DNA of 34,429 nt from a virus (taxonomy: Duplodnaviria > Heunggongvirae > Uroviricota > Caudoviricetes): the IMG/VR virus record IMGVR_UViG_2693429554_000013. One strand, written 5' to 3'. Below the pieces are notes generated by a model. That model had not been told where the DNA came from and searched no databases. It saw nothing but the letters and a program-made list of their open reading frames with translations. This document shows, in pieces, positions 1-34,429 of this stretch; within the stretch, counting starts at the first letter, position 1, and each line of letters begins with the position of its first letter. A program made the translations under genes and the position numbers.

Positions 1-1002
1 TTACCCTCTATTGTCAAAAGGGTTCAATTCAACAGCAGCCTCTAAATGACCTGGAGCAAAATGCGCATAACGCATAGTCATTTTTATATCGCTATGCCCC
101 AGTATTTTTTGCAACACAAGAATATTTCCGCCCCGCATCATAAAATGACTGGCAAACGTGTGACGTAGCACATGAGTTAATTGCCCATCAGGAAGCTCGA
201 TCTTCGCTCTCTTAATTGCAGCGTCAAAAGCCTCATAACATGGTGAAAATAGCGCTCCTCGTTTTTTGGGAAGCATAGCCTGCAATTGAGGTGAAATCGG
301 TACAGTGCGGTTCTTCTTTCCTTTAGTTTTAACAAATGTGATTCGACCGGGCAGTACTTGAGATTGCTTTAATCCTTCTGCTTCACTCCACCGAGCACCA
401 GTCGCAAGCCCAATACGGACAACAACCCCCAAATCTTTATTCCGTGACTCATCACACGCAATCAGAAGGCGTTCAATCTCATCTACATACAGAAACGCCA
501 GTTCCTTTTCTTCCTCACGAAACTTGCGAATACCAGTCAGGGGGTTTTCACCAGACCACTCCCCAAGGCGCTTCAGTTCGGCAAAAACAGCATGTAGATA
601 TGACTGCTCGCGATTAACGGTTGCTTCACTAAGTTTTTTCTTCCCCTTGGGATTCCATTCTCCTGATAGCCTTCTTTCCCGATAAGTGGCAAACATATTT
701 TTGTCAAACTGAGAAGCAAATGGATCTCCCAGCCTGGAACAAATCGCCTCAAGTTTGACTTTGCGCTCTGCACCAGAGGACAAGGTTTTACCGTACATCT
801 CAAACCAACGAGCAATCAACTCAGAAAGACGAGGACCAGAACCATCTTGAAACTCGTCTCCAACTCTACTATTCATTAAACGGCGCTCATAAGAGAGCGC
901 CTCACTTTTTGTCGCAAACTGTTTACGAATGCGTTTTCCCGATGCCCCGTAGGGATAACATTCGCAAAGCCATTTACCTGATGGAATCTTACGAACCGAC
1001 AT
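1..1002 (-). CDS. int: Phage tyrosine integrase / site-specific recombinase
   Basis: 333 aa; C-terminal catalytic-like region ...HVLRHTFASHFMMRGGNILVLQKILGHSDIKMTMRYAH (R, H-x-x-R and terminal Y motifs typical of tyrosine recombinases); ATG at 1002, stop at 1-3. Confidence 0.9.
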   Translation of the reverse strand: MSVRKIPSGKWLCECYPYGASGKRIRKQFATKSEALSYERRLMNSRVGDEFQDGSGPRLSELIARWFEMYGKTLSSGAERKVKLEAICSRLGDPFASQFDKNMFATYRERRLSGEWNPKGKKKLSEATVNREQSYLHAVFAELKRLGEWSGENPLTGIRKFREEEKELAFLYVDEIERLLIACDESRNKDLGVVVRIGLATGARWSEAEGLKQSQVLPGRITFVKTKGKKNRTVPISPQLQAMLPKKRGALFSPCYEAFDAAIKRAKIELPDGQLTHVLRHTFASHFMMRGGNILVLQKILGHSDIKMTMRYAHFAPGHLEAAVELNPFDNRG

Positions 1003-1007
1003 TTTAG

Positions 1008-1355
1008 TTACTTATCACACAAATCAAATGCAGCCTTAGTGACATCCCCCAGGCTCTTTTTTAACCCTGGGGCGGCATCATTATCTAGCCAAAATGGATT
1101 ATTGTTATCTAACGGTAACGCACCAAATGTTTTACCTTTTATTCGAGCCAAACCTGTAAGTGCATATAACTTATTATCGTCAAAATTCATCACATAAGGA
1201 TTACCATCAAGACACTGTAATTGAACCTCATCAGTATTAAATGGCCATACCCCATTGAAACTCTCACATTCAATAGTTTTAAAAGGCATTGCGACGGCGG
1301 AAAAAGAAAACATAGATAAAAAAGTAACTAATAGTTGAACCTTTTTTACTTTCAT
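1008..1355 (-). CDS. Small secreted/periplasmic protein of unknown function (probable moron)
   Basis: 115 aa; N-terminal signal-peptide-like segment MKVKKVQLLVTFLSMFSFSAVA; several Cys in mature part; AT-rich by eye. Confidence 0.6.
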   Translation of the reverse strand: MKVKKVQLLVTFLSMFSFSAVAMPFKTIECESFNGVWPFNTDEVQLQCLDGNPYVMNFDDNKLYALTGLARIKGKTFGALPLDNNNPFWLDNDAAPGLKKSLGDVTKAAFDLCDK

Positions 1356-1384
1356 ATCATTACCTCAATTTAGCTCAAGTAAGA

Positions 1385-2035
1385 TTACAAATTAAAAAAC
1401 GCCCTAGAAATGACACCGCCTACCAAAACCCCTACGCAGATAAAGAATATTATTTCTTTTGGATAAAGCCGGATTAATTCTGAAGCACGAAGTCGGACTT
1501 CTGGTAAGGTCGAACTCTCTGTGTGGCTTGATGCCGATTGTTGCTCTAACCACGACAATGCAGACTGTAACTGAGAACGAGTAAGATCGTTTAAACGTCC
1601 TGTACCGAAATTGATATGGCAATACCGCAGAAGTTTTTGTCGAAGTCCACAGTCTTCACTGTTACGTAGTAATAAACTTACAAGAGCCTTACAGGCATCA
1701 TGATCTTTACATCGCTCAAGCATTGCATGCAGAAAACTCTCCGCTGTTTTATATTGATTTACTGTCATATCATCAATACCAGCTACACCAATCTCCGCAT
1801 GTACTTTTTGCCAAATAATAAACGCTTCAGTAGTGCTAGCTTCTGCAATAGCAGCAACCAAGCTATTTAGCTCCTTACGCTGAGCCTTAAGCAAAGGGCG
1901 ATCGTCATCATCATTATTCGAAGGGATTGCGATATTGACGGTATGAGAACCATCATATCGCTCTATCTGAATATTCTTTTCGTGAAAATCACGCCCAGCA
2001 ACGCGATTGTTTGAACCGTTTGAGTTGACGGCCAT
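1385..2035 (-). CDS. Tail-anchored membrane protein, unknown function, co-oriented with repressor
   Basis: 216 aa; single C-terminal hydrophobic helix IIFFICVGVLVGGVISRAFF; N-terminus NSNGSNNRVAGRDFHEKN resembles the repressor C-terminus; starts 15 bp after the repressor stop. Confidence 0.65.
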   Translation of the reverse strand: MAVNSNGSNNRVAGRDFHEKNIQIERYDGSHTVNIAIPSNNDDDDRPLLKAQRKELNSLVAAIAEASTTEAFIIWQKVHAEIGVAGIDDMTVNQYKTAESFLHAMLERCKDHDACKALVSLLLRNSEDCGLRQKLLRYCHINFGTGRLNDLTRSQLQSALSWLEQQSASSHTESSTLPEVRLRASELIRLYPKEIIFFICVGVLVGGVISRAFFNL

Positions 2036-2050
2036 GTCACCTCCCTACTA

Positions 2051-2455
2051 TCACCTACCCTTAGTTTCGTTATAGTCACGACCAGCGATACGGTTATTAC
2101 CACCAGAAATATTTAACTCACGTCCTGATGGCTGAGTTTCCTTTTCACTGATCGCACCTTTTAAAGCCCCAATCACCGCGTTTTTCACATCTAACGAAGC
2201 TGCTCGAAAGCGAGTAATCAACTCCTGCTCATCATCGTTATAAGTTTCAGGTGAGTGAATTCCCAACACAACATACTGAACATCAAGGCCAAAACGAGAC
2301 AGCGCTGCCAAATACGCAGCATCAGGAAAGCTATCTCCTTTCTCATATCTAAGCTGAGTTAGCTTTTTGACTCCACCAATGTCGCTCATGGCAACTTGAC
2401 TAAGTCCCAATCTTTCCCTTTCCTCACGCAACCGCTGACCAATATCATTTTTCAT
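2051..2455 (-). CDS. XRE-family HTH transcriptional regulator, probable prophage immunity repressor
   Basis: 134 aa; N-terminal HTH IGQRLREERERLGLSQVAMSDIGGVKKLTQLRYEKG; divergent from early operon, next to int as in P2/186. Confidence 0.75.
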   Translation of the reverse strand: MKNDIGQRLREERERLGLSQVAMSDIGGVKKLTQLRYEKGDSFPDAAYLAALSRFGLDVQYVVLGIHSPETYNDDEQELITRFRAASLDVKNAVIGALKGAISEKETQPSGRELNISGGNNRIAGRDYNETKGR

Positions 2456-2470
2456 ACAAAAACCTTGACA

Positions 2471-2488
2471 GGTATCTTTTTTGATACC
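2471..2488. promoter_or_regulatory. Perfect palindrome GGTATC-N6-GATACC directly after a TTGACA hexamer (2465-2470); candidate operator of the immunity switch
   Basis: Read in the 75-bp divergent intergenic region between the repressor (start 2455) and the first early gene (start 2531). Confidence 0.4.
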
Positions 2489-2530
2489 AAAATGATTTCA
2501 CGAGCTATTAGATGATCACAATATACCACT

Positions 2531-2737
2531 ATGAAACAAGTTCTTCACGATACCAGATCACGCATTCCGCGTAACACCGCCACAGGTCCAAGACTGGCAC
2601 TTCGGCTGTCCCTCGAGGAGCGAGCCGTCATTGATGAAATGGCAGCTAAAGAACAACGCTCATCCTCTAACATGGCGCGCATGATCTTCCTTCGCGGCCT
2701 AGAGCTAACCCAGAAAGAACAAAACAAATCTTCCTGA
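2531..2737 (+). CDS. Small ribbon-helix-helix-like DNA-binding protein; putative Cox/Cro-like early regulator
   Basis: 68 aa; LALRLSLEERAVIDEMAAKEQRSSSNMARMIFLRGLE fits a strand-helix-helix pattern; first gene of the divergent early operon; no clear SD. Confidence 0.55.
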   Translation: MKQVLHDTRSRIPRNTATGPRLALRLSLEERAVIDEMAAKEQRSSSNMARMIFLRGLELTQKEQNKSS

Positions 2738-2753
2738 TCAGGAGGCTAGTGGG

Positions 2754-2957
2754 ATGTCAGGTATAACCATCAATATCAATGTGAATGCCCCCTATGTATC
2801 CCTGCAGAAATATGCAGAGATAACAGGTATCCCTCTTAATACGTGCAAAAAGATGTTGGCTGACGGTCGAATTATTATCCGCCCCAAACGCGCCAAAATG
2901 GAAAAGCCTGAAGTAAACCTTGTGGCGATGTTAAAAGACGCTTTGGCTAACAGCTAA
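2754..2957 (+). CDS. Small HTH DNA-binding protein (excisionase/regulator-like)
   Basis: 67 aa; HTH-like YVSLQKYAEITGIPLNTCKKMLADGRI; AGGAGG-like RBS upstream. Confidence 0.6.
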   Translation: MSGITININVNAPYVSLQKYAEITGIPLNTCKKMLADGRIIIRPKRAKMEKPEVNLVAMLKDALANS

Positions 2958-2978
2958 AACAATGAACAGAGCACCATC

Positions 2979-3329
2979 ATGAAAAAAAACGCTAATAATC
3001 CATACTCCAAATTTCGTAATGGCGTAGAACGCCATGCTAACCGTTTCGCTACCAGCGCATCACGTAGCAGCTCTCGCTACAGCCTGAGCGAAACACACGC
3101 AACGCCGGATGGCTACCCAGTAAAACAAATCGGCGAGCATACCTGGCTGATTGAGAAAGCTGGAATCGTGATCCACAAATGCCCACGCAATCCGTTTACC
3201 GGAAACCGCATTTTTGCACTGAGCAGCGGCGACAATCAGTTCGGGCAGGATTTCACATTATACGAAGCACTTCGCACGGTTGATCGTCTGCTTCGCGGGC
3301 AAAGTTTTATTAAACAGGCTGATTTATAA
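2979..3329 (+). CDS. Hypothetical early protein
   Basis: 116 aa ORF in the early operon; no recognisable motif. Confidence 0.5.
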   Translation: MKKNANNPYSKFRNGVERHANRFATSASRSSSRYSLSETHATPDGYPVKQIGEHTWLIEKAGIVIHKCPRNPFTGNRIFALSSGDNQFGQDFTLYEALRTVDRLLRGQSFIKQADL

Positions 3330-3339
3330 CAGGTGTTTT

Positions 3340-3627
3340 ATGACCAAAGACCATGCACAAGGTGTATTTATCCGTTTTATTGATTTTCGCGGTGAACTGT
3401 TATTACGTGCATCCGCTATTGACGGAGTGACTCCGGCGGGTAAAAACGGAGCCGACGAAGCCACTTACGTTTATCTGAACGGCACGCGACTGCTTGTGGA
3501 ACTTCCGTACCAGACCGTACGAGAAATCATTAGCGAAGCTGAAAAGGCACACCAGGTTAATGGCGATGAACCCTATATCGAAATTATTTGTATGGATTCA
3601 GAAGCTGAAATACAGAAAGCAGATTAA
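3340..3627 (+). CDS. Hypothetical early protein
   Basis: ORF track begins at 3280 overlapping the previous gene; ATG at 3340 chosen as more plausible start. Confidence 0.45.
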   Translation: MTKDHAQGVFIRFIDFRGELLLRASAIDGVTPAGKNGADEATYVYLNGTRLLVELPYQTVREIISEAEKAHQVNGDEPYIEIICMDSEAEIQKAD

Positions 3628-3635
3628 AGGGCGTT

Positions 3636-3881
3636 GTGATGGGCAAAGAATATAAAACTCTCATTAACAAAGCACTTGAGCGTTTTTATTTTCGCTTAAG
3701 TGCATCAGGCGCTCATGCTGAACGTGCAGCCCGTGACTCATTGACCAGGGCAATCCGGAGTCTGTATGACGTGGCTTTTTACGCTGATGATCTGGATGCA
3801 CTTAACGAACTTTCCGAGCTAATCTGTGCCGCAGAATGCGGGGAACATATTGAACCGTATAAGCTGGGGAATATCGCATGA
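3636..3881 (+). CDS. Hypothetical early protein
   Basis: 81 aa; GTG 3636 or ATG 3639 start. Confidence 0.5.
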   Translation: MMGKEYKTLINKALERFYFRLSASGAHAERAARDSLTRAIRSLYDVAFYADDLDALNELSELICAAECGEHIEPYKLGNIA

Positions 3882-3991
3882 GTATATTTATCTCATGGCT
3901 TGTTCTGATTATTTCGGTGGCCTGCGCCATTGGGATTATGCGAATTATTCATTCAGTAAAAAAGATTGAACGCTTTTTCACTGGCGAATAA
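3878..3991 (+). CDS. Possible 37-aa single-pass membrane peptide
   Basis: ATG at 3878 overlaps the upstream stop (ATGA); MSIFISWLVLIISVACAIGIMRIIHSVKKIERFFTGE has one hydrophobic helix; below the ORF-track size cutoff. Confidence 0.3.
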   Translation: MSIFISWLVLIISVACAIGIMRIIHSVKKIERFFTGE

Positions 3992-4077
3992 CAGAGCAAA
4001 TAAAACCACAGGTTAAATAAGAAAATGTAAAAACAATCCGCATTCGCGGAGGTATTCGCACACGCCAAGGAGGCGTA

Positions 4078-4281
4078 ATGGCAATTAAGCATTTTCCTGT
4101 CGTTCGTTTTACCTCCAGAGGACGTGAATACGAAGTCGACGAACGCCTGATTACCACAATCGACAAACACCGTTCAGAAAAGGATGCACATCACATCTAT
4201 CTCACTGACGGCACTTACTTCTGCGCCACGAATGTGGTGCAGGTGAACCTTATCCGACAGGTACAGGAGTCACGCAGATGA
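4078..4281 (+). CDS. Hypothetical early protein
   Basis: 67 aa; strong SD AAGGAGG upstream of ATG. Confidence 0.55.
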   Translation: MAIKHFPVVRFTSRGREYEVDERLITTIDKHRSEKDAHHIYLTDGTYFCATNVVQVNLIRQVQESRR

Positions 4282-4523
4282 CCATTCTGGATTATATCGC
4301 CGCCAATCCGGGGTGTAGCGGTGGAGAAATCGCCGCAGCACTGAATACCCCAACCACAGCCATTAATGCGGAGTTACGCCGACTCTGGCGCAGCGGTTCA
4401 GTCATAAGAAAAGAGCGCAAAACAGGCGGTCGCTTTTCTTACCAGATAAACCCGATGCCGTTCGGGTGCGGCAATCCACTTACCAACATGTTTAACCAGC
4501 TACTGAAGGAAGCCAGAGCATGA
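4278..4523 (+). CDS. Small winged-helix-like DNA-binding protein
   Basis: 81 aa; ATGA overlap with previous gene; GGEIAAALNTPTTAINAELRRLWRSGSV resembles a winged-helix recognition region. Confidence 0.5.
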   Translation: MTILDYIAANPGCSGGEIAAALNTPTTAINAELRRLWRSGSVIRKERKTGGRFSYQINPMPFGCGNPLTNMFNQLLKEARA

Positions 4524-4819
4524 GCGCCATCAACCACCAGGAATTACGCGAACTGGCGACTGACCTTCAACGAATGGCAACGCATCAAAAATTACTGGCA
4601 TTTCGCGCAATGCTCTCGCCGTCTGCTGTGCTGGCATTGCTGGATGAGCTGGAGCACGCCAGAACCACGGCTCCTGCCATTCGCCTGACGCTCCATCATG
4701 AAATCGCTGATTTCTGCGCGACGTTGGAGGCTCCAGGCGAACCGGAAACGCCGGAAGCGATGCAGCAGGAGCTGCTGCAACGCATCGACAACGTTTTCGA
4801 TTTTTTCCTTAACCAGTAA
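4520..4819 (+). CDS. Hypothetical early protein
   Basis: 99 aa; ATGA overlap with previous gene. Confidence 0.5.
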   Translation: MSAINHQELRELATDLQRMATHQKLLAFRAMLSPSAVLALLDELEHARTTAPAIRLTLHHEIADFCATLEAPGEPETPEAMQQELLQRIDNVFDFFLNQ

Positions 4820-4833
4820 GGGAGTAAATCACA

Positions 4834-5385
4834 ATGAAACTCAAACCAATGGGTACACCTGGTGTGGCTCCGGCACATGTAAAACCATGGACACAGCAGG
4901 AGGATGAACTTTTAGCCACGTTATACCACACCCACACAGCGCCGGAGCTGACAAAGCACCTTCAGAGAACCGAGTCAGCAATACGAAGCCGCATTCGTCT
5001 TTTGCTCTCTCAGGGGGTTATTCACGCCAAACAAACTCCACTGAGTACAAAAGAACTCAGCATGCTCATCAGGAATCGCCACACAAAAACCATCCGGGAA
5101 CTCGCGAATGAGCTGGGGCGCTCGCCATCCACGGTAGAACTGAACCTGAGAAAAAGAGGGTATCGGTTCAGGAAATACGGGGAACTCCACCACAGAACCA
5201 GATACAGCGATCACCTAGTGGAGCTGGTAACTGAACTGCGTGATGAGAAGGGGATGACATTCAGCGAAATCAGGAAGCACATCCGGGACACGACCGGGAT
5301 ATCCCTTAAAAGATGGGTCCCCGCCAGGCTTTACGCACGATATACCGCCGCTGATACCGTGCTTTGCGAACTACTACCGGACTGA
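4834..5385 (+). CDS. Multi-HTH DNA-binding protein with Myb/SANT-like N-terminal segment
   Basis: 183 aa; WTQQEDELLATLY...TESAIRSRIRLL plus two further HTH-like segments (TIRELANELGRSPSTV; MTFSEIRKHIRDTTGISLKRW). Confidence 0.55.
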   Translation: MKLKPMGTPGVAPAHVKPWTQQEDELLATLYHTHTAPELTKHLQRTESAIRSRIRLLLSQGVIHAKQTPLSTKELSMLIRNRHTKTIRELANELGRSPSTVELNLRKRGYRFRKYGELHHRTRYSDHLVELVTELRDEKGMTFSEIRKHIRDTTGISLKRWVPARLYARYTAADTVLCELLPD

Positions 5386-5476
5386 GTAACCACTATGTAC
5401 ACACAAAAAAACCGCTTGCCATGCCGCAATCAGTCAGGTTACATTTCCGCTGCACCTCATAAAACGGGTGCCGGGA

Positions 5477-5694
5477 TTGGAACCCCGCTGACTATACACG
5501 CGCACAACCGCGCCAGCGGTTTTTTTGTGCGTACCGTATCGCCACGTCTTTTTCGCGTCAGAATTATGGTGGGGCGTATGGGGCCGACTTCGGTCGGGCC
5601 GGGTTCGTGTATAGCCGGTAGTTCCAACCCTGTACGTCTCACCACCCCGAGCTTGGAACCTCTGGATGGTGAGTTTTCAAAACTTACTATACAC
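5477..5694. repeat. Three copies of a bipartite motif TTGGAAC(C)-N-CTATACAC (two direct, one inverted) flanking a UUCG-loop hairpin
   Basis: Copies at 5477-5499 (direct), 5607-5629 (inverted), 5653-5694 (direct); hairpin CCGAC-TTCG-GTCGG at 5584-5597. Confidence 0.45.
5506..5527 (+). terminator. Candidate Rho-independent terminator
   Basis: Short GC stem ACCGC/GCGGT with GCCA loop followed by TTTTTT; the stem is short. Confidence 0.35.
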
Positions 5695-5705
5695 GAGGCC
5701 ACACC

Positions 5706-5936
5706 ATGGCAAACCGCAAACAGCACCGCGCTATCGCGGAGCGTCGTCACATCCAGACTGAAATCAACCGCAGACTTTCCCGCGCATTCCGCGTCGCTAA
5801 AATCATGCACATCAATATGCTGCATGAGCGTAGCTGCGAACTTTCAAACCTCTACTCATCCGCTGTTTTCAGCTATCTGGCAGATGATCTGCGCGAGCTT
5901 CAGCAGCTCATCCAGCAGCAAAACAAACTCCATTAA
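5706..5936 (+). CDS. Hypothetical small basic protein
   Basis: 76 aa, charged/helical composition; preferred over the overlapping low-complexity ORF 5395-6012. Confidence 0.5.
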   Translation: MANRKQHRAIAERRHIQTEINRRLSRAFRVAKIMHINMLHERSCELSNLYSSAVFSYLADDLRELQQLIQQQNKLH

Positions 5937-6008
5937 TTCTGGTTCCGGGCCTTTCCTGCACCTTGCGGCGGGAGGCCTTCGCACATCTGTAACAAGAGGA
6001 TTGCCGCA

Positions 6009-6374
6009 ATGATTCTCGCCAACGACTTTCTTGAATACCTGCTCAACACAGAGCGCGATCTTGCCGTTCGCGCGCGTGACCGTTATGACATGTACCTGAA
6101 ATCCCTGCCTGTACCACAGCCCGCTGACGGAAAGATTGTTATTGATGGCCGCTACATGATTGACAGCCACGAGGGAAATTACAGGCTTTACCGCATTGAA
6201 GGCGGCACCCCGTCCGTTATTGGCATTTACCAGCGCCCATCCTCTGCAATCGTCGATGTGATTGCAGACAGCATCCGCATCACACATCGCTATGCCGACA
6301 CAGAAGACACCGTGCTGGAAATTCAGCGGCTGGCTACAGTCTGCCGCGACACCCTGAACGGTATGACGAAGTAA
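6009..6374 (+). CDS. Hypothetical protein upstream of the replication gene
   Basis: 121 aa; RBS AGAGGA; no motif recognised. Confidence 0.5.
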   Translation: MILANDFLEYLLNTERDLAVRARDRYDMYLKSLPVPQPADGKIVIDGRYMIDSHEGNYRLYRIEGGTPSVIGIYQRPSSAIVDVIADSIRITHRYADTEDTVLEIQRLATVCRDTLNGMTK

Positions 6375-6380
6375 ATCACT

Positions 6381-9203
6381 ATGACGACAGAGTACATCAG
6401 GGACTGGCAACAACCGCGCCACGCAGTCGGTCGCGAAGGAACAGGGATCCCCGCACCTGAGTCTGCACTTTCCTCCTGGCTGGATGCCTACCGGACTGAG
6501 AACGAGCGCCGCCAGGAAATGGCTGATGCGGCGTTCTCCGCCACGCCGCTGGGCAACCTGATTAATAAAAGCCTGGACGCACAGGAAAAACAGGACAAAA
6601 CCATCACCCTGGCAGGAGATGCCAGAAAGCAGGCACGCGGCGCGGTGGATGAAGCCATGGCCTCGCTGCGCCTGCTGCCGTCCTATCTGCGCGATCCGCT
6701 TATTCGCCACCTCTCCTTCCTGCGCAAAAAACAGGAAGCCGATCGCCGGAAAGGCAAAAAGAGCTGGCAGGCTGAACGCTACGCGCGCGGAACCCTGCGC
6801 AAAATATTCGAACGTCTGGACCGCACCGACCACCGCTGGCTGACACCGGGTTATCGCTCCCTTGCAGGACGCGAACGCCTGGATGATTTGCTTTACCTGC
6901 CGCAGCTCAACAAGCACCAGATACAGACGCTGGCCACCATGACGGCGGCGATGTTCAGCAGCACCTTCGAAAAACTCTGCGATGGCTTTGGCGCGACTGA
7001 TGGCGAGCTGACCATGGATGTAACCCTGAAGGCGTATCAGATGCTGGCCCGCATGGCGTTACACCTGCACGCCATGCCTCCGCATTATGACGCACTGACA
7101 ACAGATAAAGACCGGAGGAACGAACCGGATACGGAGCTGCTGCCGGGCGCAGTCCTTCGCCTGACTTGTGCGGAATGGTGGAAACGCAAACTGTGGCTGT
7201 TACGTTGCGAGTGGAGAGAAGAACAACTCCGCGCCGCCTGTCTGGTTTCCAGAAAAACATCGCCCTATCTGAGCCAGGACGCATTAAGCGAGTTTCGCGC
7301 ACAGCGCGAGAAAACACGCGATTTCCTGAAAAGTTTCATGCTGGAAAACGAAGACGGGTTCACGATTGATCTCGAGACGGTGTATTACGCGGGAGTAAGT
7401 AACCCGGTTCACCGTAAGGCAGAAATGATGGCCACCATGAAGGGGCTGGAACTTCTGGCCGAAGCCCGTGGCGACAAAGCGGTGTTTCTGACCGTCACCT
7501 GCCCGTCAAAATACCACGCCACAACAGAGAACGGTCATCCGAATCCCAAATGGAACGGGGCCACCATGCGCGACTCCAGCGATTACCTGGTTAACACGTT
7601 TTTTGCGGCGGTCCGCAAAAAACTGAACCGCGACGGCCTGCGCTGGTATGGCATCCGCACGGTGGAGCCTCACCATGACGGCACCGTGCACTGGCACATG
7701 ATGGTCTTTGCTCATCCGGAAGAAATCGACAGCATCGTGGCCATCACCCGCGATATTGCCATTCAGGAAGACCGCCACGAGCTGGGCGATGACATAACTC
7801 CGCGTTTTAAGGCGGAGTACGTCGACGGCTCAAAAGGCACGCCAACCAGCTACATCGCCACCTACATCGGAAAGAACCTGGACAGCCGCGCCGTGGATGG
7901 CATCGACCCGAAAACGGGCAAGCCACGCGTTGACCACGAAACCGGAAAATCAATGGCCGAGAGTGTGGAACGCGCCATCGGCTGGGCGCGCCTTCACCGG
8001 GTCCGCCAGTTCCAGTTCTTTGGCATCCCCTCCCGTCAGGTATGGCGTGAACTCCGCCGCCTTGCCAGCCAGATGGCACGCAACCCGGAAGGCCCACAAC
8101 GGCTGAAGGATGATGCAATGGATGCGGTACTCGCTGCCGCTGATGCCGGGTGTTTTGCCACCTACATTGAGAAACAGGGCGGCGTACTTGTTCCACGCAA
8201 AGACTACCTGATTCGCACCGCCTACGACCTCGCAGATGAGCTGAACGATTACGGTGAACAGAGCGTACAGATTTACGGGATCTGGTCGCCGCTCATCGGG
8301 GAGTCTTCCCGCGTATGCACGCATCCGGATAACTGGAAGCTGGTAAGACGCAAACCGGAAGCGGAAGACAGCGCCCGCGAAAATGGTTTTGACCTTCAGG
8401 GCGGCCCTGCCGCCCCTTGGACTCGTGGCAATAACTGTCCCCATGTACAGGAAACGGACAACAACGGGACAGAACAGCCGGAAGAACGGCCAGCACCGTG
8501 GCCGCAGCTCCCTGGCGGCGTTGAAGTGAACGAATGGATGCGCTCACTGAAACGGCACGAACGCCGGGCGCTGATGCGTTCGCTGCGTGACAAGCAGGCA
8601 AAAAACAGCAGTGATGAAATGCAGAACTGGACACAGAGCCGCAAACAGCCACAGCCTTTGCCTGATAACCACGAATTACTCGCTAAAGAATGGCGGGAGT
8701 CTGCCGAATCTCTCGGCCTGCATATCGGTGAACAGCAGATGCAGCACCTGTTACGGGGCGGCAGCCTGTACGTTGACGGCAGCATCATTGCACCACAGGG
8801 ATTTGAAATTGTACGCAAACCGGATACCCGCCCGGACAGCCGAATCACACAGCTCTGGCAGCACCTGAGCCGTAATCACGGCGTAAGCAGCACGGAGATC
8901 CGCCATAACCCGGTCGCCAGCTATCTGGCACAGCTGGGGGCATCAGACCCCGAAGCCGCCGCACGTCTGGCATCCACACTTCAGCAGGACCAGAACACCA
9001 TGAAAACCCCCGTTACCGTGCTTTCTGACATGCTGCGCGTCATCCGTGACGCAGAGCACGCACAGAGAATCAGTGAAACAACTGAACGCGCCCGCCGCAA
9101 AGCAGACCTGCTGCGGGGTGGCCTGACCAGTGGAAACAAAAAACAGACAGAAACGGGATTCACAAATCCCGTAAATGAGCAAAAAACGCACCGCGATATA
9201 TGA
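6381..9203 (+). CDS. Rolling-circle replication initiator endonuclease, P2 gpA family
   Basis: 940 aa; metal-binding motif EPHHDGTVHWHMMVF and paired-tyrosine motif YIATYIGK typical of the P2 A / phiX174 A superfamily; long C-terminal region. Confidence 0.85.
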   Translation: MTTEYIRDWQQPRHAVGREGTGIPAPESALSSWLDAYRTENERRQEMADAAFSATPLGNLINKSLDAQEKQDKTITLAGDARKQARGAVDEAMASLRLLPSYLRDPLIRHLSFLRKKQEADRRKGKKSWQAERYARGTLRKIFERLDRTDHRWLTPGYRSLAGRERLDDLLYLPQLNKHQIQTLATMTAAMFSSTFEKLCDGFGATDGELTMDVTLKAYQMLARMALHLHAMPPHYDALTTDKDRRNEPDTELLPGAVLRLTCAEWWKRKLWLLRCEWREEQLRAACLVSRKTSPYLSQDALSEFRAQREKTRDFLKSFMLENEDGFTIDLETVYYAGVSNPVHRKAEMMATMKGLELLAEARGDKAVFLTVTCPSKYHATTENGHPNPKWNGATMRDSSDYLVNTFFAAVRKKLNRDGLRWYGIRTVEPHHDGTVHWHMMVFAHPEEIDSIVAITRDIAIQEDRHELGDDITPRFKAEYVDGSKGTPTSYIATYIGKNLDSRAVDGIDPKTGKPRVDHETGKSMAESVERAIGWARLHRVRQFQFFGIPSRQVWRELRRLASQMARNPEGPQRLKDDAMDAVLAAADAGCFATYIEKQGGVLVPRKDYLIRTAYDLADELNDYGEQSVQIYGIWSPLIGESSRVCTHPDNWKLVRRKPEAEDSARENGFDLQGGPAAPWTRGNNCPHVQETDNNGTEQPEERPAPWPQLPGGVEVNEWMRSLKRHERRALMRSLRDKQAKNSSDEMQNWTQSRKQPQPLPDNHELLAKEWRESAESLGLHIGEQQMQHLLRGGSLYVDGSIIAPQGFEIVRKPDTRPDSRITQLWQHLSRNHGVSSTEIRHNPVASYLAQLGASDPEAAARLASTLQQDQNTMKTPVTVLSDMLRVIRDAEHAQRISETTERARRKADLLRGGLTSGNKKQTETGFTNPVNEQKTHRDI

Positions 9204-9244
9204 AGCGCGCACAAAACAGGCAAAAACGGGATTTAAAAATCCCG
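9152..9244. promoter_or_regulatory. Two 20-bp palindromes ACGGGATT-N4-AATCCCGT 73 bp apart, upstream of parM; candidate parC centromere/operator
   Basis: Palindromes at 9152-9171 (inside the 3' end of the gpA-like gene) and 9225-9244; part of a ~40-bp direct duplication. Confidence 0.45.
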
Positions 9245-9279
9245 TAAACGATTAATTAACCAACATAAGGAAAAGCGAC

Positions 9280-10239
9280 ATGAAAATTTGTATCGACGAC
9301 GGCTCCACCAACATCAAGCTGGCATGGACTGAGAATGGCGAACGCCGCAACGCCATCAGCCCGAACAGCTTCAAGTCGGAATGGTCTGCGCCGTTCGGTG
9401 GCATGCAGCCCGCGAACTACATGCTTGATGGCGTGCGCTATGGTTTTGATCCGGTCAGCGATCGCTTTGTCCAGACGACCGACACGCAATACCAGTACAG
9501 CGATGTGAATGTCATTGCCATTCATCACGCGCTGGTCAAATCAGGCATCACACCACAGGAAGTGGATGTGGTTGTCACCCTGCCACTGAGCGAGTATTTC
9601 GATACAAACGCACAGCCGGACATGGCCAACATCAACCGCAAAAAAGCGAACGTCATGCGCCCGGTGGAGTACCAGAACGGCGAAGCATTCACTATCCGTA
9701 ACGTACGGGTTATGCCTGAATCCATTCCGGCTGGCTTTAAGGCACTGGCTGACATGAGTCCGTTTGAATCCCTGCTGATTGTGGATTTGGGCGGAACCAC
9801 GCTGGATGTGGCAAAGGTTCAGGGGCAACTGGCAGGTATCAGCCAGGTGTTTTGCGATCCACACGTAGGCGTTTCTCTGATGGCCGATGCCGTGCTGTCG
9901 GTGATGGCCACCAACGGTATGCGCACCAGTCACCACATCGCCAATACCATTATCGAACATCGCCACGATGAAGCCTGGCTGCGCCAGCACATCCACAATG
10001 ACGCGCATTACGCCAGCCTGATGGCAGTTATTCGTGAAAAGGAGGAAACACTGAAACAACGCGTGATCCGCGCGCTGGCGGGTTTTTCGGGTTACGGGCG
10101 GGTGATGGTTGTAGGTGGAGGAGCGGAGATTGTGGCACCCGCTATCCGCGAAGCCTGCGGAGTTAATGCGACTTTCATCGCGGACGGGGTGCCACAGTTT
10201 GCTCTGGTTAATGGGCTGTACGCAATGGACAAGGAGTAA
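9280..10239 (+). CDS. parM: ParM/StbA-family actin-like segregation ATPase
   Basis: 319 aa; N-terminus MKICIDDGSTNIKLAW and motifs ISPNSFK, YQYSDVNV, LIVDLGGTTLDV match my recollection of plasmid R1 ParM. Confidence 0.85.
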   Translation: MKICIDDGSTNIKLAWTENGERRNAISPNSFKSEWSAPFGGMQPANYMLDGVRYGFDPVSDRFVQTTDTQYQYSDVNVIAIHHALVKSGITPQEVDVVVTLPLSEYFDTNAQPDMANINRKKANVMRPVEYQNGEAFTIRNVRVMPESIPAGFKALADMSPFESLLIVDLGGTTLDVAKVQGQLAGISQVFCDPHVGVSLMADAVLSVMATNGMRTSHHIANTIIEHRHDEAWLRQHIHNDAHYASLMAVIREKEETLKQRVIRALAGFSGYGRVMVVGGGAEIVAPAIREACGVNATFIADGVPQFALVNGLYAMDKE

Positions 10240-10243
10240 ATCA

Positions 10244-10558
10244 ATGACGACACCAACCAGACGGATAAGTTTCTATCTGAAGCCCGCCGTCGTCAAGAGC
10301 GAACGGGAGGCGTGTAATTACCTCGACAGCCTGCCAGCCTCCGAACGCAGCCGCGCACAACGCGCGGCTTTTCTGGCTGGACTGGCTCTTATAAAACGCA
10401 CCCCCGCGTTGGCGTATTCGCTGGCAGAATGGTCAGAAGACGAAATACGGATGCCACCGCTACCAGTACAGCCTGAAAAACCGGCGCAACCAGCAGCAGA
10501 CAGCGCCCCCCATATGCAGCAGGTGAAAAAGAATATTCAGGCGTTTTTCCCGAAGTGA
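10244..10558 (+). CDS. parR: ParR/StbB-like centromere-binding adaptor
   Basis: 104 aa; RRISFYLKPAVVKSEREACNYLDSLPASERSRAQRAAFLAGLALIKR aligns with my recollection of R1 ParR; AGGAG RBS; ORF-track start 10115 is in frame but overlaps parM. Confidence 0.7.
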   Translation: MTTPTRRISFYLKPAVVKSEREACNYLDSLPASERSRAQRAAFLAGLALIKRTPALAYSLAEWSEDEIRMPPLPVQPEKPAQPAADSAPHMQQVKKNIQAFFPK

Positions 10559-10572
10559 AAACAGGAGTAACT

Positions 10573-10860
10573 ATGTCCACCATTACCAAAAAATGGTTAC
10601 AACGTAAAATCACAGAGTTTAAATCGTGGCGCGAAGACATCCCGTTCGGTCTTGATGAAGACGATCACAATATGTTAATCGCACTGGAAATCGCACTTGC
10701 ATCACTGGAAGCAGAGCCAGTGGCATGGATGCACGCAAATAATCCTATTGGAATACCGGCGATAACAAGAAGTAAAGATGTTGCAGACAGCTGGCGCTCT
10801 AAGGGATGGAATGTATTGCCTCTTTATTCACTGACCCGCCCCATCAATTTATGCCATTAA
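10573..10860 (+). CDS. Hypothetical protein in AT-rich insert
   Basis: 95 aa from ATG 10573 (RBS AGGAG); AT-rich by eye. Confidence 0.5.
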   Translation: MSTITKKWLQRKITEFKSWREDIPFGLDEDDHNMLIALEIALASLEAEPVAWMHANNPIGIPAITRSKDVADSWRSKGWNVLPLYSLTRPINLCH

Positions 10861-10871
10861 TGGAAGTAATC

Positions 10872-11231
10872 ATGATGAAAGATAATTCCGGAAGCCAGCG
10901 TGCATCAGTTGCAGTTATGGTAATGATTAAATTTGTGAAACAGTACACCGGAAAGCCAATTTCGCTCCGGCAATTAAGCAAAGAAACCGTTTCACTGTCA
11001 TATCTGGAGCAAATATTCAGATATTTACGGGAAAGTAGCCTGGTAAAAGCCACACGCGGCCCGGGTGGTGGATATATCCCGACAAAAGAAAATTACAGTG
11101 TTGGTGATATTGTCCGGGCAATGAAATGTTCCGGATTATATACACAGCACGTTATTCTGGCTGCACTGGATAATATTTCTTTAACCAGCCTGCAGGAAGA
11201 CACAAATTATCAGTTGTCTGCCATTGAATAA
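10872..11231 (+). CDS. Rrf2-family-like transcriptional regulator, short form
   Basis: 119 aa; ISLSYLEQIFRYLRESSLVKATRGPGGGY matches the Rrf2/IscR winged-helix signature as I recall it; lacks the three-Cys cluster. Confidence 0.6.
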   Translation: MMKDNSGSQRASVAVMVMIKFVKQYTGKPISLRQLSKETVSLSYLEQIFRYLRESSLVKATRGPGGGYIPTKENYSVGDIVRAMKCSGLYTQHVILAALDNISLTSLQEDTNYQLSAIE

Positions 11232-11235
11232 GAAA

Positions 11236-11278
11236 ACCCGGAACGGGTGCGCAAATTCTTTGTGCGCCCGTTCCGGGT
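11236..11278. terminator. Strong hairpin between convergent genes, with T-run on the minus-strand side
   Basis: CCCGGAACGGGTGCGC ... GCGCCCGTTCCGGG stem, loop AAATTCTTTGT; T-rich tract on minus strand. Confidence 0.55.
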
Positions 11279-11299
11279 TGGACAAGCGAAGCGCGTCAG

Positions 11300-11557
11300 C
11301 TATCCGGCCTGCAACAACTCCAGAGCCATTTGTTTTTCTTCCGGACGCATCCGCTCAATCAACAGCTTTAACACACCATTCTCCAGCCCGCTGGGCACCA
11401 GTGTGTGCGAGTAGGTCAGATTCATCACCCAGGTATGTCCGCACTCGAGACGGGTGCAACGGTAATACACATCAGCAAACTGATCGGTTTTCCAGGCTGT
11501 TTTCTCAATCACTGCATGTGCACCGCAGCAATGACATCGCGCTTTCTGTCTGCGCAT
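11300..11557 (-). CDS. ogr: Ogr/Delta-family zinc-finger late-gene transcription activator
   Basis: Cys-x2-Cys ... Cys-x4-Cys pattern (CHCCG...CTRLECGH); start moved to internal ATG 11557, preceded by GGAGG. Confidence 0.7.
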   Translation of the reverse strand: MRRQKARCHCCGAHAVIEKTAWKTDQFADVYYRCTRLECGHTWVMNLTYSHTLVPSGLENGVLKLLIERMRPEEKQMALELLQAG

Positions 11558-11622
11558 TTTCCACCTCCCGGAACAGCGTTTTACTGCCACCGATTTTACC
11601 CGCTCTTTCCCCATACCGCACA

Positions 11623-12657
11623 TCACTCCATGGGTTCATCAAAATCAAGAATAAATTTCACCTCCCCCAGTCGTCTGATATCCGGGTCGCTGTTGATCCC
11701 CTCCATAATCAGGCGGCGCATCGGGATAACCTCATCCCTGTAATATGCCTCGCGGGATTTCAGTGGGTCACCAAGCCCGGCCGTATTTGCGGGAATGATG
11801 CCGGCAAGTCCGGGTGGGAAACGGTGCGCGACGAGCTGATCCTGGGCACTGATGGTTTTTATATTCAGGAACTCATCTTTTGTACCTGAATCCCCGATAG
11901 GGATCACCTTAACGCCTTCTTTGTCTCCGCCCGGTATATTGATAAACATGGATTTAAAATTACCCGCCCCTTTTGACGCCTCTATTTTTTTACGGAATTC
12001 CGCCTCGAGCTCGGGATCCATGTCCGGGTCAGTGGAATACAGGATATAACCAAGATGTGCGCCGTTCTTGTAATACTTGCGGCGAAAGCGGGTGGCATCC
12101 ACATTCAGCATGGCGGATTCCATCCCGTGAATATAATCCGGGACACCGTAAACCTGCTGTTGCGGGTCATAAATGGCCACGAACACCACTTCGCCTGGCG
12201 GGTAAACGAGATCTTCCAGTGCCGCCTGCACAATCACCGTGCCACCCTCGTTGTTACGCCGCAGGTACAGCGACGGCAGTGTGTGCAGGCGCACTACCAG
12301 ACCAAAGCCATTGCGCACTTTAAGCAGACCCATATCCCCGAATATCAGCAGATTGGTCACTGCTGCCGCCATGGCGGCGTGTGTCATACCACCGCCCCCC
12401 CGAAAACCCTGCATGATCATATTGACGCGCGCACGCAATACCGCGCCGTGATACGGTGCGATATTGGCCAACATAGCGAGATCCATGCGCTCAATGGGCG
12501 GCGTGTACCAGCCGTTATAGCCATCCCAGAGCGAGCCGTAATAACAGCCCCATGCAGCGACCGGTTCCGGGTCACCAAATTCAATAAACGTCATTTTGCT
12601 GGCTGTTTTTTTTGCCACGCCATCGTGTAGCACGGGGGATTTTTTCTTTTTACTCAT
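11623..12657 (-). CDS. Portal protein, P2 gpQ family
   Basis: 344 aa; immediately upstream of large terminase on same strand, divergent from scaffold/capsid genes. Confidence 0.85.
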   Translation of the reverse strand: MSKKKKSPVLHDGVAKKTASKMTFIEFGDPEPVAAWGCYYGSLWDGYNGWYTPPIERMDLAMLANIAPYHGAVLRARVNMIMQGFRGGGGMTHAAMAAAVTNLLIFGDMGLLKVRNGFGLVVRLHTLPSLYLRRNNEGGTVIVQAALEDLVYPPGEVVFVAIYDPQQQVYGVPDYIHGMESAMLNVDATRFRRKYYKNGAHLGYILYSTDPDMDPELEAEFRKKIEASKGAGNFKSMFINIPGGDKEGVKVIPIGDSGTKDEFLNIKTISAQDQLVAHRFPPGLAGIIPANTAGLGDPLKSREAYYRDEVIPMRRLIMEGINSDPDIRRLGEVKFILDFDEPME

Positions 12658-14437
12658 CTGACAGGATCCATGTTGATTTGCGCTTGTGCTTATAGTTCAG
12701 GGGTTCATTACTTGCGGCATGAGCTATGGCAAAGAAGATGTCTGCGTGCCCGGTTTCTTCGCTACGTTCGGCGGTGAAAGTGACTTTATTGCCACTGTTA
12801 GTGGACTCCTGACGAATGGCCAGGAACGATGCCGGAATATCTGTGGCTTCTTCATCCCACTCAATACGGTTGGCGTAAATCAGATCCAGCATCTTCATCA
12901 CCAGGCGGTTTTTGGATTCAACGCTGTAATGAATGGCCACTGTTTCACGGCGGGCAAATCCCTGAACCAGCTCAAAGACACCGTAGCCAAGACCGGTGAC
13001 GTCAATGCCGATAAATGTCATGTTATAGCGCGCCTTAATGCTGCGGATACGCTCTGCCATAAACTGGAATGACATACTGCGCCAGTGGTGTTTTTCCAGC
13101 ACGCGGAATCGTTCTGCCGAAACCAGCGGCGGTGCCAGCACCACAAACGTGGCGTTATCGCCGGAGCGCGCAGGATCAAAGCCACCCCACACCTCACGGT
13201 TACCAAATGGCATGGGTTCTTCCGGGTGAAAATCCTCCCACGTACTGACATCAACGCCACAGCGCACGAGGTCATCGAATTTAAAGACGCTCTCTTTGTC
13301 ATCCACAAACACACACATAAACAGCATATTGAACGCTGTTTCGTTGTATCGCTCGCGCAGCTCGTTGATGTCAGCAAGGTTAAAGCCGCCGGCAATGGCA
13401 TCTTCCAGCGTAACCACATAGCGCCACTGACCGTCCGGGCATTCGCGCCCGCCATCACGCAGTTCATCAAAGGACGGAAACTCAACCCCTTTTCGTTTCG
13501 GATCACCTTTGCGCCATTCATCGCCAGACCAGAACGGATAACCCTGGTGTGTTTTGGATGACGGCGTGGAGAAATAGGTAATGCGCCAGTGTTTATGGGT
13601 GGCCATCCCTGACGCCACTTCATTGAGACGGCGAAAACCGGGGATCCACAGGTATTCGTCAATGTACAGGTGGCCGCTGTTTGACTGTGCCGTGTTGCTG
13701 TTGGTCGCCAGAAAATACAGTTCAGCCAGATTACTTAACTTAACCGGATTGCCTTTAATGGGAATGCCAAACTCTGTTTGTGCAATTTTTACAATATAAG
13801 TACGGAACACTTCGGCCTGACGTTTTGATGCCGATAAAAATATCTGTGTGTCGCCGGTTAATACCGCATCTTCAAACGCCTCAAACGCGAAGTAATACGT
13901 CGCCCCAATCTGACGGGATTTAAGCAGGTTGCGTACACGGCGGAATTTGTTTTCACGCAGGCGCAACTGATAAGCAAACAGTTTCTTCGTAAACGGCTCA
14001 AAACTTTCAGCAGTCAGTCCGGAAACGTCATTAGCTTTGCGGGGGCGCTCTTTCTTACCTGCACCTTTTTCTCCGCGTTCTTCTTTTCCATAACGACCAG
14101 ACTGGGGAATATCCGCTCCCATTCGTTCAATCTCGGCCATTCGTTCCGTGTGCTTGTTCCTGACCGACATCAGTTTGACATGATGACCAATCAGGCGATC
14201 GAGTTCATCGTGCTCTTCCGGCGTTTTATGATCACGCTCCGCCAGTACAGCGAGACGACGGGCGATAACATCTTCCACACCTTCAGTATTAAGCTGTGTG
14301 TACCACTCAAACTTTGTCGCCCAGTAATAAACAATTCGCGGGCTGTTCAGTCCGAGTTTCTTTTGTATTTCTTTTGGTGTGTGCCTTTTCAGATAGAGCG
14401 ATTTTGCAGCAGCAATCACCTCATCAGAATATGCCAT
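12650..14437 (-). CDS. Terminase large subunit, P2 gpP family
   Basis: 595 aa; position and size; overlaps portal start by 8 nt. Confidence 0.85.
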   Translation of the reverse strand: MAYSDEVIAAAKSLYLKRHTPKEIQKKLGLNSPRIVYYWATKFEWYTQLNTEGVEDVIARRLAVLAERDHKTPEEHDELDRLIGHHVKLMSVRNKHTERMAEIERMGADIPQSGRYGKEERGEKGAGKKERPRKANDVSGLTAESFEPFTKKLFAYQLRLRENKFRRVRNLLKSRQIGATYYFAFEAFEDAVLTGDTQIFLSASKRQAEVFRTYIVKIAQTEFGIPIKGNPVKLSNLAELYFLATNSNTAQSNSGHLYIDEYLWIPGFRRLNEVASGMATHKHWRITYFSTPSSKTHQGYPFWSGDEWRKGDPKRKGVEFPSFDELRDGGRECPDGQWRYVVTLEDAIAGGFNLADINELRERYNETAFNMLFMCVFVDDKESVFKFDDLVRCGVDVSTWEDFHPEEPMPFGNREVWGGFDPARSGDNATFVVLAPPLVSAERFRVLEKHHWRSMSFQFMAERIRSIKARYNMTFIGIDVTGLGYGVFELVQGFARRETVAIHYSVESKNRLVMKMLDLIYANRIEWDEEATDIPASFLAIRQESTNSGNKVTFTAERSEETGHADIFFAIAHAASNEPLNYKHKRKSTWILSDE

Positions 14438-14511
14438 AAATAAACCTCACCTGCTGATGCAGTTTTAATTTATGCATTTTCAGCAAAGGTTTTTTTTAAA
14501 ACGAATATCAC

Positions 14512-14558
14512 TTTTCGGTATTTTTCGGATATATGCGCATATCCGAAAGTACCGGAAA
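14512..14558. promoter_or_regulatory. Four TTTCGG(A)TAT-like half-sites (two direct, two inverted) in the divergent late-promoter region
   Basis: TTTTCGGTA, TTTCGGATAT, ATATCCGAAA, GTACCGGAAA within the 194-bp region between large terminase and scaffold starts. Confidence 0.35.
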
Positions 14559-14631
14559 TTAATCAGATGACGACGTTTTTATTTCTCCTTTAAATAACGC
14601 CCAGTTAATTTTTATCAGCGGGTTAATTCAG

Positions 14632-15528
14632 ATGACGAAGCAGAAAACAGACTGGGTTGTGGTTGCCACATCAGGCCCCACCATCGACGGTCGGGAAATT
14701 GATCCGAAGTGGCTGACAGATGCCGCCGAGGTTTATAACCCGGACGAGCGAGCCGCCATGCTCTGGCCATATCACGCTGATTCCGGATGGCGTGCCTTCA
14801 CCAATAACTACGGCCTTGTTGATGCCCTGAAAGTCGAAAAATTTGGTGACAAGGTGCAGCTAAAAGCACGCCTGATCCCAAATCGCTTCCTGATTGAAGC
14901 CAATAAGGCCGGGCAGAAACTTTTTACCTCCATTGAGGTGCGGGAAAACTATCTGGGCACGGGCAAATTCTTTGTGTCCGGTGTCGCCGTGACGGATACC
15001 CCGGCCAGCGTTAACACCACACGTCTGCAGTTTTCCATGAGGGAAACCATCCATATGGGCAACGCAGAGGCGCTGAATTTTACGCTGCAGTCTGATGATG
15101 AGCAGGCAAAGCGCAACTTCTTCTCCCGCTTCTTCTCATCTGACAACCACCAACAGGGAATCTACCAAGCCATGAACGAAGAACAGTTCAGCCAGTTAAT
15201 GGGCGCTATTAATAAAACCAGCGAACGCCTGGACAAGCTGGAAGAAAACGTCGCGCAGTTCAGCGCGAAGGATGCCCCGAAAGATACCTGTGATAACAAG
15301 CCGGAAGGCAGCACCGGCGATCAGGGGCAGGACAACGCAGAACAGAACAACAAGGACGACAAAACCTTCACGCTGACCACCGAGCAGGGCGAAAAGCTGT
15401 TCTCCACAGTGAACGCCATCGCGGAGAAGGTTACCAGTATGGAAACCGCATTTGCTGAACTCAGCAAGGACGCCACGAAGCTGCCGGGCAACAATCCGGC
15501 CGGTGGCGAAACTTTTAACCTGGTGTAA
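14632..15528 (+). CDS. Capsid scaffolding protein, P2 gpO family
   Basis: 298 aa; LFTSIEVRENYLGTGKFFVSGVAVTDTPAS matches my recollection of the P2 gpO conserved region. Confidence 0.8.
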   Translation: MTKQKTDWVVVATSGPTIDGREIDPKWLTDAAEVYNPDERAAMLWPYHADSGWRAFTNNYGLVDALKVEKFGDKVQLKARLIPNRFLIEANKAGQKLFTSIEVRENYLGTGKFFVSGVAVTDTPASVNTTRLQFSMRETIHMGNAEALNFTLQSDDEQAKRNFFSRFFSSDNHQQGIYQAMNEEQFSQLMGAINKTSERLDKLEENVAQFSAKDAPKDTCDNKPEGSTGDQGQDNAEQNNKDDKTFTLTTEQGEKLFSTVNAIAEKVTSMETAFAELSKDATKLPGNNPAGGETFNLV

Positions 15529-15542
15529 CCGGAGAGAACGCA

Positions 15543-16556
15543 ATGAACATGACACCAGAAGCACAAAAGCTGGTTAATCAGTACATCAGCGAACTGCAAA
15601 AAACATTCAGTGACTGCGGGAAATCAAGCGATCGTTTCTTTTCGCTGACCGAGCCACGCAGTATTGCTCTGCGTAAAGCCCTGCTGGAAAGCACGGAGTT
15701 TCTGAGTTTCATCACCTGCATGGACGTTCCGCACCCGCAGGGGCAGGTCGTCACCGTGGGCGAATCCACACTGCGCACCGGTCGCGTGAAAAGCGGTCGT
15801 TTCGCTAAAGGTTCGGGCATCAAAGGCAACGAATTTAAACTCGTTGAAACTGATTCCTGCTGCGTGATCACCTGGGAACAACTCGCCATCTGGGCGAATG
15901 CCGGCAGCCCGCAGGAATTTTTCAACCTGATGAACTCCGCCGCCGTTACCAACTTTGCGCTGGATATGCTGCGCATTGGCTTTAACGGTAAAACAGCAGC
16001 GGAAAACTCTGACCCGGAAAGTCACCCGAACGGCGAAGACGTCAACATCGGCTGGCATGAAATCGCCAAAAAGTGGGGAGAACAGCCCGGCAATACCTCC
16101 CGTATTCTGACAGACGCCGTTACCCTGGGCGAAGGCGGCGATTATGTCGGTCTTGATGCCATGGCCTCAGACCTGATCCGCACTTACATCCCGGCACAGT
16201 ATCACAACGACCCACGACTTACCGTACTGGTCGGCGCAGACCTTGTGGCTGCTGAAGAACTACGCCTCTACAACAAAGAGGATAAGCCTACCGAAAAAGT
16301 GGCCGCACAGTTGCTGACGAAGAACATTGCAGGCCGCAAGGCCATCATTCCGCCGTTTATGCCGGGCAAACGTATGGTGGTGACCATGCTGCCAAACCTG
16401 CAGATCCTGACGCTGAAAGGCTCCCGCCGCCGCAAGGCAGAAGATGTGGGCGATCGCAAACAGTTCGAAAACTCATACTGGCGTTACGAGGGGTACGCCC
16501 TGGGCGATCCGGATTTATATGCTGCCGTAGATGAGTCTGCGGTCACCATCGCCTGA
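15543..16556 (+). CDS. Major capsid protein, P2 gpN family
   Basis: 337 aa; position after scaffold gene; C-terminal FENSYWRYEGYA. Confidence 0.8.
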   Translation: MNMTPEAQKLVNQYISELQKTFSDCGKSSDRFFSLTEPRSIALRKALLESTEFLSFITCMDVPHPQGQVVTVGESTLRTGRVKSGRFAKGSGIKGNEFKLVETDSCCVITWEQLAIWANAGSPQEFFNLMNSAAVTNFALDMLRIGFNGKTAAENSDPESHPNGEDVNIGWHEIAKKWGEQPGNTSRILTDAVTLGEGGDYVGLDAMASDLIRTYIPAQYHNDPRLTVLVGADLVAAEELRLYNKEDKPTEKVAAQLLTKNIAGRKAIIPPFMPGKRMVVTMLPNLQILTLKGSRRRKAEDVGDRKQFENSYWRYEGYALGDPDLYAAVDESAVTIA

Positions 16557-16573
16557 TAAACGGAGCGCACGGT

Positions 16574-17284
16574 ATGCCAACGCCAATGCAGCGACAACGT
16601 GCCCGACAGATGGATGAGCGCCGTGCGGCGCTCATGACCAGAACGGACGGGAGCGCCATCAGCACAGAGAGTCAGCACATTAAGCTGCTGGCACTGGATA
16701 ACGACATCAGACAACTGCACAACATGGAGCTGCTGTCTGACAAGCTGGAATTCAAACGGAACACGCTGCTGCCCCGCTGGCTGCCACACGCACAGGCTTA
16801 TCTGGAGGGGGAACGCGTCTATCAGAATCCCATTCTGGTGTACTGCATCATCTGGCTGTTCGATACCGGACAGTTTGAGATGGCGCTGCGGTGGGCTGAC
16901 ATTGCCATTGAACAGGGGCAAAAGACGCCGGAGAACTTCAAAAGCGAGCTGCCAACGTTTGTGGCCCATTTCATTCTTGAATGGGCAGAAACCGAAGCTG
17001 AACGCGGGAACAGTATCGCGCCATATTTTCAGCAGGTGTTTGAAAAAATCCGTGACAAATGGCGCGTGAATGAACGCCTTGCTGCCCGCTACTGGCGCTT
17101 TGCAGGCGTCCTGCTGCTGCGCGGCGATGACGGTAAACCGCTGGCCAGTGCAATTAACGATCCGGAGAGACTGCAACAGGCCGACCAGTGTCTGGAACGG
17201 GCTGCCTGGCTGCATCCAAAAATTCAGGTGAAAACCCTGCGCCAGCGCATTGCCGCAAGACTGCGCGCGTTGCAGGGCACGTAA
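16574..17284 (+). CDS. Terminase small subunit, P2 gpM-like
   Basis: 236 aa; position after capsid gene as in P2. Confidence 0.65.
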   Translation: MPTPMQRQRARQMDERRAALMTRTDGSAISTESQHIKLLALDNDIRQLHNMELLSDKLEFKRNTLLPRWLPHAQAYLEGERVYQNPILVYCIIWLFDTGQFEMALRWADIAIEQGQKTPENFKSELPTFVAHFILEWAETEAERGNSIAPYFQQVFEKIRDKWRVNERLAARYWRFAGVLLLRGDDGKPLASAINDPERLQQADQCLERAAWLHPKIQVKTLRQRIAARLRALQGT

Positions 17285-17383
17285 ACGACTCCCAACAACC
17301 GGGCGGGCGCGGTGGAGGTGTGCCGGCAAAAAACCATCAGCACACTGCGGAAACCGGTCAGCCCGCCTTTCCCCGGAGTGAGT

Positions 17384-17878
17384 ATGTTTGACGGGAAAAG
17401 CATTCACTATCAGCAGGCCATTATTCAGAACGATGGATTCTGGCCGGATATTGATGCCGGCGATTTTGAAAAGAGCCGCAGCATCCCCGCCGTCACGTCA
17501 CACGAAACGGTGCTGACGGCGCTGCTTTGCGCTGTAACAGAGATTAACACTGAACTGGCTGCACGCCGTGAATACTGGCAGGAACAGGGCTACATCCGGG
17601 CCGCTGATATTCCGGGTTACACCGTGTTGCAACCAGAGCCGCGCAATACGGATGCACAACCTGAACAGATGCAGAACCACATTACAGCACTGTACACCAA
17701 GGCTGTGTATGCACGCGCAAAGGCTGATCTTTTGCCGGAATCTGCCAGCGTGGGGCGACGCGAGGCGCAGCCCTCATCAGAAGCCAGCGAGAGCCGCCGG
17801 ACGTTGCTGGCTGAAGCGGCAATGGCGGTGCGGGCGCTGCTGGGCCGACCGCGTGCATCCATCGCGCTGATTGATTAA
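17384..17878 (+). CDS. Head completion/stabilisation protein, P2 gpL-like
   Basis: Start moved to internal ATG 17384 (RBS GGAG); about 164 aa; position. Confidence 0.6.
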   Translation: MFDGKSIHYQQAIIQNDGFWPDIDAGDFEKSRSIPAVTSHETVLTALLCAVTEINTELAARREYWQEQGYIRAADIPGYTVLQPEPRNTDAQPEQMQNHITALYTKAVYARAKADLLPESASVGRREAQPSSEASESRRTLLAEAAMAVRALLGRPRASIALID

Positions 17879-17887
17879 GGAAATGGT

Positions 17888-18361
17888 ATGACGCAACTCG
17901 CCAGCCTGACGGCATTCATTGAAAACAATCTGCCGGCACGCGCACGCATTCCGTTCACCAGTGACATGGATGACATAACGCTCGTTCCGTTCACGAAGTC
18001 GCTGGGGCACGGGCAGTTATGTACGCAGGTCCGAAAATATACGGCTTTTCTGCGATGGAACGCATGGCCCTATCGTCAGCTCAATCCGGATTTGGTGTTT
18101 TCTCTGGTTGAAGCCTGGCTGGCAGACAACGGCGGCGACCTGCGCCAGCGCCTGGCACCGGATGCGCCAGTCGTTGACGTCGAAGTGGATGATGAAAATG
18201 AAGTGGCATGGCTGGAAATCAGTCTGCCGCTGGTTGATCCCATCACCCTGGTTGAGGTCGAAAACGGCCCCATCCCCAGAGGCGGGAAACGTTACCAGCT
18301 GGAAAAGCCTGAAATCTGGGTGGCTCAGGCGCATCAGCTTCACTGCCAGGTGATGCCATGA
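17888..18361 (+). CDS. Tail completion / head-tail joining protein (position-based)
   Basis: 157 aa; between head completion gene and virion morphogenesis gene. Confidence 0.4.
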   Translation: MTQLASLTAFIENNLPARARIPFTSDMDDITLVPFTKSLGHGQLCTQVRKYTAFLRWNAWPYRQLNPDLVFSLVEAWLADNGGDLRQRLAPDAPVVDVEVDDENEVAWLEISLPLVDPITLVEVENGPIPRGGKRYQLEKPEIWVAQAHQLHCQVMP

Positions 18362-19071
18362 CGCGCCCCGTGATTAACGAGTCACAACTCCGGCAGGTTC
18401 GTCGCGCCATCAGAGAGGCAGAACTTCCGCCGGCAAAGGCCAGAAAGCTGCTGGTTCGCATTGCGAAATACGGCCTGATACCGGCTGCACGACGCAATGT
18501 GAAAGCACAGCGAACACCGGAGGGGGCAGCCTGGGCACCACGAAAAAGACCGGATAAAGCCAGCGGCAGGTATAAAAACAAAATGCTGCTGGGACTGCCG
18601 AAACTGCTGGCCATCAGGGTTGACGGCAGCGGGAAAAGTGTCCGCCTTTTCTTCAAAAAAGGGGATTACAACACCGGCTCTCATGGTGGGGCGGTCGCGT
18701 GGGTGCAACAGCACGGCGCAACCATCAAAGGCCGCGCCACAAAACGCCGGGACAGCGAAGCCATGCGCACCCGTCCCGCCACACGACGGCAGGCAGAACG
18801 CCTTCTTTCTCTGGGCTTTCGCGCCCCCGTCGGCGCAGTCAGCAAAAAAACCGGACGCAGGGGACGCAGAAAGCCTTCTCTGAAATGGATTATGGAAAAC
18901 ATGAGTATGGCGCAGGCCGGACTGGTGATCAGCATTCTGAAAGGCGAGCAGAAAAAACGTGTATGGGAAATCAAAATCTCCTCCCGCGCATTTCTGGGAG
19001 CCAGCGATACTGAATTTGCCCGCATTCTGGAAGCGCAGCTGCGCAGCCTGCATTACGGCGGCACGAGATAA
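18358..19071 (+). CDS. Virion morphogenesis / tail completion protein (gpS / Mu G-like)
   Basis: 237 aa; basic, overlaps the previous gene by 4 nt; position. Confidence 0.45.
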   Translation: MTRPVINESQLRQVRRAIREAELPPAKARKLLVRIAKYGLIPAARRNVKAQRTPEGAAWAPRKRPDKASGRYKNKMLLGLPKLLAIRVDGSGKSVRLFFKKGDYNTGSHGGAVAWVQQHGATIKGRATKRRDSEAMRTRPATRRQAERLLSLGFRAPVGAVSKKTGRRGRRKPSLKWIMENMSMAQAGLVISILKGEQKKRVWEIKISSRAFLGASDTEFARILEAQLRSLHYGGTR

Positions 19072-19090
19072 CAAAATCAGGAGACAAACC

Positions 19091-20239
19091 ATGACATGGC
19101 CATCTGTCACGATTGAACAGTACAACACATTCAGCAGTTCACCGGACGGCGTGGAAAATACGCTGCTGTTTGTGGGCAATGCACAAAACAACAAAGGTAA
19201 GGTTCTGCCGGTTAATGCCAACAGTGATCTGGACGAGCTACTGGGAACGAAAGCCACCCCGCTGAAGAACTTCCTTCAGTCCGCACTGACCAATGCCGGA
19301 CAGAATGCCTTTTTCTATGTTGCCGTTCTGCCGGAAGCCGGCAAGGGCAAAGAAGCGACGCCAGCCTGCCAGGCATGGCAGAACGCCATACTGGCGGCTC
19401 AGGAAACTGTTTCAGTTGAAGGCGTGGTGATCACCGAACCGGTCAGCACGAAGGATGACATCAACGCCATACAGGCGTTACGTCAGACCATCATCAATAA
19501 ATATCAGCGCCGCATCTGGTTCATCCTGACTATCGCCGCCAACGACAACAGTAAAACCTGGGCGGAATACGTTGCCGAGCTGACCACGCTACAGAAAGGC
19601 ATTGCAGCCCCGCAGGTCATGCTGGTTCCGGAGATTTTTGGATTTGAACCGGGCGTTCTTGCCGGTCGTCTGTGTAACAGCGCCGTCACCATTGCTGACA
19701 GCCCGGCACGTGTGGCAACCGGGGCGCTGTCCGCACTGAAAACCACAGAGCGCCCGAAAGACAGCGCAGGGCAGGCAATTGATCTCGACACCCTGCAGGC
19801 ACTGGCAACCGCCCGCTACAGCGTGCCCATGTGGTATGCCGACTATGACGGTCTTTACTGGGCTGACGGTGTAACACTTGAGGTGGAAGGCGGGGACTTC
19901 AACGTCATTGAGCATGTCCGCATTGCTGATAAGGTGGCGCGCCGCGTGCGGCTGATGGCCATCCCCAAGATTGCAGATCGCTCGCTGAACAGCACACCGG
20001 GCAGCATTGCCGCACATGAAACGCTGTTTGCCCGCCCACTGCGTGCCATGGCGAAATCCACGCAGATTAACGGCATCACGTTTCCGGGCGAAGTGAAATC
20101 GCCCAAGAAAGGCGACGTGGTTATCACCTGGCAGGACGAAAAGACGGTCAGCATCAGCATTGTTGTCCGCCCTTACGCCTGCCCTAAAACCATCAAAGTG
20201 GGCATTCAGCTGGATAAATCTCTGGAGGAAAACGCATGA
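19091..20239 (+). CDS. Putative tail sheath protein
   Basis: 382 aa from ATG 19091 (RBS AGGAG); immediately precedes a ~150-aa tube-like gene. Confidence 0.5.
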   Translation: MTWPSVTIEQYNTFSSSPDGVENTLLFVGNAQNNKGKVLPVNANSDLDELLGTKATPLKNFLQSALTNAGQNAFFYVAVLPEAGKGKEATPACQAWQNAILAAQETVSVEGVVITEPVSTKDDINAIQALRQTIINKYQRRIWFILTIAANDNSKTWAEYVAELTTLQKGIAAPQVMLVPEIFGFEPGVLAGRLCNSAVTIADSPARVATGALSALKTTERPKDSAGQAIDLDTLQALATARYSVPMWYADYDGLYWADGVTLEVEGGDFNVIEHVRIADKVARRVRLMAIPKIADRSLNSTPGSIAAHETLFARPLRAMAKSTQINGITFPGEVKSPKKGDVVITWQDEKTVSISIVVRPYACPKTIKVGIQLDKSLEENA

Positions 20240-20691
20240 CGACCCGCATTAACGGCATGGCGTTTGACACCTTTATCGGTGGAACGGATATCCATGTGAA
20301 AAGCATCTCACTGGACATCAGCGATGAAAGCGCCGTTGCCAAAACCCGTGGCATCCCTGACGGTAAACTGCGTGGACCTGTCAGTGCCGAAGGTGAAATC
20401 GAAATGAGTACCCGCAGCTTTAACCAGCTCGGGGAAGTAGCTGCTCAGGCGGGATCGTGGCGCGATCTGCCGCCAATGGATTTTGTGTTTTACGCCAACA
20501 CGGGCACTGAAGAAATCCGCGTCGAAGCCTTCGGTTGCGAGCTGATGCTTTCCGGCCTGTTAAGCATTGACACCGAGAGCGCAGATCTGACCACGCACAA
20601 AATCAAGTACGTGGTGGCAAGCCCTGACTTTGTGCGTATCAACGGCGTGCCCGTTCTCTCAGAGAACGACGTGCGCGGACTGATGGGGTGA
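20236..20691 (+). CDS. Putative tail tube protein
   Basis: 151 aa; ATGA overlap with sheath-like gene; size and position. Confidence 0.5.
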   Translation: MTTRINGMAFDTFIGGTDIHVKSISLDISDESAVAKTRGIPDGKLRGPVSAEGEIEMSTRSFNQLGEVAAQAGSWRDLPPMDFVFYANTGTEEIRVEAFGCELMLSGLLSIDTESADLTTHKIKYVVASPDFVRINGVPVLSENDVRGLMG

Positions 20692-20694
20692 ACC

Positions 20695-20991
20695 ATGCAG
20701 GAGCATGAGCGCACCATTATCACCCTGGGCATTCTGGGCGGAATCGCTGCCGCAAGTCGGGTGCTGGCTGGCGCAGAGCCGATTACGTTGCGGTTGTTTG
20801 TGGGTCGAACCCTGCTGGGGAGCGCGCTGGGTGTTTCTGCCGCTGCCCTGCTGGTTCGTTACCCGAACCTTGACCCACTGGCCATTGCCGGCGCAGGCAC
20901 TGCAATGGGCGTTGCCGGTTACCAGATTGTGGAAATCTTCCTGCGTCATATGCGCCGGAAGCTGGGCGAGAAAGAGAACAAAGAGGAGTAA
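20695..20991 (+). CDS. Holin-like membrane protein
   Basis: 98 aa; three hydrophobic segments and charged C-terminus RHMRRKLGEKENKEE; adjacent to endolysin. Confidence 0.55.
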   Translation: MQEHERTIITLGILGGIAAASRVLAGAEPITLRLFVGRTLLGSALGVSAAALLVRYPNLDPLAIAGAGTAMGVAGYQIVEIFLRHMRRKLGEKENKEE

Positions 20992-20996
20992 CAGCA

Positions 20997-21104
20997 ATGC
21001 TGTCCCGCAGGGAACAAAAAGCTGCCGCCATTGCATGGAAAATTATCCGGGCGTTGTGGCGCTGGCTGCGCAAACCTCAGCAACCTCATAAGGAGCAAAA
21101 ATGA
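20997..21104 (+). CDS. 35-aa basic amphipathic peptide between holin and endolysin
   Basis: ATG 20997 preceded by AAGAGGAG; stop overlaps endolysin ATG (ATGA); MLSRREQKAAAIAWKIIRALWRWLRKPQQPHKEQK. Confidence 0.3.
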   Translation: MLSRREQKAAAIAWKIIRALWRWLRKPQQPHKEQK

Positions 21105-21442
21105 AACTCTCCGATAAGCAACAACAATTTACCGTCATGATCGGAAAACTCATCGAGTTTGCCCATCAGCGCGGTTATGGCCTGACGTTCGGTGAGGCGT
21201 ACCGCACGCCAGAACAGGCAAAACTCAACGCACAAAAGGGATCCGGCATTGCCAACAGCCTGCACTGCCAGCGGCTGGCCGTGGATTTTAACCTGTTTAT
21301 TAACGGTGAATATCAGACCCGCACAGAGGCCTACCGCGAGCTGGGCGAGTACTGGGAGTCTCTTGGTGGCGCATGGGGCGGTCGTTTTAAAAAACGCCCG
21401 GATGGCAATCATTTCAGCCTTGAGCACGACGGCGTGCGCTGA
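21101..21442 (+). CDS. Endolysin, M15-family-like peptidoglycan peptidase
   Basis: 113 aa; His/Asp-containing segments (FAHQRGYG, LHCQRLAVDF, GNHFSLEHD) consistent with small zinc peptidase endolysins. Confidence 0.65.
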   Translation: MKLSDKQQQFTVMIGKLIEFAHQRGYGLTFGEAYRTPEQAKLNAQKGSGIANSLHCQRLAVDFNLFINGEYQTRTEAYRELGEYWESLGGAWGGRFKKRPDGNHFSLEHDGVR

Positions 21443-21513
21443 TTTTACGCTTAATAAGCCTTCCTGCAGGCTTATTAAGCCCTCTTATTCTTGACATTTA
21501 ACAGGACATTATT

Positions 21514-21807
21514 ATGGGCACCATTATTCGCGAGCAAAACATCGAAACAGACAACACCATCACTTTACAGGTCGGTGAACATGAACTGACATTTATCCCG
21601 ACCGTTAAAGCCTACAACGACCTGCAGAACGATTTCATGCCGGATAACAAAATCGCGCCGCTGAAAAACTACCTGCGCCGCATCGTGATTAAAGAGCACC
21701 GCGATCTGCTTAACCAGTTGCTGGAAAAACCAGGAATGCCGGCCAGCCTGGCAACAGCCGTGAATAACGAGTTTGTGCCGGAAGTGGAAATCACCGTAAA
21801 AAAATAA
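21514..21807 (+). CDS. Tail assembly chaperone (P2 gpE / lambda gpG analogue)
   Basis: 97 aa directly upstream of tape measure; ends at a slippery A_AAA_AAA run. Confidence 0.6.
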   Translation: MGTIIREQNIETDNTITLQVGEHELTFIPTVKAYNDLQNDFMPDNKIAPLKNYLRRIVIKEHRDLLNQLLEKPGMPASLATAVNNEFVPEVEITVKK

Positions 21808-21995
21808 AAAGCCATCTGGGGGCCATTGATCGCAATGACCTTACCCGGATGCTGATCCTGCGCCGCCACTGGCTGCCCGGCGAGGATGACTCGCCGCAGT
21901 CACTGGCTGCCGCCGTCTGGCTGGATAACCACTACTGGGAAAATATGAGCATCGCCGTCAATAACGGCATTATCCGTGCTTTTAAGGGATCGTAA
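21798..21995 (+). CDS. Minus-1 frameshift extension of the tail assembly chaperone (E+E'-like product)
   Basis: The -1 frame is open for 65 codons from the heptamer to a TAA whose last base is the first base of the tape-measure ATG. Confidence 0.5.
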   Translation, partial: KKIKSHLGAIDRNDLTRMLILRRHWLPGEDDSPQSLAAAVWLDNHYWENMSIAVNNGIIRAFKGS

Positions 21996-24091
21996 TGTCA
22001 CAACAGCGCCTTGAATTACTTCTTGAACTGACAGACCGCCTGACAAGGCCGTTGCGTGCAGCCGGACGACAGGTTCAGGGATTTGCTGCAACAAGTCGGG
22101 GAGCCTTTCGGGACATTGCTACCGGAGGCGCTGCGCTCTGGGGAGTGGGTGCAGCCATTCAGGGGGCACTGATGCCAGCCATTGAAATGGACAGGGCGCT
22201 CGGTGAGGTGAAATCACTGGGCGTCGCAGAGTCCGGATTGCGTAAACTCAGCCGCGCCGCCGTTGATTTCACTATGGAATACGGCGGGGCTGCGCAGGAT
22301 TTTGTGCGTGCTTCTTACGACATCCAGTCAGCCATTGCCGGGTTAACTGACGATGAGCTGTCCCGCTTCACCACCGCATCAGCAACGGTGGCAGCAGCAA
22401 CCAAATCCAGCAGCCAGACCATTACCGCCTACATGGGCACCATGTACGGCATCTTTAAAGACCAGGCTGATGCCATGGGAAAAAGCAAATGGGTGGAGCA
22501 GGTCGCCGGGCAAACCGCCACCGCCGTGCAAATGTTTAAAACAACCGGCGATAACATGTCAGCAGCGTTCACCACGCTGGGTGCCAGTGCAAAAGCGGCC
22601 GGTATTGATGCGGCTGAACAGTTCGCCGTGCTGGGACAACTACAGGCCACCATGAGTGGCAGCGAGGCCGGGACAAAATACAAGGCATTTCTTGCCGCAG
22701 TAGGCAGCGCCCAGAAAAAGCTGGGGCTTAATTTCGTGAATAAAGACGGCACGATGAAAAGTGTTGTCGAGATCATGAAACTTATCAGGGGTAAATTTGG
22801 TGATCTGTCAAAAGTGGCTGATTCCGATTTGCTGAAAAGCGCCTTTGGCTCCGATGAAGCTGTGGCCATGATTAAATTACTCAATGCGGACATTGGCGGA
22901 CTTGAAAAGAATATCGCCACGCTGGGCAATATCAAAGGTATGGATAAGGCTGTCGAAATGGCGCAGGCCATGGCTGATCCATGGGAACAGGCCGCCGCAA
23001 TTATTAACGGCATTCGCATCGAAATCGGCACGCAGTTGCTGCCTGTTCTGTACCCGTTTATCCAGAAAAGCAACGAAGGCGGTAAATCCTTTGTTGCCTG
23101 GTTACGTCTGTATCCCAATATCACACGGGCTATTGGTTTACTGTCTGCCGCCCTGCTGGGCATTGCCGCAGTGGGTGCCGTTGTCAACATTATGGTGGGT
23201 GTGGCGAAGTTTGTCTGGACAGGACTGCGGCTGGTCTGGCTGGCAGCAGTTGCACCCCTGAAGATTCTCATTCTGCTGAAACGCACACTGACGGCTACCA
23301 TGTGGGCATTCACTGTAGTTGCCCGAACGGTCAGGGCGTTGTATCTGGCCATGTCCATTGCTATGGGAACATACAACGTCAAAGCAAAAATTCAGCTGGC
23401 GCTGCTGAAATTACAGCGCGCCGGACTCTGGCTTTATTCTGTTGCGCTGGGTGCCGCCGGCATAGCAATGAAAATCTACACCGCAGTCACCAGCGGAGCT
23501 GCAATTGCAACACAGTTACTTTTCAGCCCCATCACATTAATCATCCTGGCACTGGCTGCGCTGGGCGTGGGCATTTATTTCCTGATCACCCGCTGGGATG
23601 AGATTAAAGTCGCGCTGATGGATACTGCCGCCTTTCAGTGGGTGGCTGAAATGGTCGGCAGTATGGGGGCATGGTTCGGCAATGCATGGAACACAATCCA
23701 GGACGGCTGGAATGCACTGGTTAACTATTTTTCCACGCATTCACCACTGGATGCCCTGAAGGATCTCGCGGGCGGCATCCTGAATATTTTCAGTAACCTC
23801 TGGGAACTGGTGAAACAGTCCTTCAGTGATTCATGGGGCTGGATTGTAGGCAAGCTCAACATGATCCCCGGCGTCAATATCGACACACCGGAAAGCACAG
23901 GAAGTGGCGAAGGCTCCGTATTAACCGGCGGCAAAGCCATCAGTGCGGGACCGGGCGGCATTGCGGCAGAGATGCAGAACAACAGCGAAAACCAGACCAC
24001 CATCGACAACTCCCGTCGTGTGGTTAACGTCAATGTGCAGGATCCATCCCCTGCCCGTCTTAACGAGTGGATGGAGCTGCATGCATACTGA
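21995..24091 (+). CDS. Tail tape measure protein
   Basis: 698 aa; Ala/Gly-rich helical N-terminal half and hydrophobic central segments; position after chaperone. Confidence 0.85.
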   Translation: MSQQRLELLLELTDRLTRPLRAAGRQVQGFAATSRGAFRDIATGGAALWGVGAAIQGALMPAIEMDRALGEVKSLGVAESGLRKLSRAAVDFTMEYGGAAQDFVRASYDIQSAIAGLTDDELSRFTTASATVAAATKSSSQTITAYMGTMYGIFKDQADAMGKSKWVEQVAGQTATAVQMFKTTGDNMSAAFTTLGASAKAAGIDAAEQFAVLGQLQATMSGSEAGTKYKAFLAAVGSAQKKLGLNFVNKDGTMKSVVEIMKLIRGKFGDLSKVADSDLLKSAFGSDEAVAMIKLLNADIGGLEKNIATLGNIKGMDKAVEMAQAMADPWEQAAAIINGIRIEIGTQLLPVLYPFIQKSNEGGKSFVAWLRLYPNITRAIGLLSAALLGIAAVGAVVNIMVGVAKFVWTGLRLVWLAAVAPLKILILLKRTLTATMWAFTVVARTVRALYLAMSIAMGTYNVKAKIQLALLKLQRAGLWLYSVALGAAGIAMKIYTAVTSGAAIATQLLFSPITLIILALAALGVGIYFLITRWDEIKVALMDTAAFQWVAEMVGSMGAWFGNAWNTIQDGWNALVNYFSTHSPLDALKDLAGGILNIFSNLWELVKQSFSDSWGWIVGKLNMIPGVNIDTPESTGSGEGSVLTGGKAISAGPGGIAAEMQNNSENQTTIDNSRRVVNVNVQDPSPARLNEWMELHAY

Positions 24092-24432
24092 TAAACCGCT
24101 TTACATTGATTTGCTCATCACCGGCCGCAATCTCACGCTGAACAGCGCCAGTGAGCCGGTGTTATGCAACAACAGGGAAAGTATTGCCCAGGACTGCCAG
24201 CACGCCATCATTGAGAGCGGACTGGCAACGCGCCTGCTGGCTGAAAAAAGCCCGACACTTCGTGCCGACATCATGATGCAGATGACACTGCTGATTGAAG
24301 ATGATGAGCGCATCACACCCGGCACGGTCAGTGTGACAGAAGAAACCCCGCTTTCTGGTCGCCTGCTGATTAGCGCCCACACCGAAGATTTTTTTGAACC
24401 CCTGACTTTTACGGTATCTCTTGATGATTAAC
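24088..24432 (+). CDS. Small tail/baseplate protein (gpW/gp25-like position)
   Basis: 114 aa from ATG 24088 overlapping the tape-measure stop; precedes baseplate J-like gene. Confidence 0.4.
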
Positions 24433-25608
24433 GGCAAACCCACCGCAGATTACGAGCGCATTCTGGCTGATAACGGCATGCCGGTAACCGAAGAACAGGC
24501 ACGCGCTGAATTTGAAGCCATTGTCAAAGACGAAGGGCTTATCACCAACACATCCCGCATGTCGCCGTTCTGGCGACTGATTACAGCCATCACCACAAAA
24601 CCCGTGATGTGGCTGAAAGATGCGCTGGTTAATGTGGTGATGAAAAACCTGTTTCTGGCCGATGCCAGCGGTGTATTCGTTGATGTTTTTGCCTGGGCGG
24701 TAAACCTGCAACGCAAGGCCGCCACGCACGCAGCCGGCGTGATTCGTTTCACCAAGAACGACATTGATCGCGCAGTTACAGTGCCGGCCGGTACGCAGAT
24801 TCAGACAGAACGCATTAACGGCGTGATTTATACGCTGACCGTTGTCAGGGATACCGTTATTCCGGTAGGAACACTCAGCATGAACATCGATGTTTCTGCG
24901 GAACAGGCCGGAGCCGGCTTTAACCTTGCGCCGGGATATTACCGCATCCTTCCGGTGGCGATTGATGGTATTGCCGGCGTTGAGAACGATGAAAACTGGC
25001 TGACCACACCGGGTGCCAACGAAGAAAGCGATGACGAGCTGCGTGATCGTGTTCGCAATCAGTTTAATCTTGCCGGCGCTTATCACACAGATGCTGTTTA
25101 CCGGGGATTAATTGCCGGCGTTGCCGGCATCAGTGCCGACCGCATCTATTTTCTGCATGACGCACCACGCGGCCCCGGCACAGCAAATGCTTACATTCTG
25201 CTGGATACCGGCATCGCATCCGAACCGTTCGTTGATGCCGTAAACGCATTCATTAACGATGAAGGTCATCACGGACACGGTGATGATCTGCGCTGTTTTT
25301 CCATGCCTGAAACACGCCACACCCTGACCGTGACACTCTGGTTATATGCAACACTGAACCTCAGCGATGAGGAAATTCAGACGTTATTGCGCAATGTGGA
25401 AAATCTGGTTCGCTGTGCATTTCGAGAAAACAGCGATTATGACGTTCAGAAAACATGGCCGTACAGCCGTTTCAGCATGTCCAGAATGGGCGAAGAGATC
25501 CACCAGGTATTTCCGCAGGTGGAGTCGGTTACATTTTCTCTTCCGGATATTCTCAGTGATCTGGCTGTTCCTCGTCTGGAATCCCTTACTGTGGAGGTGA
25601 GCGCGTGA
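24424..25608 (+). CDS. Baseplate J-like protein
   Basis: 394 aa; size and position between small baseplate gene and fiber cluster. Confidence 0.7.
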   Translation: MINGKPTADYERILADNGMPVTEEQARAEFEAIVKDEGLITNTSRMSPFWRLITAITTKPVMWLKDALVNVVMKNLFLADASGVFVDVFAWAVNLQRKAATHAAGVIRFTKNDIDRAVTVPAGTQIQTERINGVIYTLTVVRDTVIPVGTLSMNIDVSAEQAGAGFNLAPGYYRILPVAIDGIAGVENDENWLTTPGANEESDDELRDRVRNQFNLAGAYHTDAVYRGLIAGVAGISADRIYFLHDAPRGPGTANAYILLDTGIASEPFVDAVNAFINDEGHHGHGDDLRCFSMPETRHTLTVTLWLYATLNLSDEEIQTLLRNVENLVRCAFRENSDYDVQKTWPYSRFSMSRMGEEIHQVFPQVESVTFSLPDILSDLAVPRLESLTVEVSA

Positions 25609-26240
25609 AACTTCCGGAGATCCCTGAATTCCCGCTCCCCACCTGGATGAATAAAGGCGAGCCGTTAACGCTGGCACATTCATCGCATCGCTACTGGGAA
25701 AAGGTATACAGCTGGCTGACGTGGCCACTACAGCAGATTGATGTCGACACCTGCGCAGAGCCTTTACTTAACCTGCTGGCTTATCAGCGCAATATCACCC
25801 GATTTAAAGGTGAGCCGGTTTCGTTATTTCGCTTAAGAGTGAAACACGCGTTTATTAACGCTCAGGACTCTGGCGAACGCGCCGGCTTCGAACGCATCTT
25901 TAAGCGTCTTGGCGTGGGAGACGTTAAAACACTGGAACGGCAACTGCAGCATGACTGGGACGTTATTTTACTGCGCATTAATGACACCCAGTTAAGTGAA
26001 AACAACGCGCTGATGATGCAGCTCGTGCGCCAGTATGGTCGTACCTGCAGGCGCTATTTCTTTCAGGTAATCAATACAACCACTGCCCGGCTGACAGCCG
26101 GCACATTTGATGGTCATTACAGGTATCACACAGCAGAAGCAACGGTGAGAAAGGACACCATCTGGTTAACCGCTTCGCTACAGGCAGGACATTACGGCCT
26201 GTCCGTGGAGCATTACACATTACAGGCAGACGAAGCATGA
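25605..26240 (+). CDS. Tail protein I-like baseplate component
   Basis: 211 aa; GTG start overlapping previous stop with GGAGGTG RBS; precedes tail fiber. Confidence 0.5.
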   Translation: MKLPEIPEFPLPTWMNKGEPLTLAHSSHRYWEKVYSWLTWPLQQIDVDTCAEPLLNLLAYQRNITRFKGEPVSLFRLRVKHAFINAQDSGERAGFERIFKRLGVGDVKTLERQLQHDWDVILLRINDTQLSENNALMMQLVRQYGRTCRRYFFQVINTTTARLTAGTFDGHYRYHTAEATVRKDTIWLTASLQAGHYGLSVEHYTLQADEA

Positions 26241-27937
26241 GCACAATTATTACTGAACAGTACGAACACTGGTGTGCGAATCAGCTCATCAGTGGAAAAC
26301 CTGCGCGCCCGGATACATTTGTTTTTGCATATATTCCGGGACAGGATGAATCCGCAGAGATCCCCCGCGATGAGATACTCCCTGATGAATCCATGATTCA
26401 GTATCGTGCGCCGGTCACCCAGTACGGCCTCCTGTCGCCGAACGCGACCGCGTTTTCCATCATTCTGGACACGACAGTCGGCGACTTCGAATACAACTGG
26501 ATCGGTCTGCTGAACGAAGAAAGCGGCGTGCTCTGCATGATTGCACACACACCTCGTCAGCAAAAAATTAAAACAGCGAACGGCGTGCAGGGAAACAACC
26601 TGATCCGCACATTTTCCATGGAGTTTGACGGCGCGGCCGCAGCAATGCATATCGATGTCAGCGCCGATGTCTGGCAGATTGATTTCACTGCGCGCCTTGC
26701 AGGAATGGATGAGGCCCGCCGGCTGCTGGCGTTTGATCACTACGGTGAAGCCGCTTTTCTGGGGGATGGTTTTCAGGTCAGCTATCAGGATGGTACCGCT
26801 ACTGTTGCCGCCGGAGTGGGTTATGTGGGAGGTCTGCGCGTCAGTCTGCGCAAACCTTACAGCCTGCCGGCTGCGGTCGGGGATACCCTCTGGATTGATG
26901 CAAGCTGGCAGGGATTTGTTACCGGCGAATGGAATACCGTTTTTACGTTCTGCGCCCGCCAGGAACATGCGTCTTATACAGACGGTAACGGCTTCCGACA
27001 CTTTGTCGCGCCACTTGCAAAAATGACAGGAGACGGCCCACAGGACCTGCGCCCGGAGACACCCGACGAGGAACAGAGCAATGCACTGGCAGAGCACGAA
27101 AAATCCCGCCATCATCCGGATGCAACACTGAAGGAGAAAGGCTTTGCGCAGTACAGCAACTCCACCGACAGCGACGCAGAAGACCGCGCCGCCACATCAA
27201 AGGCAGTAAAAGCTGCAATGGATAAAGCAAAAGACGCTGTTGAGCGCGACGGCGACACCATGACCGGGGAGCTGAAAATCTGTGGTGTTAATGCACTGAG
27301 GATTTTCAACGAAGCTTTTGGCCTGATTTTTCGTCGCTCTGAAGAGTGCCTGCATCTTATTCCCACCCGGGAAAATCAGGGCGAAAATGGCGATATTGGT
27401 CCCCTGCGTCCGTTCACTATTAATCTGCGGACGGGTGAAATATCCATGTCGCATAAAGTGTCTGTTGGTGGCGGCTCTCAGGTGAATGGTGCGCTGGGTA
27501 TCGGCGTTCAGAACGCGCTGGGCGGAAACTCAATTGCTTTCGGGGATAACGATACCGGCCTGAAACAGAATGGTGATGGCCTGCTGGATGTTTATGCCAA
27601 TAGCGTGCATGTGTTGCGTTTTCAGAGTGGCAGCATTCAGAGCAATAAACCTGTAAACGTTACCGGGCGGGTAACACCGTCAGACTACGGAAACTTTGAT
27701 GCCCGTTACCAGACCAAAACAGGCGGCGTGCAGGATGTGCGTTATGGTTCCGAAATGTATTACAACCCGGGAGGTAACCAGATATCCTGGACATTTCGCT
27801 CACCTTCAGGCCATGGATTATCTGGTATTAATGTGCAGGAAACCGGAAGTAATTCGGCAGATAACATCGGCGGCGTGTATTACCGACCGCTTCAGAAACT
27901 GATTAACGGCACCTGGTATAACGTGACGAGTGTTTAA
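26237..27937 (+). CDS. Tail fiber protein
   Basis: 566 aa; Gly/Asn/Ser-rich C-terminal half; followed by a tail fiber assembly gene. Confidence 0.75.
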   Translation: MSTIITEQYEHWCANQLISGKPARPDTFVFAYIPGQDESAEIPRDEILPDESMIQYRAPVTQYGLLSPNATAFSIILDTTVGDFEYNWIGLLNEESGVLCMIAHTPRQQKIKTANGVQGNNLIRTFSMEFDGAAAAMHIDVSADVWQIDFTARLAGMDEARRLLAFDHYGEAAFLGDGFQVSYQDGTATVAAGVGYVGGLRVSLRKPYSLPAAVGDTLWIDASWQGFVTGEWNTVFTFCARQEHASYTDGNGFRHFVAPLAKMTGDGPQDLRPETPDEEQSNALAEHEKSRHHPDATLKEKGFAQYSNSTDSDAEDRAATSKAVKAAMDKAKDAVERDGDTMTGELKICGVNALRIFNEAFGLIFRRSEECLHLIPTRENQGENGDIGPLRPFTINLRTGEISMSHKVSVGGGSQVNGALGIGVQNALGGNSIAFGDNDTGLKQNGDGLLDVYANSVHVLRFQSGSIQSNKPVNVTGRVTPSDYGNFDARYQTKTGGVQDVRYGSEMYYNPGGNQISWTFRSPSGHGLSGINVQETGSNSADNIGGVYYRPLQKLINGTWYNVTSV

Positions 27938-27939
27938 CA

Positions 27940-28491
27940 ATGTTGCATTTAAAAAATATTACTGCGGGCAATCCGAAAACCGCAGAACAATATCAGATGA
28001 CAAAACAATATGGTGTCACCTGGCTTTTTTCGGAAGACGACAAAAACTGGCATGAAGAACAGAAGAACTTTGCCAGCGACACAATAAAAATGGTTTACAC
28101 CGGGGACGGGCGCGTGGTGTGGGTCGGTAAGGATGTGACAGGCATTGAACCCCGTAATGCCAGTGTTATTGAAGTTCCGGATATTACCGCTAATCGCCGT
28201 ATTACCGTGCCTGGTTACTGGTTTTACCGCGATGGCAATTTTATCTTCGACTACAAACTTAAAGCGGAAGATGAGCGTGATGCACTGTTAAAACAGGTCA
28301 GCATCATGACCAGCGAATGGGAAAAAGACCTGCTGCTGGGATTAATCAGCGACGAAGACAGGGAAAAACTGAAAGCCTGCCGTATTTATACAAAAACGTT
28401 ACGGGAGATGACATTCAGCCAGGTTACAGATAAAGCATCGTATGCCGCGATTGTATGGCCAGAATTACCGCAGAACATTAGCGAGAATTAA
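27940..28491 (+). CDS. Tail fiber assembly chaperone (Tfa / gpG-like)
   Basis: 183 aa; C-terminal GLISDEDREKLKACRIYTKTLREMTFSQVTDKASYAAIVWPELP resembles the conserved Tfa C-terminus. Confidence 0.7.
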   Translation: MLHLKNITAGNPKTAEQYQMTKQYGVTWLFSEDDKNWHEEQKNFASDTIKMVYTGDGRVVWVGKDVTGIEPRNASVIEVPDITANRRITVPGYWFYRDGNFIFDYKLKAEDERDALLKQVSIMTSEWEKDLLLGLISDEDREKLKACRIYTKTLREMTFSQVTDKASYAAIVWPELPQNISEN

Positions 28492-28497
28492 GAAGTA

Positions 28498-29355
28498 ATG
28501 AGCGCACTGTTGACGAAAGCATTTGAGAAATGGGTTGCTGAATGCACCGCCAGTAATTTACCGGCACGCCCTGACGCTATTGTTTTTGCACTGATGGAGA
28601 GAGAGCCTTCCAGAGATGATACGATTATTCCTCCTGAAAAAATCACGCACAGGGTAAATAACCTACATTATGGAAAACTGGATCAAAACAGCATTGTGTG
28701 TAGTGCCATTGTTGCTGATAACGAAAATTTCAACTACGACTGGATTTGCCTGGTTCATCAAGCCAGTAACACATTGTGCGGAGTTATAAGTGGTCCTGTT
28801 CGACATAAACACACAGGAGAAACTATCATCCGGAATTTCGCCATCATTTTTAGCGGACTGCCACAAATCGCTCATATTACTACTCCGCCACAAAGCTGGC
28901 AGGTAGATTTTTTTTCTGAATTAAATAACAAGGCTCCTCTGGAAAGCCCGTCGTTTTCCGGAGCGCCAACCACTCCAACACCACCAAATGATGCAGCGGG
29001 TCTTGAGATTGTTAATGCCAAATTTGTACGAATGTTGATAGCTGAGGCAATGGCTCCTCAGGAAAAACCTGCCCTCCCACCGGAAACACCAAAGCCCGCT
29101 TTGCAAATCAGCAGAGTACTGCTTCAGTCCGGGGAACAGACAAGGGGGCCTTTAACAATTAATAGAAAATTTGTTCAGTCAGGGCGCACCATCCACGAAC
29201 CGATAACCATTAACAACATACAATTACAAACCGGACGTCTGATGAGCGAGCCGGTAACAGTTAACAGGGGCTTATTTGTACCAGCATATCAAACCAATGA
29301 GCCACTGACAGTAGCTCGGGCAGTACTGCAGTTTGCGGTTTTATCTGCTGCTTAA
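28498..29355 (+). CDS. Second tail-fiber-like protein: fiber N-terminal domain with a different, repeat-containing C-terminus
   Basis: First ~150 aa align with the fiber N-terminus (PARPDAIVFA, NYDWICLV, WQVDF); Pro-rich linker then four ~14-aa repeats (GPLTIN / EPITIN / EPVTVN / EPLTVA). Confidence 0.6.
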   Translation: MSALLTKAFEKWVAECTASNLPARPDAIVFALMEREPSRDDTIIPPEKITHRVNNLHYGKLDQNSIVCSAIVADNENFNYDWICLVHQASNTLCGVISGPVRHKHTGETIIRNFAIIFSGLPQIAHITTPPQSWQVDFFSELNNKAPLESPSFSGAPTTPTPPNDAAGLEIVNAKFVRMLIAEAMAPQEKPALPPETPKPALQISRVLLQSGEQTRGPLTINRKFVQSGRTIHEPITINNIQLQTGRLMSEPVTVNRGLFVPAYQTNEPLTVARAVLQFAVLSAA

Positions 29356-29379
29356 TAGAAACTAAATAAGGGGAATATT

Positions 29380-30438
29380 TTGAATATTATTAATCTGGAA
29401 GGGTTCCGACAAATTCCGGCGAATGAGGGATTGTGCGAGAACTATTATTCAACAAATATTATTTCAGCACTGAACGAAAACGGTGTCACGCTTATCAATG
29501 ATATGTCCGGTTCTGTAACATCCGTCTGTCGTGGCACTCAGGCCGTAAATACTGTAGAAAGAACGGGGCTGATTTTTACGACACCCTCATATGTCACACT
29601 GTACAGCACACTCCCGGACTTAAAGACCTCAGCTGTACAGCTGGGATTTCGTCTGACATTAAGTGCGGGAAAGAAATATTCATCTTCGCCATCCCACATC
29701 AGGATTAATGGCTATTCATTTACAACCCCGTATCCTGATGAAGCAGCCAGTTATTACTATGAAATTTTCGCAACGCGAAACGAAAACGGCTATGTCTCAG
29801 CCAGTCTGTACTGCAACCGCTCATTAGCTGGAAATACATCGTTTTATGTATCAGATGACCGGACTGACAAAATTCAGGTGAGTATTGGTAGTGGTGACAA
29901 TATTTTTTCATCGGGTGCATCCGGCACGTTAATGCTGGGTGATATGTACTGTGGAACAGTGGCATACGGAAAAAATAACAGCGCGGAACCCGCCCTGCTT
30001 GGGGCTATTGAGGTCAGATACAGCCCGGTAACCGCATTTACCGGGGGGAGTGCGAAAAACTCGCTGGATAAAGATATCGTCACGGGACTGAACACCTCTG
30101 ACAGTGATGCCGGATACCTGATGCTCTCACCGTCCCCGGAGGCGGCACAGGTTACGTTTGGTGCGGTAGATAACAGCAATGGCGATCTAGTCGCAGTTAT
30201 GGCGGCTGTCACTTATCGCAGTGCGGACGCCCCCAATAACTGCCTGGCCTGGAGTGTAAAAAGCGGAAGCCATGAAGGAGAAACAGTTACAGAGAATGAC
30301 GTGCAGGCTGACACAAACAGCTGGACGACTGTCTCACAGAGTTTTACGACACAGCCTGACGGAGATATCCCATTTACTGAAGGAGAGATAATTTTTGCAA
30401 CGGAGTTATATAACCAACCCACAACCTCCCGACAGTAA
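29380..30438 (+). CDS. Hypothetical protein, possible distal receptor-binding partner of the second fiber
   Basis: 352 aa; TTG start with AAGGGG RBS; Ser/Thr/Gly/Asn-rich; AT-rich by eye. Confidence 0.45.
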   Translation: MNIINLEGFRQIPANEGLCENYYSTNIISALNENGVTLINDMSGSVTSVCRGTQAVNTVERTGLIFTTPSYVTLYSTLPDLKTSAVQLGFRLTLSAGKKYSSSPSHIRINGYSFTTPYPDEAASYYYEIFATRNENGYVSASLYCNRSLAGNTSFYVSDDRTDKIQVSIGSGDNIFSSGASGTLMLGDMYCGTVAYGKNNSAEPALLGAIEVRYSPVTAFTGGSAKNSLDKDIVTGLNTSDSDAGYLMLSPSPEAAQVTFGAVDNSNGDLVAVMAAVTYRSADAPNNCLAWSVKSGSHEGETVTENDVQADTNSWTTVSQSFTTQPDGDIPFTEGEIIFATELYNQPTTSRQ

Positions 30439-30470
30439 CCGCGCAAGTACCAGCAATATCTCACACACCT

Positions 30471-31220
30471 ATGAATATTCATTTGAAAGACAATAAAAAT
30501 AACCGCCCTGACTGGGCGGTCTCAATTCTGCACCCGCACCCCATAAACATCACCAGTTCAATGATTTGTTTCCACCCATGGTCAGTAAATACAGGGAATA
30601 CCACACCATCGGGACGCTACCTCAGTCCGGATAATGCAGTGTCTGCACTTTTACCGTATCTGACAGAAAATACACAAAAAGACGTCGTGGCGATGTTATT
30701 CTGCGCCCCGTCTGTTGCTGAGTTTTTATCGCTTGCCAGACAATTTTCAGGTGCATTTCCGTTGCCAGAAATAGGGAGAATGTCCCGTATGATCTCCAGC
30801 CAACTTTCGCTGACCATCAGCAGAATGCAAATCCCCGCCAGACCGGTAACATCACTTCCGGAACCGATAATGCTGTCGACACAGACCACTCGCAGCATGT
30901 CGCTGGCTGCAACCATTGCACAGGCAGCTACTCCTGCTGCCACATCACCGGAAACATTGTCATCAGAGCTGCGTCAGTTCGCGAATGCGAGAGATAAAGC
31001 TCTACAGGAAATCGCTGATCAGCAGGCCGCACTCCGGCAAAAATTTTGCCCGGTGTGGCGCTTTTGCTACAAGGGAGTCCTTAGCCAGGCCGCAGCGCTG
31101 ATACAAAAAAACATCCCACACCCCGAGTGGGTTTTTACAGCTGTGATGCTGTTCGTCGGCGATGATCTCTCATCACTAAGGGAAGCACTACATGACCCAG
31201 ATGATTGTCCTTGCGCTTGA
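30471..31220 (+). CDS. Hypothetical protein, start uncertain
   Basis: ORF-track ORF; 5' part AT-rich without SD, so true start may be the internal ATG near 30781. Confidence 0.3.
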   Translation: MNIHLKDNKNNRPDWAVSILHPHPINITSSMICFHPWSVNTGNTTPSGRYLSPDNAVSALLPYLTENTQKDVVAMLFCAPSVAEFLSLARQFSGAFPLPEIGRMSRMISSQLSLTISRMQIPARPVTSLPEPIMLSTQTTRSMSLAATIAQAATPAATSPETLSSELRQFANARDKALQEIADQQAALRQKFCPVWRFCYKGVLSQAAALIQKNIPHPEWVFTAVMLFVGDDLSSLREALHDPDDCPCA

Positions 31221-31767
31221 CGGGGAAGCCATTCTGCTGCGCAACATCACCGTCAGCGCCACCATGCAACTACCGGATAAAGATATGTCCGGACAGTCAA
31301 CCAGCACCACGAGCGCTCAGCAGGGAAACAAGGCTAAAGAGCTGCGCGTGTCGGGGGTTATTGACTTTAACGATGAAGCTATTCTGACCCGTATTTTTCA
31401 GCTTGCGGAGGCAACAGAAAGTAACGGAGCTAAAAAAACGTATCGCATTGCCAACGCTACCGCGAAGGCAATCAATATGCGACAGGGGGTATTTTCTGGT
31501 GGCATTGATGCCACGGAACAACAGGGGAAAATGCACTGGCAGGTCACCTTTACTCTCAGGGAAAAATTAAGCGTGCCGGAAAAAGCATCGGCACGCAGTG
31601 GCTCACAGAAAACAATCGCAAAGCAGCAGACACAGAACGGCAGTGAGCTGACGCCGGATAAAGGAATGAATACCCAGGAAACTTTCTGGAAAAATATCAA
31701 TGATGGTATTGGCTCCGGGCTGGACTGGATTGGCATCGGGAGCGTGAAAAAGGAAGGGAAAACATGA
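31192..31767 (+). CDS. Putative tail/baseplate protein
   Basis: 191 aa; upstream of and overlapping the large hub-like gene. Confidence 0.4.
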   Translation: MTQMIVLALDGEAILLRNITVSATMQLPDKDMSGQSTSTTSAQQGNKAKELRVSGVIDFNDEAILTRIFQLAEATESNGAKKTYRIANATAKAINMRQGVFSGGIDATEQQGKMHWQVTFTLREKLSVPEKASARSGSQKTIAKQQTQNGSELTPDKGMNTQETFWKNINDGIGSGLDWIGIGSVKKEGKT

Positions 31768-33461
31768 AATTAATACAACGCTGTATTATTAATGGCGAAC
31801 GGGTGGAAATTGCCGATATAAACCTTGTTCTTACCCTGAATGCTGCCGGTCGTGGCTTCATTTCTGTTAACAATCTGTCACCCGAACACAGCCTTGCCGG
31901 CGCAATGGTACAAATTGATCTCGGCCGTGACGGTGAAGCATGGCGCTATTTCTCCGGCTACATTGAGCGCGATCAACCTGCTGAAAATGGCTCACGTCGC
32001 CTTTTTATTCGTGAAGCGGCTGCTGTGCTGGATTTTGATTTCCCTTGCTCCATGCAACACCCGACGTTGCGGGGGGTACTCGATAATCTGGGGCGACAAA
32101 GCGGTATCGTTTTTATCACTCCGGATGCGGATTATGCCAGTATACCAACTCCCTACATCACCCACAGCGGCAGCGGAGCACAACTGCTCAGCCAACTGGG
32201 GCGAGCATTCAGTATCAGCGATTACGTCTGGCACCCTATGCCGGACGGTTCTGTATTTGTGGGAAGCGCAGCTGATTCACGATTTGCCAGTATTACAATG
32301 CCGGATATTCCGCAACAGTACACACTCGGGCAAAGCGGCGGAAACAGCATCGACATCATGTTTATGGAAACTGTGCGACCGGGCGTGAACCTACCGTCTG
32401 GGCGCATTACCCGTGTAGCCCTCAACAACGAGAAAATGACCCTGACATGGGAGCGCCTTACCGCCACGGGTAACCCTGTTTCCAAATCACCATTACGCAG
32501 ACAAATGGAAACACAGTTCCCGGAACTGGCCAGCGGTACGCTACATACCCGGCTGGCGCGCGTCATTGCGCCAACGGAGCCCACCACCCTGGGCGATGTG
32601 GCCGACAGTTTCCGCCCACGCTACGCCGTCGATGTGCAGTTGCTTGATGAGAACGGCAACGATAAAAGCGACACGCCCGTTTACCCGGCAGTACCGCTCC
32701 CCGTCCCCATGGCTGGCAGTGAGGCGGGATGTTTTGCCTACCCACCGGCAGGCACCATCGTGGAAATATCCAACATTGAAGGACGTCCGGACAAACCCGT
32801 TATCAGGCAAATCTTACCCGCTGGCCATAACCTGCCTGATGTAAAGCCCGGCGAACAGCTGCAGCAACAGCGCGCAGAAGTGTTTCAGCGCGTCACGGCT
32901 GACGGAAGCTGGCACAGAGAAACCGACCAGCAAATCAGAGAACATTCAGCCCGGCGAACCATTAACAGCGATCAGGAGGAACGCACAACAACAACCAGAA
33001 CAACCACAGTACAGGCAAACGATATAACCAGCGTTCTGGGAACCAGCAAGCTAATGGCAGGACAAATAGAGCACCTTACTACCGGCCATTACGCGATCGC
33101 AGCCAGTGAGCATATCCAGATGGTAGCGCAGGATTTGCTGACTAAACTCAAAGGGGCGACATCCACGATTGAACACGACCTTACTGAAAACGTGGGAGGC
33201 CGCAGAACATGCCGAGCGGACGGTGGCCTGGAGTTTACAGCCCCGACAGTATTTATTGGTCGCGGTGACTCACGGGAAAAATCCGGACTTAATCTGCTGA
33301 CGTTGTTGATTGATATTCTGGATCTGGTTCAGTTGCTGGCCACACACACTGCAAACCACACCCACAGCAACACCGGCGCACCAACAAACAGCAGCGAACT
33401 TGCCGCAGACGCCCAACAGGCTACGAGCCTGCGCGAAAAATACGGTGACCTTATCGCCTGA
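31764..33461 (+). CDS. Putative baseplate hub/spike protein (gpD-like)
   Basis: 565 aa; last gene of the tail operon, where P2-like phages carry D; assignment by position and size only. Confidence 0.45.
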   Translation: MKLIQRCIINGERVEIADINLVLTLNAAGRGFISVNNLSPEHSLAGAMVQIDLGRDGEAWRYFSGYIERDQPAENGSRRLFIREAAAVLDFDFPCSMQHPTLRGVLDNLGRQSGIVFITPDADYASIPTPYITHSGSGAQLLSQLGRAFSISDYVWHPMPDGSVFVGSAADSRFASITMPDIPQQYTLGQSGGNSIDIMFMETVRPGVNLPSGRITRVALNNEKMTLTWERLTATGNPVSKSPLRRQMETQFPELASGTLHTRLARVIAPTEPTTLGDVADSFRPRYAVDVQLLDENGNDKSDTPVYPAVPLPVPMAGSEAGCFAYPPAGTIVEISNIEGRPDKPVIRQILPAGHNLPDVKPGEQLQQQRAEVFQRVTADGSWHRETDQQIREHSARRTINSDQEERTTTTRTTTVQANDITSVLGTSKLMAGQIEHLTTGHYAIAASEHIQMVAQDLLTKLKGATSTIEHDLTENVGGRRTCRADGGLEFTAPTVFIGRGDSREKSGLNLLTLLIDILDLVQLLATHTANHTHSNTGAPTNSSELAADAQQATSLREKYGDLIA

Positions 33462-33497
33462 TCACCGGGCATAAAACCCCCATAAACGCCCCATCAC

Positions 33498-33526
33498 GCA
33501 ACGCACGGCTCCGGTCGTGCGTTTTC
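33498..33526 (+). terminator. Candidate terminator after the last tail gene
   Basis: AACGCACG-GCTCCGGT-CGTGCGTT hairpin followed by TTTT. Confidence 0.35.
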
Positions 33527-34005
33527 ATATCCGCCACCTGATTAATGCGTTCTGCGTGCCATTTCGGCGCTGTATGCGCACACCACGTAAACGGTGTGAC
33601 GTAAAGCGTGAGGTGACGTAAACCGCGCTACCCCCTCCAACCCGCGGGTTTTGTGTCGAAACAGTTTTTCAGTTTTCTGCCGTGCAAAAATGACCGTCAG
33701 CCCGCGCAGTAACTGAGGGAAAAGCGAAGATCTGAAATTTCACGCTTTGAAATTTTTTGCAGTTTTCAGAGGGATTTTTACGATCTCATGAATGGCAGGA
33801 GAAAGAAAACAGGCTGATATTAAAAGAGTTTTCATACTTTACGTGGGACAAGACACGATCGCGAAAGGATCGCGTTAAACAACCCTCAAACAAAGAAGCC
33901 AGACGCAGCGCGGCCTGCGCAAAATCAAGAGTCAGAATTAAACTGAAAAAAGGATCAATACCGCGCCTCGATTGCACATGACGATCTACGCAGCAACAGG
34001 ACGAA

Positions 34006-34030
34006 AAAAACCGGCGCGAACGCCGGCGGA
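34006..34030 (-). terminator. Candidate minus-strand Rho-independent terminator
   Basis: A7 followed by CCGGCG-CGAA-CGCCGG on plus strand, i.e. hairpin plus T7 on minus strand. Confidence 0.4.
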
Positions 34031-34288
34031 AGCATGTATCAAATGCGTGACTGAATAATGTCTGCGGTCGGGAATTTTATATCAGAAGGCTGAGAGGCCT
34101 CAACGGATTGAAACAAGGGAAAAAACCAGGCTAGAATTCGCGCGGGTGCCTTTCGGCTGATGGTCGGAGGGAACACCCGAAGGCCGGATGTGGAAAGGCC
34201 CCGGAAAACATTTCTGTTTAACCGAGGCCCTAACCCGTCAACCTAGCAAGTGATAGGTTAGCGCCTCTCCAACAAAGGAGCAAGCGCT

Positions 34289-34429
34289 ATGTCGCAAAAA
34301 TCGCTTACGGCCATCACGTTCTGCGTGACGGTAATCCTCATCATCTGGATGCTGCACGGTTCGCTGTGTGAAATACGGATGAGCTTCTGGGGAGCGGAGT
34401 TTGCGGCGTTCTTACAGTGTAAGCAGTAA
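34289..34429 (+). CDS. hok: Hok/Gef-family type I toxin peptide (HokA-like)
   Basis: 46 aa MSQKSLTAITFCVTVILIIWMLHGSLCEIRMSFWGAEFAAFLQCKQ; TM helix plus SLCEIR...AAF signature; SD AAAGGAG 7 bp upstream. Confidence 0.75.
   Translation: MSQKSLTAITFCVTVILIIWMLHGSLCEIRMSFWGAEFAAFLQCKQ

Follow-up and report, generated by a model that had tools for sequence, protein, structure and literature searches.

A repeat-tailed fibre protein and a predicted lectin-fold partner as a candidate bipartite accessory adhesin in an HP1-like phage

Background

For temperate coliphages, host range is commonly deduced from the tail-fibre tip and its chaperone. In the E. coli prophage considered here (IMG/VR record IMGVR_UViG_2693429554_000013; the window analyzed is its whole stretch of 34,429 nucleotides) a second recognition device appears to consist of members of two unannotated families, one a short repeat tail, the other a lectin-fold protein. 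The locus lies directly after the main tail fibre and its assembly protein, and encodes a further fibre-like protein, ORF285, and in the next gene the 352-residue protein ORF352. The relevant features are as follows (coordinates in the window, strand, identity):

26237-27937, plus strand: main tail fibre, 566 aa, outside the cassette (PF12571, PF03406, gp37_trimer, many tail-fibre PHROGs)
27940-28491, plus strand: tail fibre assembly protein for the main fibre, 183 aa, outside the cassette (PF02413, E 8e-22; phrog_136)
28498-28911, plus strand: ORF285 aa 1-138, N-terminal fibre attachment domain (PF12571; similarity to fibre-1 and fibre-2 N-domains)
28912-29046, plus strand: ORF285 aa 139-183, conserved fibre motif KAPLxSPxFxGxPTTPTPP...NAxFVR and upstream recombination junction (tail-fibre PHROG matches)
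29047-29076, plus strand: ORF285 aa 184-193, where the Pro-rich linker begins (AEAMAPQEKPALPPETPKP extends over this entry and the following one)
29077-29331, plus strand: ORF285 aa 194-278, five 17-aa repeats, one weak and four clear, proposed docking module (offset-17 self-score)
29332-29355, plus strand: ORF285 aa 279-285 (FAVLSAA) and stop codon, hydrophobic C-terminal strand (equivalent ends in other repeat tails)
29368-29373, plus strand: Shine-Dalgarno-like AAGGGG, 6 nt 5' of the TTG start of ORF352 (seen directly in the sequence)
29380-30438, plus strand: ORF352, predicted two-domain all-beta protein, proposed receptor-binding head (concanavalin-A-like lectin/glucanase jelly-roll model)
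30439-30522, no strand: unique spacer of 84 nt forming the downstream junction (alignment with HP1-like relatives picks up again at 30523)
30471-31220, plus strand: ORF249, conserved core tail-module gene, outside the cassette (phrog_1677, phrog_31292)

Gene neighborhood and boundaries of the replaced segment

The gene order around the locus is HP1-like, with TMP, DUF2590, J, I, fibre and Tfa genes followed by further tail and baseplate genes including HP1_ORF34, and no P2 FI or FII genes were found after the slot. As the phage is HP1-like, the slot is not the Z/fun accessory hotspot of P2, a site between G and FI occupied by exclusion or defence genes, for which an earlier, sequence-only reading of this DNA had taken it; PADLOC likewise detected no defence-system match for ORF285, ORF352 or ORF249. 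The last of these genes, previously regarded as a poorly defined ORF, proved to be a conserved core gene present in all relatives and in the cultured phage SI7. Its 237-aa homologues follow the DUF4376 gene in the relatives and Tfa in SI7, and its first ~17 codons in the window fall in the junction spacer.

All close relatives possess a second fibre slot at the same place, occupied by a fibre 2 and a DUF4376 protein (in L003 and L004, where fibre 2 has 645 or 431 aa); the cultured relative SI7 has neither. Comparison across related prophages shows that this slot varies, with fibre 2 being 431, 645 or 350 aa long or disrupted. Relative to the close relatives the segment replaced in the window is 29010-30522: collinearity with L003 stops at 29009, homology to the lambdoid context L002 begins at 28939, and a lambdoid prophage matches 28939-30365 at 90% identity. 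The N-domain of ORF285 shares ~70% amino acid identity with the fibre-2 N-domains of related prophages, and belongs to the lineage's own second fibre. In our reading, recombination at the conserved fibre motif brought in a cassette that extends from this motif through ORF352 and took the place of the distal portion of fibre 2 together with the DUF4376 protein, which would make the locus a clean case of such an exchange carrying a distal fibre half and its partner gene together. The 84-nt spacer includes a minus-strand terminator-like hairpin (30501-30521) and matches none of the HP1-like relatives, lambdoid or Mu-like contexts.

The GC content of 28498-30438 is 0.463; stretches of the same size from the structural module average 0.524 +/- 0.033, and no more than 6% of them are this low. 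GC3 is 0.39-0.47 here versus 0.52-0.59 in the other tail genes outside the low-GC stretch. Two suggestions of the sequence-only reading, an AT-rich island and an acquired cassette, are upheld in part. On windowed GC and GC3 calculation the composition is modestly low (0.46 versus 0.52), but the dip begins earlier than supposed, already in the fibre-assembly gene, with the lowest stretch starting near 27950. A swapped-in cassette is indeed present, but it does not comprise all of 28498-30780, as the N-domain is the lineage's own and ORF249 belongs to the core.

Domain architecture and repeat tail of ORF285

ORF285 (28498-29355, plus strand, 285 aa) has matching coordinates in RefSeq in identical prophages. 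Its residues 3-138 match PF12571 in Pfam (36.8 bits against a cut-off of 23), which places it in that family of tail-collar fibre N-terminal domains, and residues 1-142 are 34% identical to the N-terminus of the 566-aa main fibre (E 7e-22), which shares PF12571. The impression that the gene repeats the N-domain of the fibre was therefore correct, as was that of a Pro-rich linker, proline making up 18% of residues 139-205. Residues 139-183 match many tail-fibre PHROGs, and their motif is also found in fibre-2 variants and in lambdoid Stf-type proteins. The linker leads into repeats of the form (E/G)P-L/I/V-T-I/V-N-R-x-x-L-Q-S/T-G, with four clear copies (proline at residues 218, 235, 252 and 269) preceded by a weaker one (Pro 201). 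At an offset of 17 the sequence scores 85 against itself, as opposed to -12.5 +/- 8 in shuffled sequences, none of 5000 shuffles reaching 85. Four repeats of ~14 residues had been read by eye: the four clear copies stand, and the period is corrected to exactly 17 residues with a weaker copy in front. The DNA itself carries no tandem repeat. Comparable tails in other contexts have hydrophobic ends such as FAVVTSE, FAVTNE, FAFVTPLQ, YLLVTEV, MMISSEV and MLVSSEV.

ORF285 is thus composed of a PF12571 N-domain, the fibre motif, the Pro-rich linker and the 17-residue repeats, and has no globular C-terminal domain. With neither a globular tip nor a PF02413 or DUF4376 gene downstream, it departs from the complete tail fibres of the P2 H, Mu S and lambda Stf type. 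In an AF2 monomer model the pLDDT is 62-90 per ten-residue block over residues 1-110, fades by residue 118 and is below 50 over residues 118-285, where, repeat tail included, the model is uninformative. Searches of Pfam, NCBIfam and the PDB (the last by sequence and profile) gave no match to the repeat module, nor did a word-index search of a large database with the 95-aa repeat tail or tblastn against 50,697 deposited phage genome records; the whole of ORF285 found nothing meaningful in PDB sequence and profile searches.

ORF285 and ORF352 occupy one reading frame only 24 nt apart, which might suggest a single fibre gene that a nonsense mutation has divided, or two parts joined by programmed readthrough. 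Against this, the two are divided by TAA TAG (the second in-frame stop at 29356-29358), followed by the Shine-Dalgarno sequence and a start codon; moreover, the gap in homologous pairs is 22, 23, 24 or 30 nt, so that the frames differ between pairs, and fibre and Tfa genes intervene between the two in two loci. We accordingly reject this reading as refuted for practical purposes. The two genes are closely spaced on the plus strand with no strong terminator in between, and lie in line within the late tail operon.

ORF352: conservation and predicted fold

RefSeq annotation of identical prophages gives ORF352 the same coordinates and TTG start, and its composition (12% Ser, 10% Thr, 8% Gly), like the AAGGGG ahead of it, agrees with the original description of a Ser/Thr/Gly-rich 352-aa protein starting at TTG. 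Both ORFs are intact in the window, and 11 complete E. coli genomes contain near-identical copies. The homologues of ORF352 form a tiny family under purifying selection, with dN/dS of 0.11-0.25 in 20 of 21 pairs and 0.46 in one near-identical pair (dS 0.058). Variation within the family is diffuse and even, and a search for hypervariable receptor loops revealed none that were obvious. No Pfam family was recovered at E <= 0.01 and no relevant NCBIfam family at E <= 1; among Pfam and PHROG adhesin families, including those of the T-even gp38 type, there was no match, the sole hit being phrog_8291, of unknown function. PDB sequence and profile searches with ORF352 and its family profile yielded nothing meaningful, and tblastn against the same 50,697 phage records gave no match.

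The structural model of ORF352, by contrast, contains a curved beta-sandwich jelly-roll that can be superposed on solved concanavalin-A-like members, though these lectin-fold matches, at 5-15% identity, extend over only about 130-175 of its 352 residues. The scores of non-catalytic CBMs and lectins come close to those of enzymes, and no ligand site or active-site motif could be identified. On this model ORF352 is predicted to carry a lectin-type fold, with carbohydrate binding itself being putative. The earlier view that there is no obvious receptor-binding domain is accordingly apt for ORF285 taken singly, but not for the cassette, in which the partner is modelled with this fold. Over its full length ORF352 is structurally closest (Foldseek E 1e-14 to 1e-9, TM 0.5-0.67) to proteins of ~350 aa from the siphophage vB_AchrS_AchV4 and its relatives Serratia JS26, Providencia Kokobel1 and Stilesk, Cronobacter JC01 and Hafnia Enc34. 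The best of them, a BFVD entry not tied to a specific AchV4 gene, is labelled a virion structural protein. AchV4 tail-cluster proteins with that label were detected in virions by LC-MS/MS (PMC7996906).

Co-occurrence of the two components on different anchors

A repeat-tail protein neighbors ORF352 homologues in 35 of the 36 loci with a readable upstream region. Each of the 28 IMG/VR loci containing a homologue of ORF352 also encodes such a protein, in 26 of them directly upstream with a gap of 22-30 nt and in the other two upstream of intervening fibre and Tfa genes. The reverse search with the repeat module recovered 28 loci, 25 on contigs already known from ORF352; in the three new ones the contig ends before the position of the partner gene. 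Defining a pair as an ORF352-like gene and, in the same locus, a CDS ending in 17-18-aa repeats (or a short remnant) with a hydrophobic C-terminus, we found it in those 28 loci and in seven further contexts (L002, L006, L007, L069, L070, L073 and L074). A degenerate 64-aa form occurs in L065. In L076, the remotest relative considered (profile E 5e-05), the upstream region contains no clear repeat tail. Three contexts (L002, L005 and L006) are clearly chimeric or decayed.

The repeat tail is fused to PF12571 in the window, to the lambda Stf-N domain PF08400 (L002, L033, L069), to Mu gp48, PF10076 (L007, L018, L025), and to P2 gpI, PF09684 (L070). A free ORF of 64-65 aa precedes some distant ORF352 homologues in place of an anchored tail (L065, L074). 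Distant ORF352-like proteins pair with diverged repeats, for instance an 18-aa SVPVKAINGTTINAGNVL unit, and retain the layout of Pro-linker, repeats and hydrophobic end; in the remote contexts L070 and L073, too, the repeats follow a Pro-rich linker. Nearly identical ORF352 proteins (88-93% amino acid identity) are paired with repeat modules only about 35% identical. Literature searches by accession and by concept found no description of the gene pair.

Proposed mechanism and alternative explanations

We propose that ORF285 and ORF352 constitute a bipartite accessory adhesin at the second-fibre position of this lineage, a reading which we favor with a probability of roughly 0.55, and that the pair is probably an undescribed plug-in host-recognition module. 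ORF285 would be the stalk, its N-domain plugging into the baseplate as that of the main fibre does, and its repeats and hydrophobic end would serve as a headless docking tail. ORF352 would be made separately from its own ribosome-binding site, bind this tail, take its place in the virion and supply the receptor-binding surface in the form of the concanavalin-A-like beta-sandwich. A surface polysaccharide would be the most likely ligand, possibly also cleaved, and its recognition would influence host range. The data fit both possibilities entertained earlier, a two-component fibre and a fibre N-domain tethering a non-fibre protein.

More tentatively, and at rather less than even odds, the repeat tail and hydrophobic end might be a self-sufficient, transplantable socket which brings a small receptor-binding protein of lectin fold to whichever tail protein carries it, and which has moved onto at least four unrelated anchors and also turned into a free adaptor of ~65 aa. 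Repeat number (4-7) might set the count of displayed lectin heads and hence the stoichiometry. The gp48 and gpI proteins are taken to be single-copy per baseplate wedge, and fibre N-domains are trimeric. The need for one docking geometry to serve both settings counts against the adhesin reading, as do the partial coverage of the lectin-fold matches, the even spread of variation in the ORF352 family, the upstream region of L076 and the lack of both parts in the 50,697 phage records; the prophages may, besides, be poorly inducible.

The position just downstream of a fibre gene is also that of a chaperone, a further point against an adhesin. ORF352 might then be a dedicated assembly chaperone for the repeat tail, replacing DUF4376 or Tfa in their role and either absent from the virion or forming a tip cap, with the repeat shaft as the appendage. 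It sits exactly where the DUF4376 protein of the relatives does, directly after fibre 2, strict pairing with an upstream C-terminus is typical of fibre-chaperone pairs too, and the tail of ORF285 is not folded alone by AF2. We nonetheless consider this unlikely: ORF352 resembles neither PF02413 (Caudo_TAP) nor DUF4376 assembly proteins in Pfam and NCBIfam searches and is about twice their size, its model is a two-domain lectin-type beta-sandwich resembling the phage protein labelled as a virion structural protein, the upstream tail offers no globular tip to be folded and would leave the fibre with no binding head, and one type of ORF352 serves the strongly diverged repeat tails described above. 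Quite improbable, in our estimate, is that ORF352 is a polysaccharide lyase or glycosidase, tethered to the baseplate in the same manner as a depolymerase and degrading capsule or O-antigen rather than merely binding it. No PL7, GH16 or related family motif and no Pfam or NCBIfam match was detected in ORF352, non-catalytic CBMs and lectins score nearly as high, and the conserved residues could equally form a docking interface.

Even more doubtful is a reading of the pair as an inactive remnant or passenger, in which fibre 2 was truncated by a recombination accident and neither ORF285 nor ORF352 has an adsorption role (as with a moron or exclusion gene of the P2 Z/fun kind). The lack of both genes from the 50,697 deposited phage genomes, the low GC suggestive of foreign origin, the untidy downstream junction with its orphan hairpin and new 5' end for ORF249, and the chimeric or decayed contexts speak for it. 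Against it, both ORFs are intact and have near-identical copies in 11 complete E. coli genomes, purifying selection acts on the ORF352 family, the arrangement in two parts is seen again on four anchor types and among deeply diverged homologues, no defence model matches, and both genes stand in line within the late tail operon.

The pair travels as a cassette among HP1-like, P2-like, Mu-like and lambdoid tails. If the bipartite adhesin reading holds and the tail truly recruits the lectin-fold protein, it would account for a set of hypothetical proteins in prophages of E. coli, E. albertii and Raoultella. It would also mean that wedge proteins such as gp48 and gpI can carry adhesins directly, and would provide a compact, transferable tag with which phage or tailocin specificity could be engineered. 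Should the tail in addition act as a transplantable socket, this would be a new and very compact docking principle, allowing direct retargeting of phages, tailocins and contractile injection systems.

Comparison with known systems

In the T2/T6-type gp37-gp38 system of T-even phages, receptors are recognized by a distinct protein whose gene directly follows that of the fibre and which attaches non-covalently to the fibre's C-terminal end. The proposed arrangement is similar in having a fibre with no binding head and a separately encoded downstream adhesin. It differs in that ORF352 showed no sequence or Pfam relation to gp38 and is modelled as a lectin-type jelly-roll rather than the gp38 fold, and in that the docking element is a 17-residue repeat tail found on the wedge proteins gp48 and gpI and not on fibres alone. 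With the P2 H/G, Mu S/U, lambda Stf/Tfa and fibre 2/DUF4376 pairs the locus shares its genomic logic and slot, a downstream product acting on the C-terminus of the upstream fibre, and cassette exchange at conserved fibre motifs. Unlike the assembly proteins of those pairs, ORF352 has no PF02413 or DUF4376 match, is larger and has a predicted lectin-type fold, and ORF285 has no tip to fold. The ~350-aa AchV4-type proteins are similar to ORF352 in length and fold, but with only 11-16% sequence identity.

The repeat consensus (E/G)PLTINRxxLQSG presumably resembles the triple beta-spiral of the adenovirus fibre shaft (~15-aa repeats of the GPLTVSEGKLALQTS type) in residue pattern and period. We treat this likeness as no more than a lead because PDB sequence and profile searches with the repeat module gave nothing relevant; the fusions to gp48 and gpI, taken as single-copy per wedge, argue against an obligate trimeric shaft.

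In the lactococcal TP901-1 and Tuc2009 BppU-BppA-BppL baseplates, separately encoded carbohydrate-binding proteins, including an accessory one, hang on a baseplate adaptor. Those phages differ from the present one: they are siphophages of Gram-positive hosts, their sequences are unrelated, their receptor-binding proteins are trimeric, and they lack a 17-residue repeat tail. In the branched tailspike and fibre adaptor systems of G7C (gp63.1/gp66), CBA120 (TSP1-4) and SP6/K1-5, interchangeable receptor-binding proteins are mounted on a conserved N-terminal anchor by way of dedicated docking modules, which permits modular exchange of host range. Whereas those systems employ folded domains on trimeric tailspikes, the pair described here would achieve its assembly with a short repeat peptide and a small, probably non-fibrous lectin-fold protein.

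The tail operon of an HP1-like prophage

The window is a prophage of Escherichia, HP1-like (Peduoviridae-type) and apparently intact, with genes for regulators, a gpA-like replication protein, portal, terminase, capsid, sheath, tape measure and baseplate. Near-identical copies occur in E. coli E200139 (adjoining raiA/bamD) and E. albertii NBRC 107761, and the nearest cultured phages, Salmonella SI7/SW5 and Cronobacter ESSI-2, show less than 50% amino acid identity. Because the gene order differs from that of P2, the analogy with the P2 Z/fun hotspot drawn in the sequence-only reading is inapplicable.

Late genes of the window
21995-24091, +, tape measure
between tape measure and baseplate J, +, DUF2590 protein
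24421-25608, +, baseplate J
25605-26240, +, I-like protein
26237-27937, +, main fibre (fibre 1), 566 aa
27940-28491, +, Tfa
28498-29355, +, ORF285, second fibre-like protein
29380-30438, +, ORF352, Ser/Thr/Gly-rich protein
30471-31220, +, ORF249
31192-31767, +, HP1_ORF34 baseplate protein
31764-33461, +, 565-aa baseplate protein

Elsewhere in the prophage, matches at the Rfam gathering level to the isrK Hfq-binding RNA (5452-5526, +, 68.7 bits) and C4 antisense RNA (5562-5649, +, 81.3 bits) are adjacent to each other in the 5' portion of a regulator-like ORF (5395-6012, phrog_995), and look like a P1/P7-type antisense immunity element, here in an HP1-like prophage. The ORF crossing the right end (34289-34429, +) has its counterpart in a Hok/Gef-family toxin gene that is annotated in the identical E. 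coli prophage and followed there by Com and DNA-methyltransferase genes. The main fibre tip and Tfa gene (~27260-28380) are 88% identical to Stx phage phiP27 and 93.8% identical in nucleotides to a record named Actinobacillus phage vB_Apl-pPE4; so close a match with a phage whose host is one of the Pasteurellaceae is unexpected and suggests either very recent exchange or a mislabelled record.

A variable second-fibre slot and its replaced segment

ORF285-type N-domains were found in 48 complete E. coli genomes, and the relatives examined share the same tail module. In A36 and ETEC1716, fibre 1 and Tfa are followed by a second fibre (645 or 431 aa) with this N-domain, then by a DUF4376 protein, an ORF249 homologue, ORF34 and the baseplate protein. 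Further fibre-2 variants have 350-430 aa, that of strain A2 is disrupted, and phage SI7 is without any second fibre. The slot thus does vary among related prophages, as had been put up for checking, and this variation implies a genuine second-fibre slot of the lineage, to which the ORF285 N-domain belongs. The A2 locus (L005, 7001-8584), with a truncated second-fibre gene followed by a fragment annotated as shikimate transporter, shows decay of the slot.

By blastn, collinearity with A36 reaches position 29009 of the window, within a conserved fibre motif, and picks up again at 30523; the intervening segment, 29010-30522, takes the place of the DUF4376 gene together with the distal portion of fibre 2. 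Positions 28939-30365 match a stretch of a lambdoid prophage at 90% identity; in that prophage the same motif, linker and repeats are fused to an N-domain of the lambda Stf type (PF08400), with a homologue of ORF352 after them. The lower GC noted by eye holds on calculation (0.463 over 28498-30438 versus 0.524 +/- 0.033 in the structural module, with GC3 also lower), the dip starting already in the Tfa gene. ORF249, earlier regarded as poorly defined, is a conserved core gene; its annotated ATG at 30471 lacks an obvious Shine-Dalgarno sequence and differs from the start in relatives, so that the gene may truly begin elsewhere. At the junction where the replaced segment ends downstream, the 5' end annotated for ORF249 contains a minus-strand terminator-like hairpin (30501-30521; a T-run after an 8-bp stem, 6 of whose pairs are GC).

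Architecture of ORF285 and ORF352

The proposal that ORF285 repeats the fibre N-domain is borne out by the match of its residues 1-142 to the N-terminus of the main fibre (34% identity, E 7e-22), both proteins also matching PF12571. Residues 139-183 contain a motif common to many fibres, KAPLxSPxFxGxPTTPTPP...NAxFVR, which matches numerous tail-fibre PHROGs, and the Pro-rich linker is equally real (18% proline over residues 139-205). The internal repeats are genuine, with a period of exactly 17 residues rather than about 14: four units (SGEQTRGPLTINRKFVQ, SGRTIHEPITINNIQLQ, TGRLMSEPVTVNRGLFV and PAYQTNEPLTVARAVLQ) are preceded by a weaker copy and followed by a terminal FAVLSAA and two stop codons, TAA TAG. 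The self-score at offset 17 is 85, against -12.5 +/- 8 in shuffles, none of 5000 of which scored as high. Tandem repetition was not found in the DNA of this region, so the repeats are old and exist at the protein level. The unit recalls the adenovirus fibre-shaft repeat, a resemblance that we take as a lead only, PDB sequence searches having returned nothing. In an AF2 monomer model the N-domain alone folds, with pLDDT below 50 over residues 118-285.

ORF352 was rightly described as rich in Ser, Thr and Gly (together 30%) and as starting at TTG, with AAGGGG six bases ahead. Its family is very small (26 clusters at the 90% identity level, and 19 representatives in a set of 1.84 billion proteins), nearly all named members being from E. 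coli and one from Raoultella; no sequence relative was detected in Pfam, NCBIfam or PDB, and no match among 50,697 deposited phage genomes. The family is under purifying selection, with dN/dS between 0.11 and 0.25 for all but one of 21 pairs, the exception being a near-identical pair (0.46; dS 0.058). An AF2 model from the family alignment is confident, all-beta and two-domain (pLDDT 88.5, pTM 0.87). Foldseek matched it to legume lectins and toxin receptor-binding domains in the PDB and, among predicted viral structures, best over full length to siphophage proteins of ~350 aa (TM 0.6-0.67, E 1e-14 to 1e-11). The top viral match is annotated 'virion structural protein' in Achromobacter phage AchV4; tail-cluster proteins so labelled were detected in AchV4 virions by LC-MS/MS (PMC7996906), the link to our match being the label, not a mapped gene.

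Recurrence of the pair on different anchors

A repeat-tail protein lies 22-30 nt upstream of the ORF352 homologue in 26 of 28 IMG/VR loci; in the other two, the upstream protein is gp48-like with seven repeats and is separated from the homologue by a fibre and Tfa. The reverse search with the repeat module alone recovered 28 loci, 25 on contigs already found with ORF352 and three ending at the contig edge ahead of the partner-gene position.

Anchor domains bearing the repeat tail
PF12571: the window
PF08400 (Stf-N): lambdoid prophages and a Raoultella contractile-tail prophage
PF10076 (Mu gp48 baseplate wedge protein): 4-7 repeats
PF09684 (P2 gpI): with the distant ORF352 homologue P0150; 300 aa via a Pro-rich linker and 18-aa repeats (SVPVKAINGTTINAGNVL), ending YLLVTEV

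The tails terminate in a short run of hydrophobic residues, after which S/T-E is often found (FAVLSAA, FAVVTSE, FAVTNE, FAFVTPLQ, YLLVTEV, MMISSEV, MLVSSEV). Nearly the same ORF352 (88-93% amino acid identity) is paired with tails just ~35% identical, so that any recognition must rest on consensus features of the repeats.

The gpI of P2 has about 176 aa; in a P2-like prophage (L070, 4097-4999) the 300-aa gpI has a C-terminal extension of Pro-rich linker and four to five 18-aa repeats, and immediately downstream come the distant ORF352 homologue and then a normal H-like fibre and Tfa. Upstream of other distant homologues there is a separate ORF of 64-65 aa. In two lambdoid prophages (L065, 4794-4988; L074, 3802-3999) this free-standing ORF takes the place of the repeat tail, between a complete short Stf-like fibre (C-terminal motif WP..L.WS.G..PSPG.TRT) and the ORF352-like gene; it ends MLVSSEV in L074 and is degenerate in L065, ending TYLIQN. 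It may be a separate adaptor peptide. A lambdoid (L002, 8176-12204) and a Mu-like prophage (L006, 5019-8919) have in common a 369-aa fibre, a Tfa and a DUF4376 remnant, which in L002 follow the ORF352 homologue. This implies that an entire distal tail cassette of Mu type has been joined on behind a lambda Stf N-domain; the fibre of this cassette, having a Mu-type N-terminus, may be unable to attach in L002.

A proposed bipartite accessory adhesin

The most economical reading is that ORF285 and ORF352 form a bipartite accessory adhesin. ORF285 would be anchored on the baseplate via the lineage's own fibre-2 N-domain and end in a docking tail, which ORF352 would bind, displaying a glycan-binding, or possibly glycan-cleaving, surface; ORF352 as a depolymerase is a variant of this model. 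The cassette moves through recombination, on one side at the conserved fibre motif and on the other within the short spacer between genes. Tail binding, virion incorporation, receptor and stoichiometry are what we infer, and for the last both one ORF352 per chain and one per repeat are possible. A difficulty of this model is that gp48 and gpI are taken as single-copy per wedge and fibre N-domains are trimeric, so that the tail would need to work in both settings.

The gene position of ORF352 would also suit a chaperone, to which its size and fold are a poor fit, and which would leave the fibre with no binding tip for it to fold. That the two genes are a remnant or moron is opposed by the intactness of both ORFs, the purifying selection, the recurrence of the pair on four anchors and the lack of any defence-model match. 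A split gene is excluded by the differing frames among homologues.

The pair shows no detectable sequence relation to any annotated adhesin, fibre-assembly or other Pfam/PHROG family searched, nor to any solved structure, and its description was not found in the searchable literature. If the tail were a transplantable recruitment tag, the pair would be of greater interest. Adhesins of two components are known, as are receptor-binding proteins mounted on adaptors, examples being T2 gp38 on gp37, the lactococcal Bpp proteins and branched tailspike systems. In the present pair a short repeat peptide would take the role of a folded docking domain, and the pair attaches to baseplate wedge proteins besides fibres.

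Follow-up and report, generated by a model that had tools for sequence, protein, structure and literature searches.

The right end of the window

The last tail gene in the window, by which we mean the whole 34,429-nucleotide stretch of prophage DNA analyzed (IMG/VR record IMGVR_UViG_2693429554_000013), encodes a 565-residue baseplate protein (PHROG 2258) and ends at position 33461. It is followed by 827 nt without a credible open reading frame (ORF) and then by a Hok ORF of 46 residues that starts at 34289. An earlier note on this DNA had described about 830 bp without convincing ORFs, two hairpin terminators and a HokA-like Hok/Gef peptide with its own SD, and all of these points are borne out here. 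The features outside the hok transcription unit, and the gene itself, are as follows.

33462–34107, no strand: non-coding spacer reaching from the last baseplate gene to the hok promoter; it is not the end of the prophage
33500–33528, plus strand: intrinsic terminator of the tail/baseplate operon (stem 33500–33523, 10 bp, −17 kcal/mol, z = −3.77, followed by UUUUC)
34003–34027, minus strand: intrinsic terminator (stem 34027–34010, 7 bp of which 6 are G–C, followed by T7)
34289–34429, plus strand: hok coding sequence, 46 residues (MSQKSLTAITFCVTVILIIWMLHGSLCEIRMSFWGAEFAAFLQCKQ); Pfam HOK_GEF, PHROG 251, RefSeq WP_000078920.1 'Hok/Gef family protein'

The longest ORFs of the spacer comprise 74 residues on the plus strand and 63 on the minus strand. 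We rejected both as coding, as they have no Pfam match, are unannotated in 50 genomes and carry substitutions and a 1-nt indel in relatives. Only 50 out of 5,426 E. coli genomes contain this spacer DNA, within which PGAP placed no annotation in any of them; relatives show almost no variation over its first ~330 nt.

The plus-strand hairpin is missing from the terminators listed by a consensus scan; inspected by eye, the substitutions that relatives carry in its stem preserve pairing. The minus-strand terminator adjoins the hok/sok unit without belonging to it. Together with a promoter-like site at 34103–34074, it would yield an RNA of ~64 nt, the overall fold of which is unremarkable (z = −1.13). 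An Rfam search of positions 33300–34429 and beyond returned nothing credible except sok and tRNA, and ACGTAAA repeats are not enriched elsewhere in the window (7 matches versus 3.2 expected).

The 46-residue peptide belongs to the Hok/Gef family

The peptide matches Pfam HOK_GEF (PF01848) with 30.1 bits against a gathering cut-off of 22 (E = 3.7e-7, profile positions 5–42 of 42) and, over its full length, PHROG 251 with 82.8 bits (E = 2.5e-23). The conserved residues of the Hok logo are M1, C16, T18, L30, C31, E32 and E41; read against the alignment, the peptide holds M1, C12, T14, L26-C27-E28 and E37, which is the same pattern shifted by an N-terminus that is four residues shorter. The gene has an SD of its own, AAGGAG, located 8 nt 5' of the ATG.

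The nearest E. coli K-12 paralogue is HokA (20 identical residues out of 46, 43%), with 11 of 46 for both HokB and HokC. The best NCBIfam match is likewise the HokA model (NF007290), yet the peptide is HokA-like rather than a HokA equivalog because its score of 35.8 bits falls below the equivalog cut-off of 89. Compared with relatives, its pN/pS ranges from 0.04 to 0.43.

A 2026 Hok catalogue already includes the exact peptide, which is sequence 1628 of its alignment and groups with the peptides of cluster 72 (Escalera-Maurer et al., bioRxiv 10.1101/2025.08.07.668861). That study tested 45 Hok constructs and found 42 homologues to be toxic, the only non-toxic ones being 19_179, 60_1482 and 69_1540; two members of cluster 72 were cloned, 72_1621, which is one residue off the present peptide, and 72_1589, and neither is among the non-toxic three. 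By its sequence, the peptide is thus a Hok/Gef type I toxin, with toxicity reported for a near-identical variant.

Predicted fold of the hok mRNA

The hok transcript is predicted to start at about 34144, which is position 1 of the Rfam hok-leader model, and to contain the following elements.

34108–34137, plus strand: hok promoter, sigma-70 type (TTGAAA, 18-nt spacer, TAGAAT; 10 of 12 consensus positions matched)
34144–34429, plus strand: first 286 nt of the predicted hok mRNA, which runs on for ~122 nt beyond the window before reaching a terminator, for a total of ~405 nt
34144–34158, plus strand: tac element, the mRNA 5' end, able to pair with fbi at the 3' end, with ucb or with the partner strand of a local metastable hairpin
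34190–34203, plus strand: ucb-like box (GUGGAAAGGCCCCG), which pairs with tac in the consensus fold
34197–34229, plus strand: Sok-target hairpin of the predicted folds, holding the conserved GAGG at 34224–34227
34242–34254, plus strand: segment paired to the 3' UTR when the mRNA is full-length (helix 8), and to which the predicted Sok 5' tail would bind
34261–34287, plus strand: hairpin sequestering the hok SD (anti-SD CCUCUCC at 34264–34270, AAGGAG at 34275–34280)

Similarity to phage P88 and to Stx phages begins at 34116–34120. The covariance-model search that had been suggested as a check gives a significant match to the Rfam model of the classical locus (RF01794) at 34144–34299 (45.7 bits, E = 8.5e-9, model positions 1–157), which is below the gathering score of 59. 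The leader had also been described as structured and GC-rich: its structure is confirmed (34144–34291, −60.3 kcal/mol, z = −3.65), whereas its GC content of 0.55 is only mildly high.

The full 408-nt RNA, taken from a genome with identical sequence, folds with −182.5 kcal/mol (z = −7.65) and is closed by tac–fbi. In this MFE fold, tac pairs with GGCCGAUAAGGCACCC, located 50–65 nt beyond the window end, and the 3' half of the ucb-like box serves as the 5' arm of the Sok-target hairpin. The RNAalifold consensus, also a prediction, favors the alternative tac–ucb pairing (columns 29–43 with 76–89), and the truncated RNA is predicted to form a local 5' hairpin. The hairpin over the hok SD appears in both the full-length and the truncated folds; the leader-only fold keeps just the CC/GG core of the anti-SD/SD pairing.

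Covariation among 29 non-redundant relatives supports these predictions. In the reference structure, 93.2% of cells are paired overall, 95.1% in the 15-pair tac/fbi helix and 94.7% in the hok SD hairpin, percentages that are inflated since the structure used for pair counts came from one of the aligned sequences. Twenty-six pairs change on both sides, compared with 9.6 ± 1.9 in shuffled alignments (0 of 500 reach 26) and 6–13 with slid partners; helix 8 contributes 12 pairs, six of them with changes on both sides. Compensating tac/fbi changes that the alignment misregisters can be read by eye in S. diarizonae and C. braakii (CGAU/AUCG and CGACC/GGUCG). In the Sok-target hairpin, G·U accounts for 3 of 324 paired cells, versus 464 of 2,986 elsewhere, and such nearly exclusive Watson–Crick pairing fits a hairpin that is needed on both strands. 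The model that emerges, with covariation in its favor, is of an hok mRNA endowed with tac/fbi end-pairing, ucb, a Sok-target hairpin and a sequestered hok SD.

A putative Sok-like antisense RNA

The minus strand opposite the leader carries two further predicted features.

34192–34248, minus strand: Sok-like antisense RNA of ~57 nt, running from a 5' end at 34248 to a 3' end at 34192, predicted from homology with R1 Sok, SokB and SokC
34255–34283, minus strand: Sok promoter read from the sequence (TTGCTC, 17-nt spacer, TAACCT)

The antisense strand would form a long hairpin followed by UUUCC (−29.7 kcal/mol, z = −3.24), the latter providing a short terminator U-tract. Position and length agree with the SokC and SokB annotated in K-12 (59 nt with its 5' end at −49 from the hokC ATG, and 57 nt, respectively). 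The promoter is weak by consensus: it does not reach the threshold of the consensus scan, and its −10 box TAACCT matches three of six consensus positions; the complement of this box, AGGTTAG, is kept in all aligned leaders except one. We infer that a Sok-like RNA is encoded at 34248–34192. An antisense RNA had been anticipated in this region, with its end near 34006. The predicted Sok lies elsewhere, and the terminator on that side (34010–34027) is separate: we rejected it as the Sok terminator because the hok mRNA starts 117 nt downstream of it.

Reasoning by analogy from plasmid R1, we expect the full-length mRNA to be stable and inert. According to the predicted fold, tac would then be paired with fbi and segment 34242–34254 with the 3' UTR, while the hok SD would be held in its local hairpin. 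Slow 3' trimming would take off fbi and let tac re-pair with ucb, opening the target hairpin, to which the short-lived ~57-nt Sok-like RNA would bind and trigger decay, again as in R1. Upon loss of the antisense RNA, the same analogy predicts that the 46-residue membrane peptide would be made and the cell killed or arrested.

The mok frame is missing from this locus and its close relatives

The hok/sok system is the textbook case of antisense control via translational coupling through a leader ORF. The earlier note had found no overlapping mok-like frame with a start codon, and we reach the same result: in the 200 nt upstream, no frame beginning with ATG, GTG or TTG extends as far as the hok SD, and stops at 34231 (TAA), 34244 (TAG), 34251 (TGA), 34254 (TAG) and 34259 (TAG) shut all three frames. 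A start at the mok position is likewise absent from the 37 distinct cluster-72 leaders. Such a start is present in the control loci, namely hokB, hokC and those of Serratia, Chimaeribacter and Ewingella; in hokB and hokC, the mok ATG lies at −58 and −57, respectively, with GAGG 7–8 nt upstream. The GAGG at 34224–34227, which occupies the position of the R1 mok SD without a start codon after it, is kept in all aligned leaders except one. No near-cognate start following it is conserved in these leaders, in which indels shift the frame. We also considered the conserved CCCUAAC, the stop of which is UAA, UAG or UGA among relatives, as the end of an upstream ORF and rejected it in view of an in-frame TAA four codons before (34219).

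As there is no mok ORF, Sok cannot work by blocking mok translation. It would most likely act through duplex-triggered decay of the mRNA or by covering the conserved single-stranded GAGG region, which would otherwise offer ribosomes a standby site. The E. coli tisB/istR-1 pair, a type I toxin with a structured start and an upstream single-stranded standby site that is blocked by the antisense RNA, offers a possible model. It is a functional analogy only, since the sequences are unrelated and the sole evidence at the present locus is the conserved orphan GAGG. We tentatively propose that cluster-72 hok loci make up a branch of the hok/sok family that naturally lacks mok, with antisense control independent of translational coupling, by either of these two routes, and with Hok initiated directly at its own structured SD; we regard this as a serious possibility that still falls short of being probable. 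If a widespread and conserved phage-borne branch does keep all RNA elements but mok, either Sok has another route or the copies are silent passengers maintained by selection. The module is otherwise ordinary and of an already catalogued Hok type, its unusual point being the missing mok here and in close relatives; mok-less hok loci may have been described before.

Many chromosomal hok loci of K-12 are inactive, and the present copy might similarly be a translationally dead relic of hok/mok/sok that lost mok and from whose native mRNA Hok is no longer made. In R1, Hok cannot be synthesized unless the mok start codon is present (PMC9841398), so that a mok-less copy could be translationally silent, and it is from every cluster-72 leader that this start is absent. 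Persistence of the hok SD hairpin in both predicted conformations, full-length and truncated, points the same way, as does the relative ECL27977, the hybrid leader of which has a 5' end that is no longer complementary to fbi. We nevertheless consider a relic unlikely: the pN/pS values indicate purifying selection on the peptide, the RNA helices have acquired compensatory changes, both predicted promoters are conserved, and a near-identical peptide is reported to be toxic. Moreover, 1,551 of the 5,426 complete E. coli genomes (~29%) contain the module, as do several phage lineages.

We judge it improbable that a cryptic leader ORF stands in for mok, running from ATG 34160 or ATG 34188 through the Sok target to a stop 36–43 nt before the hok AUG, where a terminating ribosome would open the anti-SD strand. 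Both ATGs are widely conserved, but they lie within conserved RNA helices, which alone would account for their conservation, and neither has a good SD. In 11 of 36 distinct leaders, the ORF does run into hok in the relative frame of R1 mok (61–87 codons), and an upstream ORF of Citrobacter braakii overlaps the hok start through a terminal TGATG. This share of long ORFs nonetheless seems no higher than chance, an estimate and not a computed value; small indels in a variable segment alter the length and frame of the ORF, and the Stx-phage copies end after 6–8 codons.

hok is carried within the prophage

The region had been described as the right boundary of the prophage, with attR probably inside it. 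Comparison with the empty site of E. coli K-12, together with a single pair of 124-bp repeats, places attR 942–1065 nt past the window end. The repeat comprises the 3' half of leuZ and 3'ETS-leuZ, and the K-12 empty site matches both junctions with an overlap of 124 bp. The att core occurs in just two copies in the genome stretch, flanking a segment with int, hok and an ORF in that order. The window itself ends on the last base of the hok stop codon, as do 20 of 80 IMG/VR loci; this end is a trimming artefact.

Related prophages at a minimum of four other sites in the chromosome have the same spacer and hok, which accompany the same tail genes and adjoin flk, raiA and copA in other strains. 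Whether the toxin gene was cargo or flank had been held to be undecidable from the window; data from outside it decide the matter, since hok is enclosed by the att repeats and moves with the prophage to other integration sites, and is thus phage cargo. The opposite view, in which the toxin gene would be chromosomal flank with attR inside 33462–34140, is suggested only by the terminators and the long stretch devoid of ORFs that follow the last tail gene and has next to no chance of being correct, given that the only two att copies enclose hok, that the junction of the K-12 empty site falls exactly at these repeats, that hok and spacer follow the tail genes from site to site, and that hok is also found in sequenced P88-like and Stx phage genomes. 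Because relatives occupy several sites, we considered a Mu-like transposable phage and rejected it in view of the integrase and the 124-bp att repeats at a tRNA gene.

Taken together, the locus is very probably a type I toxin–antitoxin module of the hok/sok family, a cargo element or 'moron' that a P2-like prophage at leuZ carries near its right end. It might serve to stabilize a prophage or phage-plasmid, or in phage exclusion; ParM and ParR are encoded on the same element.

Relation to known hok/sok loci

The locus shares with R1 hok/mok/sok (parB) a Hok/Gef peptide, a predicted mRNA of ~400 nt with tac/fbi end-pairing and a ucb alternative, a 3' end that pairs with the Sok-recognition region, a hok SD under a local anti-SD and a GAGG conserved at the mok SD position; the putative antisense promoter would, as in R1, overlap the region of the hok SD. 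It differs in lacking the mok start and ORF, in encoding 46 residues instead of 52 and in residing on a prophage instead of a plasmid. K-12 hokA/mokA/sokA, the closest characterized paralogue, has the SLCE and AAFL.C motifs in common with it, whereas hokA is chromosomal and has an annotated in-frame mokA. The catalogue that lists the exact peptide in cluster 72 (PHROG 251, 'MokW-like host killing') analyzed the coding sequence alone and explicitly set aside mok, Sok and mRNA structure (Escalera-Maurer et al., bioRxiv 10.1101/2025.08.07.668861).

Besides the prophage boundary, which moves to ~1 kb past the window in leuZ/3'ETS-leuZ, our analysis corrects the database name and the confusion with a different locus, hokW-sokW. 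RefSeq and PHROG misname the ORF 'MokW-like': it is hok and not mok. The hokW-sokW module of the Stx2 prophage Sp5 is, by experiment, a toxin–antitoxin system that depends on RNase III and Hfq and speeds phage release (PMC8621323). It too is a hok/sok module borne by a prophage, but we rejected identity with the present one, as the published primers encode MKQQKAM..., a 51-residue HokD-like peptide of another locus and Hok cluster. Stx phages also hold a cluster-72 hok copy, which is 81% identical to the one described here and is located downstream of lom.

A hok gene at the end of the window

The right-hand end of the window very probably carries a hok/sok-family type I toxin–antitoxin module as prophage cargo. 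The features concerned are:

31764–33461: last tail gene, 565 aa, PHROG 2258 match, baseplate protein
33500–33523: hairpin (10 bp, −17 kcal/mol, z = −3.77) followed by UUUUC
34027–34010, minus strand: stem of a clean intrinsic terminator, followed by T7
34103–34074, minus strand: promoter-like site, TTGAGG, 18-nt spacer, TAAAAT
34108–34137: sigma-70-like promoter, TTGAAA, 18-nt spacer, TAGAAT, 10/12 match
34283–34278 and 34260–34255, minus strand: Sok promoter-like site, TTGCTC and TAACCT, 17-nt spacer
34289–34429: hok ORF, 46 aa, Pfam HOK_GEF 30.1 bits (threshold 22)
10005–10128 and 45598–45721 of L003 (the compared genome stretch holding both att copies), outside the window: att copies

The ORF is preceded by the Shine–Dalgarno sequence AAGGAG 8 nt upstream of its ATG and exceeds the HOK_GEF threshold, in agreement with the earlier note, which had proposed a 46-aa Hok/Gef-type peptide with its own ribosome-binding site. 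Its description as HokA-like holds insofar as no K-12 paralogue is closer than HokA (20/46 identical residues), which is also the best NCBIfam match, with a score of 35.8 bits that falls below the cut-off of 89. RefSeq and PHROG 251 (82.8 bits) name the ORF ‘MokW-like host killing’, which is wrong since the ORF is hok. We also rejected identity with hokW-sokW of prophage Sp5, which encodes a 51-aa HokD-like peptide (PMC8621323) rather than one of 46 aa.

Escalera-Maurer et al. (bioRxiv 10.1101/2025.08.07.668861) list this very peptide in their Hok catalogue as sequence 1628, placed with the cluster-72 peptides. To assay toxicity, that study cloned members 72_1621, which differs by one residue, and 72_1589, and its non-toxic constructs among 45 came only from clusters other than 72; the peptide encoded here is presumably toxic. 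The module is present in 1,551 of 5,426 complete E. coli genomes, nearly always on the chromosome, and in only 35 of 72,556 plasmids. Matches to sequenced phages in the hok region are limited to 34116–34429, with 92–95% identity to P88-like Xuanwuvirus and 81% to Stx phages, in which the module sits downstream of lom.

The module is prophage cargo

The right-hand 968 nt of the window are 100% identical to E. coli 48956, whose annotation identifies the window as a P2-like prophage from integrase through the hok stop codon. The element is bracketed by a 124-bp direct repeat (97 bp exact), one copy of which adjoins yecA and int while the other overlaps the tRNA-Leu(UAA) gene leuZ; these are the only two copies of the att core in the genome stretch. 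The empty site of K-12 aligns with the left junction as far as the repeat and with the right junction starting at the repeat; this overlap measures exactly 124 bp and corresponds to 3'ETS-leuZ plus the 3' 55 nt of leuZ. The repeat pair and this overlap place the start of attR 942 nt past position 34429, and not within 33462–34429, where the earlier note had put the right boundary region and, as probable, attR. Both hok and a 93-aa minus-strand ORF (PHROG 27544) therefore lie within the prophage.

Related prophages with the same baseplate genes, spacer and hok are inserted beside flk, raiA/bamD and copA, the cargo after hok varies among them, and strain A2 carries different cargo in place of hok past the first 495 nt of the spacer. 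The recurrence of spacer and hok at other insertion sites, together with these swaps, assigns hok to a variable cargo region rather than to chromosomal flank, a choice that the window had been thought unable to decide. The region downstream of hok (L029, L030, L032) is a cargo-exchange hot spot. Prophages at raiA encode a com/mom-like pair there, made up of a Com-family regulator and a DNA methyltransferase, and at other sites the gene after hok codes for a TM2-domain protein, a serine acetyltransferase or a DUF4875 protein.

Of 80 IMG/VR loci, 20 (including L038, L043 and L046) end exactly on the hok stop codon, like the window. This end is a provirus-trimming artefact; gene-based trimming apparently removes ~1 kb of real prophage, including the 93-aa secreted-protein gene and attR.

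The att identity spans the whole sRNA sponge annotated in K-12, and the lysogen has a second 3'ETS-leuZ copy beside int with one mismatch. A decayed second hok-leader-like stretch (L003 45383–45462, ~70% identity to leader positions 5–89) lies beyond the window, about 140 nt to the prophage side of attR, with no Hok ORF after it and no Rfam detection at E <= 1.

The predicted hok mRNA resembles that of plasmid R1

The sigma-70-like promoter predicts an mRNA start at about 34144, exactly where position 1 of Rfam RF01794 aligns. The covariance-model search proposed earlier recovered the hok leader (34144–34299, E = 8.5e-9) with 45.7 bits, short of the gathering score of 59. As its consensus indicates, this ‘sok’ model describes the sense-strand hok leader from the mRNA 5' end to the hok AUG.

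We extended the transcript past the window with the identical genome, giving a 408-nt RNA with presumed ends and 3' processing, predicted to fold at −182.5 kcal/mol (z = −7.65). In this fold, the 5' end GGGUGCCUUUCGGCU (34144–34158) pairs with GGCCGAUAAGGCACCC, 50–65 nt beyond the window end, which in the model is the tac/fbi closure between the mRNA 5' element and its 3' partner. A long hairpin (34197–34229) holds a conserved GAGG, 34242–34254 pairs with the 3' UTR, and a local hairpin pairs the hok Shine–Dalgarno sequence with the anti-SD CCUCUCC. With a reference structure derived from one of the 29 aligned non-redundant relatives, 93.2% of cells are paired and 26 pairs changed on both sides, versus 9.6 +/- 1.9 in shuffles (0/500 as high) and 6–13 with slid partners. 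Six compensatory pairs fall in the 3' UTR/34242–34254 helix, which joins the 3' end to the Sok-recognition region, a pairing like the one that Thisted et al. 1994 announce in their title.

RNAalifold instead selects the alternative tac-ucb helix, and a local 5' hairpin is predicted to form in the 3'-truncated RNA. These are the three mutually exclusive tac partners of R1 (summarised in PMC9841398), and the predicted switch matches that of R1 in every element but mok.

The leader (5' GGACACC...) of E. coli ECL27977 (L032 3182–3546) is divergent and apparently recombinant. Complementarity of its 5' end to the conserved fbi (GGCACCC) is gone, and judging from its sequence this hok copy may be deregulated or dead.

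The locus lacks mok

The mok AUG of R1, an essential start codon, sits 58 nt ahead of hok (PMC9841398). A scan for upstream frames that open with ATG, GTG or TTG and extend to the hok Shine–Dalgarno sequence recovered mokC (ATG at −57, GAGG 8 nt upstream), mokB (ATG at −58, GAGG 7 nt upstream) and equivalent ORFs in Serratia, Chimaeribacter and Ewingella loci, while none was found at the locus itself, as the earlier note had reported. All frames are closed by stops at 34231, 34244, 34251, 34254 and 34259, and the R1-mok-equivalent frame, open over 34234–34368, has no start codon. No start occurs at the mok position in any of 93 cluster-72 loci (37 distinct leaders), although their GAGG is conserved.

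An ORF from an upstream ATG (34160 or 34188 equivalent) runs into hok in 11/36 leaders. We treat these ORFs as not conserved because run-through is set by small indels in a variable segment and the Stx-phage copies end after 6–8 codons. Citrobacter braakii (L012 1250–1360) has an upstream ORF of 34 codons whose terminal TGATG overlaps the hok start, and E. albertii (L009) has one of 79 codons that begins at the conserved upstream ATG and overlaps hok; from their sequences, both appear to be isolated mok-like arrangements in an otherwise mok-less cluster.

The Escalera-Maurer et al. catalogue (2026) explicitly left mok unanalysed, and mok-less hok loci may have been described before. The element is ordinary and already catalogued, with one modestly interesting regulatory deviation.

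A predicted Sok antisense RNA

The antisense of 34178–34250 folds as a long hairpin followed by UUUCC (z = −3.24), which points to a Sok-like RNA from about 34248 to 34192 on the minus strand, matching annotated SokC and SokB in length and position relative to hok. Its promoter-like site is weak by consensus and absent from the consensus scan list; AGGTTAG, covering the −10 complement, is retained in all aligned leaders but one. G.U pairs occupy 3/324 paired cells in the Sok-target hairpin versus 464/2,986 in the remaining mRNA, and such near-exclusive Watson–Crick pairing is expected for a hairpin forced to form on both strands. We rejected the 34010–34027 terminator as that of Sok, which had been expected to end near 34006, since it lies 117 nt upstream of the hok mRNA start.

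With mok absent, the most likely routes of action for Sok would be mRNA decay triggered by the duplex, or occlusion of a standby site in the GAGG region. A translationally silent locus seems improbable; pN/pS of hok against its relatives is 0.04–0.43.

The spacer and the late region

The 827 nt downstream of the last tail gene contain no ORF longer than 74 aa, the two longest have no Pfam match, and the spacer has no PGAP (NCBI) annotation in any of 50 E. coli genomes containing it. Both hairpin terminators noted earlier are present. The one at 33500–33523 likely terminates the tail operon, and its pairing, judged by eye, is kept despite stem substitutions in relatives. The minus-strand terminator and the 34103–34074 site could define a separate ~64-nt RNA, divergent from hok, whose predicted fold is unremarkable (z = −1.13) and which has no Rfam match; the 34003–34103 block is conserved in 5/6 related prophages. 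Three direct repeats (G)ACGTAAA(S)CG, spaced by 14 and 17 nt (33585–33627), fall within a ~330-nt post-terminator segment almost invariant across related prophages, and elsewhere in the window the motif shows no enrichment.

Within 9000–33461, only the replication-endonuclease/ParM/ParR segment (about 9000–10440) matches sequenced P88-like phages (95%); megablast against 50,697 phage records gave no match for the head, tail and baseplate genes. This restricted match indicates a mosaic prophage with a late region absent from that collection and a plasmid-type ParMR partition system.
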